From NCBI GenBank assembly GCA_963662265.2, contig CAXXHA010000003.1, forward strand, positions 61,942-125,941: a stretch of 64,000 nucleotides of DNA, written 5' to 3'. Positions 1 to 64,000 of this stretch are shown here, one piece after another. Source of the stretch: Spirochaetia bacterium. Lineage in GTDB: Bacteria; Spirochaetota; Spirochaetia; CADAEX01. The notes beneath the pieces are model-generated. The model saw only the letters and a program-made list of their open reading frames with translations, made no database searches and was not told the origin of the DNA. A program made the position numbers and the translations under genes. The stretch's first letter is position 1; every line of letters begins with the position of its first letter.

Positions 1-255
1 AAGCGGTCCCAGTTTTATCAGCGAGCCTGAATAGGTCATTACAAGAGCTCCTCTAGTCTCTGATGCGGAAAAAGAATCCGCAGGTTCAAGTTCATTTTCC
101 TCTATCTGTCTGTTGAAAACCTCATCTTTTTCAAGCCATCCGCCTGCCAGTATTTCAAGAGGATCTTCAGTGATGTCTGAAAGCTGTATATTGCCTGAAA
201 GCTGTTTCAGGTGGTTCTGGACTCTTTCCGATACCTTAGAAAAATTGTTTTCCAT
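1..255 (-). CDS. Uncharacterised protein (3'-truncated by the window edge), paralogue of the N-terminal domain of 663..1544
   Basis: Not in the ORF track. Manual translation from ATG at 255 (RBS GAGGGAG): MENNFSKVSERVQNHLKQLSG...LAGGWLEKDEVFNRQIEENELE...GALVMTYSGSLIKLGPL. This aligns with LAGIWNRKCTLFEQQINYLEME...AMIILTYSGSIISIGPL in 663..1544. Confidence 0.8.
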   Translation of the reverse strand, partial: MENNFSKVSERVQNHLKQLSGNIQLSDITEDPLEILAGGWLEKDEVFNRQIEENELEPADSFSASETRGALVMTYSGSLIKLGPL

Positions 256-332
256 TTTATTTCTCCCTCAGCAGATAATCTGCTTTTTTAAACTACCAAT
301 ACGGTTTAAAATGTAATTACATATTTTCTGTT

Positions 333-469
333 AAGCACATACTCCGGGGTATGTGCTTCTGATAGGAATGGATTGTATGTCGGGTCTGAGACTCAAAAAC
401 CATTCATATCCAAACCTTTCAATTTTTTTAAATTATGTTGCAAGCTACGGGATCAGACCCTCCTTGCGA
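333..469. ncRNA. Candidate structured RNA (three hairpins, two with complementary 8-nt loops)
   Basis: Hairpin at 333-358. Hairpin at 361-410 with loop GGGTCTGA (382-389). Hairpin at 438-469 with loop TCAGACCC (453-460). No known family recognised. Confidence 0.4.
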
Positions 470-662
470 ATAAATTAATTTATAACACAGATAATACACC
501 ATTTTCCAGAAATGTCCATAAAAATCGGTGAAATTTGAAAAAAATATGATATAATCATGAAAAACGGCTTGTTTCAGGTATTTTTTTACTGTTAAGGTAT
601 GTAAAATACATGAAAAGCCAGTTAAAAAAGACCTTGAAAAAGTCTTATACAGGAGTTGTAGT

Positions 663-1544
663 ATGCAGATTGAAAAGCTGCCTGAAGCAGTACAGGCACA
701 TCTTTTGCATTTAATCAGGAGTTCTGCCCTCCCTGATACTCCGGAATTCCGCTCCCGTCTTGCCGGAATCTGGAACAGGAAATGCACCTTGTTTGAACAG
801 CAGATAAATTATCTTGAAATGGAGCTTGTTGATAAAGTTGATACAAACGAATCAATGGCAATGATAATTCTCACATACTCAGGTTCTATAATAAGTATAG
901 GCCCTCTTAAGGAAACCAGGGATGTTGAATATGCGAGTATACACTTGAGGGCGGATGTTCCGAAATCAGTTGTCGTGACTGAGACAAATATCGACGGAGA
1001 GCTTCTCCGCGACAAGCCGGTATGTTTTAAAACAGGCGCAATAAAGAAGACTTCTCCCGCCTTTATGATAGCTGTTTGCGACAGTAATCTTGATCCCTCT
1101 GTTCAGTCTGAAAGAATCAGGGAAGCAATGATTTATCTTACAAACGGATTTCTCAAGATAAACCAGTCGATACATATTGACCGTAAGAGTGTGCCTGATC
1201 ATTTTACCGCGAAATCAATGGCAAGATATATTGCGAAAAGACATGACCTGACAGGTGCTGCTGTGCAGAATATTCTGGAAGATTTTTACTATCTTATTGA
1301 AACAGGAATGCTTCTCGGGGAAACTGTTCCGCTCGGCAAAATAGGACGGCTCTCGCTGAAGAAGAAAGAGGCCCAGAAAGCCAGAATAATAAGGCACCCT
1401 GAAACAGGAGAGGAGATTACTGTCAGGTCTAAGCCTTCAATGTATGTTCCCAGGATATCGTTCAGCAGCCATATAAAAGATAAGGCAGCTTCCCTTCCTG
1501 ATGACAGCAATTCAATAATCAGGATGGACTATGATGATGAATGA
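663..1544 (+). CDS. Uncharacterised N-terminal domain fused to a C-terminal HU/IHF-like DNA-binding domain
   Basis: 293 aa, RBS CAGGAG. The C-terminal segment AKSMARYIAKRHDL...GETVPLGKIGRLSLKKKEAQKARIIRHPETGEEITV...PRISFSSHIKD follows the HU/IHF pattern, including the 'R(N/H)PxTGE' arm. Confidence 0.8.
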   Translation: MQIEKLPEAVQAHLLHLIRSSALPDTPEFRSRLAGIWNRKCTLFEQQINYLEMELVDKVDTNESMAMIILTYSGSIISIGPLKETRDVEYASIHLRADVPKSVVVTETNIDGELLRDKPVCFKTGAIKKTSPAFMIAVCDSNLDPSVQSERIREAMIYLTNGFLKINQSIHIDRKSVPDHFTAKSMARYIAKRHDLTGAAVQNILEDFYYLIETGMLLGETVPLGKIGRLSLKKKEAQKARIIRHPETGEEITVRSKPSMYVPRISFSSHIKDKAASLPDDSNSIIRMDYDDE

Positions 1545-1841
1545 AAATTCAGATCTTATGCTTTTTTTGTGGAAATAAATTATACACATGCTTGATGTAA
1601 ATCTGAATTCTGTTCAATTTATTTGCATGACAGATTTAATGCCCTGCGGGCACTTTGCACCCTGCTGTGTGTTTTATCGCATTCTGTATGAATTAGATGG
1701 TATTAAAACTGCTATAAAATTATTTCATCGCAGACCAGTTTAACCAGCTGCCTTCAGCAGTTGTGTTGATCTGCGATGAATGGAATTCATATTACATCCT
1801 GCAGCATGTAAACATATTTATCAGGTGCTGAAAACAGATAA

Positions 1842-2360
1842 TTAAATAAACTCTGCAATTTCATCAAGCTGCTTTCTCTTTTTGTCACTTTTCTTTACAA
1901 ATCCTTTCGGTGTGTATCCGAGAGGTGTTATCACGAAAACCGTTTCCCCCTCTTCGAGTTCAAGCACTTTTTTAAGAATATCAGGATCGAATGCTGCAAT
2001 CCAGCATGTCCCTATCTCCTCGTTTTCCGCGGCAAGAATCATATGGTCCATGGCTATTGTAAGATCTGTTTCAAGCGAATTGTAATTATCATACCCTCTT
2101 GACCATGCCTCTGATCTCCTCCCTTTTACTATCAGTATGTGGGGTGCATCGTGAAACCACTCCCTGCTGTAGCATTGTCGCACCTTTGAAAGCATTTCTT
2201 CTGATGATACCACGACAAATTTCCACGGCTGCCTGTTTGCTGCCGATGGAGCTATTCTGCCGGCCTCAAGTATTTTCCTGATAATCTCTTCAGGTATTTT
2301 TCTCTCAGGATCATAACTCCTTATGCTTTCCCTTTCAGATATGACTTTGTAAAAATCCAT
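1842..2360 (-). CDS. Nitroreductase family protein
   Basis: Motifs RESIRSY, APSAANRQPWKF, MILAAENEEIGTCWI and PLGY. Confidence 0.92.
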   Translation of the reverse strand: MDFYKVISERESIRSYDPERKIPEEIIRKILEAGRIAPSAANRQPWKFVVVSSEEMLSKVRQCYSREWFHDAPHILIVKGRRSEAWSRGYDNYNSLETDLTIAMDHMILAAENEEIGTCWIAAFDPDILKKVLELEEGETVFVITPLGYTPKGFVKKSDKKRKQLDEIAEFI

Positions 2361-2801
2361 TATTTATCTCCTTTTTTCTATTGATATTATTATTTCAGAA
2401 GTCTAAAATTTTTTCCTCAGATGTTGCCCTCAAGGCACCTGTCCCCAAAGGGGGAATCTATAAGAAAAAACTATGTTTTTAGTATACAACAAATTATTAT
2501 TACACAAGAGGCTATAGTCTATATTAGAATAAAATGATGCAAAATTAAAAACATAGTTTTTAGAGATCCTCTTATATATTCCTGGACGCTTAAATGTGTG
2601 AAAAAAAATAAAAATGCATCCTGAGAAGCGAAATCCTGCATATGTAAACACATGCTTTTATAATTATACGTTATTTTGCATAAATATACTAATTTATTGC
2701 AATGTAATGAATTATTCTGCATAAATGCTATTTTTCTTTGCAATTTATCCTTATTCCCAATATAATGAAGTATTGCACATTTTTAAAAAGGAGAATTTCA
2801 G

Positions 2802-4379
2802 ATGAAAAGAATTGCTTTACTGCTTATTGTACTTATTGCAGTAACAGGCATGTTTATGTCCTGTTCGAAAAAAGCAGCCGAAAAAGAAGAAGTTGAATTT
2901 TTAGTATGGAACCAGTCTGAACCGCAGAGTCTTGACTGGCACCAGATCGAAGGTGTTCCTGAACACAGGATCTACTATTCACTTGGTGAAGGACTTGTAT
3001 CATCAAATCCTGAAACAGCAGAACCGGTACCCGGAGTTGCGGAAAGCTGGGATGTTGATGACACAGGACTTGTTTATACATTTCACTTAAGAAAAACTAC
3101 ATGGAGCGATGGTGAGCCTATAACAGCAAAGACATTTGTTGATTCATGGTTAAGAGTCCTCAATCCTGAAACTGCTGCACCTTATGCATGGTTTCCTGCT
3201 GATGTAATTGCAGGAGCTGCAGAATACAACAGCGGAGAAGCAGGACCTGAAGCTGTTAAAATCAGAGCTCTTGATGACTATACATTTCAGGTAGAACTTG
3301 TAGGTGCTATGCCTGCAATAGTAAGTGCATTCTCTCACTATGCATTTGCAATAGTTCCTATTCATGCTATTGAAAAGAACCCTGACAGCTGGACACAGCC
3401 TGAAAACTATGTTGGAAACGGACCTTTTGTACTTGAAGCATGGGAACCACAGGAAAAACTTTCTGTAGTTAAAAATGACAAGTACTGGGACAAGGAAAAT
3501 GTAAAACTCGACAGAGTTCTTTATATTCCTACAGATGATGACAATGTCGGATTCAACATGTATCTCAACAACGAAGTTGACTGGGCTCCTGAAGTACCAC
3601 TTGCTCAGCTTGAATCAGTTGTACTCAGAGATGACTATGTTGTAGCTCCATACCTTGGTGTTTACTACTATATTTTTCAGATGGAAAAAGAACCTCTTAC
3701 AGATGTAAGGGTAAGAAAAGCTCTTTCAATGGGTCTCGATAGAGATACTCTTGTCAAGAAAGTAACAGGCGCAGGCGAAACAGCTGCTTACAGCATGGTT
3801 CCCCCAATGGCTGGTTATACCCCAACTTCCGGTGTAAAGGGATCTATCGAAGATGCCAAAAAACTTCTTGCTGAAGCAGGATTCCCGGGCGGAAAAGGTT
3901 TTCCTGAAATTGAAATTCTCTATAACACAAGCGACAGACATCTGAAGATTGCAGAGTTTGTACAGGAACAGTGGGAAAAGAACCTTGGAATTAAATGTAC
4001 CCTTATAAATCAGGAATGGAAAACATACCTTGATACAAGAAAACAGGGTGAATTCATGGTTTCAAGAGCAGGCTGGATTGCTGACTATCCGGATCCAAGT
4101 TCTTTCCTTGAAATGTTCGGATCAGGCAAAGCTATGAACGGCGGAAAATATTCAAATAAAGTATTTGATGAAAACATGGAAGCTGCCGCAAGAATGGCTC
4201 CCGGACCTGAAAGATTTGCAAAACTCAGAAAAGCTGAAGATGTATTTATCACTGAAGATCATGGTGTAATGCCAATTTACCATTATGTTTCTCAGAGCAT
4301 GATTGATACAAATGTATGGGGCGGATGGTATCCCAATGCAATGGACTGGCATCCTACAAAATATATCTACAAAAAGTAG
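2802..4379 (+). CDS. oppA: Peptide ABC transporter substrate-binding lipoprotein
   Basis: Lipoprotein signal (FMSC); SBP family 5 motifs PGVAESW, YTFHLR..WSDGEPITA and GNGPF; first gene of a BCDF operon. Confidence 0.93.
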   Translation: MKRIALLLIVLIAVTGMFMSCSKKAAEKEEVEFLVWNQSEPQSLDWHQIEGVPEHRIYYSLGEGLVSSNPETAEPVPGVAESWDVDDTGLVYTFHLRKTTWSDGEPITAKTFVDSWLRVLNPETAAPYAWFPADVIAGAAEYNSGEAGPEAVKIRALDDYTFQVELVGAMPAIVSAFSHYAFAIVPIHAIEKNPDSWTQPENYVGNGPFVLEAWEPQEKLSVVKNDKYWDKENVKLDRVLYIPTDDDNVGFNMYLNNEVDWAPEVPLAQLESVVLRDDYVVAPYLGVYYYIFQMEKEPLTDVRVRKALSMGLDRDTLVKKVTGAGETAAYSMVPPMAGYTPTSGVKGSIEDAKKLLAEAGFPGGKGFPEIEILYNTSDRHLKIAEFVQEQWEKNLGIKCTLINQEWKTYLDTRKQGEFMVSRAGWIADYPDPSSFLEMFGSGKAMNGGKYSNKVFDENMEAAARMAPGPERFAKLRKAEDVFITEDHGVMPIYHYVSQSMIDTNVWGGWYPNAMDWHPTKYIYKK

Positions 4380-4408
4380 AGCCCTGTAGAGTTAATCAAT
4401 AAATAAAT

Positions 4409-4453
4409 ACAGGGGAGGCAGTTTTAATCAGATTGTTGATACTGTCTCCCTGT
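4409..4453 (+). terminator. Intercistronic hairpin after oppA (attenuator or mRNA stabiliser)
   Basis: ACAGGGGAGGCAG...CTGTCTCCCTGT imperfect inverted repeat followed by GTTTTCTTT. Confidence 0.5.
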
Positions 4454-4474
4454 GTTTTCTTTAAGAGGAATATA

Positions 4475-5404
4475 ATGACACGATATATCATAAGAAGATT
4501 TATTGGATTGTTTCCAACACTCCTTATCATTATAACAATATCATTTTTTATAATAAGAATAGCCCCGGGCGGACCTTTCGATGCAGAAAAAGCATTACCA
4601 AAACAGATAATGGAAAATATTGAGAAAAAGTATCATCTCGACGAACCGCTTATAAAACAGTATGCCAGATATATGATAAGTGTGATGAGGGGAGATCTTG
4701 GTCCTTCCTACAGGTACAAAGACCAGGATGTTAATTATTATATCGGAAAAAGTTTGCCAAATTCCCTGGTTCTGGGATCAATAGCAATGACACTGTCTCT
4801 GATTATGGGTATAACGGCCGGAATGATTTCTGCACTCAGGCAGAATACATGGGTTGATTACCTTGTCATGTCGATTGCTGTTATAGGAATAACCATTCCG
4901 CTTTTTGTAATAGGCCCTGTCCTTGTTTATATTTTTGCGATGAAACTTGGATGGCTACCGACGTCAGGGTGGATTACAGGAAGATTCGGATGGGTTACAA
5001 TTATTATGCCGGTTATTACTTTGTCTGCTGACAAATTTGCATATATTGCAAGGCTTTCAAGAGCAAGTATTCTTGAAATCCTCAGAAGTGATTATATCAG
5101 AACTGCAAAGGCCAAAGGGCTTAAAACATCAACAATTCTTGTTAAGCATGTCCTTAAAGGGGGGCTTCTCCCTGTGGTAAGTTATCTGGGGCCTGCTTTT
5201 TCTTCAGTACTCACAGGATCAATTGTTGTTGAGACTGTATTCCGTGTACCGGGACTTGGTAAGTTTTTTGTACAGTCAGCCCTTAACAGGGATTATACAC
5301 TAATACTCGGTACAGTTATCGTATATTCAGTAATACTCATAATCATGAATTTTATTGTAGATATTATTTATGCGTATCTGGATCCGAGAATTTCATATAA
5401 ATAG
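4475..5404 (+). CDS. oppB: Oligopeptide ABC transporter permease
   Basis: ATG 4475 after AAGAGG; motifs APGGPF, GDLGPSY, EAA-loop DYIRTAKAKGL and C-terminal LDPRI. Confidence 0.93.
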   Translation: MTRYIIRRFIGLFPTLLIIITISFFIIRIAPGGPFDAEKALPKQIMENIEKKYHLDEPLIKQYARYMISVMRGDLGPSYRYKDQDVNYYIGKSLPNSLVLGSIAMTLSLIMGITAGMISALRQNTWVDYLVMSIAVIGITIPLFVIGPVLVYIFAMKLGWLPTSGWITGRFGWVTIIMPVITLSADKFAYIARLSRASILEILRSDYIRTAKAKGLKTSTILVKHVLKGGLLPVVSYLGPAFSSVLTGSIVVETVFRVPGLGKFFVQSALNRDYTLILGTVIVYSVILIIMNFIVDIIYAYLDPRISYK

Positions 5405-5413
5405 GAATTAATT

Positions 5414-6497
5414 ATGTCTGCTGAAGAAAATAATAAAACAGCTTTGAATGAATTTGACCAGCCTGTGAAAGGGGTGAGCCTCTGGAACGATGCATGGAGA
5501 AGACTAAAGAAAAACAAGATGGCAATGTTCGGAATGTATGTTGTTATTTTTTATATTCTTATTTCTCTTTTTGCACCTGTTCTTCCTATATATTCATTCA
5601 AACACCAGATTATAGATCATCAGTTTCTCCCCCCCTTCATTAACCAAAAATGCGGGGCAGCTCTATTATGAGAGGACAGAGAAACAGATGAAGGCTCTTG
5701 CAAACAAGCAGAACAGGAAACTGAATGAAGAGGAGCTTGCAGAGCTTGAAGCGATCAAAGTCCAGATTGCTACTGAAACTGAGATTATAGATGGCAAAGA
5801 GGTCAAGATCCATGAGAGAAGGTATCTTTTCGGTACTGATTACCTGGGAAGAGACCTTCTTGCACGAGTCATATACGGAGGTCAGATTTCGATTGCTATC
5901 GGTTTTATCGGTACAATCACTTCTGTTCTGATCGGTATTGTTCTTGGCTCGATTGCCGGGTATGTAGGCGGGAAGGTTGATTATATAATAATGAGAATTG
6001 TCGATGTAATTTACGGGCTTCCATACATGATGCTTGTAATTATTTTTATGGCTATTTTCGGGAAAAATATTTTAAACCTCTTTCTTGCTCTTGCTATAGT
6101 AAGCTGGCTTACTGTTGCCCGTGTTGTAAGGGGACAGATAATGTCTCTCAAGAATTCCGAATTTGTGGAAGCTGCAAAGTGCGGAGGTGCGGGAACAATG
6201 CGGATTATATTCAAGCACCTGCTTCCAAATACACTTGGTGTAATTATAGTTTTTTCCACTTTGAGAATACCTACATTTATCATGCTTGAAGCATTTCTTT
6301 CTTTTCTGGGGCTCGGTATATCTGCTCCCCTTGCTTCCTGGGGTTCTCTTGTAGGACAGGCTGTTGACGGGATGAATCTCTATCCGTGGAGACTCTTTTT
6401 CCCTGCTGCGGCAATGACTCTTTTTCTTTTCGGGATGAACTTTCTGGGCGATGGACTCCGGGATGCGTTTGATCCGCAGGGAAAAAACAGATTCTAA
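5414..6497 (+). CDS. oppC: Oligopeptide ABC transporter permease (split by a probable indel)
   Basis: SLWNDAWRRLKKNKMA N-terminus, FGTDYLGRD, EFVEAAKCGGA and GDGLRDAFDP; the frame changes at the C7 run 5629-5635. Confidence 0.9.
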
Positions 6498-6513
6498 AGG
6501 AGCTTTTACATAG

Positions 6514-7515
6514 ATGAGTGATAATAGAGAAACAATACTTAGTGTTAGAAATCTAAAGACACACTTCAAAACAGATGACGGAATTGTAAAAGCGGTTGAC
6601 GGTGTCAGTTTTGAACTGAAAAAAGGGGAGACTCTCGGAGTTGTAGGAGAGTCCGGAAGTGGTAAATCTGTAACAAATCTTTCAATTATGAAGCTTATAC
6701 CATCTCCTCCAGGAAAAATTGTTGATGGTGAAGTTCTTTTCAACGGTGAAGATATACTGAAACTTGATGAATCTGGTATCAGAAATATCAGGGGAAACAG
6801 GATTTCTATGATATTTCAGGATCCGATGACAAGTCTGAACCCTTTCCTGAGAATATCAACCCAGCTGGTTGAAACAATTATACTTCATCAGAAAGTCGAT
6901 AAAACGGAAGCCCGGAAAAAAGCAATTGAAATGCTTGAACTTGTAGGTATTCCTGCGCCTGAAAAGCGTATTGACGCGTATCCGCACCAGTTTTCGGGCG
7001 GTATGAGACAGAGAGTTATGATTGCAATGGCATTAAGCTGTAACCCGGAACTTCTGATTGCAGATGAGCCGACAACAGCTCTTGATGTTACAATCCAGGC
7101 CCAGATTCTTGAGCTGATGAAAGAGCTTTCAGATAAACTCGGGACTGCAACAATTCTGATAACACATGACCTCGGGGTTGTTGCCGGAATGTGTGAAAAT
7201 ATCTGTGTAATGTATGCCGGAAGGGTAGTTGAAAAAGCAGATACTGACACGCTTTTTGCAAATCCCAAGCATCCATACACGATAGGGCTTATTAACTCTG
7301 TTCCCCGTCTTGATTTGGAGACCAGTGACCGGCTTTATTCGATTAAAGGCCAGCCGCCTAATCTTGTTGATATGCCGGAATGCTGTCCTTTCCATCCCAG
7401 GTGTGACAAGGCAATGGATATCTGCCGAAATAAATATCCCGAAACAATAAAAACAGATGATCATACCGAAGTAAGCTGCTGGCTTTACAGAAAGGAGGGG
7501 AATGATGGAGAATAA
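6514..7515 (+). CDS. oppD: Oligopeptide ABC transporter ATPase
   Basis: Walker A GESGSGKS, signature FSGGMRQR, Walker B LLIADEPT, C-terminal CPFHPRC. Confidence 0.95.
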   Translation: MSDNRETILSVRNLKTHFKTDDGIVKAVDGVSFELKKGETLGVVGESGSGKSVTNLSIMKLIPSPPGKIVDGEVLFNGEDILKLDESGIRNIRGNRISMIFQDPMTSLNPFLRISTQLVETIILHQKVDKTEARKKAIEMLELVGIPAPEKRIDAYPHQFSGGMRQRVMIAMALSCNPELLIADEPTTALDVTIQAQILELMKELSDKLGTATILITHDLGVVAGMCENICVMYAGRVVEKADTDTLFANPKHPYTIGLINSVPRLDLETSDRLYSIKGQPPNLVDMPECCPFHPRCDKAMDICRNKYPETIKTDDHTEVSCWLYRKEGNDGE

Positions 7516-8500
7516 AACACTGCTTGAAGTAAAAGATCTCAAGCTTCATTTCCCCATAGAAGAGGGACTTCTCTTCAAGAAACAGGTGGGAGCGATCCGG
7601 GCTGTAGACGGTATTGATTTTGCAGTACGTGAAGGGGAAACACTTGGTCTTGTAGGGGAGTCAGGATGTGGTAAATCCACTACTGCGCGGGCAATTGCAC
7701 AGCTTTACAAGGCAACATCCGGAGAAATAATATTCAATAACAAGAATCTTAATAATCTTTCCAGCCGGGAGCTTCTTGAAGAACGGAAAAACATCCAGAT
7801 GGTATTTCAGGATCCATATGCGTCCCTGAACCCGAGAATGACTGTAGGTGAAATAATATCTGAACCTCTTAAAGTCTATAAGAGCAGAGGGCTTATGGAT
7901 ATTACAAAAGAGGAAATTACCGACAGAATCGAGAATCTGATGGAGATCGTAGGCCTTTCGCACCTTTTTAAAAACAGGTATCCCCATGAATTTTCAGGGG
8001 GACAGAGACAGAGGATCGGAATTGCAAGGGCTCTTGCATTAAATCCGAAACTGATACTTGCCGATGAGCCTGTGAGTGCGCTTGACGTATCGATACAGTC
8101 GCAGATTCTGAATCTTTTTACAGATCTTCAGGAAAAATTCAACCTGACATATCTTTTTATTGCGCATGACCTTGCTGTAATTGAATATATCAGTACAAGG
8201 GTTGCAGTTATGTATCTTGGTAGAATTATGGAGATTTCTGATTCAAAGAAGCTTTATAAAAAGCCTCTCCATCCATATACCGAGGCGCTATTATCTGCAG
8301 CTCCGATTCCTGATCCTGTTGTAGAGAGAAAACGGAAAAGGGTTGTTCTTTCAGGCGATGTACCGTCTCCTGACAAGGAAAGACACTGCTGTTATTTCTA
8401 TGACAGATGTCCGAAAAGAATGCCGAAATGTGCGGAAAGTGTTCCTGTCCTTAAGGAAGTGGAAAAAGACCATCAGGTCGCATGCTTTCTGTATGACTGA
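7502..8500 (+). CDS. oppF: Oligopeptide ABC transporter ATPase
   Basis: GESGCGKS, FSGGQRQR, ADEPVSALD and HPYTEALL. Confidence 0.95.
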   Translation: MMENKTLLEVKDLKLHFPIEEGLLFKKQVGAIRAVDGIDFAVREGETLGLVGESGCGKSTTARAIAQLYKATSGEIIFNNKNLNNLSSRELLEERKNIQMVFQDPYASLNPRMTVGEIISEPLKVYKSRGLMDITKEEITDRIENLMEIVGLSHLFKNRYPHEFSGGQRQRIGIARALALNPKLILADEPVSALDVSIQSQILNLFTDLQEKFNLTYLFIAHDLAVIEYISTRVAVMYLGRIMEISDSKKLYKKPLHPYTEALLSAAPIPDPVVERKRKRVVLSGDVPSPDKERHCCYFYDRCPKRMPKCAESVPVLKEVEKDHQVACFLYD

Positions 8501-8544
8501 GAACAGCTTTTGCAGTAAGGCAAGCTGATTGCTGTAATAAATAT

Positions 8545-8579
8545 AAAGGCCGCCCGGTAAATAACCGGGTGGCCTTTTT
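8545..8579 (+). terminator. Rho-independent terminator of the opp operon
   Basis: AAAGGCCGCCCGGT-AAATA-ACCGGGTGGCCTTTTT. Confidence 0.85.
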
Positions 8580-8698
8580 GTTCGGCCATCTAATGACCTG
8601 ATCAAGTATCTCTGTTTTTGTGTGCTGACTGCTGATTATCTTTTTAAGATTGAAAATGATAATAGAAAGAAAATCTGAATCAGCTGATAAGGAATAAT

Positions 8699-9193
8699 TT
8701 ATTCCTTTACCGGAACACCGCAGAACCCGGCAATCAGTTCTGCATTTTTCATGAGTTTTTCCTTTTCCCTGAAATATACAAGTTCCATATCTTTTTCTGT
8801 TTCATTCCCGAAAACAAGAGTCATTTTCAAATACCGTGAGCTGCTTTTGTTTTTATTTCCCTTTCTGATTTCAGAAATCCTTATATGGTTTATATCAGAT
8901 AAATCTGCTGTTTCTTTTGAATAATAAAAAATGAGACCAAGTCTTTTTTCAACTGTCTTTTTTTCAATATCAAAGACCCATTTTTCCTCATAGAGAGTAA
9001 CAAAAACAGCCATTATGAAAAAAAGAAGCGGCAGGTAATCTGTTCCCCTTGCCCCTTCCTCAATGGGGAAATAAATCATTGAATAAAGTATGAACAGCGC
9101 GGAAAACAAAAAAACAAATCTCATCCACGGTGGAAGCCTGAGTTCCATTGTATTTTGTCCAGTCTGTTTCACCTGGAGAGCAATCTTAAACAT
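8699..9193 (-). CDS. Hypothetical membrane protein (2 TM helices plus a soluble domain)
   Basis: Long ORF with two hydrophobic segments; probable start ATG 9193, 6 nt after TATTAT. Confidence 0.7.
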   Translation of the reverse strand: MFKIALQVKQTGQNTMELRLPPWMRFVFLFSALFILYSMIYFPIEEGARGTDYLPLLFFIMAVFVTLYEEKWVFDIEKKTVEKRLGLIFYYSKETADLSDINHIRISEIRKGNKNKSSSRYLKMTLVFGNETEKDMELVYFREKEKLMKNAELIAGFCGVPVKE

Positions 9194-9341
9194 ATGAATA
9201 TAATACAATGCACCAGGTATTATGTCTTCTCCTTTTACAGAAAATAACTGTATTTTATGTCTGAGGTGTTAATAACATTTTTTCAATGATATGTATGTAA
9301 ACAATATAAAATGAGGAATATGTATGTGAAAATGAATTATA

Positions 9342-11142
9342 ATGAATATTAATGCAGATAAGATATCAAAATATGATGCATGGTTTTTAGAAATTTATAG
9401 GTTATGGAAAAAGTGCCGAAAATTAAAAAGTGAATTAATGTCTGCAAATTCAAGAGAAAGGTATATAATTTTGAATTTTTTCAGATATCTGAAAAAAATT
9501 ATACTCGATGATTTCAAACTTGTAATACTGTATATTATCTTTGTTCTTTTTTTCTCTGTTTTTTATATTACATTTGAATGGTCTGAAGGGCTCAGAAAAA
9601 TTGACAAATATCTTGATATGGCAGTCAGTACAGTGCCTCTTCTTCTTGAAGAGGATTTTCATGACAGGGCACTGGGGTCTGAAAGCATCAGCTTTGAAGA
9701 GGAGCTGAAAAACAGGAAAAAAATCAACAGTTTTGTTAAAACCATCAATCTTGAATGGGTTTATACACTTGTGAACTACAGGGGGAAATATTATTTTTCC
9801 GCTCCAACTGTAACTGACGAAGAGGCAGAGGAGATTGAACGGTGGTATTTTTATCCGTATGATGATGTTCCCCGTTTTTTTCAACGATGCATATACTGAA
9901 GATAAAACTGTCTTTGTTACATACACAGATCAATGGGGGACCTACAGGTCTATTGTAAAACCTATCCGATCTCCCGGTAATATTCTCTACCTTGTCTGTG
10001 CAGACATGGAGATATCAAAAGTAAGGGGAATTATTTTAAAACAGTTTGCAAATTCCCTTGTTATTTTCATTCTTTTCATTTTTCTTTCAAGCGCTGTTAT
10101 TATCAGGCTCATCATGGACAGACGAAAGATCATAGCAATTAACCGGGAACTCCTGTTCCACAAAAATAACCTTACTGAACTTGTTGATAACAAGACTTCC
10201 GATATCATAAAGATCAATGAGCAGCTTCTACATACCGAGCAGCAGCTTAAACTTACAATAGCAGAGGGGGGAATGGGGATTCTGAAGTGGAATTCAGGTA
10301 ATGATGTAATTTCAAAGGGAGATTCTGATTCATTTTTACAGGATGCCGGACTTCTGGAATATTTCCCACTCACATTTAAAGAGCTTGTTGAAATATATAT
10401 TCATCCTGATGATATTGATATTGTGAATGTCTTTCTGGATGATATGAAAATTCTGAAAAAGAATTCTGCACAGGTTGAATTCCGTCTGAAAAACAATGAC
10501 GGAAACTGGATCTGGATAAGTTTTCTGGGGAAGCGGTTTGAATCGGAAACCCCTGATTCCTCTGAAATTGTATTTATCCTGTTTGAAATTATTGATGAAA
10601 GAAAAAAAAGAGAATTAATTCTTGAAAAGAAAGCTGTTCATGATTCTCTTACCGGAATATATAACAGGGAATTTTATCTTGATTTCATTAATGCGCTTAA
10701 TATAAATAAAAGGCTGAATGATTTTCCCCTGACTGTATGCTATATCGATATAAACGGACTCAAGGAAGTCAACGATATGCTTGGCCATACAGAAGGTGAT
10801 GAAATGCTTGTTGCATTCTGCAGTTTTGTTATTGAAAACCTCAGGAAAACAGACATATTCTGCAGAATAGGGGGGGACGAGTTTCTTATACTCTGCCCCG
10901 GTATTTCAAACACCGAGTTCAGGAATATCTGGTCTAGAATAATTGCAACAGCAGATATCTATAATTCAGAAAGTATAAAACCGTATCGCATATCATTCAG
11001 CCACGGTGTCATTGAATTGAGCCATGATGATATTTCCATGCCTGCAGAAAAGATAATTGCGCTTGCAGACGAGATGATGTATCTTGAAAAGAAGATACTT
11101 AAAAAGGAAAGCAGTTCAATAATCAGGAATAATGACAGATAA
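9342..11142 (+). CDS. Membrane-anchored PAS-domain diguanylate cyclase (split by a probable indel)
   Basis: TM-periplasmic-TM, PAS (IHPDD...EFRLKNNDGNWIW), HDSLTGIYNR, DINGLKEVND..GH..GD and RIGGDEF. Frame change near the T run 9875-9881; start uncertain. Confidence 0.85.
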
Positions 11143-12013
11143 CAAAAATAAACTTAAATATGCTTATCTAGAAGGATATTCATCAATAATAATAAATATT
11201 TTTCTGTTTCTAGTTAAATACTGGGCAGGAGTTATTTCAGGTTCAATTGCAGTAATAGCTGATGCCTGGCATTCCCTTTCTGACTCACTGACATCAATAG
11301 TAGTTCTTGTAAGTTCACGGGAAACAGAAAAGCCGGCTGATATTGATCACCCGTTCGGACACGGGCGGGCGGAACTTATCGGTTCTGTAATAATTGGTGT
11401 ACTTCTTGCTGTGGTGGGATTTAATTTTCTTGTAGATTCTTCAAAAAGGCTTGTAAGCTTTGAATCGAGAAATTTTCCTACGGTTGTCCTTGTGGTTATT
11501 CTTGTTTCTGCGCTGATCAAGGAAGCCAGCGCCCAGTATGCTTTCTGGTGCTACAGAAAAACCGGGACCCATGCACTGAAAGCTGACGGCTGGCATCACA
11601 GAAGTGATGCTATCACTTCACTGTTTATTCTTTTCGGGATCTTTTTGAATAAATATTTCTGGTGGATGGATGGAGTTCTCGGTGTAATTGTCTCAGTTGT
11701 ATTGATTTTCACAGCCTGGACAATTATCAAAGAGGGAGCAATGCCCCTGCTCGGGGAAAGCCCTGACAGAGAATTTATTGAAAGTGTTTCATCTGTTGTT
11801 GAATCTGTTTACCCTGAAAAAATATATATGCATCATTTTCATCTTCACAGGTATGGTTACCATACTGAGATAACTTTTCATATATGCCTGCCGGGTGAAA
11901 AAAGAATTGTTGACGGGCATGAAATTGCAACAGTTATAGAAAATGCAATCAGGGATAAACTCGCAATAGAAGCAACAATACATGTTGAACCACTGGAAGA
12001 TCATTTTATCTAG
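11132..12013 (+). CDS. Cation diffusion facilitator (FieF-like) transporter
   Basis: ADAWHSLSD, HPFGHGRAE, ADGWHHRSD and C-terminal IHVEP. Confidence 0.92.
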   Translation: MTDNKNKLKYAYLEGYSSIIINIFLFLVKYWAGVISGSIAVIADAWHSLSDSLTSIVVLVSSRETEKPADIDHPFGHGRAELIGSVIIGVLLAVVGFNFLVDSSKRLVSFESRNFPTVVLVVILVSALIKEASAQYAFWCYRKTGTHALKADGWHHRSDAITSLFILFGIFLNKYFWWMDGVLGVIVSVVLIFTAWTIIKEGAMPLLGESPDREFIESVSSVVESVYPEKIYMHHFHLHRYGYHTEITFHICLPGEKRIVDGHEIATVIENAIRDKLAIEATIHVEPLEDHFI

Positions 12014-12148
12014 AAACTATTCTGCTGCTCTAATTGAAATAATTTTTAATATTTCCTTTTCTTTTGCATCGTCTGTATGTAATATATAAATATGTATATA
12101 TAGGAATACTGCAGATGTCAGAAAATGACTCTGTAACGGGGGCAGAAT

Positions 12149-12325
12149 ATGAGTTTAAAATTTTTAACCAATATAATACCGGCGGTTTTAGGCGGCGCGG
12201 GGGGCTTTTTACTCTATAAATATGTGGGATGTGTTACAGGTACATGCCCCATAACTTCAAATCCATGGTCTTCTGTTATTTTCGGCGCATTTCTGGGGCT
12301 TATGATTTCACAGTCATGGAGTTGA
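12149..12325 (+). CDS. 58-aa membrane protein with a GCxTGTCPITSNPW motif (DUF6132-like)
   Basis: Below the ORF-track cutoff. Manual translation: MSLKFLTNIIPAVLGGAGGFLLYKYVGCVTGTCPITSNPWSSVIFGAFLGLMISQSWS; G-rich RBS upstream. Confidence 0.8.
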   Translation: MSLKFLTNIIPAVLGGAGGFLLYKYVGCVTGTCPITSNPWSSVIFGAFLGLMISQSWS

Positions 12326-12414
12326 ACAGGGCGGGAGTTCTGTCTTCAAGCAGTTAAAACAGAATATAAAATGGATAAACTGGAAAATAATGAAAGTTTA
12401 CAAAGGGGTTGTAT

Positions 12415-12924
12415 ATGGCAAAAAAAATACTTGCACTTGTAGATGAAAAATATGAGGATCTTGAGCTTCTCTATCCTGTCATCCGCTTGAGAGAGGCAGG
12501 TTATGAAGTGGTAGTCGCAGGTGATGAAAAGGGCAGGATATATCACGGAAAACACGGATATCCTGTAAAGTCTGATGCTGATTTCAGGAAGATTGATCCT
12601 TTACAGTTCGAAGGTGTTATTGTCCCCGGGGGCGGTGCTCCTGACAGGCTCAGAAGACATCCTCAAGTATCTGAAATACTTAAGAATCTTGACAGCCGCG
12701 GAAAAACAATAGCAACAATCTGCCATGCGGGACATGTTCTTATTACTGCCGACCTGCTTAAAGGGAGAAGAATCACAAGCTTCTATTCAATAAGACCTGA
12801 GATGGAATTTGCAGGCGGAACCTGGTCAGACGAAAGTGTTGTTGTTGACCGCAATTTTGTATCAAGCAGAACACCTGATGATCTGCCTGATTTCATGAGG
12901 GAAGTTATTAAAAATATCAGCTGA
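12415..12924 (+). CDS. DJ-1/PfpI family (type 1 glutamine amidotransferase-like) protein
   Basis: YEDLEL, VPGG..PDRLR, nucleophile ICHAG, and VVDRNFVSSRTPDDL. Confidence 0.9.
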   Translation: MAKKILALVDEKYEDLELLYPVIRLREAGYEVVVAGDEKGRIYHGKHGYPVKSDADFRKIDPLQFEGVIVPGGGAPDRLRRHPQVSEILKNLDSRGKTIATICHAGHVLITADLLKGRRITSFYSIRPEMEFAGGTWSDESVVVDRNFVSSRTPDDLPDFMREVIKNIS

Positions 12925-13536
12925 GAAAGCTGCCTGCATATTTCAGCAGAGACAGCGATATTGTAAACATGCTGAGTGCAACAGCTGTATTCAGTATTTT
13001 CCATGAGAACGGCTTGCTGAAAAGCGGCGACAGTATCTTGCCTCCTATACTCAGCGCAAAAAACCAGAGGCAGGATGCTGTTACTGCTCCAGTGAGAAAC
13101 CCTGTTCTGCTGCCTCCGAAACTATTGCCTATGCTTCCCAGGAGAACTACTGTATCGAGGTAAAGATGGGGATTGAGCAGGGATATCGAGAGGGTTGCAA
13201 TAATTGCTTTTTTTTCTTGTATCTATCTTCAGAAGAGATTTTTTCAGTGAATTATCCCGGAATACAGATTTGATGCTTTCAGTCCCATACCAGAAAAGAA
13301 ATACAGCCCCGAAAAGTGCGGCTGCAGCTGTGAAATAATCATTTTTCCTGAAAATAATTCCGAGTCCGGCAACCCCCTGCAGTTATGAGTACTGCATCAA
13401 TAATAGTACAGATCAGGGGAATAACAATAAAATAGCTTTTTTTAATTCCCTGGCTCAGTACAAATGCGTTTTGTGCCCCTATTGCAATTATCAGGGCTGC
13501 ACCTGTTGTGAATCCGAAAAAATATGAATTTAACAT
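12917..13536 (-). CDS. lysE: LysE/ArgO family amino-acid exporter (split by probable indels)
   Basis: N-terminal LIIAIGAQNAFVL and, in another frame, LLNPHLYLDTVVLLGS; stop TGA at 12919-12917; divergent from an ArgP-type regulator. Confidence 0.85.
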
Positions 13537-13752
13537 TTTAATCCCCCTTAAATTCAGCTGATATCTTTGATCTGTTTTGAGCTTATATTTTGTTTTCTAA
13601 AAAACAGAGGGTTTTATAACAGGGATTTGAATGATCAAAAGAAAACATTGATTACTGCAAGATTCCGGATTTAAACCTGTATTATCCTCTTTTTAAAGAG
13701 GAATATATATTTTTCAGCAAGATTTGTAAAATTAATCTTTTTTTATATAATA

Positions 13753-13765
13753 TAAGCTGTGCTAA
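13753..13765. promoter_or_regulatory. LysR-type T-N11-A box between lysE and argP
   Basis: TAAGCTGTGCTAA within the imperfect dyad ATAAG-N5-CTAAT, just upstream of the argP start. Confidence 0.5.
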
Positions 13766-13773
13766 TATTATAT

Positions 13774-14677
13774 ATGTTTGATTACAGGCTGTTAGAAGAG
13801 CTTTTGCTTCGGTTATTTCTGAAAAGGGGTTTTGAAAAAGCATCTGATAAACTCGGATTGACACAATCTGCAGTCTCGCAGAGAGTCAGGCAGCTTGAAG
13901 ATCTCATGGGGAAAAAATCCTTATAAAGAGATCGAATCCTCCTGAAGTAACAGATGAGGGGAAAAAGCTTTTTTCCCATTTCAGACAGGTTGATTTTCTT
14001 GAGAAGGAATATCTTAGAACTGAACACAATAAAAGCAGCAGTGAATATATTAAATTTCCGGTAGGTGTTAATGCAGACAGCCTCGGAACATGGTTTCTTC
14101 CTTCTGTTGCTGATTTTGTGAAAAATAAGAGAATAACGCTTGAAGTTATTACTGCTGACCAGACAGAAACAGACAAGCTTCTTAAAAGCGGGGAAGTACT
14201 GGGATGCATCAGTTCCACTGCAAAATCAATTCAGGGGTGCAGGAAAGAATTTCTTGGAGTAATGCGCTATATAGCAGTTGCAGCACCTGAATTCCAGAAA
14301 AGATATTTTAAAAACGGGATTACAGTAAAGTCTCTACAGACAAGCCCCTTCTGTGTTTTTCAACAGATCAGATAATCTTCTGGAACAGTTTTTTTCTGAA
14401 AAATACGATGCCGATTTTAAAAATATTCCTGTTAATTACATTCCGTCATATGAAACATTTATTCAATCAATTGTAATACAGCTCGGTTTTGGAATTGTCC
14501 CTGAAATGCAGGCTTGAGAAATATCTGAAAAATAAATCACTGGTGAATATCTGTCCCCGGCATTTCATTAATCTTGAACTGTACTGGCATTGCTGGAATA
14601 TTGAATCAGATATTATTAAACAATTCACAGCTGAAATGATCAACAAATCGGCAGCGTTTCTTTTAAAAAACAATTAA
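13774..14677 (+). CDS. argP: LysR-family regulator ArgP/LysG (several probable indels)
   Basis: Pieces read across frames: MFDYRLLE..., [46 protein letters not shown] and [10 protein letters not shown]. Confidence 0.8.
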
Positions 14678-14688
14678 AGTAATGATGG

Positions 14689-14772
14689 TTAAAGTTTTGT
14701 TGCTTTTTTGCTGAATACAATAATAAAATAAACAGCAACAGCTACAATAAGAGACAGCGCAATAAGAGCCAT
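14689..14772 (-). CDS. 27-aa single-transmembrane small protein
   Basis: MALIALSLIVAVAVYFIIVFSKKATKL*, preceded by the strong RBS AGGGGAGGT; not in the ORF track. Confidence 0.55.
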   Translation of the reverse strand: MALIALSLIVAVAVYFIIVFSKKATKL

Positions 14773-15074
14773 GATCTTACCTCCCCTGTTTGATTTTTAA
14801 TAACGGAGCAATCATGCGGTTCCTGAAAATGAGTTATGAGATATTGAAGAATACATATTCTGCTGACTTTTAATCCATTGCAGATTTTTTCCGGTTTTCA
14901 TGTCTCATAACTGTATTGAAAATAATTGAAAGCCCGTTATTAAGTATAGTTTTTAATTTAATTCAGAGGGATATGATAAAATATTGAATATTTATGTAGA
15001 TTAATGTCCATATTTAATGGAATATATGATGATGAGATGTATTTAAAATTTTACCGCCTTCTCAAATGCTTGTA

Positions 15075-15852
15075 TTAAGTAAAAAAACTGTTTTCACCAA
15101 ATAATGTAAGATCTGTCCTGATTGGTGTAACAGATACTTTTTTTTCAATAAGAATTGTATGGGCATCAGTTCCCTTTTCATGGACCTGTGGTTTGTTCAG
15201 TTCGAGGGACATTTCATCCAGTCGGGAACTTACAGTCCCGTTAGAAATAATATTGTTATAGTATGGTTTGTCTGTAAGCCTTGTTCTTAGCCATTGTGTT
15301 GAGCTGTCTGCTGTTTCAGGTACATCTAATTTGAGAATTTCGAATTGTCTGAATCCTCCATCTCTTTTAAATTTCTCTGTAAACATTTTCAAAAAATATT
15401 TAACCCGCATCCCAGTTGACTTCGCCGTAGTTGAAATGGTATTCAAACGGTGTCTGCAGCGAGGCAGCAATAGCAGGTATTCCTATTGATGCAGCTTCAA
15501 AAGCAGCGCCAAGTGTTCCTGAAACAGTTATATCAGTGCCCATGTTTTCACCATAGTTTATTCCCGATATTAAAAGATCAGGTTTTTCCTCCCTGAATAT
15601 GGTTGTAAAAGCATATTTCAGCAGGAGGGCAGGGGTACAGTCCACATGAAAAGCCCGGATATCACTTTTTCCTGTATTTATGACTGTTTCTGTAAAATGC
15701 TGCTTTCTGCTTCCCTTGAGGCTTCTTCCCGCAGCTGTCTGCTGTTTTGTCGGTGCTGCAACGGTTATTTCACCCAGATCTTCTACAGCCTCAACTGCTG
15801 CTTTCAGTCCGGGAGAAAATACACCATCATCGTTGGTTATTAATATTTTCAT
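15075..15852 (-). CDS. surE: 5'/3'-nucleotidase SurE (split by a probable indel)
   Basis: MKILITNDDG, SGINYGEN.G....SGTLGAA and C-terminal GTDA...VSVTPI; two overlapping ORFs. Confidence 0.9.
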
Positions 15853-15996
15853 GATTATGTATTATAACATTTTATATTTTTTATGCAAAACAAACATTTG
15901 AATCTTGCATACATAATTTACAGGAATTATATTCTGAAATATAGCAGTTTGCTAAAAAAACTGATTACTTTTATAAAGGGTGATATAAGGATTATT

Positions 15997-16972
15997 GTGA
16001 ATATATTAAAAATCATAGAAAAAGTATTCTCAGGGGAGTTTTTACCGGGAATTGCCTATCTTTTATTTATAACCGGCTTTTTTACATGGATAATTGTCTT
16101 TGCGCTTCGATCGCTCAAAGATGTGAAAAACCGCAGGAAGAAAAGGCTTCAGAACAGAAAAGGGGGATTTTCACTGCCTCTCGATTCTGACAGTTCAAGC
16201 GCACTAAGGAAGATTAAAAAAAGCGGAATGGAAAGTATTGAAAGCCAGTTTTCAATAAGCAAGAAAATAATCATCCCACTGATTGTTATAATCGGCCTTA
16301 TTATTGCATTAATCCCTTTCGTCTCCCATGTCCCTGCAACACTGCTGTCTTTTATTGTAGGTGCTTTCACTGTTGTCACCGGTATAACAGCGCGTCCTTT
16401 CCTTGAAAATCTTTTTGCAGGAATTGTTTTCTCTCTTCATCCCGCTCCCTGAATATAGGGGATACAGTGATTGTTGATAATAATTACGGTACTGTTGAGG
16501 ATATCAGTCTCACTTACACTTCAGTAAAAACCTGGGACTGGAAAAGATATATTATTCCGAATATTAAGATGCTTAACAAGGATTTTCTTCAACCTTTCCC
16601 TGGTTGAAAAAAATCAGTGGGCCTACATAGAATACTGGGTTTCGTATAACAATGATCTTGATGAGGTTAAAGAGCTGTCTGTCAAGTGTGCAAAGGAAAG
16701 CAGGTATTATAATGAGGAGCATGATGTTGAATTCTGGGATAATGGGAATGGAAAAGGATGCTGTCCTCTGCTGGCTGGCAGTATGGGCTGATTCCCCTTC
16801 AGATGCATGGGGATTTAAAAATGATGTGAGGACAGGTATTATCACTGAATTCCGCAGAAAAAACATTGAAATACATTCCATCAGCAGCCGTGTCAGTTTT
16901 ATTTCAGAAGGAAAGGAACATAGTGTTTCTGATGCTGAAGTAAACATCAGGTCAAACACTGATTTTAAATAA
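15997..16972 (+). CDS. MscS-family mechanosensitive channel (split by probable indels)
   Basis: TM segments, ARPFLENLFAG, then LNIGDTVIVDNNYGTVEDISLTYT.VKTWDWKRYIIPN in another frame. Confidence 0.8.
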
Positions 16973-17009
16973 ATACTTATTTCAGGAATATTACTTCTCT
17001 TTCATGATT

Positions 17010-17050
17010 AAAAAAAATACCCGTAATCCTGACTGCCGGATAACGGGTAT
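17010..17050 (-). terminator. Terminator of the peroxiredoxin gene
   Basis: ATACCCGT...ACGGGTAT stem with an A8 run (U-tract on the minus strand). Confidence 0.7.
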
Positions 17051-17069
17051 ATATTGCCTGATGTACTGT

Positions 17070-17718
17070 TTATAGCGGTTTATGGCAGAACCACCAGTCA
17101 TATCCGTCATACTGATCAAGACGCTTTGCTGCATCTGCTTCGCTTGTAGCAGGCGGTATAATAACCCTGTCTCTTATAAGTTCATTTTCCGGCCATCCTG
17201 CAGGAACTGCAACTCCGTTGCTGTCCTGAAACCTGAAGCGCTTTTACAGCTCTTACAACTTCATCCATATTTCTTCCGATTTCCTGGGGATAGTAAAGAA
17301 CAAGTCTTACCTTGCTTTCCGGGTCTACAACAAAGACTGCCCTTACAGTGTTTGTACCTTTTCCTGGATGAAGCATTCCCAGCTTGTTAGCAATGTCGTC
17401 ATTTGCAGCAACAATTGGAAATTTAATTTCTATATCGAGTTTTTCCCTGATCCATTCTGTCCATTTAATATGGCTGAAAACCTGGTCCACTGACATTCCT
17501 ATGAGTTTTACTCCCAGTTTTTCAAACTGTTCAAATCTTTTCTGAAAAGCAACAAATTCTGTTGTACATACAGGTGTGAAATCTGCCGGGTGGCTGAAAA
17601 GGACAAACCATTCACCTTTAAGGTCTTCCGGTATGTTCATAGGTCCGTGTGTTGTGTTTGCCTTGATTGACGGGAAAATATCTCCAAGTAACGGCATGTT
17701 GAATTTTTTTTCTTCCAT
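17070..17718 (-). CDS. Peroxiredoxin (Prx6-like; probable indel near the 3' end)
   Basis: [25 protein letters not shown] and YYPQEIGRN; C-terminal [11 protein letters not shown] in another frame. Confidence 0.92.
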
Positions 17719-17811
17719 AGTTTTTATCTCCTTGTTTTTTATATAAGAGTGCCTTATAAGGCCTGTCTTAATGTTGAACTGATCAGTTTTATCTGTTCTT
17801 TACTCATATAT

Positions 17812-17827
17812 TGCAAAATGCGTGCCA
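17812..17827 (-). promoter_or_regulatory. Sigma54 -24/-12 promoter of the peroxiredoxin gene
   Basis: The minus strand reads TGGCAC-GCATT-TTGCA, an exact match to TGGCAC-N5-TTGCW; a divergent sigma54 activator is adjacent. Confidence 0.85.
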
Positions 17828-17889
17828 ATTAAAAAGAAAAAAATAAATCGTTATAAAACAGGAATTTAATATTTAATTCCTTGACATGG

Positions 17890-17926
17890 AACGATATATC
17901 GGTGAAACTTGTAACGATATGGCGTT
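17890..17926. promoter_or_regulatory. Putative tandem enhancer (UAS) sites
   Basis: AACGATATATCGGT (17890-17903) and AACGATATGGCGTT (17913-17926): related imperfect palindromes 23 bp apart, upstream of the sigma54 promoter. Confidence 0.6.
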
Positions 17927-18024
17927 GCAACTAAATAAAGTTGTCCTTGATTAACTGAAGTGACTGACTTGCAATAGCATGAGCAGTCCTGATTGTATTT
18001 TAAAAATAAAGGTATATTGCTGAG

Positions 18025-19521
18025 ATGATTACTTCTGAAAATATATATTCAGGTATAAATCCTGAAAAAGTACTGGAAATAATTCTGGAATCTCTCTATA
18101 AGCTGGTTGATTATGAACTTGCTGTTGTTATGGGAGTGAGTGATGAAAAAATACTTAAAGTTCTCAAAGCTGACGGACCTCTGTATATATCTGCGCTTGA
18201 CAGGTTTGAAATATCTCTTTCCAAAAGGACAGATATTGCCGGATTGATTGAAAAAGGGAAAACCCATCTGTTCAGTGAAGAAGAGGAACATCTTGATACA
18301 TATTATGAGCTTCTGGAAATGCCTGATAATCATTCATGTCTTGTCTCCCCTCTTTATGTGGATAACAGGGCAATCGGTCTTCTTACTCTCGATCACCGGG
18401 GATGCGGCATGTTTACTGAAAATGTTGTAAATCTAATCGACAGCCTGTCAAAGCTGATTGCAATTTCCCTGTCCCAGATGTCGGCAGTTAATGAGATGTA
18501 CCGGGAAAACAGACTGCTTGCAGATGAAAGAAACAACCTCCTTGACAACAAGAGCGGTGCGCTTGAAATGCTTGTAGGCAATTCTGATAAATGGAACAGG
18601 GTCAAGGACAGCATCAGGCTTGTTGCATCGTCAGATACGCCTGTCCTTATTGAGGGGGAGACCGGAACTGGCAAGGAAGTTGTTGCAAGGGCTGTCCATT
18701 CTCTTTCGGCGAGGCATTCAAAACCTTTTATCGCTGTAAACTGCTCAGCAATCAGCGCAGCTCTGGCAGAAAGTGAGTTTTTCGGTCATGAGAAAGGATC
18801 TTTCACAGGGGCTGATTTCAGGAGAAAGGGGAGGTTTGAGATTGCTGACGGGGGAACTCTTTTTCTTGATGAGGTTGGGGATCTCCCTGCGGAAATTCAG
18901 CCGAAGCTTCTTCGTGTCCTTCAGGAGGGGTGTTTTGAAAGGGTAGGCGGGGAAAAACAGGTTTTTACAGATGTGAGAATTATTGCAGCAACAAATGTAA
19001 ACCTTATCAATGCTGTCCGAAAGGGAAAGTTCCGGGAAGATCTATACTACAGGCTCAGTGTGTTTCCCCTGCATCTGCCCCCTTTGAGAGAACGTGAAGC
19101 AGACATCATTCTGCTTGCAGATTATTTTTTGAATCAGATAAAAAAGAGGCTGGGGCGTGATATTTCTATTTCTGACAGGGCGCTTTCTGTCATTGCTTCA
19201 TCTGAGTGGAAGGGGAATGTTAGGGAGCTTCAGAACTGTATGGAACGGGCAGTTATACTTTCCGGCGGAGGTATTATAGATAGGGAGCATATAAGAATTT
19301 CAGATCCAGGATCTCTATCCGGTTATAAAACCAGCGACTCTTCAGCCGGAAGTGACGATGAGATATCTGATCTTGATTCTGTTGTGAGGAATCATATTCT
19401 GAAAACATTGGCCTACTGCGGCGGAAGGATATACGGTAAGGGGGGAGCAGCAGAAATCCTTGATCTGAAGCCCACGACTCTTCAGAGCAGAATGAAAAAA
19501 CTGGGTATTAAAAAAAGTTGA
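18025..19521 (+). CDS. GAF-domain sigma54-dependent transcriptional activator (NorR-like)
   Basis: GAF (HSCLVSPL...GLLTLD), Walker A GETGTGKE, GSFTGA loop, Walker B LFLDEVG, FREDLYYRL, and Fis-type HTH GAAEILDLKPTTL. Confidence 0.9.
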   Translation: MITSENIYSGINPEKVLEIILESLYKLVDYELAVVMGVSDEKILKVLKADGPLYISALDRFEISLSKRTDIAGLIEKGKTHLFSEEEEHLDTYYELLEMPDNHSCLVSPLYVDNRAIGLLTLDHRGCGMFTENVVNLIDSLSKLIAISLSQMSAVNEMYRENRLLADERNNLLDNKSGALEMLVGNSDKWNRVKDSIRLVASSDTPVLIEGETGTGKEVVARAVHSLSARHSKPFIAVNCSAISAALAESEFFGHEKGSFTGADFRRKGRFEIADGGTLFLDEVGDLPAEIQPKLLRVLQEGCFERVGGEKQVFTDVRIIAATNVNLINAVRKGKFREDLYYRLSVFPLHLPPLREREADIILLADYFLNQIKKRLGRDISISDRALSVIASSEWKGNVRELQNCMERAVILSGGGIIDREHIRISDPGSLSGYKTSDSSAGSDDEISDLDSVVRNHILKTLAYCGGRIYGKGGAAEILDLKPTTLQSRMKKLGIKKS

Positions 19522-19684
19522 AATAAAGTCTGCGGTAAGTGATAAAATGAACTATTATTTTTACTGGTAGCATAAAAGATTAAAGATAAAAACTTGTTAA
19601 CAGTCAGGGACTTTCCAACAGGAAAGTGCCTGAAAGCGATATGAAGAAATGATAACATTTTTACCATTGCATAGGAGTAAAAGT

Positions 19685-20359
19685 ATGAAATTATTAAAAA
19701 TACTGATTGTAATTGTCTGTATGCTTGTCTGTATTTTCCAGGCTTTTTCTTCAGGGGGGGAAGAAGATAAAGACGATATATATATATTTGACGGCAGGAT
19801 CAGCTATGCAGACGGAGATGTTTATTTAAACGGAAAAGAGGCTGAAATCGGCGATTCTGTAAATAACAGTGACCTGGTGGAAACCGGAACAGATTCTGTC
19901 TGTGAAATAATATTTAATGAAAGAAATATTATACAGCTGGGTCCCGGAAGTCTTTTTGAAGTGGGAAGCAGCAGAAAAATTGATTTTTCCCTTGAAAAGG
20001 GAAGTCTTTCTGCAGTTGCTGATAAGCTAAACATGATTGCCGGAACTAAAGAAAGACTTGCTGTCAGGACTCCTTCTGCAGTTATCGGAGTCAGGGGAAC
20101 GCTCTTCTTTGTTAAAGTTGAAGATGAAAACAACTCCTATCTCTGCATTTGCAACGGCACCGCAAATACATACAAGGGTGACGGCAGGAGCCGTATCAAA
20201 ATCAAGGCTGATCATCACAAGGCAGTCCGGTTTACCAGATCCGGCGACAGTTACAAAAGAAGCAGTGCAGGGCTTTTGTATCATGATGATGAATCCATGG
20301 AAAAACTTGCAGAGAAAATAAATGTCAGAGTTGACTGGGGGAGCGGAAAGGCATATTAG
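19685..20359 (+). CDS. Exported FecR-domain protein
   Basis: Signal peptide; FecR-type motifs ETGTDS and VRTPSAVIGVRGTLF; RBS AGGAG. Confidence 0.8.
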   Translation: MKLLKILIVIVCMLVCIFQAFSSGGEEDKDDIYIFDGRISYADGDVYLNGKEAEIGDSVNNSDLVETGTDSVCEIIFNERNIIQLGPGSLFEVGSSRKIDFSLEKGSLSAVADKLNMIAGTKERLAVRTPSAVIGVRGTLFFVKVEDENNSYLCICNGTANTYKGDGRSRIKIKADHHKAVRFTRSGDSYKRSSAGLLYHDDESMEKLAEKINVRVDWGSGKAY

Positions 20360-20392
20360 TAAAATTTTTGAAGTATTCTGACAGTCATTTAT

Positions 20393-20440
20393 ATTTTCTG
20401 CTGTTTTTTACCTTTCTGCGGAAAAGAAACAGCAGAAAAT
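20393..20440. terminator. Bidirectional terminator-like hairpin between convergent genes
   Basis: 14-bp inverted repeat ATTTTCTGCTGTTT / AAACAGCAGAAAAT. Confidence 0.65.
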
Positions 20441-20464
20441 AACTGTAAAAACTGTTTCAGGCTT

Positions 20465-21142
20465 TTACCTGAAATTATAATCAGGATCTGTGATTGCACC
20501 GCCTCTTTCCATTTTCGAGTCCCTTATTCTTTCATAATCAGTTTCACTTAAAAATTCAGGAGAGTATTTCCCGCCCGACCTTGAAAGCTGCCTGCTGAAA
20601 GATCTCAGATGATTCCGGGAACCTTTCATGAGATTCTGGTATGTTATTTTGATATCTTTGTTATTGCTTATTCCTATTTCATCCATGAGATCTTTAATAT
20701 CTTTCTCCTCGACAAGAAGTGCATTTTCAAGTGCCTTTTCATAGGATTTCATCCCTTCATCAAGAAGATCTGAGTATAGTTTTTCAAGATCGCTGTTTTT
20801 AAAGCTGCTGCTTCCTGATGGCTCCGGAAGAGGCACATCATATCTTTCAAGCAGATATTTTACTGCATCCATGTGTGTCTGCTCACTCCTTGAAATATTT
20901 CTGAAAATATTTTTTCCCCATTTATCATAAAGTGAGGCATAAAAATCCCTTGCAAGCTTTTCCTCCTCATAGAGAAAGAGAAGACCCATTTTTTCCTCAT
21001 TGGAAAGTTCTTCTTTTTCTGTCTGTTGTATTACAGATTTCAGGTTGGAATCTGTTCTGTTTCCTTTTGCCTGAGCATTTGCATTAAGCACAGGAACAAG
21101 CATTACTGCTGTCAGCAGTATCAAGATTATTCTGTTTTTCAT
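20465..21142 (-). CDS. Exported ferritin-like DUF2202 protein
   Basis: Signal peptide; EEEKLARD.Y, F.NI.RSEQTHMDAV, EEKDI.DL and GSRNHLRSF. Confidence 0.85.
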   Translation of the reverse strand: MKNRIILILLTAVMLVPVLNANAQAKGNRTDSNLKSVIQQTEKEELSNEEKMGLLFLYEEEKLARDFYASLYDKWGKNIFRNISRSEQTHMDAVKYLLERYDVPLPEPSGSSSFKNSDLEKLYSDLLDEGMKSYEKALENALLVEEKDIKDLMDEIGISNNKDIKITYQNLMKGSRNHLRSFSRQLSRSGGKYSPEFLSETDYERIRDSKMERGGAITDPDYNFR

Positions 21143-21721
21143 GTTAATCTCCTCTACGCTTTATTAACACTTCCTTTCAGGAAGTCTCTGTAGCTAATGA
21201 TAAAAACAAGGTTTTTATCATTTCTTCTTTCACGTTTTCGAGCACTTTTGTAATCAAAAGTCTCTGACTTCTGCTGAAAAACAGGTTTTTCAGCAGAACA
21301 CCTGTAACCGTGTTTCAATATTAATATTATTATAATATGTGTAGGGGGTTTTCAGAAATCATGAAGATTCTGTGAAGTTGAAAGTTATTTTGTTTTCCCT
21401 GAAAATGGGTAAATAAGATGTGTTTTAAAAAACAAATTATACCTGTAGCCGAATATTGATCATTTATTTTTACTTTAAAAAAGCTTCCCCCCTTAAGATT
21501 ATGGCATTAAATCAGGGGAGAAGACAGGGAAAATATAAAAGGTGTGGATTTATAATAACAGCTGTTAAACAGCCGGTATAACCTGTATTTAACAGACTGC
21601 TGCCTGTTAAACACTGCTGATCTGTAACAGTTTTGCCGGATCAGCAGGATTATCTGATATTTATATCAACCTGATATAAATATCTTTCAGTTTTTTATCC
21701 AGTTTATGACTGGATAATTTC

Positions 21722-22807
21722 TTAACAGTATTTCCTTCTGAAGTTATTCATGAAATCTGCAAGCTTTTCCGCATCGGAAAGAGGAAGAGAATTATATGTA
21801 GATGCTCTCAAGCCTCCAACACTCTTATGCCCTTTTAAACCGATAAGATTTTCTGATCCGCTTTCTTCGAGGAATTTCGCTTCGAGAGAACTGTCCTTCA
21901 TTGTAAAGACGATATTCATGAGCGACCTGTTTTTCTTTTCCACGGGGCAGTTGTAAAATCCTTCGCTTGAGTCAATTGCATTGTAAATAAAATCAGCTTT
22001 CTTTTCATTGTTGAGTGCAGTCTGCTCAAGCCCGCCGTTTTTTTTCATCCTTTCAAGCACAAGCTTCAGGGCCCAGATCGGAAAAACCGGAGGAGTATTG
22101 TAGAGTGAATTGTTTTTTGCGTGGGAGTTGTAGTTAAGATATGCAGGAAGATCTTCAGGTGATCTTTCAAGAAGATCATCTCTTACTATAGCGATGGTAA
22201 CGCCTGAAGGTCCGAGGTTTTTCTGGGCTCCCGCATAAATCATGCCGAATTTTTCCACATCCACCGGGCGGCTCAGGATATCGCTTGACATGTCGCAGAT
22301 AAGCGGGATTCTTCCGGTTTCAGGCCAGTTTTTCCACTGTATTCCGCCAATTGTCTCATTTGATGTTATATACAGGTATGATGAGTTATTTGAGAGTTCA
22401 TTCTGAGATATTTCCGGAAGAGAAGTGTAATTATTCTCCGCTCCGTCATAGACAACATTTACCTTGCCTATTTTTACAGCATCATTATAAGCTTTCTTAC
22501 TCCATGCACCTGTAACTGCAAAGTCGCAGATCCTGTTTTCAGTAAGGAAATTCATCGGAATCATACCGAACTGCAGAGTCCCTCCCCCCTGGAGGAAAAG
22601 TACATGGTAGTTTGACGGTATATTGAAAAGTTCCCTGAAAAGTTCTATTGCAGAATTATGGACATCATCATATGTTTTTGATCTGTGACTTGTCTCAATC
22701 AGCGACATTCCGGTATTGTTGAAATCCTTTATTTCTTCAGAAAGCTCCTTAAGTACATCCTCAGGAAGTACAGAAGGGCCTGCGTAAAAATTTGATACTC
22801 TGCTCAT
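21722..22807 (-). CDS. serC: Phosphoserine aminotransferase
   Basis: NFYAGPS, ETSHRS, DMSSD, PLP lysine in YAGAQKNLGP, YNTPP and GHKSVGGLRAS. Confidence 0.96.
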   Translation of the reverse strand: MSRVSNFYAGPSVLPEDVLKELSEEIKDFNNTGMSLIETSHRSKTYDDVHNSAIELFRELFNIPSNYHVLFLQGGGTLQFGMIPMNFLTENRICDFAVTGAWSKKAYNDAVKIGKVNVVYDGAENNYTSLPEISQNELSNNSSYLYITSNETIGGIQWKNWPETGRIPLICDMSSDILSRPVDVEKFGMIYAGAQKNLGPSGVTIAIVRDDLLERSPEDLPAYLNYNSHAKNNSLYNTPPVFPIWALKLVLERMKKNGGLEQTALNNEKKADFIYNAIDSSEGFYNCPVEKKNRSLMNIVFTMKDSSLEAKFLEESGSENLIGLKGHKSVGGLRASTYNSLPLSDAEKLADFMNNFRRKYC

Positions 22808-23685
22808 TAGTTTTCTCCTTTGCTGAAAGATTTAAGAATATTGATTATTTCATTTTCAATTCTTTCGAGGTTTTCTGTTGTTGATGCCCCGATATGCGGA
22901 GTCATGATAACTTTTTCAGTTCTGTAGAGAGGTGTGTTTTCAACAGGCGGTTCAGTTTCCCATACATCTGAAGCATAGTAGCTGATTTTTCCCTCTCCAA
23001 GTGCCTTGTTTATATCTTCTGAATTAACACATCCGCCTCTTGAGGTGTTGATAATAGCTGCACCCTCTTTCATGCAGTCAATAATTTTACTGTTTATGAG
23101 ACCTTTGGTACTTGCTACAAGAGGTATGTGGAGAGAAATATAATCTGCATCTTTTACAGCAGATTCAAGGTCAGGCATAAGAAGAGCATACTCACCCGGA
23201 TTGCCGTCTACTGTGTATGTCTTAACCTTCATTCCGAATGCATGGCATCTTTTTGCCATCTCAAAACCAATATTTCCCATTCCCACGAGACATATTGTTT
23301 TTCCGTAGAGTTCTGTTCTCTTCAGTGATTTCTTGAGCCACTTTCCTTCACTCATGCTGTTGTGCGCATCAATAAGAAGAGACGGAATTGAAATAAGATG
23401 TGCAAAAGCAAGTTCAGCAACAGCAATAGATGATGCTTTGGGAGTGTTTTTTACTGTAATTCCTTTTTCTTCAGCATATTTAAGATCTACATTGTCGAGT
23501 CCCACACCGCCTCTTACAATCAGTTTAAGGTTGGGATATCTGTCAATAAAATCCTTATCAGCCTTTGTCTTGCTTCTGAGCAGAACTGTTTCTGTCTTTT
23601 CTGAAAGCTGATCAGATATATATCCTGATTTCATTATCTTTGATTCAAGATTTTCTGAAAATTTATCTAAAATTGCTACATTCAT
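22807..23685 (-). CDS. serA: D-3-phosphoglycerate dehydrogenase, short form (D-2-hydroxyacid dehydrogenase family)
   Basis: GVGLDNVD, GMGNIG, INTSRGG and TPHIGAST; translationally coupled to serC; no ACT domain. Confidence 0.8.
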   Translation of the reverse strand: MNVAILDKFSENLESKIMKSGYISDQLSEKTETVLLRSKTKADKDFIDRYPNLKLIVRGGVGLDNVDLKYAEEKGITVKNTPKASSIAVAELAFAHLISIPSLLIDAHNSMSEGKWLKKSLKRTELYGKTICLVGMGNIGFEMAKRCHAFGMKVKTYTVDGNPGEYALLMPDLESAVKDADYISLHIPLVASTKGLINSKIIDCMKEGAAIINTSRGGCVNSEDINKALGEGKISYYASDVWETEPPVENTPLYRTEKVIMTPHIGASTTENLERIENEIINILKSFSKGEN

Positions 23686-24035
23686 TGTGATCCTCTTTAT
23701 GAATAGTATGGAATGAAAATGATATTAGTGTAGAAATATTCAGATGTCAATCAGTAAAATGCATAAAGCGTTAAATAATAATACAAATATAGCAAAAAAT
23801 GCATAAAAAGTTATTGCAAATGCATTAAATGCAATATGAAAAAGAGGCTTAATATAGAGGAAAACGGTGCTGTGAAAAACCGCCTGCATTTTTCCCTTCA
23901 GCTTCAGGATTTTTAAGAGAGCGCTTTTGAAATATGGACACGATGCGTATTGATGATATAATCTGTTGATCGGCTGCTGAACTCATGCAGCAGATGATTA
24001 TTTATTTGAGGTTAATTTATTCCTGCGAATTATAA

Positions 24036-25784
24036 ATGCAGGCTGCAGACCGTTTTATGAAAATAAAAAAAATAAAAATACGAATTGCTCTTTATTTCAC
24101 TGCCGGGTTTCTTTTTATAATCCTAATGATTGCCGGTATTTCCACTTATATTTTTTCAACCACACTCATGTCACAGCTCCGGAAGAATATCAAGCAGAAT
24201 GTAAAGATGATTGATTTTGAGCTTGATTCAGGAGTAAACAGGGTTTATGAAATACAGCGGCAGATAGTAAACAACTCACGGCTTAATAACCTTATGAAAA
24301 TAGTTGCAGAATATGACGGCGGTTCCGACAGCAGTGTTAAGGAGATTTCCTCGATAATGAGGGATTTTTCCTATAAAACCATATATACAAATTCAATTCT
24401 CATGTTTAACAAGAAAGGTGTTGTTCTTGATCCGTTTTATCATATTGAACCATACAGCAAAATAATAAGGGAGAATAATGATTTCAGATCTTTTCTCAAG
24501 TCTGAAAAATTCAAGCAGTTTTCACCTCCCTCCACATTCCCTATGAACAGCAGTTTCATGAAGATCAACAGCAGGAAAAATATCACCTATTATGTTCAGT
24601 ATCTGGATAACCGGAATTTCAGGAAACTAGGTTACCTTGCAATAAACATCAGAAATAATTTTCTCTTTGGAAATATTGAAAAGCACTATTCCGGTATTTT
24701 TGATGAGATATTTATTTATGATAAACAGGGGAACACTATATTCTCGATGACTGACAGGTCTTTTTATCATTTCAGGGAGAGCAGTAAATATCTGGTTTAT
24801 GAAAAAAGTGTTTCCGCATACCCCGAATGGAAAATAGCTGTTGCTATATCAACATCAAGCCTTTTCTCTGTGGTACAGAAGGTTCTTGTCAGTATTTATA
24901 TTATTACAATTGTTGGAATAATAATGGCTATTCTAATCGGGTTTTATATCTCCAGCAGCGTTTCAACCCCTATTTATGAAATTAATTCTGCAATCAATAA
25001 ATTTCAGATAACCAGTAAATGGCCTGAACCTCTTACATGCAGGACAGAAGACGAGATGAATTACCTGATCAAGGGGATTAATGGCCTTTTTATAAGTATG
25101 CAGGAACTTGTTGATCAGATTTATGAGGAGCAGGAGGAGAAAAAAAGTGCGGAAGTAAAAGCTGTGGAGCTGCGGCTCCAGCTGCTTCAGTCTCAGATTA
25201 ATCCCCATTTCATACATAACACGCTGAATGCTGTTGAGTGTATAGCGCTTGAACTGGGCGCCGATGATATATGCAGTATGATTAACTCGCTTAACCTTCT
25301 GTTCAGAAACAGTATGGCAATAGACCGGATTTATAATACTGTCGAAGAAGGTATCTGTGCTGTTGAGGCTTTTATAATAATAATGAAATTCCGTTACGGA
25401 GACAGCTTTGAATATAATATTTCTGTTGATGACAGTATAAAAGACTGTCTAGTCCCGAAACTTCTTGTTCAGCCGCTTGTGGAAAATGCACTGTTTCACG
25501 GTTTGCAGCCTAAAGAGGGGCAGGGAAGACTTGATATAAAGGTGACAGAGTGCAGAGACCTGATAAAAATAGAAGTGTCTGATAACGGGGTGGGAATGGA
25601 TGTTGAAAACTATGAAGCCCTGCTTGGAAGATACAGGCGCGGTTTAACCAGTATAGGAATAAACAACATAGTTGAGAGACTTAAATACTGTTATAATGAT
25701 GACGGTAAAATAGATTTTCAGAGTAAAAAAGGGGAAGGCACAACCATAACAATGATGCTTCCCAGGAAACCTTTCAGAGAGTAA
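24036..25784 (+). CDS. YesM/LytS-type sensor histidine kinase
   Basis: TM-periplasmic-TM-HAMP, QSQINPHFIHNTL, QPLVENALFHG and DNGVG. Confidence 0.9.
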   Translation: MQAADRFMKIKKIKIRIALYFTAGFLFIILMIAGISTYIFSTTLMSQLRKNIKQNVKMIDFELDSGVNRVYEIQRQIVNNSRLNNLMKIVAEYDGGSDSSVKEISSIMRDFSYKTIYTNSILMFNKKGVVLDPFYHIEPYSKIIRENNDFRSFLKSEKFKQFSPPSTFPMNSSFMKINSRKNITYYVQYLDNRNFRKLGYLAINIRNNFLFGNIEKHYSGIFDEIFIYDKQGNTIFSMTDRSFYHFRESSKYLVYEKSVSAYPEWKIAVAISTSSLFSVVQKVLVSIYIITIVGIIMAILIGFYISSSVSTPIYEINSAINKFQITSKWPEPLTCRTEDEMNYLIKGINGLFISMQELVDQIYEEQEEKKSAEVKAVELRLQLLQSQINPHFIHNTLNAVECIALELGADDICSMINSLNLLFRNSMAIDRIYNTVEEGICAVEAFIIIMKFRYGDSFEYNISVDDSIKDCLVPKLLVQPLVENALFHGLQPKEGQGRLDIKVTECRDLIKIEVSDNGVGMDVENYEALLGRYRRGLTSIGINNIVERLKYCYNDDGKIDFQSKKGEGTTITMMLPRKPFRE

Positions 25785-25788
25785 TGAT

Positions 25789-27426
25789 GTGACTGACAGA
25801 AAATTTTCAGTTTTTGTAGTTGATGATGAACAGCCGGCAAGGAGAAAGATAGAGCTTCTTCTTGATCAGATTGACAGCCCTTTCAGCTACTCGGGATCTG
25901 CGAGAAATGGCAGGGAAGCTCTTGATGCATACAGGCAGTCAAAACCGGATCTTCTTCTTGTAGATATCCAGATGCCTGTCATGGACGGGCTCGAGTTTAT
26001 CAGGGAAATACGGAAAATTGATGCTTCCCAGGCTGTAATCATTGTCAGCTGTCATGAAAGCTTCTCATATGCAAAAGAAGCAGTTAAGCTTGGTGTTATT
26101 GATTATCTGATAAAAGACCTTCTGACAAGGGATGAACTCTATACAGTTCTGATGAAGGCTGAGAATATACTTGACATCAGGCTTTCTGAAATAAATAAAC
26201 AGTCAGATTTACCTGTTTCGGAGGATTCTCAACCTCAGAACAGGAAAAACAGGAAAAGACACAGCTCTGAACTGCTTAAACTGATAACAGGCAACAGGGA
26301 AAACTGCAATACATGCAGCATGGATTCAGAACGCCTGAATAATTCAGAAGCAGTTTTTCATAAACCGCCATATGCTGCCATCTGTCTCAGCATTGATGAT
26401 TTCAGGAATATCTCTGCAGACAGGGTAAATGTAATAGATCTCATTGATAATATAATTTATTCAGTACTTCAGGAAAACAGCTGGGGGGAATCTGCATACT
26501 GCCAGACAGGAATTTATGCAGCGGCAGTCAGTTTAAGTGAATTTGCGGATGAGGATGATATTATTAAAAACTGCAGTCATATACTGAACTGTATCCGCAG
26601 TGAACTTGAAAAGAAGACTGATATTACTGTTTCTGCCGGTGTTTCAGCTCTTTTTTACAGTATTGATGAACTACCAGACAATTATACAAGGGCATATGAA
26701 CTTCTAAAATACAGAATTTTTCTCGGAGGGGGAAGAACAATTTTCAGTACTGTTCAGATCGCAAAAATACCGTCACTAAAGACGGAAAAAATCGAAATCT
26801 GCCTGGAAAAGATAAAAAAACTTGCTTCAGAAAAACGTTTTCAGAAAGTTGTCTCGTCAATCAGGGAGCTTTATAATACAGAACTTGAAGGGATACTCCA
26901 GTATAATTATATTCAGCATATTCACGCGAACCTTTTTTCAGTTATTATTGATATTTGCAAAAACAACAAAATCTCCTATGATGAAATTTTCGGAAAAAGC
27001 TATCTTCCCGTAGATATTCCTGAAAATTTTAATACTATCGACGAATCAAAAGAATGGTTTACCGGTGTTTTTGACAGGATTATTGAAATACGGAACAGCG
27101 GCAGGGAATGCTGGAGCAGTCATATAAACAAGGCAGTTTCTCTTATCGTCGAGAACCCTAAAATTACTCTACAGGAGCTTTCCGACAGGCTGTTTATCAA
27201 CAAGTCATATCTTTCCAGGCTTTTTAAAAAAGAGACTGGCTGTACTGTACTCGAATATACACTTAAAGTAAGGATAGACAAGGCAAAAAATCTTTTAAAT
27301 GATCCATCGGCAAGGGTAAATGAAGTTGCTGAAAAGCTTGGATATGAATATACACAGCAGTTTACAAGTGACTTCAAGAAGTTTACAGGAATATCCCCGA
27401 CTGAATACCGGAGTGAGATTCTCTGA
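25789..27426 (+). CDS. YesN-type response regulator (REC plus AraC HTH)
   Basis: VVDDE, DIQMPVMDG, YLSRLFKKETG and FKKFTGISPTEYR. Confidence 0.92.
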   Translation: MTDRKFSVFVVDDEQPARRKIELLLDQIDSPFSYSGSARNGREALDAYRQSKPDLLLVDIQMPVMDGLEFIREIRKIDASQAVIIVSCHESFSYAKEAVKLGVIDYLIKDLLTRDELYTVLMKAENILDIRLSEINKQSDLPVSEDSQPQNRKNRKRHSSELLKLITGNRENCNTCSMDSERLNNSEAVFHKPPYAAICLSIDDFRNISADRVNVIDLIDNIIYSVLQENSWGESAYCQTGIYAAAVSLSEFADEDDIIKNCSHILNCIRSELEKKTDITVSAGVSALFYSIDELPDNYTRAYELLKYRIFLGGGRTIFSTVQIAKIPSLKTEKIEICLEKIKKLASEKRFQKVVSSIRELYNTELEGILQYNYIQHIHANLFSVIIDICKNNKISYDEIFGKSYLPVDIPENFNTIDESKEWFTGVFDRIIEIRNSGRECWSSHINKAVSLIVENPKITLQELSDRLFINKSYLSRLFKKETGCTVLEYTLKVRIDKAKNLLNDPSARVNEVAEKLGYEYTQQFTSDFKKFTGISPTEYRSEIL

Positions 27427-27442
27427 TATTTTTACTGAATTT

Positions 27443-27475
27443 AGTCAATATCCAAGAAATTTAAGTCATTATTCA
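27443..27475 (+). promoter_or_regulatory. Tandem direct repeat, probable binding site of the AraC-type response regulator
   Basis: AGTCAATATCCA (27443) and AGTCATTATTCA (27464), 21 bp apart, upstream of the TAXI gene. Confidence 0.5.
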
Positions 27476-27739
27476 TTATTTGCTTCTGAAGATTTCCGTT
27501 TTATGATTTTTCATGTAAAAAGGGAAATGACTTGAGTTTGTGCTGTGTGTGCGTTTTCTGTCTTAAAGATTTCTGCTGTCTGTACAGCTGTAGTCTTTAG
27601 CTCTAATCTCTTTTTACCTGAATTTTATGCATGACTGAATTAACAGTTTTAAAAAACAGATCCTGTTGATTCTGACATGTTAAATACATTTGAAGCAGTT
27701 TCCTTGACTGCTTCCTGTTATTCCAGAAGGGGGAATGAA

Positions 27740-28724
27740 ATGAAAAAACTTTTAACTGTTTTACTTATGCTGATGATCAGCGTTTGTCTTTTTGCAGGAG
27801 GATCTTCTGAAGCGAAATCAGAAGAGGAAAAAGGCGGTTCATATCTTATGGGTACTGGTAGTGCTACAGGTAACTACTATAACTTCGGAAGTGTTCTTGC
27901 ACAGGTAGTAAACACACACACAAATACTAACCTTACTGTTACATCAACAGGCGGTTCAGTTGAAAATGCAAGACTTCTCGGAAGTGCTGAAAACGAATTT
28001 GCAATGATTCAGACTGATGTTACAAAACTATGCTTATACAGGAACTGAGCAGTTCAAAGGCAAACCTGTAAAAGGTTTCTCTGCAATTACTGCATGTTAT
28101 CCAGAAATGGTTCAGATAGTTGTTTCAAAGAAAAGCGGAATTAAATCTGTACTTGATATGAAAGGCAAGAGAATCTGTGTAGGTGCTGCAGGAAGCGGAT
28201 ACGAAGTAGCTGCACGATCAGTACTTGCTGCTCACGGCATGGATTATGATGATATTGATGAAAGATTCCTTTCTGCATCTGAAGGTAAAAATGCGCTTCA
28301 GGATGGTCAGATTGATGCTTTTTTCATGTGTTCAGGATACCCTAACTCAAATGTTGTTGAACTCAGCCTCACAGGCAATATCGATGTAATCAGCATTGAT
28401 GAAAAATACCTCAACATCATGCTTGAAAAATATCCTTTCTATGCACCTTTTACAACAAGCGATGACCAGTACAACGTAGGTCACAAAGTTACAAGTGCAG
28501 CTGTAATGGCAATTCTTGTTGCAAGAGATGATGTTCCAGAGGAAGAAATCTACAACATAACAAAATCTATCTACGATAACCTTGATGAGCTTAAAAGCCT
28601 CAACAGCAAAGCTAACTACATGAGCCTTGACGGTGCTTTCAGAGGTATCGGCGGAAATGTACATTCAGGTGCTGCAAAATACTACAAAGAAGCTGGAATG
28701 GATGTTCCGGACAACGACTTATAG
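27740..28724 (+). CDS. TAXI-family TRAP transporter solute-binding protein (split by a probable indel)
   Basis: MGTGSATGNYY, STGGSVEN, YPEMVQIV, GAAGSG and HSGAAKYYKE; frame change near 28020-28030. Confidence 0.9.
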
Positions 28725-28739
28725 GAATTAAATAAATAT

Positions 28740-28768
28740 TCTGCGGAAGATAATTCTTCCGCAGATTT
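28740..28768 (+). terminator. Hairpin after the TAXI gene
   Basis: TCTGCGGAAGA-TAAT-TCTTCCGCAGA followed by TTT. Confidence 0.65.
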
Positions 28769-29128
28769 CATCGAAAAAGACGGGATAAATTCCTAAGAGG
28801 ACATTGTTTGTCTGAATTGCTTTCAGGCTGCAATTTCTTCAGGGTATTTCAGATTATTCTTTAAGGTGTGGATTCCTTCAGGATATTCCTAAAGGTTAAC
28901 CCGTCATACAGTCCATATCTTACAAACCAATTATACACAGCTGCCTGTTATTTACCTGCTCCTGCAGACCTGATTAAACCTCAGGATAATAAAGGTATGT
29001 CTTAAGGGATTTCATGAAACGGATATTATCCGTGCTGAAAGAGCTTTTATGAGGATATCCTTCTGTACAGCTTGTCTTTCAGGATCATGTTATCGTGTGT
29101 AGGTTGATTAAACAGGAGATAAATCCCA

Positions 29129-31079
29129 ATGGGTTTAAATATATTTGCTAAATATAATAGAACTATTACGGAAGATATCGATTTAACATCAATTGACAGG
29201 GAATCAAAATTCAAGAATTTTGTCGGAAATCAGAAAATTATTCTAACAGTTATTCTTTCGTTTTTTGCCTGTTTTCAGCTATATGCATCTATTACAAACA
29301 GCTTTCCGCAGCAGATTGTAAGATATTCACATCTGGGATTTGCGATAAGTCTTGCATATGTTATGTATCCTGCTACAAAAAAAACAGACAGGAACAAACA
29401 CAGCATTTTTGATCTTTGTATAGCTGTAGGTATTTGCATCAGTGATCGGATATTTTCTTTTTAATTATGAGGCGCTTCAGTTCAGGGCTGGGGCATACAC
29501 CAAAGTTGATGTTGTTATGGCGGCGCTGGGAGTATTTCTTGTACTCACTGCTTGCTGGAGAGTTGTAGGGCCTCCGATTGTAATAATTGCTTCAGCATTT
29601 ATTCTTTACGGGTTTGTAGGTAAATACCTTCCCGGCTTCCTACATCACAGGGGATATTCCCCGCAGCGGATTATAACTCACCTTTTTCTTACAACAGAAG
29701 GGGTAATCGGTAATCCTCTCGGAGTATGTTCAACATTTATATTCCTTTTCATCTTTTTCGGAGCATGTCTCGAAAAAACAGGAATCGGACAGTTTTTCAT
29801 CGATGCTGCAACAAGCGCGGCAGGATGGGCATCAGGGGGACCTGCAAAGGTCTCAGTTCTTTCATCAGCACTTACCGGAACAATAAGCGGATCATCTGTA
29901 TCAAATACAGTAAGTACAGGAAGCTTTACTATCCCGATGATGAAGAAACTCGGATACAAGGGTGAGTTTGCAGCAGCAGTAGAAGCGGCAAGCATCTACA
30001 GGTGGACAGATCATGCCTCCTGTAATGGGTTCAGCAGCATTCCTTATCAGTGATGCAGTAGGAATCCCGTATTCCCAGCTGATGAAACATACAATTGTTC
30101 CGGCACTTCTGTATTTCACAGGTATCTGGGTAATGGTTCATCTTGAAGCAAAAAGAAGGCGGTCTCAAAGGTCTCCCGAAAGAGCAGCTTGCTCCGCTCT
30201 GGCCTTTATTACGGGCAAAAGGACATCTTGTATTACCTCTTGTAGCTATTATCTATTTTATGCTGAGCGGTTTTACAATTACTAGAAGTGCTCTATGGGG
30301 AATCATGATTGCTGTTCTTATTCCATTCTTAAAGAAAGATACGAGAGTACCGGTAAAACAGATTATATCAGCATTACCAGCCGCAGCCAGAGGAATTGTC
30401 AGTGTAGCAACAGCATGTGCTACAGCCGGTATTATTGTGGGCTATGGTAACTCTTACAGGTCTTGGTCAGAGAATCGGTGCCGGTATGTTTGATGTGGTA
30501 GGGGGAAGCCTTATACTGGGTCTGATGTGTGCCATGATGACATCTCTTATTCTCGGAATGGGTGTATCAACAACTTCAAACTACATTATTACAAGTACTG
30601 TAGCAGCCCCGATACTTATAAAGATGGGTATTCCTCTTCTTGCAAGTCATCTGTTTTGCTTCTACTTCGGTATTATTGCAGATATTACACCGCCTGTTGC
30701 TCTTGCAGCTTATGCAGGTTCTGCTATTGCAAAGAGTAATCCGTTTAAAACCGGGGTAAATGCCGCCAAGATTGCAATAGGTGCTTTCATAATTCCGTAC
30801 ATGTTTGCAATATCGCCAAAAATGATTCTTATTGGCGGTACTTTTATGGAAGCTCTTCCAATGATTATAACTGCAATTATCGGGATGATAGGTATAAGCG
30901 GTAGTTTTATCGGCCACCTGTTCGGACCGATAAAAGGGTGGTGGAGACTGATCCTTTTTGCAAGCGGATTCATGCTTGTAATTCCGGGTTTAGCAACTGA
31001 TATTGCCGGTTCTCTTCAGATTGCTTTTGTAATTATCCTTCACAGATTTTTTCTTAATAAGGAAAAAGTGATAAGTTAA
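29129..31079 (+). CDS. TRAP transporter fused 4TM/12TM permease (several probable indels)
   Basis: GGPAKVSV.SSAL.G.ISGSSVSN, MPPVMGSAAF, LILGMG and DITPPVALAAY across five consecutive ORF pieces. Confidence 0.9.
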
Positions 31080-31085
31080 ATATTT

Positions 31086-31113
31086 AAAGGCAGGTTTTTA
31101 TCCTGCCTTTTTT
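31086..31113 (+). terminator. Rho-independent terminator
   Basis: AAAGGCAGG-N7-CCTGCCTTTTTT. Confidence 0.85.
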
Positions 31114-31311
31114 ATTATATCTAATTTATAATTAAAAAAGTGATTTAAAAATTCAGATAAAAACCGGGAAAGTCTTGAAAATATCACATCAGGAATTGTC
31201 AAATTTGTTGTCTGGAATATCATATAGAATAATTCAGGCCGGAACTTAATAATAGGCCTTATTAATGATAATATTGGAATGAATATTATTTATCAGGATA
31301 AGATAAGCAGA

Positions 31312-32621
31312 ATGAATAAAAACTGGATTATAATAATTGTTTTTCTGATTTTGAACTCAGCATGCAGCCCGGTAAAAAAAGAACCGGCTGAAATCAAGAA
31401 TCCTGTTGAAATCGAATTCTGGTACGGGCTTGAAGGAATGAGCGGCAAGGCTGTTGAAGATATTGCAGCAGCATTTAACTCTTCACAGGATGACTATTAT
31501 GTCAAAGCTGTTCAGCAGGGAAATTATACAGAGACCTCCCGTGCGCTTCACGCAGCAATTATCAGCAATACAGAACCGGCATGCCTTCTTCTAAGCCATG
31601 ATCACAGTACATCGCTGTATTTAAGGGGAGCTCTTATTCCGCTCAACGGTCTGATGAATCAGACCTCCGGAATTCAATAAGGATGATATATTTCCCATAT
31701 TTCTTGAGTCGTTTGAAAAAGACGGGCCTTTACTATGGAATACCTGCAATAGGTTCAACACCTGTACTCTATTACAGAAAAGATCTGTTCCGCGAAGCAG
31801 GACTTTCTGTAATTGATCTGCAGTCCTGGGAAGGAATTATAAAAGCAGCTGAAAAACTTACAAAGAGAGAGAACGGGAAAACTCTTGTATACGGCTGGGA
31901 ACCGCTTCAGTCCAGTAGAACTCTGATTGAGGCAGCTGTGAGTAATGGGGGAAGATTTCTCTCTGATGACGGGAAGACAGTTCTTATTGATTCAGATGAA
32001 TGGGTTGAAGCCTGGGAACTTATCAGAAGTGCTATATTTGATAAAAAAATCATGAAAGTTAATTACGGCGGTCAGGGCTGGGAATATCTTTATGCAACAA
32101 TGGATGATGTAATGGAGGGGCGAGCAGCCGGTTATTTCGGATCAAGCGGGGATCTCAGTTATCTTGACAGTGATATTATCGCTGCTCAGATTATGCCTGG
32201 ATGGGGAGGCTTTGCGGGAAAACCGGAAGCCTCTGCAAGCGCTCTGTGTATACCCAGAAAAATTTCTATTGAAAAGAAGAGGGGCGCTTTTGAGTTTATA
32301 TCATTTTTCATCAATACCAGGAATACTGTTGATTTTTCAATAAAGACAGGCTACATACCGGTCAGAAAGTCGGCAATAAGGACTCCTGAATTTCACAAAT
32401 TCATGAGAGAAAAAACCAGTATTGTTATATCTCTGAACCAGCTTGATATTGCAGTTCCTCCGTTCTATGATCCTACAGGCGGCGAAATAAACAACGCGCT
32501 TGAAGAGGCGGCTGCTCTTCTTGAAATAGAGAATATAAGTGCTGAAGAAGTTCTTAAAGATGCTGCTGTAAAAGCCCAGGCAGCCCTTGACCGTTATCAT
32601 GAAGAGCAGGGCAGGGATTAA
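31312..32621 (+). CDS. UgpB-like ABC transporter substrate-binding lipoprotein (split; no cognate permease adjacent)
   Basis: Lipobox NSAC, IEFWYGL.G, FNSSQ..Y.V, STPVLYYRKDLF and TGYIPVRKSA; frame break near 31680. Confidence 0.8.
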
Positions 32622-32693
32622 TAGCCTTAATTCATTTTATATATCATTGAACTGAAAAACTGTTTGCCTGATATTAAATAATAAATCTAAGAT

Positions 32694-32950
32694 CTATAAA
32701 ATCATTTTATATTTTCAATTGCAAGGTCTATTCCGAGCTGTTCCTCTCTGTAACATGCCTTGAGATAACCTTCCAGAAATTTCTTCTCTATATCAACAGA
32801 ATCTGATTTTTTTCATAATGCAGATTCAGAAGCCTGCATCCTGTTTCTGCTGCTCCTTCAATTGAAAAAAGCAGTGATTTTTCCTGAAGATCATAATTCT
32901 CTTCATCACGCATATCTATTCCGTATCCTATATGTGCAGAATAAGTTATC
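32694..32950 (-). pseudogene. Possible internal fragment of a xylose-isomerase-like TIM-barrel gene
   Basis: Across small frame changes the minus strand reads ITYSAHIGYGID...SIEGAAETGCRLLNLH...GIDLAIEN; no clear start or C-terminal half. Confidence 0.35.
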
Positions 32951-34250
32951 TGGCCTTACAGATAAATCCGCCAGGAAAATTTCTTATTCTTAGAGGAACA
33001 GCGGATCCGGGACCGAAAACAGATTCAATCATTTCCCTGTATTCATCGAAGCCGGATGCCGGAATATATGCCTGAACAGTCCCTGCAAATCCTCCTCCGT
33101 GAATCCTGGCTGCTCCTTCTGCAGTTTTTATTCCGCATTCAATTTCCCGGCTGCTTTTCTTTTCCGCATTGGTATTGATGAAGTTTTCTGTCATCATCAG
33201 CGCGATTGAAGTTGCCTGGTCCTGGCAGGCGGAAACTGAGTATACATTCTGCAGATATTTGTAGGATGAATTTCCTGAGTCTTTCACTGTTTCAAGGTAT
33301 TCAGAAATGCAGTCTGATTTCAGGGACTCTATCATTTTGTCGACTTTCCTGTTTTCATTGAAAAAGTGTGCTGCCCTTAAAACAGCTCTTCCTCCTGCAT
33401 GTTTTCTGAGCCTATCTATGTTTTTATAAAAGTCATTTTCATCAACCTCTCTTAAAAACTGCTTTCCGAAGTAAGCAGAAATGCTTCCCATTTCAGAAGT
33501 TATAGCGCTGTAATCCCCTGTGAGATCTGCATGGTCGCTGTCAGTCTTTACAACAGTTAGAATATAACCATGATCTGCAAAGCTGAAATTAACAGGATCT
33601 ATAATTTCATTTCCTTCCTCTTTAAAATCAATGGAAATAATTCCGCCGAATCCGCATGCAGTCTGGTCCATTAAACCTGAGGGTTTGTTGAAATATTCAT
33701 TTTCCGCATACTTGCTCATCCGTGCGCAGTCAGGAATTGATACAGAATTATTGTTGTAGAAATAATTGAAAATATAGGCAATAAGCATTTCTATGGATGC
33801 AGAAGAACTTAAACCAGATCCGGGAGGAACATCGGAAGAGACAACAGCATTGAATCCCCCTGTTTCAAGCCCCCTGTTTCTGAAAGCTGCTGCAAGCCCT
33901 CTTACCAGCGCTTCTGTTTTTCCCTCTTCCTCCCTGTTTTTTTCGATGCTGCTGATATCAATTGAAAGGGGAGGATAGCCTTCTGAGAAAATTGAAACAA
34001 CGCTGTTTCCGCTTCTTGATGCTGCTGCAATTGTATCAAGGTTTACTGCTGCCGCAAGAACTTTTCCATGGTTGTGATCTGTGTGATTGCCGCCCAGTTC
34101 TGTTCTTCCGGGAGATGAAAAGAGGCATATCTCTTTTTCGGTAAAATGGTTTCTGAAATTTTCAAGCAGTTTAGAATACCTTTTTTCCTGGTATTCCGCA
34201 TCTTCTCTGCTGTAGAGTTTCATTATTTCACTCATTGCTCTTTTATCCAT
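32946..34250 (-). CDS. galK: Galactokinase
   Basis: SPGRTELGGNHTDHN, GHMP motif PPGSGLSSSA, GLMDQ and RIHGGGFAG. Confidence 0.93.
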   Translation of the reverse strand: MDKRAMSEIMKLYSREDAEYQEKRYSKLLENFRNHFTEKEICLFSSPGRTELGGNHTDHNHGKVLAAAVNLDTIAAASRSGNSVVSIFSEGYPPLSIDISSIEKNREEEGKTEALVRGLAAAFRNRGLETGGFNAVVSSDVPPGSGLSSSASIEMLIAYIFNYFYNNNSVSIPDCARMSKYAENEYFNKPSGLMDQTACGFGGIISIDFKEEGNEIIDPVNFSFADHGYILTVVKTDSDHADLTGDYSAITSEMGSISAYFGKQFLREVDENDFYKNIDRLRKHAGGRAVLRAAHFFNENRKVDKMIESLKSDCISEYLETVKDSGNSSYKYLQNVYSVSACQDQATSIALMMTENFINTNAEKKSSREIECGIKTAEGAARIHGGGFAGTVQAYIPASGFDEYREMIESVFGPGSAVPLRIRNFPGGFICKAR

Positions 34251-34361
34251 TCATGTCTCCCGTATTATAATTATTTATTTCTGCTCATTACTGTCCGGAA
34301 GCTGTTTTGTCCTGTTCCATTGAGAATATTCATTACCGGTTCAGTTTCAAATATTCTTGAA

Positions 34362-35402
34362 TTATTCTGATTCTGTATAATGAAGTTCCGGAAGATTCCT
34401 GAGAACTTCTGCGCTCTTTTCGGGAGTTATATCTCTCTGAGGCATTGCCATGAGCTCATATCCCACCATGAATTTCTTCACAGAAGCAGATCTCAAGAGC
34501 GGCGGTGCAAAATGCACATGCATTTGTGTAAAGCTGTAATCTTTTCCGTCAACAGGGCTCTGGTGAATGCCCATTGAATACGGAAATGATGTTTTAAAAA
34601 GGTTGTCGTATTTTACTGTTACCTTTTTAAAGATTTCTGCAAAAGCAGTAATTTCATTTTCTGTAAGATGAGTAAGGGATGAAACAGGTCGCAGCGGGAT
34701 TATCATTGTCTCAAAAGGCCATACAGCCCAGTAGGGGACAACTGCAATAAATGAACTGTTCTGATATACAATTCTTTCTTTTTTTTCTTTTTCATACTCC
34801 GCATAGTCACATAACAGTATGCTCTTGTGCCTGTTGTAATAATTCTCCTGATTATTAATTTCTGCAGCCGGAATATTCGGTATAAATTCCTCTGCCCAGA
34901 TCTGCCCGTGCGGATGGGGGTTCGAGCATCCCATTACAGCCCCCTTATTTTCAAAAATCTGTATATAATTTATAAAATCATACCCTGAAAGTTCAAGGTA
35001 TTGTTCTTTCCATAAGTTAATTATTTCTGCAATTTCATCAGTAGTCATCCGGGCCATTGCCACATTGTGTTTTTCAGTGTAGCAGATAACCCTGCAAAGG
35101 CCTTTTTCAGTTTTACCTATTATAAAATCATTTTCTTTTTCATCTATTGATTCTGTATCCGGAAGGAGAGCTGCAAAATCATTGTTGAAAACATATACAC
35201 CCCTGTAATCAGGATTTTTTACTCCGCCTGCTCTTTCATTACCCGGGCAGAGATAGCATTTTTCATCATATTCAGGAAGCATTTCTTCTGATGTCTCTTC
35301 GGTCTGTCCGTTCCACGGACGTTTTGTCCTGTGAGGAGATACTTTCACCCACTCTCCGGTGAGAGGATTATATCGTCTGTGGGGGAAATCATTATAATTC
35401 AC
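34362..35402 (-). CDS. galT: Galactose-1-phosphate uridylyltransferase
   Basis: HRRYNPLTGEW..VSPHR..RPW.G, CYLCPGN and MGCSNPHPHGQ; probable GTG start 35402 after CAGGAG. Confidence 0.96.
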   Translation of the reverse strand: MNYNDFPHRRYNPLTGEWVKVSPHRTKRPWNGQTEETSEEMLPEYDEKCYLCPGNERAGGVKNPDYRGVYVFNNDFAALLPDTESIDEKENDFIIGKTEKGLCRVICYTEKHNVAMARMTTDEIAEIINLWKEQYLELSGYDFINYIQIFENKGAVMGCSNPHPHGQIWAEEFIPNIPAAEINNQENYYNRHKSILLCDYAEYEKEKKERIVYQNSSFIAVVPYWAVWPFETMIIPLRPVSSLTHLTENEITAFAEIFKKVTVKYDNLFKTSFPYSMGIHQSPVDGKDYSFTQMHVHFAPPLLRSASVKKFMVGYELMAMPQRDITPEKSAEVLRNLPELHYTESE

Positions 35403-35435
35403 AAGGCTTCTCCTGATTTTTCTCTTGATATTTAG

Positions 35436-35464
35436 AATGTACACGAGTACAATGTAGCAGTCAA
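35436..35464 (-). promoter_or_regulatory. galT promoter overlapped by a LacI-type operator
   Basis: Minus strand TTGACT-N17-TACATT; near-perfect palindrome TGTACACGAGTACA (35438-35451) with central CG; a LacI gene is divergent. Confidence 0.7.
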
Positions 35465-35526
35465 GAGATTGGAATACCGAAATCGGTGATTTTGATGCAA
35501 ATTACTGAAATTCCGGTATACAGCTT

Positions 35527-35576
35527 CTCCTGATTATCAGTGTTTGTAAAAATCAACAACCACTGATAATCAGGAG
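35527..35576. repeat. Perfect 16-bp inverted repeat
   Basis: CTCCTGATTATCAGTG (35527-35542) / CACTGATAATCAGGAG (35561-35576). Confidence 0.8.
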
Positions 35577-35740
35577 GGTATTGTCAAAGAAACAGAAAGG
35601 AGCAGCCGCGTTAACCGCGGACATTCCTGAGGGAGTGCAGACAATAAGGCAAAGCCTTATTAGACCCGACATGAGAATACAAAATACGGTTGATCTTTTT
35701 ATAATTTTAATACATATGCAGAAAAAAGAGGGGAATAATC

Positions 35741-36850
35741 ATGAAGAAACCTACCAGAAATGATGTTGCAGAACTTGCCCGAGTCAGCAGCGCTACTGTA
35801 TCGCGGGTTTTCAATAATCCTGAATCTGTTTCAGCTGACAGGAGAGAAGCTGTGTTTGAAGCTTCTGAAGCTCTTGGTTATTCTCCTGATAAATCTGCAA
35901 GCGCGCTGCGGAGAAACGGTACAGGAATTATTACTCTTGTTGATATTGGAAAAAAGAGTGAAAGATACAGCTGGGAGCGGCTGCCTGTATTTAAATGGTT
36001 TTATTCAGATGTTATTGAAGGGATTCAGAAAGTAGTCAATAAAACCATGTTTCAGCTTAATCTTGAATCTCTGGACAGCGAAGAGGAAATCTACAAGCTT
36101 GGAAACAGGTGTGACGGAATAATTGTTTTCGATGTTGAAAATCATGCAGAAGCAGAGGCCGTTAAAAAGACAGGAATCCCGTATATCCTTGCACATCACA
36201 CTGTCACTTTTAAGGGATATAATACCTGTTCAACTGATAATTTTTACGGCGGAGTTCTTCAGGGGGAAATGCTTAAAAAATCAGGTGCATTAAAACCGGT
36301 TTATATTTCTGGCTTTACTGATCATGTTATTTCCCACGCGGAGCGGCTTAAGGGATTCAGAACTGTGTATCCTGATGCTGCCCTTGTTGATCCTTCAGCA
36401 GAAACAGCCGGCGCTTTATATAATGGAAACAGTTTTGAATATTCCGGAGATTTTAAAGGTCAGGATGTGGAATATGATGCAGGAAGTAAAACTGAAGGTA
36501 TCGGGATTTCTGCAGGCCGGAAAGCAGTTCCATCTATTGTAGAGAAGGTGAAACAGGGCGAAATTGATTCAATTGCAGTTGTAAATGACTATACAGCAGC
36601 TGGTGTATATTACGAGCTCACAGATTATGGAATCAGTGTCCCTGAAGATGTCCAGATTGTATCTTACGATAATATGCCTTTCAACAGCATACTTCCCCTC
36701 CCTTTCGCAACTGTTGACCTGCATCCTTCAGAAATATATGAGAAAGCCGCATCCCTTCTGATAAATAAAGTGATGAAGGGAAAACCAGTTTCTGAGACTG
36801 TAAAGCCTTTTCCAGTAGAAGGGGCAACAATAAAAACTTTATTAAACTAA
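35741..36850 (+). CDS. LacI-family transcriptional regulator
   Basis: HTH TRNDVAELARVSSATVSRVFN, LGYSP...ASALR, and VPEDVQIVSYDN. Confidence 0.93.
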   Translation: MKKPTRNDVAELARVSSATVSRVFNNPESVSADRREAVFEASEALGYSPDKSASALRRNGTGIITLVDIGKKSERYSWERLPVFKWFYSDVIEGIQKVVNKTMFQLNLESLDSEEEIYKLGNRCDGIIVFDVENHAEAEAVKKTGIPYILAHHTVTFKGYNTCSTDNFYGGVLQGEMLKKSGALKPVYISGFTDHVISHAERLKGFRTVYPDAALVDPSAETAGALYNGNSFEYSGDFKGQDVEYDAGSKTEGIGISAGRKAVPSIVEKVKQGEIDSIAVVNDYTAAGVYYELTDYGISVPEDVQIVSYDNMPFNSILPLPFATVDLHPSEIYEKAASLLINKVMKGKPVSETVKPFPVEGATIKTLLN

Positions 36851-36885
36851 TGATTTATAAATTATCCGATATTATGATTCAGATT

Positions 36886-37641
36886 CTAAAAAGCTGTTTT
36901 TGATAGTTTTAATTCTTTATTATCAAGAAGTATGGCTTTTTCAGGACACTTGGCCAGGCAGCGCATACATGAATTGCATTTAGCATGATCAATTACGATT
37001 TTTTTCTCAATCAGATCAATCGCTTTAACGGGACAGTTTTTTTCACAGATCCTGCAAAGAATACATTTATCCGAGACAGAGATTTTCCGGCTCATTGATT
37101 CCCATGTTTTCGCAGATGCGGAGATAGATCTCATCCAGTCAGAAAGAACAGGTATTCTTTTCCATTTTGTTTTCCCATTCATAAGTTCATCTGCAAATAT
37201 TTCCACATTTTTCAGTGCCTCTGAGTTTTTAATATACCCTTTTTTTTCCTTGTCCTGAGATGTGTTCATGCTGGATGACATTTTAAATTCTCTTGCCCCG
37301 ATACAGTTGTAGCCTTTTCCCTTTAATACTTTCTTTAACGGTCCGACTATTCCTCCTGAAAAATATTCCATTGTATCGAACATAAATACATCTCTTCCTT
37401 TTCCTTCCGGAAGGTTCATAATGAAATCCCATACAAGGGGATAGGTTGACTGAATTGCAACGGGAAACATTAACCCGAGTGCCCAGTCTGATTCTGTCTC
37501 CGGAAGATTGTTTTCCTCGATTTTTCTCACATGTGAATCAATCCCCTGTTCAAGCAGTTTTCCTGAAAAATGTTTTACAAGAGCCTCTGTATTCCCTGTT
37601 CCTGAAAAATAGAAATTATATACAGTCTTTGATTTCAGCAT
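36886..37641 (-). CDS. EFR1-type flavodoxin/2[4Fe-4S] ferredoxin fusion
   Basis: YFSGTGNT flavodoxin motif; CILCRICEKNCP and CNSCMRCLAKCP. Confidence 0.88.
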   Translation of the reverse strand: MLKSKTVYNFYFSGTGNTEALVKHFSGKLLEQGIDSHVRKIEENNLPETESDWALGLMFPVAIQSTYPLVWDFIMNLPEGKGRDVFMFDTMEYFSGGIVGPLKKVLKGKGYNCIGAREFKMSSSMNTSQDKEKKGYIKNSEALKNVEIFADELMNGKTKWKRIPVLSDWMRSISASAKTWESMSRKISVSDKCILCRICEKNCPVKAIDLIEKKIVIDHAKCNSCMRCLAKCPEKAILLDNKELKLSKTAF

Positions 37642-37765
37642 TTATATCCTCTGACAATAACTATAATCGTTTTTTGATTTAATTCATATAATTTTCTGAA
37701 GTATTACTTGCAGTAATATCTGATGTTTTTCCCAAACTGTTCCTTTTTTAAATTATAATTTCTGT

Positions 37766-38401
37766 ATGGATTATAAAAAGCTCAGAGAGCTTATGGTTGA
37801 CAATCAGATCTGTTCGAGGGGAGTTATTTCTGAAAGTGTTTTAAATGCAATGAGAAAAGTCCCCAGAGAGCATTTTGTTTCAATAGATAAAGTCTCTTAC
37901 GCATATGAAGATCATCCCCTTGAAATAGGCCACGGGCAGACAATTTCACAGCCCTATATTGTTGCTCTTATGACTGAACTTGCGGCTGTCAGGAAGACAG
38001 ACCGTGTACTTGAAATAGGAACCGGTTCAGGATATCAGACAGCTGTGCTTTGTGAGCTTGCAGGCGAAGTATATTCTGTTGAAAGGATAAAAAAGCTTTA
38101 TCAGAGAGCTTCAGGCATTATAAAAAAAGAGGGATATGAAAATGCCTTCCTGATTCATGGGGACGGCTACCAGGGATATCCAGACCAGGCGCCTTATGAT
38201 TCCATAGTTGTGACAGCCGCTCCCGAAGAAGTCCCCCCGCAGCTGTTTAAACAGCTTGCTGACGGAGGCCGGCTTGTCATTCCTGTCGGCAGTTATGTCC
38301 AGTATCTTGTTGTCTATGAAAGGGAGGGGCAACGGTATCATTCACAGGTTGTTACCGGAGTACGTTTTGTGCCGCTTCTGCATAAGACAGTAGACAGTTA
38401 G
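37766..38401 (+). CDS. pcm: Protein-L-isoaspartate O-methyltransferase
   Basis: VPREHFV, GQTISQPY, VLEIGTGSGYQ, APYDSIVVTAA and VRFVPL. Confidence 0.95.
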   Translation: MDYKKLRELMVDNQICSRGVISESVLNAMRKVPREHFVSIDKVSYAYEDHPLEIGHGQTISQPYIVALMTELAAVRKTDRVLEIGTGSGYQTAVLCELAGEVYSVERIKKLYQRASGIIKKEGYENAFLIHGDGYQGYPDQAPYDSIVVTAAPEEVPPQLFKQLADGGRLVIPVGSYVQYLVVYEREGQRYHSQVVTGVRFVPLLHKTVDS

Positions 38402-38587
38402 CTTTTATGATTCTAAACGTGTCAGTATATCTTTTGCCTGCGGCATTATAAGACTTCTCCTGATTAAAACATAAGATCGTTAACTGTTTTCAATTTCTTA
38501 ATTGATTTTAATTTTCCGGCCTGGAGATAAAATAATGAAATTATAATTCAGCAAAGACAATTCTTTTTAAATATGATTTTGCGGAAC

Positions 38588-38623
38588 AAAGCATATTCCT
38601 TGAAAGGGATATGCTTTTTCTTT
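38588..38623 (+). terminator. Terminator-like hairpin between pcm and the CHASE cyclase
   Basis: AAAGCATATTCC-TTGAAA-GGGATATGCTTT followed by TTCTTT. Confidence 0.7.
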
Positions 38624-38747
38624 ATAATGTGGTTTATTCATTTTTCATGGTATAGTAAATTATATATTTGATTGGACAGAATGTTCCAAAACCAACACTA
38701 TATTTAAAAACCAAAAAGTTGAATGTAATAAAGAACAGGAGCTGTAA

Positions 38748-40166
38748 GTGAAAATTTCAGACATCTTCATGAATCAGGAAAATTTCAAGGAAAAACTGCT
38801 TAATAAAATTCATTATATTGTAGTTTTTCTGATTTTTATTTTCATTGCATTTCTGACAGAAAGCTTCCTGTTTTTCTATAAACATAACCAGAATAATCTT
38901 CTCAGGGAAAAAGTAACTATTGAAGCCAACAAGGTACAGACAGCACTTCACAACGAAATAAATTCTTCTCTCAACCTTGTGATAGGTCTTGTCGGGTATA
39001 TCAATACTGTCGATGAGCTTACTCCTGAAAAATTCAATAGAATTGCTGAAGTCATTCTTAGTGAATCTGAAATCATAAGAAATATAGGTCTTGCTCCCGG
39101 TAATGTGATTTCATTTATGTATCCTCTTGAAGGAAACAGAAAAGCTCTCGGAATGGATTATATGAAAAATACTCAGCAGAGAGGTGCTGTCCTCAAGGCT
39201 GTGGAAACCGGCAGAACAGTTATTGCAGGACCTGTTAATCTGGTTCAGGGGGGCAGAGGTTTCATTGCAAGGATCCCGATCTACAGAGGAAAAAACAGGG
39301 AGGATTACTGGGGGATTGCAAGCATTGTTGTTGATGAAAAAAAGCTGTATGACAGGGTTGATATCCTTCAAAATAATGTGTGGATTAAATATGCACTGAG
39401 AGGCAGGGATGCCGGCGGAATTGACGGGGAGATTTTTTTCGGGGATAAAGATGTCTTTGACAGTGATCCTGTAACATATAAGGTTGTACTTCCTGAAGGA
39501 TCATGGGTTCTTGCTGCATCCCCGGAAAACGGCTGGAACAATGTCCGGCTGAAAAATGTTTTAACAATAAGGTTTTCAGGATATCTCATTGCAGTTATTT
39601 TATCTTTTCTTCTGCTGAATCTTATCCGTTCAAATATCAAGCTGAATTTTTATGCGCATGTAGATCCCCTTACCGGCATTGCCAACAGAAGATGTTTCCA
39701 TTTTGTATCTGAAAAAATACTTCTCCGTGAAAAAAGGGAGAACGGCAGCCTCTATTTTATATTTTTTGATCTTGACGGGTTTAAAACTGTAAATGACAGA
39801 TACGGGCACAAGGCAGGTGATGCAGTTCTGAAGGAAGCTGTGAAAAGAATAATAAAAAATACAAGGGAATCAGATATCTTTGCCAGGATGGGCGGGGATG
39901 AATTCCTGTTTGTTCCCCTTTCCGTGAAGAGGAAAGAGGATGCTGTCTGCCTTGCCGATAAAATTGTAAATGAATTATCTATGCCGTTTGTTTTTGAAAA
40001 GAACAGCATTCAGATAGGATGCAGTGTCGGAATCAGTCTCTATCCGGAAGATGGTGAAATGATTGATGATCTGATGAAAAAAGCTGACCAGGCAATGTAT
40101 TCTTCAAAAAGCAAGAAAGGGAACTGTATAACATTCTACAGCGATATAGAAACTGTTATATATTAG
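38748..40166 (+). CDS. CHASE-domain diguanylate cyclase
   Basis: YPLEGN..ALG.DY...Q, AGPVNLVQGG..FIARIP, DPLTGIANR and RMGGDEF. Confidence 0.92.
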   Translation: MKISDIFMNQENFKEKLLNKIHYIVVFLIFIFIAFLTESFLFFYKHNQNNLLREKVTIEANKVQTALHNEINSSLNLVIGLVGYINTVDELTPEKFNRIAEVILSESEIIRNIGLAPGNVISFMYPLEGNRKALGMDYMKNTQQRGAVLKAVETGRTVIAGPVNLVQGGRGFIARIPIYRGKNREDYWGIASIVVDEKKLYDRVDILQNNVWIKYALRGRDAGGIDGEIFFGDKDVFDSDPVTYKVVLPEGSWVLAASPENGWNNVRLKNVLTIRFSGYLIAVILSFLLLNLIRSNIKLNFYAHVDPLTGIANRRCFHFVSEKILLREKRENGSLYFIFFDLDGFKTVNDRYGHKAGDAVLKEAVKRIIKNTRESDIFARMGGDEFLFVPLSVKRKEDAVCLADKIVNELSMPFVFEKNSIQIGCSVGISLYPEDGEMIDDLMKKADQAMYSSKSKKGNCITFYSDIETVIY

Positions 40167-40212
40167 CCTCTCTTGACTCGATCTGTTTAATAGTTTTATT
40201 CTCATACCTGTT

Positions 40213-41058
40213 TTGAAAGATAACAAGAAAAAAGCTTTTATTTATATTTTACTCTCTTCCCTGTCATTCAGCTTCATGAGCCTTTTTGTAAAGCTTGGAA
40301 CTGATATTTCATATATACACAAGGTATTCTTCAGGCATCTTGTCACTTTTATTCTGATTTCAGCAGTTCTTTTAAAAATACAGGAACCTTTAAGGCCATC
40401 TTCAGGGAATAATCTGAAGCTCCTTATTATAAGGTCTCTTGCAGGGCTCTCAGGTGTGTTTCTTTATTTCTATTCAATTGCAAATTTATCTCTTGCTGAT
40501 TCTTCGATTCTGAATAGGCTTTCCCCTTTTTTTGTCATTATCGCAGCATCTGTAATTCTCAGAGAAAAAATAAAACTTTCAAATATTCCTCTTCTAATTG
40601 CTGCTTTTTCCGGAGCTGTTTTAATCATAAAACCGCAGTTTAATTACTCGGTTCTCCCTGCTCTTGCAGGTACTGTTGGGGCGGTTTTTGCGGGTATTGC
40701 TTATTCCATTGTCCGGCTTTTAAAGGGGCGGGAGACTCCATACAAGGTGATATTCTATTTTTCAGGAATTTCTGTCCTTCTTATTGCTTTTCCCGCCCTG
40801 ATGCAGTACAGGAGCTACAGCCTTCATAACTGGGTAATTCTTCTCATGATAGGTATTTTTGCCACAGGGGGACAGTATTTTCTGACAGTAGGATATCAGA
40901 GCTACAGGGCAGGTGAAATATCACTTGTCACATATTCCCAGATACTGTTTTCACTGATACTGGGGCTTTTCTTTTTCAGCGAACTGCCTGATATATATTC
41001 TGTTGCTGGCGGTATCCTGATAATAGTGAGTGCTTCTGTTCTTTATCTTAAAAAATGA
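40213..41058 (+). CDS. DMT/EamA family transporter
   Basis: About ten hydrophobic segments with the duplicated EamA pattern (VFFR, LNRLSPFF...ILREK, GQYFLT.GY). Confidence 0.88.
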   Translation: MKDNKKKAFIYILLSSLSFSFMSLFVKLGTDISYIHKVFFRHLVTFILISAVLLKIQEPLRPSSGNNLKLLIIRSLAGLSGVFLYFYSIANLSLADSSILNRLSPFFVIIAASVILREKIKLSNIPLLIAAFSGAVLIIKPQFNYSVLPALAGTVGAVFAGIAYSIVRLLKGRETPYKVIFYFSGISVLLIAFPALMQYRSYSLHNWVILLMIGIFATGGQYFLTVGYQSYRAGEISLVTYSQILFSLILGLFFFSELPDIYSVAGGILIIVSASVLYLKK

Positions 41059-41093
41059 AATGAGGCGCTTAAACAGTCTGCACCAGGCAGCCG

Positions 41094-41486
41094 CGTACCG
41101 TTACAAAAGTCGTCTGTGGAGATAATCAAAGGAATTTTCCCTGTTTTCTCCCTTGAGGGAGATTCATATAGAATACAAGAAAAAAAGGAGGTATAATTTT
41201 TTCTGCAGGTGGGGGATTTTTATTTTCCGAAAAGTGATTGAAAATGACTTGCCATTTTCAATCACTTTATTCTGTTTTCCAGGAAACAGATAAAAAGATT
41301 GTGGATGAATACGTTAACTACTATAATAAATACAGTCGTCATCAGGGAATTGATGATATTCCAGAGAAGTATGTAAATACTAACACTGGTAGAGAGGTGT
41401 TTGACGATGTTTTATTCGGTTTGCATCACCATTATTATAGAAGTTCTGCATAGAAAGAGGTACGGATGTAATTTTGCAACGGTACG
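41094..41486 (+). mobile_element. Internally deleted IS (393 bp) retaining the C-terminus of an integrase-core (DDE) transposase
   Basis: Left end CGTACCGTTACAAAA (41094) and right end TTTTGCAACGGTACG (ends 41486) are inverted repeats (14/15). Internal reading EYVNYYNKYSRHQGI...VLFGLHHHYYR* resembles the YYNxxRxHQG...GLHHxY tail of integrase-core proteins. Confidence 0.75.
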
Positions 41487-41547
41487 ATTTTCAATTGACA
41501 AATTATACTTAATGATCAAGAATTATTCTAATAATAAGAGGTTTGTC

Positions 41548-44500
41548 ATGATAAAAAAAGTTGTAGTTTTTTTTCTGGTATTTCTGAATTCCTATTCTGT
41601 TTTTGCAGATAATTACAAACCCGATAGCGCTTTTATTTCTCAACTGTTAAAGGAAAATCAACAAACAGCAGAAAGATTTAACAGCTGGGCAAGGGAACTT
41701 AAATCTGAGAATCCTGAAATAAAAGTTGCATCAGGCAATAGGGAGTATGGAGATATTGTGTATTCTCCCGATTCGAAGTATTTTCTTACTTCTTCCGGAA
41801 ATAATCTTTTATTGGTGGAAATAGAAACCGGGATAGTAATAAAAACACTTAAAACAGGTAATCCCAAAAAACATATCGTATTTAAATGGTTTTCTTCTGA
41901 CGGCAGGCATGCCATCTTTACCGAAACAAGCGGTATAGATGGCATGCTGAATTATCATATTATTGATATAGCCAGTGGAAAAACAATAAAAAGCTTATCT
42001 CTAAAAGGACACAGTAACGGAGTTACCGGTGCAGATTTATCCCGGGATGGGAGGCAATTGATTACCTCCTCAAAGGACAAAAAACTTATCTTGTGGAACC
42101 TTGAATCAGGAAAAAAAATCAGGGAATATCCCGAACCCGGATTAAAAGATTCTTCAGTATTTTTTTGCCCTGATAGTGATTATGCTCTTATCTGTAATCC
42201 TGATATTAAACTAATAAATCTGGCAACTGGGAAAGTAGAGAAACAATGGAAAGGAAAGTCTCCTTCAATAAATTTTCCAGGAGGAAAATATATTGCTTTT
42301 ACATCAATACCAGATAGAAAAACAGTCAATATTGCTGAAATTAAAAGTGGTCGGATTATTCGATCTTTTAAGCATGATAGCAATGTATATAGGATAGATT
42401 TAGCTTTAGATAGTAAATATCTTTATACGTATGATAAGGAAAAAGTATACCGATGGAATATAGGTGCTGAATCTCTTGACTGGGAAAGTGACAGGATTCG
42501 AGGATCCATGATTAATATATCCCCGGATAACTCTACACTGATTATTTCTGATTATATGAACACTGGTTTTGTACTACTGGATCCTTTGACAGGAGATGTT
42601 AAAAAAAGAATAAAATCCTCTGCTGTCTCCATGAATTCAATCAGGCATTCATCAAAAAATGTAAGCTATTTTTGCGGAGGTTCAGATGGATCAATCCGAC
42701 AATTTAGTGTGTTCAATGGACGTTTAATTAATTCACTTAAATCTGATAGGGATACAACAAAGTATAAACATTCTGAAAAAATTAATGACCTTTGTTTATC
42801 CCATGACGAACAATATATACTTGTTGGAAAAAAAAGTGGATTTTTGACAATGTGGAGTATTAAAAATGAAAAAATTCTAAAGACATATAAAACCAAATTT
42901 ACAATTCGTGATGTAGCATTATCTCCAGACAATAAAGTAATATTATATACAACTTTTGATCCAAATATTATTGCTATTGATGCGGAATCAGGGAAAGAGT
43001 TGTTCCAGATATCAGGTTTCAGACATGATGCTCCTCGTGATTTTGTTTTTTCTTCCGATGGGAAATATATATTAAGTGCCAGTGATTATGGAATGAAATT
43101 GTTTGCTTCTAAAACAGGTAAAGAAATACGAAGCTTCAACGATCGAGTAAATGTAAATTACTATAACAGTGTTGTTTTCTCCCCTGATGGATTATATATT
43201 GCCGGCGGTGGGCTTGATAATAAAATCTATTTATTTAATACACAAAATGGTCAACTTATAAGATCATTTACTGGTCATGATAATATTGTCAAATCAGTTT
43301 CATTCTCTCCTGATGGAAAGTTTCTTTTATCATCATCAGATGATAGAACTCTTAGACTCTGGAATGTTGATACCGGGGAAATAATTACTACTATTAGGGG
43401 ATTTTCCAGCTCAATTAATTCCACCTTTATTACTTCTGATAATAATCATGCACTTTCATGTTCAGATGATGGAGTTCTCAAATATTGGAATCTTACTGAT
43501 GGTGAACTAATATATACTACAATAGCTGATTCATATGGACATTCTGTAACATGGACACCGGAAGGGTATTTTGCAGGGGATGAGGAATTTGCCAGAAAAA
43601 CTGTATACATTGTAAATGGATTAACCTCTTACTCCATTGATCAGTTCTTTGATACATACTTCCGCCCTGATATTGTCCAGGCAAAGATAGCTGGAAAGAA
43701 TATTTCTGAACTTGCTGGAGATAAAAAACTCGTCGATGATCTTGCTCTTACTCCTGAAGTAAACATTGAGGTTGAACAGACAGACGGTTCTTTTCATAAT
43801 ATTACAAACAGCCAGAAAAATTATAATATTACTAACGGTAGTATTAAATTAAAAATTTCTGCTATTGATCAGGGTGGAGGAGCTGAAGAAATCCGGGTAT
43901 TTCATAACGGAGTCAGGATATCAGGAAAAGCTAGGGGGCTGTCTGTTACTGGCTATGGTAAAATAAAAATACAAAATATTACAGTAAAATTAGCAGATGG
44001 TGAAAACACAATACGTGCTCTTGCTTTTACAACTAACAGGATAGAAAGCAGACCATCTGTTCTTACAATCAGGTATCGTGCTCCTCAAAAGATTGAGCCT
44101 ACACTCTGGATATTGGCGGTAGGTATAAACAAATATAAAAATGGCAGGTATAACCTCAACTATGCTGTCAATGATGCAGATAGTTTTATAAAAGCTGTTA
44201 AAAAATCAGGAAAGGACCTTTATAAATCTATCGAAACAATTCTTTTAACAAATAAGATGGCTACTCGACAAAGTATTATCGATGCATTAAGAAAAATAAC
44301 CAACAGTGCAAAACCCGAAGATGTTTTTATGTTCTTCTATGCTGGTCACGGAATCGCACTTGAATCTATAGAGACAAAAAAAACTGAGTTCTTTTTTATT
44401 CCAACAGATGTAACTCAGATGACTGATTTTTCTAAAGTAATGAATTCTGGATTGGGTGGATCTGAGTTTGAAGTTCTTGTAAGCTCTATTCCTGCCAGAA

Positions 44501-44868
44501 AACAATTTCTGGTACTCGATGCCTGTAATTCAGGCGCGATAAACACAGCTTTTGGATTGAGAGGTGCAGCAGAGGAAATTGCACTTTCCCGTCTTGGGCG
44601 AGCTACGGGTTCGGCTCTCATTGCTGCTAGCCGGGATGATCAGTTTGCCCAGGAATTTGCATCTCTTGGGCAGGGGGCATTGACTAAAGCATTATTGGAT
44701 GGTCTTAACGGCAAAGCGGCACAGACAAACGGACAAATAACAGTAGGGGGGCTAAAAAACTATGTTGAGTCTGAATTACCAGATCTGACGGAAAAATATG
44801 CAGGACAGGCTCAATATCCTACCGGTTTTGTTTTTGGTCAGGATTTTCCAATTGGAATATATCCATAA
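41548..44868 (+). CDS. Exported WD40-repeat protein with a C-terminal caspase-like (peptidase C14) domain
   Basis: ATG 41548 after AAGAGG; signal peptide MIKKVVVFFLVFLNSYSVFA; many WD40 repeats (e.g. GHDNIVKSVSFSPDGKFLLSSSDDRTLRLWN); beta-rich linker; catalytic FYAGHG and LDACNSG. Confidence 0.9.
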   Translation: MIKKVVVFFLVFLNSYSVFADNYKPDSAFISQLLKENQQTAERFNSWARELKSENPEIKVASGNREYGDIVYSPDSKYFLTSSGNNLLLVEIETGIVIKTLKTGNPKKHIVFKWFSSDGRHAIFTETSGIDGMLNYHIIDIASGKTIKSLSLKGHSNGVTGADLSRDGRQLITSSKDKKLILWNLESGKKIREYPEPGLKDSSVFFCPDSDYALICNPDIKLINLATGKVEKQWKGKSPSINFPGGKYIAFTSIPDRKTVNIAEIKSGRIIRSFKHDSNVYRIDLALDSKYLYTYDKEKVYRWNIGAESLDWESDRIRGSMINISPDNSTLIISDYMNTGFVLLDPLTGDVKKRIKSSAVSMNSIRHSSKNVSYFCGGSDGSIRQFSVFNGRLINSLKSDRDTTKYKHSEKINDLCLSHDEQYILVGKKSGFLTMWSIKNEKILKTYKTKFTIRDVALSPDNKVILYTTFDPNIIAIDAESGKELFQISGFRHDAPRDFVFSSDGKYILSASDYGMKLFASKTGKEIRSFNDRVNVNYYNSVVFSPDGLYIAGGGLDNKIYLFNTQNGQLIRSFTGHDNIVKSVSFSPDGKFLLSSSDDRTLRLWNVDTGEIITTIRGFSSSINSTFITSDNNHALSCSDDGVLKYWNLTDGELIYTTIADSYGHSVTWTPEGYFAGDEEFARKTVYIVNGLTSYSIDQFFDTYFRPDIVQAKIAGKNISELAGDKKLVDDLALTPEVNIEVEQTDGSFHNITNSQKNYNITNGSIKLKISAIDQGGGAEEIRVFHNGVRISGKARGLSVTGYGKIKIQNITVKLADGENTIRALAFTTNRIESRPSVLTIRYRAPQKIEPTLWILAVGINKYKNGRYNLNYAVNDADSFIKAVKKSGKDLYKSIETILLTNKMATRQSIIDALRKITNSAKPEDVFMFFYAGHGIALESIETKKTEFFFIPTDVTQMTDFSKVMNSGLGGSEFEVLVSSIPARKQFLVLDACNSGAINTAFGLRGAAEEIALSRLGRATGSALIAASRDDQFAQEFASLGQGALTKALLDGLNGKAAQTNGQITVGGLKNYVESELPDLTEKYAGQAQYPTGFVFGQDFPIGIYP

Positions 44869-44884
44869 AAACAGATGTTGTTGG

Positions 44885-44908
44885 CGTGCCGTTGCAAAAT
44901 TATGTCCG
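44885..44908 (-). mobile_element. Isolated IS-type end, inverted copy of the 41463-41486 end
   Basis: CGTGCCGTTGCAAAATTATGTCCG versus the reverse complement of 41463-41486, CGTACCGTTGCAAAATTACATCCG: 21/24 identical. Confidence 0.75.
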
Positions 44909-44997
44909 GTGATATTTAATGAATATTATAATAGAAAGATTGATTTTTGCGACCCTAAGTTAAGGAGACTTATTTCGTTAAATTATGAACTGTGATA

Positions 44998-45087
44998 AGA
45001 CTCCCTCCTTTAGGGAGTCTCCAAGTCTAATGAACTTGTTCCATTTGATTTAGAATCTTAGTAATACTCCCTCTTCGGGGGAGTATT
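44998..45087. repeat. Two related hairpins (ACTCCCT...GGGAGT)
   Basis: AGACTCCCT-CCTTT-AGGGAGTCT (44998-45020) and AATACTCCCTC-TTC-GGGGGAGTATT (45063-45087). Confidence 0.7.
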
Positions 45088-45155
45088 GTTAAATATAAAT
45101 GAAATATAAAACCTGCGTCTTCGCACCCCAGACCCGGTACACGCAAAGCAGGTTT

Positions 45156-47021
45156 TTACGCGGATTGTCCCCGTTTATCCAGGATTTTTCTTTCGGCTGC
45201 GCTTAAAACCCTTTTTCTGAGTCTTATGGATACAGGTGTAACTTCGACAAGTTCATCCTCATCAATAATATTCAAAGCAGCTTCAGGAGTGAGCGGAATA
45301 ACTGGTGTGAGTATTACATTGTTGTCTTTTCCTGCAGCTCTCATGTTTGAAAGCTGTTTTGTTTTGGTGGGATTAACATTGAGGTCATTTTCCCTGTTAT
45401 GTTCACCGACTACCATTCCCTCGTAAACCCTGTCACCCGGGACAACATACATCTTGCCTCTCGGTTCAAGGCCGAAAATACCGTATGCAACAGCGTCTCC
45501 GGGCCTGTCTGCAATCAATGATCCGTTATTTCTTGTCGGATAATCACCCCGGTATTTTTCATAACCTTCCAGGTATGAATTCATGATTCCGGTTCCTTTT
45601 GTATCTGTCATGAATTTATCCCTGTACCCGATAAGCGATCTGGATGGTATTGAAAATTCAAGGATTACTCTTCCTGCATCTGTATTTGTGAAATTCACCA
45701 TTTTAGCTTTTCTCTGAAGCAGTGTTTCAGAAATAACACCTGAATATGTATCTTCCACATCTACAACAAGATGTTCAATCGGCTCAAGCCTTGTCCCGTT
45801 TTCGTCATTCTTATAAATAACATGGGGACGTCCGACACAGAATTCCAGACCCTCTCTTTTCATTGTTTCAATGAGAATCGCCATCTGGAATTCGCCTCTT
45901 CCTTTTACAATGTAACCTTCACCGTCAGGTGCTGTTTCCACCTGCAGGGATACATTTCTGAGTGTTTCCTTGTTTAGCCTTTCAAGGAGCTTTGCTCCCT
46001 GGATAAAAGTCCCTTCTGTTCCCGCTTTCGGAGATGTGTTAGGCATAAATCTCATTGATACTGTCGGATCATCGATAGTCAGCCTTGGTAGGGGGACTGT
46101 ATTTTCAGGTGTACTTATTGTATCTCCGATTTTGATATCATTGACACCTGACAGAATTACAATATCACCTGCATCTGCTTTCTCGACAGCTTCAAGTTCT
46201 GTTCCCCTGTATACCTGTATTTTTGATATTTTAAGGGGATTTGATTTCCCCTCCTCATCAATCCTTATAAGCCTGTCATTTGTAGAAACAGATCCGCTTT
46301 CTATTTTTCCGATAGCCATTCTTCCAAGGTAGTCTGAATAGTCAAGATCTGCCACAACAAGCTGAAAGCTTTCATCTGGATCCGAATCCGGAGATGAGAT
46401 ATGACTGATTATTGTCTCCATCAGGGGATTGAGATTCGATGACTTATCTTCAAGTTCGTGCTTTGCAATTCCCGCCCTGCCGTTTGCATAGATTACCGGG
46501 GATTCCAGGTATTTCTCATCTGCTCCGAGATCTATGAGAAGGTCGAGAATTTCATCATAAACCTCATCCGGCCTTGCATCATCCCTGTCAATTTTATTGA
46601 TCAGTATTACAATATCAAGGTTCTTCTCAAGTGTCTTGGAAAGAACAAACCTTGTCTGGGGAAGAGGCCCTTCGGCTGCATCTACAAGAAGAACAACCCC
46701 GTTTACCATTGAAAGGGCTCTTTCAACTTCACCGCTGAAGTCTGCGTGTCCCGGAGTGTCGAGAATATTGATTTTTACACCGTTCCACACAACTTCGCAG
46801 TTTTTTGCGGATATGGTTATCCCTCTCTCCTTTTCAAGGTCTCCCGAGTCCATTATTCTTTCTTCAACAGCTTCGTTCTCCCTGAAAAGCCCGCTCTGTT
46901 TGAACATTGAATCAACAAGTGTTGTTTTTCCATGGTCTACATGCGCAATTATTGCTATATTTCTGATATTAAGTTCACCGGTACTTTTTATTTCCCGATT
47001 TTCAAGTATAGTCTGAGACAT
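45156..47021 (-). CDS. typA: Translational GTPase TypA/BipA
   Basis: IRNIAIIAHVDHGKTT, ERGITI, DTPGHADF, NKID, GRGEFQ and ELVEVTP..IRLRK. Confidence 0.96.
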   Translation of the reverse strand: MSQTILENREIKSTGELNIRNIAIIAHVDHGKTTLVDSMFKQSGLFRENEAVEERIMDSGDLEKERGITISAKNCEVVWNGVKINILDTPGHADFSGEVERALSMVNGVVLLVDAAEGPLPQTRFVLSKTLEKNLDIVILINKIDRDDARPDEVYDEILDLLIDLGADEKYLESPVIYANGRAGIAKHELEDKSSNLNPLMETIISHISSPDSDPDESFQLVVADLDYSDYLGRMAIGKIESGSVSTNDRLIRIDEEGKSNPLKISKIQVYRGTELEAVEKADAGDIVILSGVNDIKIGDTISTPENTVPLPRLTIDDPTVSMRFMPNTSPKAGTEGTFIQGAKLLERLNKETLRNVSLQVETAPDGEGYIVKGRGEFQMAILIETMKREGLEFCVGRPHVIYKNDENGTRLEPIEHLVVDVEDTYSGVISETLLQRKAKMVNFTNTDAGRVILEFSIPSRSLIGYRDKFMTDTKGTGIMNSYLEGYEKYRGDYPTRNNGSLIADRPGDAVAYGIFGLEPRGKMYVVPGDRVYEGMVVGEHNRENDLNVNPTKTKQLSNMRAAGKDNNVILTPVIPLTPEAALNIIDEDELVEVTPVSIRLRKRVLSAAERKILDKRGQSA

Positions 47022-47304
47022 ATATTTATTCCTGTCGGTTTGATTTTGTTTATTAAAAAAGCATGATGAGAATATATCAAACAATTAAAATTTACAAGTA
47101 TCATAAATAGGCTATACTGCCCTTTTATTCCATTAAACAGATATTTCTTCTCTACGGAAGTTGTCAGTGGAAAATATACAGCCTTTGAACATGGTTTCTT
47201 ATCACTGTTTATAAACATTTGTTCATTTACAGGTTTCCGTGATTGATGATTTTATTATGAATATGATAACATATGTTCAATAAAGGACTAAAAAGGAGCT
47301 AAAA

Positions 47305-47691
47305 ATGGCAAAATTACTACCTGAGGTAAAAACAGCGCTTGAAAAAACATCACCTGTATGTATTGCAACATCCAGTAAAGATGGTGTACCGAATATTGTT
47401 TATGTTACATTTCTTAAAATTTATGATGATGAGACAATTGTAGTAGCTGATAATAAATTTGCAAAAACTCTTGCAAATCTTGAGGCAAATCCAGCTCTTT
47501 CATTTGTTGTACTTGATCCTGACGCAAAAAAAGCTTACCAGATTAAAGGAAAGGTGGAATATATTACTGCCGGTGAAAAATATGACTATACAGTCAACTG
47601 GGTTCAGAGTAAAAGGCCTGAAATGACTCCAAAGGGCGGTGTATTCATGAGTGTAGATGAAATATACTGCGGTGCTGAAAAGCTTGCGTAA
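47305..47691 (+). CDS. Pyridoxamine 5'-phosphate oxidase-like FMN-binding protein
   Basis: IATSSKDGVPN, DNKFAKT..NL..NP and YQIKG; RBS AAGGAG. Confidence 0.85.
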   Translation: MAKLLPEVKTALEKTSPVCIATSSKDGVPNIVYVTFLKIYDDETIVVADNKFAKTLANLEANPALSFVVLDPDAKKAYQIKGKVEYITAGEKYDYTVNWVQSKRPEMTPKGGVFMSVDEIYCGAEKLA

Positions 47692-47700
47692 ATAACTTTT

Positions 47701-47733
47701 AACCGCTGTATTATCACAGCGGTTGTATTTTTT
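47701..47733 (+). terminator. Rho-independent terminator
   Basis: AACCGCTGT-ATTATC-ACAGCGGTT followed by a T-rich tract. Confidence 0.7.
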
Positions 47734-47934
47734 ATACCCGATTTTATACTTCTCTGCCTTAATCCGGTAACCGGTATTTTCCCGTTTATGAAATGTAATA
47801 ATTCTCTTTTATCTTTAATCTTTAATTTCTATTCTATATTTGAATTAATCGTTAAATAAATATTTTTTTATCTTGACAGAATAATGCGGCATGTTTAAAT
47901 TACTATATATAGAAAACAATATGCAGGGGTTTGT

Positions 47935-49338
47935 ATGAAAAAATATGATATTATTGTAATAGGAATGGGTCCTGCCGGAATGGCAGTCTCGGCAATGGGA
48001 TCAGCAATGGGGCTTAAAGTTCTTGCTGTTGAAAAACACAAAGTCGGCGGCGAATGCCTGAATGTAGGTTGTATCCCGAGCAAGGCGCTTTTAAAAGCTG
48101 CCGAGGCAAATAACACAGCATTTAATCTCAGAAAATACGGTATTGAGCTGGATGTTTTTACTAAGAGCAAGGATCCAATGAATATCGTCCGTGAAAAAAT
48201 ATCCGGTATCAATAATAAAAAATTCATGAAGGTTTTTGAAAAAGTTGACCTTGTAATAAACGAAGGCAATGCTGAATTCATTGATTCTAAAACAATTCTT
48301 GCCGGAGGGGAAAAATACACTGCAAAAAAAATATTTATTGCGACAGGGACAAATCCCATGATTCCCCCGATTCCCGGGCTTAAGGATGTTCCGAGCCTTA
48401 CAAACCTGAATATATTTGAAACAGAGGAAATACCTGAATCAATGACTATAATCGGAGGCGGTGCAATCGGTACAGAGATGGCACAGGCTTTTGCCCGGCT
48501 CGGATCAAAAGTAAGCCTTTTTCATATGGATCCACATCTTATCCCTGCAGGCGATGAGGAAGCTGCAAGAGTTCTTGAAGAGAAATTCAGGGAGGAGGGA
48601 ATTGCAGTTTATAACAAAGCTGCAATAGAAAAGGTTGAGGAAAAGGATGGCAAAATCCTTACATATGCTGAAGGGCAGGTATTTGAATCTGAAAAAATCC
48701 TGGTTGCAACTGGAAGAACTCCTGTTCTGGAACCTCTGAAACTGGATAAGGCAGGTGTGAAATATGGCAGGAAAGGGATCGAAGTAGACCAGCATATGAG
48801 AACAAATGTCAAAAACATCTATGCTGTCGGAGACTGCAACGGCAAGTATCTTTTCTCACATGCTGCAATGCACCAGGGTATGCTTGCTCTGATGGATGCG
48901 GTAAGTCCTGTTCCGATGGGTATGCTAAAGAGAGATAAATACCCTGTGCCATGGTCTGTATTTACACAGCCTGAAGTAGCCCAGGTCGGTCTCACAGAGA
49001 AACAGGCAGAAGAGAAGGGGATTAAGTATGAAGTTGTCAAGAAATCATATGAATCCTACGGAAGGACTGTTGCGGACGGGCATCCGGAAGGATTTATCAA
49101 GATCCTTACAGGGAAAAGAGGCAGAATTCTCGGCGCATCAATAGTTGGTGAAAATGCGAGTGAGCTTATCCATGAATGGACAATGGCAATTCAGTATAAA
49201 AAGACAATAATTGATATAATGATGATGCAGCATTCTTTTCCGACAATTTCCATGATAAACAAGATGGTTGCTGAAGACTGGATGATGGGAAAAATGGAAA
49301 TTCCGTTCATTAAAAAGATGATAAAATTTATATTCTGA
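47935..49338 (+). CDS. Class I pyridine nucleotide-disulfide oxidoreductase (lipoamide dehydrogenase / mercuric reductase-like family)
   Basis: GMGPAG, redox disulfide GGECLNVGCIPSK, GGGAIG, ATGR.P and YAVGD; C-terminal HSFPT. Confidence 0.88.
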   Translation: MKKYDIIVIGMGPAGMAVSAMGSAMGLKVLAVEKHKVGGECLNVGCIPSKALLKAAEANNTAFNLRKYGIELDVFTKSKDPMNIVREKISGINNKKFMKVFEKVDLVINEGNAEFIDSKTILAGGEKYTAKKIFIATGTNPMIPPIPGLKDVPSLTNLNIFETEEIPESMTIIGGGAIGTEMAQAFARLGSKVSLFHMDPHLIPAGDEEAARVLEEKFREEGIAVYNKAAIEKVEEKDGKILTYAEGQVFESEKILVATGRTPVLEPLKLDKAGVKYGRKGIEVDQHMRTNVKNIYAVGDCNGKYLFSHAAMHQGMLALMDAVSPVPMGMLKRDKYPVPWSVFTQPEVAQVGLTEKQAEEKGIKYEVVKKSYESYGRTVADGHPEGFIKILTGKRGRILGASIVGENASELIHEWTMAIQYKKTIIDIMMMQHSFPTISMINKMVAEDWMMGKMEIPFIKKMIKFIF

Positions 49339-49481
49339 TTCTTATTTGAATTAAAACAGCGCTGTTTATTCACTGCAATAGACAGCGTTTTTTTGTCTGT
49401 AATGATTCAGACTATTTATGGATAATAATCAATACAGGAATCTGCACGAAAAAGTATTAGTTTTTATTCATGCAGATTTAA

Positions 49482-49862
49482 TCAGTCCTGCTTGTAATCA
49501 TAGAGTTTTTCAGCGCAGGCAGGGCAGATTGAATGGGTCAGCTGAAGATCAGAGTTCCTGTAAAGATATTCCTCTATTGTAATCCATTTACTGTCTACCC
49601 TTATTTTTTTGCAGGAAGCACAGATAGGGAGCATCCCTTCAAGAAGCTTTATCCTGTTGATTATCATCCGGGTTGAAGTAACGACAAATATCCCTACCAG
49701 CAGGATTACTATGCTTTCTATAACGCTTTCGCCGTAATTAATTGGTGTTGCTTCCTTTCCTGCCAGGATTGAAGGGATATCGAATATTTCTATGATCCAC
49801 TGAACAGCTGCCAGAAAAATGAATCCGGCAATCTCTATTTTAATTATATGTTTTATCATCAC
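49482..49862 (-). CDS. 2-TM protein with a C-terminal CxxCKKIR...HxxCPxC motif
   Basis: Two hydrophobic helices, then LPICASCKKIRVDSKWITIEEYL...HSICPAC. Confidence 0.8.
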   Translation of the reverse strand: MMIKHIIKIEIAGFIFLAAVQWIIEIFDIPSILAGKEATPINYGESVIESIVILLVGIFVVTSTRMIINRIKLLEGMLPICASCKKIRVDSKWITIEEYLYRNSDLQLTHSICPACAEKLYDYKQD

Positions 49863-49932
49863 TCATATATTATAAACTGTTAATATAAAAAAAATAAAAT
49901 ACTATTTACATTCATTAAATAATATATGATAA

Positions 49933-49950
49933 TAGTTGCGACCGCAACTA
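49933..49950. promoter_or_regulatory. MarR-type operator palindrome
   Basis: Perfect TAGTTGCG-AC-CGCAACTA between a -10-like element and the marR start. Confidence 0.75.
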
Positions 49951-49964
49951 AAAGAGAAAGATGT

Positions 49965-50438
49965 ATGAACAAAAATAATCATGTATCAATAGGGAAGCTT
50001 ATTGACATAATCAACAGAAATATAAAGCAGATCATAAGCCATGAGATCTCTGATGACTGCATTGGCCCCGGGCAGTTCCATTTTCTTCACATAATATCCA
50101 GAAATGAGGGGATACCACAGAAAGAACTTGTCGAGATGATGAAAATTAACAAGGCGAATGTAACAAGGGGAATTATCCGGCTTGAAAAAAACGGATATAT
50201 AAAAAGAGTGCGGAATGAGGATGACAACAGGGTAATAAACCTGTTTCTCACAGACAGGGGCTCCTCCATTATTCCTGAACTCAAAAAAGCAAAAATCCGT
50301 ATTACTGAAATCTGCACTGAAAAACTTACTGAAAAGGAAACAGAAACGCTGTTTATACTGCTTGAAAAAGTCAAGGATTCAGTTACCTCCGAAACAGAGA
50401 GAATTAAGGGGAGCATCGATATTAATGAAGAAAGATAA
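49965..50438 (+). CDS. MarR-family regulator
   Basis: QKEL....INKANVTRGIIRLEKNGYIKR..NEDDNR...LFLTDRG. Confidence 0.92.
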   Translation: MNKNNHVSIGKLIDIINRNIKQIISHEISDDCIGPGQFHFLHIISRNEGIPQKELVEMMKINKANVTRGIIRLEKNGYIKRVRNEDDNRVINLFLTDRGSSIIPELKKAKIRITEICTEKLTEKETETLFILLEKVKDSVTSETERIKGSIDINEER

Positions 50439-51819
50439 TAATATAAAAGCCAAACTCACCGAAGGAAGTGTCGGTAAACTACTTATCCGGCTTACCCTCC
50501 CCATGATTATGGGTATTCTCAGCATGGTTATATATAATCTTGTCGATACCTTTTTTGTCAGCAAGCTGGGAAGTGATCAGATGGCTGCCCTTGCCTTTAC
50601 TTTTCCTGTGGTTCTTGTTGTGAGCAGTGTATCACATGGTCTAGGAGTCGGGACATCATCACTTGTTTCAAGGGCGATAGGGGAGAATAATCCTGATAAA
50701 GTCAGAAGGCTGGCAACTGACAGCCTTGTCCTTTCTTTTCTCTGTGTAGTCTGTTTTGTAACTATAGGTCTTCTTACAATAGACCCCCTTTTTACACTGC
50801 TTGGTGCGGACAGAAAGATCCTTCCGTATATAAGGGAATATATGACTGTCTGGTATCCGGGGATGGCTTTTGTCGTGTTTCCTATGGTCGGCAATAATAT
50901 TATCAGGGCAACCGGGGATACCAGGACTCCAGGCCTTGTCATGCTTACAGGAGCACTTGTCAATTCATTTATGGATCCCCTGCTTATCTTCGGTAGTGAA
51001 GCTGTTCCTGTTATCGGGAACGTTCTGGGCAGTATAGGCATTGTAATCAAACCTTTCGGTATCAGGGGGGCTGCTGCAGCTACACTTATAGGCAGGTCAA
51101 TCACTTTTCTTGTTGCGCTTTATATTCTCAACTGGAGAGAGAGGCTTCTTGTACTGAAACGATGCCCTTTTAAGGAAATAATGCATTCATGGAGAGAGAT
51201 TCTCGGCATAGGTATTCCAAATGCAGGTTCAAGGATGATTATCCCTATCGGAGCAGGGGTAATTACAAGGTTTGTATCAGAATATGGTATTGCATCTGTT
51301 GCAGGTTACGGTATTGCAACAAGGATTGAATTTTTTTCACTTGCTGCAGTAAGAGCTCTTTCCAGCATTATAGGACCTTTTATCGGGCAGAACCTGGGTG
51401 CAGGATATTTTGACAGGGTGAAAAAGGGACTCCGGAGGGGAACCCAGTTTTCCCTTATTGCAGGGGGATTTATTTTTATTTTCCTCTTTGCTGCTGCCGA
51501 TTCTATTGCTCGCCTTTTTAACAGCAATCCTGAAGTTTCATCCACAGCTGCCCTTTACCTGCGGATTGTTTCTATCGGTTACGGAATGCAGGGGATTTGC
51601 CTGATATCATCTTCAGTTTTAAATGTATTTAAAAAACCTTTCCAGGCCGTAGGGATAAGTCTTGTTGAAATATTTATTTTATCAATTCCTCTTTCGTTCT
51701 TTGCTGAAAAGTTTTTCGGTCTGAAAGGAATATTTTCTGCCATTGGTTTCAGCTTTTTTATATCGGGAATATTCGCCTATTTCCTTGTTAAGAGAAATGT
51801 AAAAAATGATATAGGCTGA
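50425..51819 (+). CDS. MATE-family efflux transporter
   Basis: LTLPMI, YNLVDTFFVSKLG, RATGDTRTP, DPLLIFG and GQNLGAG. Confidence 0.93.
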   Translation: MKKDNNIKAKLTEGSVGKLLIRLTLPMIMGILSMVIYNLVDTFFVSKLGSDQMAALAFTFPVVLVVSSVSHGLGVGTSSLVSRAIGENNPDKVRRLATDSLVLSFLCVVCFVTIGLLTIDPLFTLLGADRKILPYIREYMTVWYPGMAFVVFPMVGNNIIRATGDTRTPGLVMLTGALVNSFMDPLLIFGSEAVPVIGNVLGSIGIVIKPFGIRGAAAATLIGRSITFLVALYILNWRERLLVLKRCPFKEIMHSWREILGIGIPNAGSRMIIPIGAGVITRFVSEYGIASVAGYGIATRIEFFSLAAVRALSSIIGPFIGQNLGAGYFDRVKKGLRRGTQFSLIAGGFIFIFLFAAADSIARLFNSNPEVSSTAALYLRIVSIGYGMQGICLISSSVLNVFKKPFQAVGISLVEIFILSIPLSFFAEKFFGLKGIFSAIGFSFFISGIFAYFLVKRNVKNDIG

Positions 51820-51919
51820 TGCATATTCAGTTTTATGACCACTGCTGTATTTCTATGAAATTTTCTTTGGGTTTTTCCAATATTTGACCTGAACCTTTCT
51901 ATTACGTACAATTTATTAT

Positions 51920-52168
51920 ATGAAAGATAAATTATCTTCATATGCTTTATTCCTGATTATTGCAGTCGCGGCAGTAATATCAAGTAAAAGTCCGGTTTTT
52001 ATTATTATGGCTATTTTTGCCGAAATAATATACAGCAGGATGCAGGATTTATGTACTTACTGTATTCTTTCAAAAGAAATATGCACAGTTGATGCTGAGT
52101 TTAAAGATACTGGCGGGTATAAATACTGTGAAGAACAGAGAGCTCTGGAAATCCTGGCAGGATGGTAA
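51920..52168 (+). CDS. Small Cys-containing membrane protein
   Basis: 82 aa with a hydrophobic N-half and CTYC...C...C; TTGACC-N17-TACAAT ends 7 nt before the ATG. Confidence 0.45.
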   Translation: MKDKLSSYALFLIIAVAAVISSKSPVFIIMAIFAEIIYSRMQDLCTYCILSKEICTVDAEFKDTGGYKYCEEQRALEILAGW

Positions 52169-52169
52169 G

Positions 52170-54081
52170 ATGTACATGCAGACGGTTCGAGGTAAACTTT
52201 TTTTACTCACAATATTCTTTCTTTTTCTTATTATCCTTTTAGCAGTGTTTTTTTATTCAGGCCTTAGAAAAAAGCTTGTTGAAAATGCTGAAACTGTGAT
52301 GCGGATAAAAACAATAACAACAGCAGAGGTGATTGAAAAGAGAAATCTGGAAGCTGTGACAATTGCGCAAATTATGGCAATTACCCAGAAAAACGGAATG
52401 TTCGGACAGAGGGAGAATTCTGTAAATTATTCAAAAGAAATACTTTCAAGCTATCCTGAAATAACCGGAGCATATTTCGGGTATGAGCCGGATTCTGATG
52501 GAAAAGACAGCCTTTTCAGCAGCAATTATTCCAGATACAGTAATTACATCAATAAAACAGGAAGATTCCTCCCGTACTGGTACCGGGATAAGGAAAGAAT
52601 TAAGCTTACTCCTCTTATTGATATGGAAACAAGTCTCTACTATGAGGAATGCAGAAAAAGGTTTTTGGAAAGCGGGAAAGAAGAACATATAATTACCGAG
52701 CCCTATTTTTACCAGGGAAAGATGATAGTGGAGCAGACATATCCGATTATAATTGAAAATGAATTCAAGGGTATTGCCGGCGTGGACAGAGCGCTTAACA
52801 ACCTTTTTCATTATAAGGATTTTGAGATCCCGTATAAAAGTTCCGGTTTTATACTGATCAGTTCAAGGGGCAATATTCTTTTCTCCGATGTAAACCTGAG
52901 CAGTGAAGGAAATTTCAGAAAAGCCATGCAGACGCGTTATAAGCAGGATAAACCGGAACTTGACAGCAAAATGCTGACCTTCCATATTTCAGAGACTGAC
53001 AGTCACATTATTCTTAAGAAATTCCATGAAATGGATACCCGGTATCTCGGTCCTCTTAAAATACCGGATCCTGTTTCAAACAGCAAGCGTTATTTCTATT
53101 ATGCTGCTGCTAAAATACCTACAGGCAACTGGACAGTAGTAATGAGGGCTTCTGAATATGAAATTCTTCATCCTGTATATAGATCACTGTACATGATATC
53201 TGCTTTTTCAATATTTTTTGTGCTTGTTATAAATTTCATGGCTTTCAGAATAGGACGCCAGATTACAGATCCCATAGACACTATTATTAAAAACGCATCT
53301 GAATTCGAGAAAGGTAATTATGATTTTAAGGAAACAAGCAGCGCTGTAGTTGAGCTGGACCTTATGGTAAGGAGTTTTTACAGGACTGCCGAACAAAGGC
53401 GGATAGCGGAAAAAAAGCTTGCTGATACAAGAGACAACCTTCAGAAAACTGTAAACAGGCAATATGATCTGCTTAAGGAAAGCGAGGACAGGTACAGAAA
53501 ACTCTTTGATAATGCAAACGATGCTATTCTTGTTATCAAGGATGGCAAGTATACTGAATGCAACAGAAAAACCCTTTCCATGTTTGACTGCGGCAGAAGC
53601 GATATAATTGGAAAAATGCCTGGTGACCTTTCACCTGAAATACAGCCTGACGGCAGTAAATCTGCCGAAAAAGCGGAAAGACTGATCAATGAAACAATCG
53701 AAGGTAAATCACAGTTCTTCGAATGGCAGCATAAGAAAACAGACGGTTCTGTTTTTGATACAGACATATCTCTTTATCGTATAAAGTCAGAAAATAATTT
53801 TTACGTGATAACAATGATACGTGATATTTCGAAAAGAAAAGCGGCTGAGACTGAACGTGATGCTACAATTGACGAGCTGACAGATGCTCTTGAAAATATA
53901 AAAACACTCAGCGGGCTTGTGCCGATTTGCTCCCACTGCAAGAAAATAAGGGATGATGAGGGATACTGGAACAGGAATTGAACAGTATATTGAAGAGCAT
54001 ACTGATGCTTCATTTACACACGGGCTGTGCCCCGACTGCTTTGCAAAATACTATGGTAATTTAAAGGATGAAGAGGATTAA
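52170..54081 (+). CDS. Cache-HAMP-PAS sensor ending in the CxxCKKIR...HxxCPxC motif (probable indel near 53975)
   Basis: TM, Cache-like region (GRFLPYWYR, TEPYFY, PII...FKGIAGVD), TM, HAMP, PAS (YRKLFDNANDAI...RDISKRK), then VPICSHCKKIRDDEGYW / IEQYIEEHTDASFTHGLCPDC. Confidence 0.85.
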
Positions 54082-54111
54082 AAACCGTAAGGATTATCAG
54101 CCTTAATATTA

Positions 54112-55151
54112 TCAGCCCTTCCGGAAATATAAATTTACCAGAGAATCTGCCTGTGAAAGAAAAAGGGAATGTGAATACTTATCAAGGGGATCATCCCTGA
54201 CTATATCGCTTATTTCATCTCTTATCCTTATTACTTCTGAAGCAAGTTCCCCGCTTATGGCAGAGCTGTTTATGAAGCTTTCTCTGAAATAATTTTTAAA
54301 TTCAGTCATAACTTCAGGAATTGAAAGTATCCTTTTTATAAGGTAATTGTACTCAAGGTTGTAAGTTTCAGAGCTGTTTCTCAGTGATTTGTCATTGTCC
54401 CATGGAAGAAAAGAGAATTTCGGCCCGAAAAGTATGAAATGATTTTTTGTATCTGTATCTCCAATTTCCAGAAAATACTGAACTGAAATATATTTAACAA
54501 CCTTGTCTATATCAGCATTGTTTAAAAACCATTCTTTCCATTCTTCATCTGATGAGTTGTTCAGAATTCCAAGAAAGTTTATCAATGTTGAGTAGTTATC
54601 ATTATCAGGTATCTTTTTTTCAGTTTCTCCGTATATCGGGTAATTATGACTGCCGAAATTCATATTTATCTTATAAAGCTCCGGTGAAGATACACCTGTA
54701 TTGTTTTTATTGTACATTTTTATCCTGCTGTAGTACCCGAGGAATGAACTGTTTATATAAAGTGCTGTGCTGTCAATCAAAGGTGCTGATAAACCGGTAA
54801 GCCTGTAGAGATACATTGAAACTCTGTTTTCTCATATGGGATTCATCACGGTATGTGGAATTCATTGCATACTTGTAGTTTTCATTCAGCTGAATTGTAA
54901 ATGATTTCTTTGGATCTTCTCTTGTATGATCTCCCCTGACTTTTATTTCTGCATCAGAATATTTTTCTCTGTCACGGTAGAAACAGTCTGTATATTCCCT
55001 TGTATATACACTGTCCTGCAGTTTTTTCCAGGTCATAGCTTTTTACAGAAATTTTAACAGTATCTACCCCTGGATATTCTGTTTCTTTGTTGTCGTCAAC
55101 AAACAGCTGGCATGAGGAAAACAGAATTATAAAAGGTATTAAATATTTCAA
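54112..55151 (-). CDS. CotH kinase-family lipoprotein (split by probable indels)
   Basis: TTG start with MKYLIPFIILFSSC lipobox; KVRGDHTREDPKKSFTIQL, Y.DESHMR and DTKNHF...FLPWDNDKS. Confidence 0.75.
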
Positions 55152-56146
55152 CTCTTAAAAAGCATCCTTATTGTAAAGAAAAAATCATCATTTTCTGTGA
55201 TATATGTTTTATTTGAATTTTCATTCAGATAGCTGAAATCATAAAAAAATGCTGCATACTTATTAAGTATTACCTTATTGCTGAGTGTGAAAAAATTAAG
55301 ATTTACTTCAGGCTTTTCTATATCAATGAAAATAACAGCATATTTAAAAGTTGTGACAAGAGGAAGCGGTGTTATCCTGTAGAGGTCAATACCGGCATAT
55401 ATTTCATTGAGCCAGTACCAGGTGGATGTATCACCCCATGCAACAGGATTTGCAACAAGAGATATTGAATTTCTCAATACAGTTGAGAAGCTTGTTTCAA
55501 TACCATAATTAATTATTCCGGAATCATCAGATAAAAACAAGTTGTTGCAGTAAGCCGGTTTATATTCCTCATCAATAGCTGTACCATCTGCAACAAAAAT
55601 TGCTGAACCGGAGTATCCGAGAAAACTGTTTTCTCCATTGAAGTGATTTGTAATTCCCATAATCGAAATGGAGAAACAGATTGTCATGAGTTTTCCTGTA
55701 TTGTGAAGAAGTAGGAGTATTGAGAACCAAGGAAATCAAAATCATTTTCCGAAAACCTGTATTCCGAAACTTCTCTTGGAATAACCGGTACTTTCTGTTA
55801 TTTCCTTTACTGCAGTATCATTTGCGAAAAATGAATCTTTTTTCTTTTTCTGCTGTTCCAGCGTGATATCGCTTTTAAAAATTCCTGTTTTCATCCCGAA
55901 ATAACTGTTTCTGACAAGTTTGTAATATATATTTTTGCCTGAAACATTTTTTTCATCTACTTCCAGATCAATGATTATTTTGGAGTTTTTATTGAAAAGA
56001 TATTCACCCGAGATTTCCGCAACAGTTTCAACTGCATTGTTATCAGTTTTCTGTATATCAATTTCACCCTCAAATTTAATATCTTCTGAATAAATGCAGC
56101 AGCATATAAGTGTAAATAAAGTAAGTAATAATAAAAGTTTTTTCAT
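55148..56146 (-). CDS. Putative outer-membrane porin-like beta-barrel (split)
   Basis: Signal peptide; beta-strand periodicity; GIFKSDITLEQ...F...GYSKRSFGIQVFG resembles the OprO/OprP porin N-terminal motif; frame break at about 55690-55745. Confidence 0.5.
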
Positions 56147-56681
56147 ATCATGTTTTCGTTTAATATTTATATTTATGCCGGATATTCATACTAGGATATA
56201 AATACTTTTTTATCAATAAACCGTTACATATATTTCCTTGTAAATTGAATCGAAAGTGCCGGTTTTAACGGATAGATATGGATATGAAATATTATTTACA
56301 TGATAAGTATTCATATATACAAGCAGCTGTTTTATCTGTCAATTATTTGAAAAGTATCGATACAGATTATCGCACTGTTTTTTCTGTCTGTCTGGAATTT
56401 TGAAAAAGAAAAACAGATAATAATTTCTTTACCTCCTGATAAAATCTGTTACAATTATTATATGGCAAAATGTATTAAAGTATTTTTCATATATAACCAT
56501 CTCCGGAGCATTTTATGCAGTTTATACTGATGATTCCTGATATTTCAGTCTGCTTCACATCTTCAAATGCTATTCTCCCTGAAAAAAAAGGTTCCGTGAT
56601 TCTGCTCAGTTTTTCATATTTAAGGTGTAAACAATGAAATAGTTGTACCGGACTTGCAATTGAGAATTCAGGAGTTTATAA

Positions 56682-58976
56682 ATGGAATTTAAGACAGTCG
56701 GTAAAGGGAAAAAAGAAAAGATGCAGTAGCCAAGGTCACAGGAAAGGCAAAATACACTGCAGATCTTGATATGAGGGGGATGCTCCATGGAAAAATATTC
56801 AGGAGTACAATAGCACATGGACGTGTTGTCAGTCTTGATACTTCTGAAGCAGAGGCAATGGAAGGAGTTGTTAAAGTCATAAGACCGGAAGATGTGGAAG
56901 GGTATGTCTTTCCCACATCAGGCCATCCTTTCAGCATGGACCCGGCACAGAGGGATATTGCAGACCGCCCCCTTCTTACAAGCAGGGTGAGACTCCATGG
57001 TGATGAAATTGCCGCTGTAATTGCTGAAGATGAAATAACTGCTGAAAAAGCTGTAAAAAAAATAAAGGCCGAGTATGAGGAATTACCGTTCTATCTTGAT
57101 CCTGAAAAAGCCATGGAAGATGGTGCTGTGGAAATCCATGAAGGTGTTAAAAACAACATTGTGGGGCACAACAAGATTGTTTCCGGGTATTCGGATATTG
57201 ATGATGCTTTCAGTAAATCTGATCATGTTTTTGAAGAGGTTTTCGAAACACCCCCTGTCCAGCACTGCCAGATGGAAAACCAGGTAACCTATGCCTATAT
57301 TGACGGCAATGATAAGATAATTGTTGTTACATCAACCCAGATTCCCATATTGTAAGGAGAATCCTCGCAAATCTCTACAAGGTTCCATACGGAAAAGTCC
57401 GTGTCATAAAACCTGTTGTCGGGGGCGGTTTCGGCAACAAGCAGGACCTGGTCCTTGAACCTCTTGCAGTTTTTCTGACTATGGCGGCAGGGGGGCGTCC
57501 TGTTATGCTCAACCTTACCCGCGAGGAATGTATCGCCTGCACAAGAACCCGCCACGGCATGCGCCACTACATTAAAACTGGTGTCAGGAAGGACGGTCGT
57601 ATTATTGCACGGCAGCTCCGGTCCTACGGTACAAGCGGGGCCTATGCTTCTCACGGACATTCAATTGTAGGGTAAACAGGGCTCCAATTTTTCAAGGACA
57701 TATTCGGCAGAGCTTGCATACTCTTTTGAGGGATTTACTGTCTATACAAATATGTCAACAGCAGGCGCAATGAGGGCTTACGGAATTCCCCAGATTACCT
57801 TTGCTGTTGAATCGCATCATAACAATATTGCAAGATCTCTTTCCATGGATCCTGTTGCTTTCAGGGGAAATGAACCTGATTAAAGAGGGTGCGGTAGATC
57901 CTCTCGGACATGTCAGCCTTAAAAGTTACGGGCTGAAGGAATGTCTGAAAAAAGGAAAGGAATATATTCACTGGGACGAGAAAAGGGAAACTTTACAGAA
58001 ACCAGACAGGTTATATAAGACGCGGTGTCGGGATCGCCTGTTTCAGTTATGCGACCGGTGTATGGCCTCACCTCCTTGAAATAAGCGGCGCCCGTATTGT
58101 TGTAAACCAGGATGGTTCTGTCCATCTGCAGGTCGGGGCCACTGAAATAGGCCAGGGATCAGATACAGTTTTCTGCCAGATTGCGGCAGAGGCAATTGGC
58201 ATTCCCTATGATATGGTTGATATAGAACCTTTCACAGATACCGACACAAGTCCTTTCGATACAGGCGCGTATGCTTCAAGGCAGTCATATGTATCGGGGC
58301 AGGCAGTTAAAAAAGCAGCCCTCGAAGTCAGGAGCAGGATTCTTGAAAGGGCGGAAAAAAGATTTGATATTCCTTCATCTGAACTGGATATTGCTGAGGG
58401 AAATATTGTAAGAATAAAAGACTCATCTGTGCTGATTCCTCTCGGCGATTTAACACTCGCATCCTATTATGAAAAGGAATCTGCTTCCCCGATAACCAGC
58501 GATATCTCTAACAGGATTAATGCAAATCCCTTTCCTTCGGTGTGACAGCAGCCGAGATTGAGGTTGATTTGAAAACCGGAAAAGTCAAGGTCCTGGATAT
58601 CTGCAATATTCATGATTCAGGTAAAATACTTAACAGGGTGACAGCCGAGGGGCAGGTCCATGGCGGCATGAGCATGAGTCTCGGATATGCCCTTACCGAG
58701 ATAATGCTGTATGATCCTGATACTGGTAAACATCTCAACAATAACCTGCTTGACTACAAGCTTCCCACAATCATGGATACTCCTGAACTGAAAGCAGATT
58801 TCGTGGAAACCTATGAAGAGACAGCTCCCTACGGGAATAAAGCGCTTGGCGAACCTCCTACAGTCTCTCCAGCAGCTGCAATACGCAATGCCCTGCTTCA
58901 TGCAACCGGTGTTGCTGTAAACTCTCTTCCCATGAATCCCCAGAACCTTTTTGAGTTTTCAGAAAAGAGGGATTGA
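56682..58976 (+). CDS. xdhA: Xanthine dehydrogenase-family molybdenum subunit (multiple probable indels)
   Basis: DAVAKVTGKAKY, VQHCQMEN, STQIPH, VGGGFGNKQ, AMRAYGIPQ, TEIGQG, GAYASRQ, EGQVHGG and GNKALGEPP across frames; RBS CAGGAG. Confidence 0.88.
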
Positions 58977-59040
58977 ATTAAAGAATTTCTGCTGCCTGAA
59001 GTTTAATGAACATATTTGATAACAAAAGGAGTTATTTGCC

Positions 59041-59908
59041 ATGTATGATATAGATAAATATAAGGAAGCATACTCGCTTGATGAAGCAAAAGATTACCTT
59101 AGGGAGAATCCTGATGCTGTTGTTATTGCAGGGGGAACAGATATTCTTATAAGACTTCATAAGGGCAAGATGAAGGATGCCCATCTTCTCGGTATCGGTA
59201 GAATTGAAGAGCTTAAAGGTATCAGTAAAGATGATTCTGGAAACATTGATATCGGACCTCTTTCAACCTATACAGTGCTTGAGAATGATAGTGTCGTGCT
59301 TGATAATATCCCGGCCCTTGCAGTTGCTGCCGGCTGTGTAGGCGGTCCCCAGATAAGGAATACTGCAACACTCGGGGGAAACCTCTGCAACGGCGCAACT
59401 TCGGCAGACAGCGCGCCTGTCCTCATGTGCCTGAATGCCTCACTGACTCTTGATTCATCTGAAGGAAAAAGGACAGTCCCAATACACGATTTTTATCTCG
59501 GGCCGGGCAAGGTATTTCTTAAGCCGGGAGGAGATACTCAGCAGAATAAGTATAAATAAAGCAGATTACAGCGGCTATAAAGGAACATTCAAGAAATTTA
59601 GCCAGAGAGAGGCAATGGATATCTCTACACTGAACTGCGCGGTTTTTGTGAAAATTGAAGATAACATATTTTCCGATATCCGTATCGCATTCGGTGTTGC
59701 TGCGCCGACACCTGTAAGGTGCACCAGCGCCGAAGAAACAGGAAAGGGGCTTGAAGTGACAAGGGAAAATATTGGCAGAATAGGGAAGGCTTTACTCGAT
59801 GATATCAGGCCGCGTGATTCCTGGAGAGGAACAAAGGCATTTCGCAGGCAGCTGGCAGAGGTTCTTGCTGTGAGGAATTTATGCATGCTTACAGGACTGG
59901 AGGAGTAG
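59041..59908 (+). CDS. xdhB: Xanthine dehydrogenase FAD subunit (split)
   Basis: IAGGTD, VGGPQIRNTATLGGNLCNGATSAD, RIAFGVAAPTP and PRDSWR. Confidence 0.9.
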
Positions 59909-59912
59909 AAAA

Positions 59913-60373
59913 GTGACAAAGACAATAACACTGAAAGTAAACGGCAGGGAAAAGACAGTTGATGCTGATATCAGGCTTTCTCTTCTTGAACTTCTCCGTG
60001 ACACATTCAATCTCACATCTGTAAAACAGGGATGCGGAGAAGGAGAATGCGGTGCATGCACTGTAATTGTTGATGATATTACTGTTGATTCATGTGTATA
60101 TCTTGCTGTCTGGGCTGACGGTAAATCAGTAAGGACAGCAGAGAGTCTTTCTGACGGTGAAAAGCTCTCAGTAATGCAGGAGATGTTGTTGACGAGGGGG
60201 CTGTCCAGTGCGGTTTCTGTACCCCTGGCATCCTGATGTCTGCAACACTGATGAAGGAAAGCGGAAAGAAATATACAAGAGATGAGATAAAAAGATCTCT
60301 GGCCGGCCACCTTTGCAGGTGCACCGGTTATCAGAAAATAGTTGATGCTGTTGATAAAGGGCTTCGAAAATAA
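59913..60373 (+). CDS. xdhC: Xanthine dehydrogenase 2Fe-2S subunit (split)
   Basis: [12 protein letters not shown]...DSC, then QCGFCTPG and GHLCRCTGY in the shifted frame. Confidence 0.92.
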
Positions 60374-60389
60374 AATTACCGGGGGGTAT

Positions 60390-61718
60390 ATGATTAAACT
60401 TATAGGAAACGGAAACCTGATTACAAGAAACATTGACAGGAAGTTTATAAAAAACGGCGCTGTTGCAGTTGAAGATGATCTGATAATTGATTACGGAACA
60501 ACAGAGGATATGAAATCAAAATATCAGGATCATGCCTTTACAGATGCACACGACGGCCTTATCATGCCCGGACTTATTAATGCACACGGCCATATCTACA
60601 GCGCCTTTGCCCGCGGCATGATACTGTCGGACGGGAAGGAATCGAGTAACTTCGGGGAAATACTTGAAAACCTCTGGTGGAGGGTGGACAGGAGCCTTTC
60701 CCTCGAAGATATCAGGTACAGCGCGTATGCAGTTTACCTTGATTCCATAAAAAACGGTGTAACAACGTATTTTGACCATCATGCAAGCGGTGGAAATCCT
60801 CAAGACAGCCTTTTTACAATAGCTGATGTTGCAGCGGAGCTGGGAGTAAGGACATCTCTATGCTACGAAGTTTCAGACAGGGACGGGGAAGAGGTTGCCT
60901 CAAGGGGAATCAGGGAAAATTCTGATTTTATAAAACACTGCAGCAGGGAAAACAGCAGCATGATAAAGGGGATGTTCGGTCTTCATGCATCATTTACACT
61001 TTCGCAGAGTACGCTTGAAAAATGCTCTGAAGCAGGAAGAGATGCAGGTTTCCATGTACATGTTGCAGAGGGAATTGAAGACCTGAGGCACAGCCTCAGT
61101 ACTTACAACAAGAGGGTCGTTGAAAGATTAAGTGATGCTCGGATACTCGGAGACAGGTCAATAGCTGTCCACTGCATTCATGTAAATGACATGGAGATGG
61201 AAATCCTTAAAAACTCCGGTACTTTTGTTGTTAACAACCCTGAATCCAATATGGGGAATGCCGTGGGTTACGCGCCTCTTATTCAGCAGATGAAAAAAGG
61301 TATTACAGTCGGACTCGGCACTGACGGCTATACAACAGATATGTTTGAATCTCTGAAAGTCGCAAATATTCTCAGTAAGCATCACCTGTGTGATCCGAGG
61401 GTTGCGTGGGGAGAAGCTCCACAGACACTGTTTATCAACAACAGGAAAATTGCAGAGAAATTTTTCAGCGGCAGGATAGGAATAATTGAGAAGGGCGCTT
61501 TTGCAGATATTGTTGTTGCCGACTATAATCCCCATACATCAATCAATGAAAACAATATAGACTCGCACCTTCTTTTCGGTGTAATGGGCAGGAATGTTGT
61601 CTCAACAATGGTTAACGGTGAGTTTCTCATGAAGGACAGGGAAATACTGTGCGCTGATGATGAGAAAATACATGAAAAAGCAAGGGAAGTGTGCGACCGG
61701 TTCTGGAAACGGGTTTAG
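60390..61718 (+). CDS. ssnA: Amidohydrolase SsnA
   Basis: PGLINAHGHIYSAFARG, LENLWWRVD, DHHAS, FGLHASFT, HVHVAEG, NPESNMGNAVG and LGTDG; lies between xdh and ygfK. Confidence 0.9.
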   Translation: MIKLIGNGNLITRNIDRKFIKNGAVAVEDDLIIDYGTTEDMKSKYQDHAFTDAHDGLIMPGLINAHGHIYSAFARGMILSDGKESSNFGEILENLWWRVDRSLSLEDIRYSAYAVYLDSIKNGVTTYFDHHASGGNPQDSLFTIADVAAELGVRTSLCYEVSDRDGEEVASRGIRENSDFIKHCSRENSSMIKGMFGLHASFTLSQSTLEKCSEAGRDAGFHVHVAEGIEDLRHSLSTYNKRVVERLSDARILGDRSIAVHCIHVNDMEMEILKNSGTFVVNNPESNMGNAVGYAPLIQQMKKGITVGLGTDGYTTDMFESLKVANILSKHHLCDPRVAWGEAPQTLFINNRKIAEKFFSGRIGIIEKGAFADIVVADYNPHTSINENNIDSHLLFGVMGRNVVSTMVNGEFLMKDREILCADDEKIHEKAREVCDRFWKRV

Positions 61719-61847
61719 CAGCCCGCGCGAGCTGTACTCGAAGATAGCCGGTAAGTAACGCTAACCGGGTCCGGAGAGTACTGGCGGAAAACGCAGCCTT
61801 AAGAGCTGCAGAAAGCAGCAATATTTGAGATTTTCAAGGAGTATAAT

Positions 61848-64000
61848 ATGTCGGAAATTTTAAGACCTGTAAGTTTTGATAAACTTTTAAACTGGATACT
61901 TGCAGAATACAAAGACAGCAGATCTGTTTTCGGTATAAGAAAATTCTATAAAAACAGTTCAGGCAGGAGTGCAGAAATGTTCGGTGAGAAAATCTCCGGT
62001 ATTGCCGGTCCTGCAGCAGGTCCCGCAACACAGCTGGCTCAGAATATTGTTTCAGGATATCTTGCAGGAGCGAGGTTTATTGAACTTAAAACTGTGCAGG
62101 TTATTGACGGGGAGGAACTAAGGACATGTATTGCAAGACCCTGTATCAGGGCAGTTGATGAATGCTACAACTGTGAATGGTCTACAGAGCTTACAGTCCA
62201 GCAGGCATATGAGGAATATGTAAAGGGATTTATCCTGAATATTGTCCTTGCAAATGAATTCGGAATATCTGAAAAAAAGGATTTTCTCTTCAACATGAGT
62301 GTCGGATATGATTATGAGGGCATTACATCACCGAAGATAGATACATTTATAAATAATATGGCTGATGCTTCGCAAAACAGCTTTTTCTCAGAATGTATTA
62401 ATTACCTTCTTGAAAACCTTGATCTGTTCAGCAATGTTAATGAAGAGGATATCAGAAACATTGATACAGTTGTTTCAAATTCAATAACACTGTCAACACT
62501 GCACGGATGTCCTCCCGAAGAGATAGAAAAAATATCACACTATTTCCTCACAGAAAAAAACATTCATACATATGTTAAATGCAATCCAACTCTTCTCGGG
62601 TATGATTTTACCCGCAGCATACTCGATAGAATGGGGTACAGCTATGTTGATTTCGATGACACCCATTTCATGCAGGATCTAAAATATCCTGATGCTGTTA
62701 GCCTGATCAGAAGGCTTATGAAAACCGCTTCAGACAGGGGTCTTGATTTCGGGGTTAAAATCACAAATACCTTCCCTGTAAAGGCAAGCAGGAATGAGCT
62801 CCCTTCAGAATACATGTATATGTCGGGCCGTTCCCTCTACCCCTTGAGCCTGAATGTTGCTGCAAAGCTGTCAGAGGAATTCGGGGAAAACTCCCTGTCT
62901 CATTTTCAGGGGGGGCTGATTTTTTCAACATAAGATCTCTTTTCAGTACCGAGTCATGCCTGTAACTGTTGCGACAACTATTCTGAAACCTGGCGGATAT
63001 GAAAGGTTTTATCAGCTTTCCGGGGAGGTTGAATCTGGTCTTTCCGGTTCTTTCAGAGGTATAGATGTCGGTGCGATTTCAGAATTGGCAGATAATGTTG
63101 TAAACGAGGAAAGACACAGGAAGGATTACCGCTTTGTCGAAAGCAGGAAAACTGATTCCGCTTTACCGTTATTCGACTGTTTTCAAATCGCCGTGCAGCG
63201 AGGGTGGGTGCCCAATTAATCAGCAGATATCTCTGTATCTTGAATATGTTTTAGAAAAGGATTATGAAAATGCGTTCAAGGTTATAGCGGTTGATAACGC
63301 GCTTCCCGCAATCACAGGAAGCATATGCAACCATGACTGCCAGTTCAAGTGCACCCGTCTTGATTATGAGTCATCACTGAAGATCCGGGAAGCGAAGAAG
63401 GCAGCTGTTATTAATGCACAGGATGACTTTATAAAAAATATAATGAAAACCCCTTTCAGGACAGATAAAAAAGCTGCTGTAATCGGAGCAGGGCCTGCTG
63501 GTATTTCCGCCGCAGTTTACCTGAGAAGGAACGGTATTCCTGTTACTGTATTTGAGAAAACAGACAGGCCGATGGGAATAGTAGAACATATTATTCCCGA
63601 GTTCAGGATCCCCGAGGAAATGATTGATAAAGATTTCAATTTATCTGTTAAAACAGGGGTCGAGTATGTATTCATGTGCAGCTCCGAGTATGATGTTTCG
63701 AAGCTGAAAAAGGAATATGATTTCATTATTATTGCAACCGGTGCATGGGAGAAAGGACGTAATTCTGTAGACAGGGGCAAAGACATGCTTGTTGATGCAC
63801 TTGATTTTCTGAAGAAATCAAAGGACTGCGGAAATACACTTGATATAGGAAAAAGGGTTGCTGTAATCGGCGGCGGGGATGTTGCTATGGACTGTGTCAG
63901 GACAGCATCCAGGACCTATGGTGTTGAAAAGGCTGATATAGTTTACAGGCGTACAAAAGAATATATGCCTGTTTCCAGGGAAGAGCTCAACCTTACACTT
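61848..64000 (+). CDS. ygfK: YgfK-family oxidoreductase (partial, with probable indels)
   Basis: GPAAGPATQLAQN, ELKTVQ, YNCEWSTEL, TLSTLHGCPP.EIE, KCNPTLLG and YMSGRSL, followed by GltD-like GAGPAG and VIGGGDVAMDC. Confidence 0.9.

Follow-up and report, generated by a model that had tools for sequence, protein, structure and literature searches.

Fusions of the HU/IHF fold to other domains are already known from the HU-HIG proteins and the bacterial HU-CCDC81 clades (Burroughs et al. 2017, PMC5499826). In the main text of that survey, the clasp of classical HU/IHF proteins is given as 8.1 lysine and arginine residues, and the HU-HIG genes are presented as having no operonic links (PMC5499826). 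HU proteins are in addition known targets of Hanks-type kinases, which switch off their DNA binding, as described for Pkn2 and HU alpha in Myxococcus and for Thr65 and Thr74 of HupB in Mycobacterium tuberculosis (PMC6213207, PMC6523023). Two kinase networks also invite comparison: that of the Sulfolobus archaellum comprises ArnA (FHA), ArnB (vWA), which join in a phospho-dependent complex repressing motility genes, the kinase ArnC, and the phosphatase PP2A (PMC6509490, PMC7472852), and the T6SS threonine-phosphorylation pathway comprises PpkA, PppA, and Fha (PMC3953482). Neighborhoods of vWA, kinase, and PP2C genes and homotypic adaptor domains have been described as well, and the available part of that source does not contain the module reported here (PMC7159879). 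In the literature searched, mostly non-subscription, on spirochaete FHA, vWA, kinase, phosphatase, and HU proteins, no description of the module was found. A further point of comparison is TerY-P, which is a vWA-PP2C-kinase triad.

The DNA analyzed here (the window) is a stretch of 64,000 nucleotides from a Spirochaetia bacterium (contig CAXXHA010000003.1 of assembly GCA_963662265.2). At its left edge lie two divergent genes that share a domain, here called domain X, which makes up the whole of one protein (free X) and is followed by an HU/IHF domain in the other (X-HU). Reading from X-HU across the spacer, the module continues with free X, a calcineurin-like phosphatase, a membrane Ser/Thr kinase, a multi-pass FHA-like protein, and a vWA-TM-FHA-like protein. 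X-HU is a new HU architecture with an uncatalogued domain, placed in a variant of a Ser/Thr signaling cluster.

An HU/IHF domain fused to domain X

The fusion gene (P0002; positions 663..1544, plus strand) encodes 293 aa, with domain X at residues ~1-173, the HU domain at residues ~182-274, and an acidic tail. Its domain X (663..1181, plus strand) belongs to an HU-linked paralogue clade and has a basic C-terminal helix. The first-pass annotation, made from the letters of the window alone, had placed the C-terminal part (1206..1484, plus strand) in the HU/IHF superfamily, and a Pfam profile and the AlphaFold model both bear this out. In the Pfam search, PF00216 scores 43.5 bits on residues 182-274 against a cut-off of 22.4 (E = 3.8e-11), and among solved HU/IHF chains the model is matched best by 1p71_A (E = 1.3e-5, TM-score by target 0.76, ~95 columns). 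Foldseek gave 28 matches to the X-HU model at E <= 0.001, with HU/IHF-like chains among the matches listed. The HU part of the model consists of two helices, a sheet with an extended beta-arm, and a last helix. R241, T248, G225, and G228 are invariant in all 74 HU parts of the X-HU family, the arm-tip Pro246 is kept in 58 of the 74, and the clasp segment of the fused HU contains a mean of 8.1 Lys+Arg (range 6-10, n = 74).

X-HU is like the HU superfamily as laid out in the main text of the survey in that it joins the HU fold to an added domain and has a basic clasp and an arm-tip Pro and Thr (PMC5499826). Its clasp mean equals the 8.1 of classical HU/IHF, although the segment limits may differ (PMC5499826). 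It is unlike the classical proteins in being a 293-aa fusion rather than a stand-alone protein of ~90 aa and in its turn: the IHF GFG turn aligns to K-I-G in X-HU, and the family consensus G-[RK]-[LI]-G leaves no GXG turn. From HU-HIG and HU-CCDC81 it differs in that the added domain is N-terminal, ~173 aa long, and matches no family, and in having no TM, LysM, SPOR, wHTH, or Ig part. The HU-HIG profile PF18291 scores 22.0 bits on X-HU, under its cut-off of 26.2, and the HU domain is followed by the short acidic tail alone, with no wHTH, Ig, or Gly-rich part. No TM segment was found in X-HU, and its clasp is full and basic, unlike the short, weak HU-CCDC81 type. X-HU is also tied to a kinase operon, whereas the HU-HIG genes of the survey's main text are not operon-linked (PMC5499826). 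The X-HU architecture was not found in the part of that text covered here, and the supplement may list it among spirochaete HU proteins (PMC5499826). The first-pass view that HU/IHF proteins normally stand alone is therefore right in that X-HU is atypical, but needs qualifying, as the HU-HIG and HU-CCDC81 fusions were already known (PMC5499826).

The fused HU scores best against a spirochaete stand-alone HU type, and the second HU-family gene of the genome is one stand-alone copy (contig C36), no others having been found. Because its HU part keeps the classical basic clasp and arm tip, X-HU likely binds DNA; as a member of the HU superfamily, it would be predicted to do so as an obligate dimer that bends the DNA.

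An assembly indel as the source of the fusion was ruled out by the relatives and by an indel-free contig from a second study. Across loci L001-L081, 65 X-HU fusion ORFs were found. Two sequencing runs of a single sample, which may be the source sample, gave contigs identical to positions 1-1600 of the window, and the contig from the other study, which spans 468-1600, has one inserted base at 537 (intergenic) and no indel in the X-HU gene. In that contig, 17 of the 18 listed coding differences in the gene are synonymous, and the X-HU gene is under purifying selection in this second strain.

Free X and its comparison with X-HU

An unannotated minus-strand gene starting at ATG 255 had been noticed in the first pass and taken to be homologous to the N-terminal part of the 663..1544 gene. 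The ATG has a ribosome-binding site, GGGAG, upstream, and a BLASTP comparison of free X with the X-HU N-terminus gives 57/168 identical residues (34%, E = 2e-29), so that both points hold. The window contains the 5' half of the gene (P0001; 1..255, minus strand), which extends ~280 bases past the left edge. Retrieved in full (L001:11722-12255, equal to G000:C3:61663-62196), it encodes 177 aa, and free X therefore consists of domain X alone, with no extra C-terminal domain. The genome holds these two X copies only.

The divergent spacer between the two genes (256..662) is 407 bp long, compared with a median of 119.5 bp in 62 relatives, and includes a repeated element of ~130 bp (~345-475) that is missing from a related strain. 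It contains 8 promoter-like sites against 5.1 expected (sd 2.4), an excess over chance that is not clear, and no RNA run holding this DNA was found among the sequencing runs listed.

The two copies differ strongly in charge. Over the whole domain, the mean net charge is -18.8 in free X versus -5.0 in the X of X-HU, and over the last helix it is -3.1 versus +2.5; the last helix of X-HU also holds the clade-specific residues R155, R157, I161, and T164 (free-X numbering). This basic helix might associate with free X, or else lie against the HU domain of its own chain, and the opposite charges of the last helices would fit hetero-oligomerization of free X and X-HU. A pair-specific distance correlation was absent from the 42 loci compared, the pairwise identities of free X giving a rho of 0.48 with those of the X of X-HU, 0.55 with the phosphatase, and 0.53 with the kinase.

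The domain X family

The shared domain, which the first-pass reader did not recognize, has indeed no match in Pfam, NCBIfam, PHROGs, or PADLOC (0 for P0001), and no database family matched more than 2 of 108 X members at E <= 0.1. The model of free X (pLDDT 88.4) shows two short helices, a long helix, eight strands, and a long C-terminal helix. W40, K43, F47, T74, G77, S78, R90, Y94, R100, S135, and F167 are 92-100% conserved in all four X clades, and the invariant polar residues among them suggest an anion-binding or catalytic site. The pairs T74-R90 and Y94-R100 are within the top 50 of a mean-field covariation analysis, the effective depth of which (168) is too shallow for the fold. Domain X is an uncatalogued yet confidently modeled domain with an invariant polar set. 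Among solved folds, the NucS N-terminal region was considered as a candidate.

A quick maximum-likelihood tree was built from 135 of 222 X domains after removal of those >= 70% identical. All 51 HU-fused copies in it form one group (SH-aLRT 98) apart from the free copies, and the three rows tagged as solo inside the HU clade are two contig-cut X-HU genes and one long branch. Sub-groups are mirrored in the free-X and X-HU halves of the tree (L001 with L004; L034 with L053), and it therefore follows that the duplication is old and that both copies have mostly been inherited together.

Other partners of X are an unknown helical domain of ~120 aa, DUF2442, and a vWA-TM part, which is joined straight to X in a single protein of 701 aa (P0127). 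A screen of 7,993 candidates for longer X fusions gave none, but this counts for little, given that P0127 with its 701 aa exists. A distant X clade sits apart from kinase genes. In its loci L096 and L104, stand-alone HU genes come immediately after X, and in L096 it lies ahead of an HU gene and of one for an HU-TM protein with a LysM-like tail. The distant-X genomes tested nevertheless carry the same kinase family (5/5), with the phosphatase beside the kinase in 4/5. Named X protein matches come from spirochaetes, bar one short contig labeled Gammaproteobacteria, and a search of phage, plasmid, and viral collections gave no match to X relatives.

Free X ends in N-K-T-[IL]-[IV], and 108 of 113 sequences have Thr in this alignment column. 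The broader motif [DEKNQ]-T-[IVLM]-[IVLMY] occurs in the last 12 residues of 71/79 free X proteins versus 34/2311 genome ORFs; since the free X proteins are homologues, this count shows conservation and not independent cases. The residue concerned, Thr173, closes a predicted helix in free X, and its column is not kept in the distant or Y-fused X clades. As a recurring feature of the whole module the motif was rejected, because it fails for most members, with counts of 5/61 for X-HU tails, 1/42 for vWA-FHA, 0/47 for TM-FHA, 0/60 for the kinase, and 0/73 for the phosphatase.

The operon behind free X

Free X heads five tightly spaced minus-strand genes, which continue outside the window. Those behind it encode a calcineurin-like metallophosphoesterase (L001:10690-11712, minus strand, 340 aa), a single-TM Hanks Ser/Thr kinase (L001:9105-10775, minus strand, 556 aa if read from its earliest possible start), a multi-pass TM-FHA-like protein with a C-terminal FHA-like domain (L001:8202-9089, minus strand, 295 aa), and a vWA-TM-FHA-like protein (L001:6779-8191, minus strand, 470 aa).

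Judged by their motifs, the kinase and the phosphatase both appear catalytically intact. Across relatives, the kinase keeps its Lys in 59/60, the HR of HRD in 59/60, and the DF of DFG in 60/60, and the module kinase is the sole kinase of the genome over the Pfam cut-off. The phosphatase keeps DxH, GD, GNHE, H, and GH, with metal ligands invariant in 36. Its profile matches the PDB weakly (best E = 0.0012), each of the 40 sequence hits there at E <= 0.01 being either a PPP-type protein phosphatase or a chain that aligns over the same stretch. It reads GDxxHxE at the position where PPP enzymes carry GDxxDRG; given this reading and the weak PDB matches, a protein is only a candidate substrate.

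The MIDAS residues of the vWA domain (D101, S103, S105, and T179) are present in 42/42. The vWA domain is probably outside the membrane and, going by topology, FHA is likely on the other side of it. In the membrane FHA-like domains, the phosphothreonine-binding Arg is found in 1/47 and 1/42 and the binding Ser in 4/47 and 2/42. This genome, 90.6% complete, yielded no FHA match at E <= 0.001, nor was the canonical small FHA gene that occurs near X in 12/81 loci found in it. With the binding residues missing from both FHA-like domains and no canonical FHA found in the genome, the module would have to use a different reader or do without one. The TM-FHA and vWA-FHA genes are fused as one gene in 8 loci. 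PADLOC matches the kinase only, via its kinase domain, and leaves the phosphatase and the vWA protein unmatched. Neither a nucleotide cyclase or similar gene nor secretion genes beside the module recur in the loci, and the flanking genes are mostly not common between them.

In its components, the module is like the Sulfolobus Arn network, with a Hanks kinase, a calcineurin-like phosphatase, FHA, vWA with MIDAS, and a gene-expression output (PMC6509490). It is unlike Arn in that membrane proteins carry its vWA and FHA-like domains, with vWA probably outside the membrane, that the FHA-like domains lack the binding Arg/Ser, that all genes form one operon, and that the X and X-HU pair has no Arn counterpart. 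By analogy, the module would work most like the Arn network, but it is not a member of it. With PpkA-PppA-Fha and TerY-P it shares the clustering of a kinase, a phosphatase, and FHA or vWA genes and a trans-membrane signal, the phosphatase being calcineurin-like here and PP2C there. Unlike PpkA-PppA-Fha, it has no recurrent secretion genes, and its output gene is the HU fusion. The remaining parallel is the Hanks-kinase control of HU, where a Ser/Thr kinase of the membrane likewise has an HU protein as a likely target. In Myxococcus and M. tuberculosis that target is an ordinary HU and one of many substrates, whereas here a fused second HU paralogue is genetically tied to one kinase. T248 of X-HU may correspond to HupB Thr65.

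Conservation of the layout across genomes

A GTDB scan gave 143 relatives, from which the best 80 by query similarity were kept (79 titled spirochaetes); picked in this way, the 80 are a biased sample. Among these best 80 of 143, free X is followed by the phosphatase in 78 loci and by the kinase in 77, and the three loci missing the kinase are contig ends. An intact X-HU is head-to-head with free X in 63 of the 80, the other layouts being a cut or truncated second X head-to-head (4), a convergent X-HU at the far end (1), none in the fetched DNA (11), and a contig end (1).

A second sample was an even draw of 401 Spirochaetota genomes. X is present in 61 of them, 53 with the close clades and 8 with the distant clade only, and its distribution in the phylum is patchy, whole sampled families being without a find. 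The TM-FHA gene has a strong match in 50 of the 401 genomes (one weak partial match was excluded), and all 50 are within the 53 with close-clade X. X-HU occurs in 35 of these 50, one of them partial, and was not found in 15, including the near-complete G139 and G060. The phosphatase family is found in 87/401 genomes, among them 56 of the 61 with X. With the first profile, 31 phosphatase genomes had no X; a wider profile found X in 1 of the 31, leaving 30. Of the X-less phosphatase loci fetched, 8/12 read small FHA, phosphatase, kinase. Since phosphatase-kinase operons occur without X, the enzymes work without it: X nearly always accompanies these enzymes, and the enzymes do not need X.

Across 40 loci fetched from the 401-genome sample, X-HU is head-to-head, convergent, or unlinked. 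Taking both samples together, convergent X-HU genes at the operon's far end occur in L060, L117, L127, L128, and L129. The phosphatase is gone and X abuts the kinase in three of the 40 (L129, L130, and L133) and also in L039 and L047, and in some genomes X is fused to a different helical domain instead of HU. Free X is tied more faithfully to the kinase operon than to X-HU. Related genomes are not independent, and the counts from the 80 loci and the 401 genomes are descriptive.

The first-pass annotation had proposed a two-gene module. The pair and the HU fusion are co-conserved, as seen from the intact head-to-head arrangement in 63/80 (best 80 of 143), the 65 fusion ORFs, and the paired clades in the tree, and to that extent the proposal stands. 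It fails as a self-contained unit: free X heads the kinase/phosphatase/FHA/vWA operon, and because X-HU may be head-to-head, at the far end, unlinked, or not found, the two genes do not make up a module by themselves. On testing, neither a characterized family for the shared domain, nor a lack of co-conservation, nor an assembly indel was found.

A possible link from membrane kinase to chromosome

We propose, at a probability of roughly 45%, that X is a kinase-controlled adaptor through which the operon would switch the binding of X-HU to DNA. The gene order, co-occurrence, and motifs are observed, and from them we infer each binding and catalytic step as follows. With the TM-FHA and vWA-TM-FHA proteins as its scaffolds, the kinase would sense a cue outside the inner membrane and could phosphorylate free X on Thr173 of its N-K-T-[IL]-[IV] tail, and possibly X-HU too. 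The resulting phospho-state might set the binding of the acidic free X to the X domain of HU-dimerized X-HU, the contact being made either by the invariant patch of basic and hydroxyl residues or by the last helices with their opposite charges. Association with free X would then change where or how tightly X-HU bends DNA, and the phosphatase would reset the phospho-state of free X.

The adaptor reading is favored because free X is linked to the kinase operon even where the phosphatase has been lost, because the TM-FHA genomes all carry X and most carry X-HU, because X-HU rejoins the operon at its far end and P0127 joins vWA-TM to X, and because, in the distant clade, X precedes HU genes in two loci and the genomes tested hold the same kinase family. 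The conserved Thr motif of free X, the conserved invariant Lys/Arg/Ser/Thr set, the loss of the binding Arg from the membrane FHA-like domains, and the opposite charges of the last helices argue in the same direction, as does the known ability of Hanks kinases to switch off HU DNA binding. The small FHA proteins that head the X-less phosphatase-kinase operons open with D-x-T-hydrophobic in 8/8 cases, which hints at the preferred site of the kinase and recalls GarA/OdhI, a self-binding switch. Speaking against the adaptor reading are the existence of X-less phosphatase-kinase operons, the 15 of 50 TM-FHA genomes without X-HU, the loss of Thr173 in two X clades, the fusion of X to another helical domain rather than HU in some genomes, the departure of the phosphatase from the PPP motif together with its weak PDB matches, and a correlation between free X and X-HU that is not pair-specific.

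It is unlikely that free X is instead a phosphorylation-independent partner, or an acidic DNA mimic, that sequesters X-HU while the kinase operon merely co-regulates it, which is the hetero-oligomer idea of the first-pass annotation. Such a role would suit the strong acidity of free X (-18.8 versus -5.0 for the X of X-HU), the common head-to-head layout (63/80 loci of the best 80 of 143), and two old paralogue clades kept side by side, but free X keeps to the kinase even where X-HU lies elsewhere or was not found, all clades share the invariant polar set, including those without an HU fusion, and the distance correlation is not specific to the pair. That same set (K43, T74, S/N76, G77, S78, R90, Y94, R100, and S135) would suit an anion-binding or catalytic site, and the departure of the phosphatase from the GDxxDRG of PPP enzymes could be taken together with it to mean that X binds or converts a small molecule such as a nucleotide, on which the metallophosphoesterase acts and by which X-HU is controlled. 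For other systems, the available part of one survey gives nucleotides as the predicted substrates of calcineurin-like domains (PMC7159879). A small-molecule role for X seems about equally unlikely, given that the phosphoesterase still lies beside the Ser/Thr kinase where X is not found, that 40/40 PDB matches at E <= 0.01 are PPP-type phosphatases or a chain on the same stretch, and that the loci show no recurrent gene for a nucleotide cyclase or the like.

We regard as quite unlikely a structural module with the membrane proteins as an anchor for X, X-HU as a tether between chromosome and envelope, and phosphorylation timing the assembly. The module is found in just 61/401 genomes of the phylum and not found in whole sampled families, and X-HU was not found in 15/50 carriers, all of which speaks against such a role, even if the loss of the binding Arg from the FHA-like domains would suit a scaffold and the TM-FHA/vWA-FHA fusions in 8 loci and the vWA-TM-X fusion P0127 point the same way. 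The L096 layout of X, HU, and HU-TM-LysM-like protein is likewise the nucleoid-tethering layout proposed in the main text of the HU survey (PMC5499826). The patchy distribution, and the fusion of X to HU, an unknown helical domain, DUF2442, and vWA-TM, which recalls effector-associated domains as far as these are covered in the available part of PMC7159879, could also speak for an anti-phage or anti-competitor conflict system with X as a homotypic adaptor for interchangeable effectors. This is very improbable: the X of X-HU is one clade (SH-aLRT 98 in the quick tree) with sub-groups that echo free X as under vertical descent, PADLOC sees the kinase alone and via its kinase domain, the phage, plasmid, and viral collections gave no match, and the flanking genes mostly differ between loci.

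The reading of X as a kinase-controlled adaptor could be extended, and it might be speculated, though this is doubtful, that X represents a new fold for reading phosphothreonine, with no relation to FHA, which replaces the two disabled FHA domains, and that X-HU is the dedicated nucleoid output of one trans-envelope kinase. If true, an outside signal would remodel chromosome architecture directly, without a classical transcription factor. If the adaptor reading itself holds, the module would connect a membrane kinase with a chromosome-bending protein in one complete and genetically compact pathway. The module is directly testable, free X and X-HU being small and soluble, and its cultured carriers include Breznakiella homolactica and Salinispira pacifica.

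The divergent spacer between the free X gene and the X-HU fusion gene contains a repeated element of approximately 130 bp (window 345-475), of which six diverged copies, each longer than 100 bp and 72-77% identical, are found elsewhere in the genome, one of them on the same contig. Comparison with a related strain shows that positions 330-467 of the window spacer are absent there. The element has the look of a small mobile insertion and accounts for part of the spacer's unusual length. Another intergenic repeat, about 170 bp long and belonging to a more abundant family, occupies 2409-2583; for it, BLASTN against the genome returned some 30 matches at 70-97% identity on about 18 other contigs. 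X-HU itself adjoins a minus-strand nitroreductase gene (1842-2360), and a plus-strand oligopeptide-type ABC transporter operon (2802-8500) lies on the same side; across the compared loci of relatives, neither shows a conserved neighbourhood with the kinase-phosphatase module.

X also has fusion partners other than HU. In P0085, P0100, P0104, P0109, P0111, P0119, P0136 and P0142, and at loci L098, L107, L119, L122 and L124, it is joined to another uncatalogued domain, which spans about 120 aa, carries conserved Trp/Phe-rich motifs and has no Pfam match. A single protein, P0127, combines vWA-TM, X and the ~120-aa domain, and P0096 fuses X to DUF2442.

In the distant clade, away from the kinase genes, the gene immediately after X encodes a stand-alone HU at L096:8104-10026 (G044) and L104:5927-6790 (G168). 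At L096 there also follows a gene for an HU-TM protein with a LysM-like tail, an assignment made by eye and from phage-family hits. This arrangement resembles the two-gene HU layout for which a nucleoid-tethering role is proposed (PMC5499826).

A spirochaete stand-alone HU type (L152, L154-L163), often with a basic N-terminal tail, scores highly against the fused HU; three genomes have its gene no more than about 4 kb from the end of the operon.

The operon itself varies. A reduced order of small FHA, phosphatase and kinase (L183-L185, L189-L192, L194) occurs in genomes of family f2 in which X was not found. The small FHA bears an N-terminal D-x-T-I motif reminiscent of a GarA/OdhI switch, and in several of these loci the gene 3' of the kinase encodes what looks, by eye from its N-terminus, like a Lon-type protease. 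At L109, L110, L166 and L167 (G010, G025), a zinc-ribbon-FHA gene of ArnA-like architecture stands ahead of X, and the operon is followed by an extra kinase-FHA gene and a second vWA gene.
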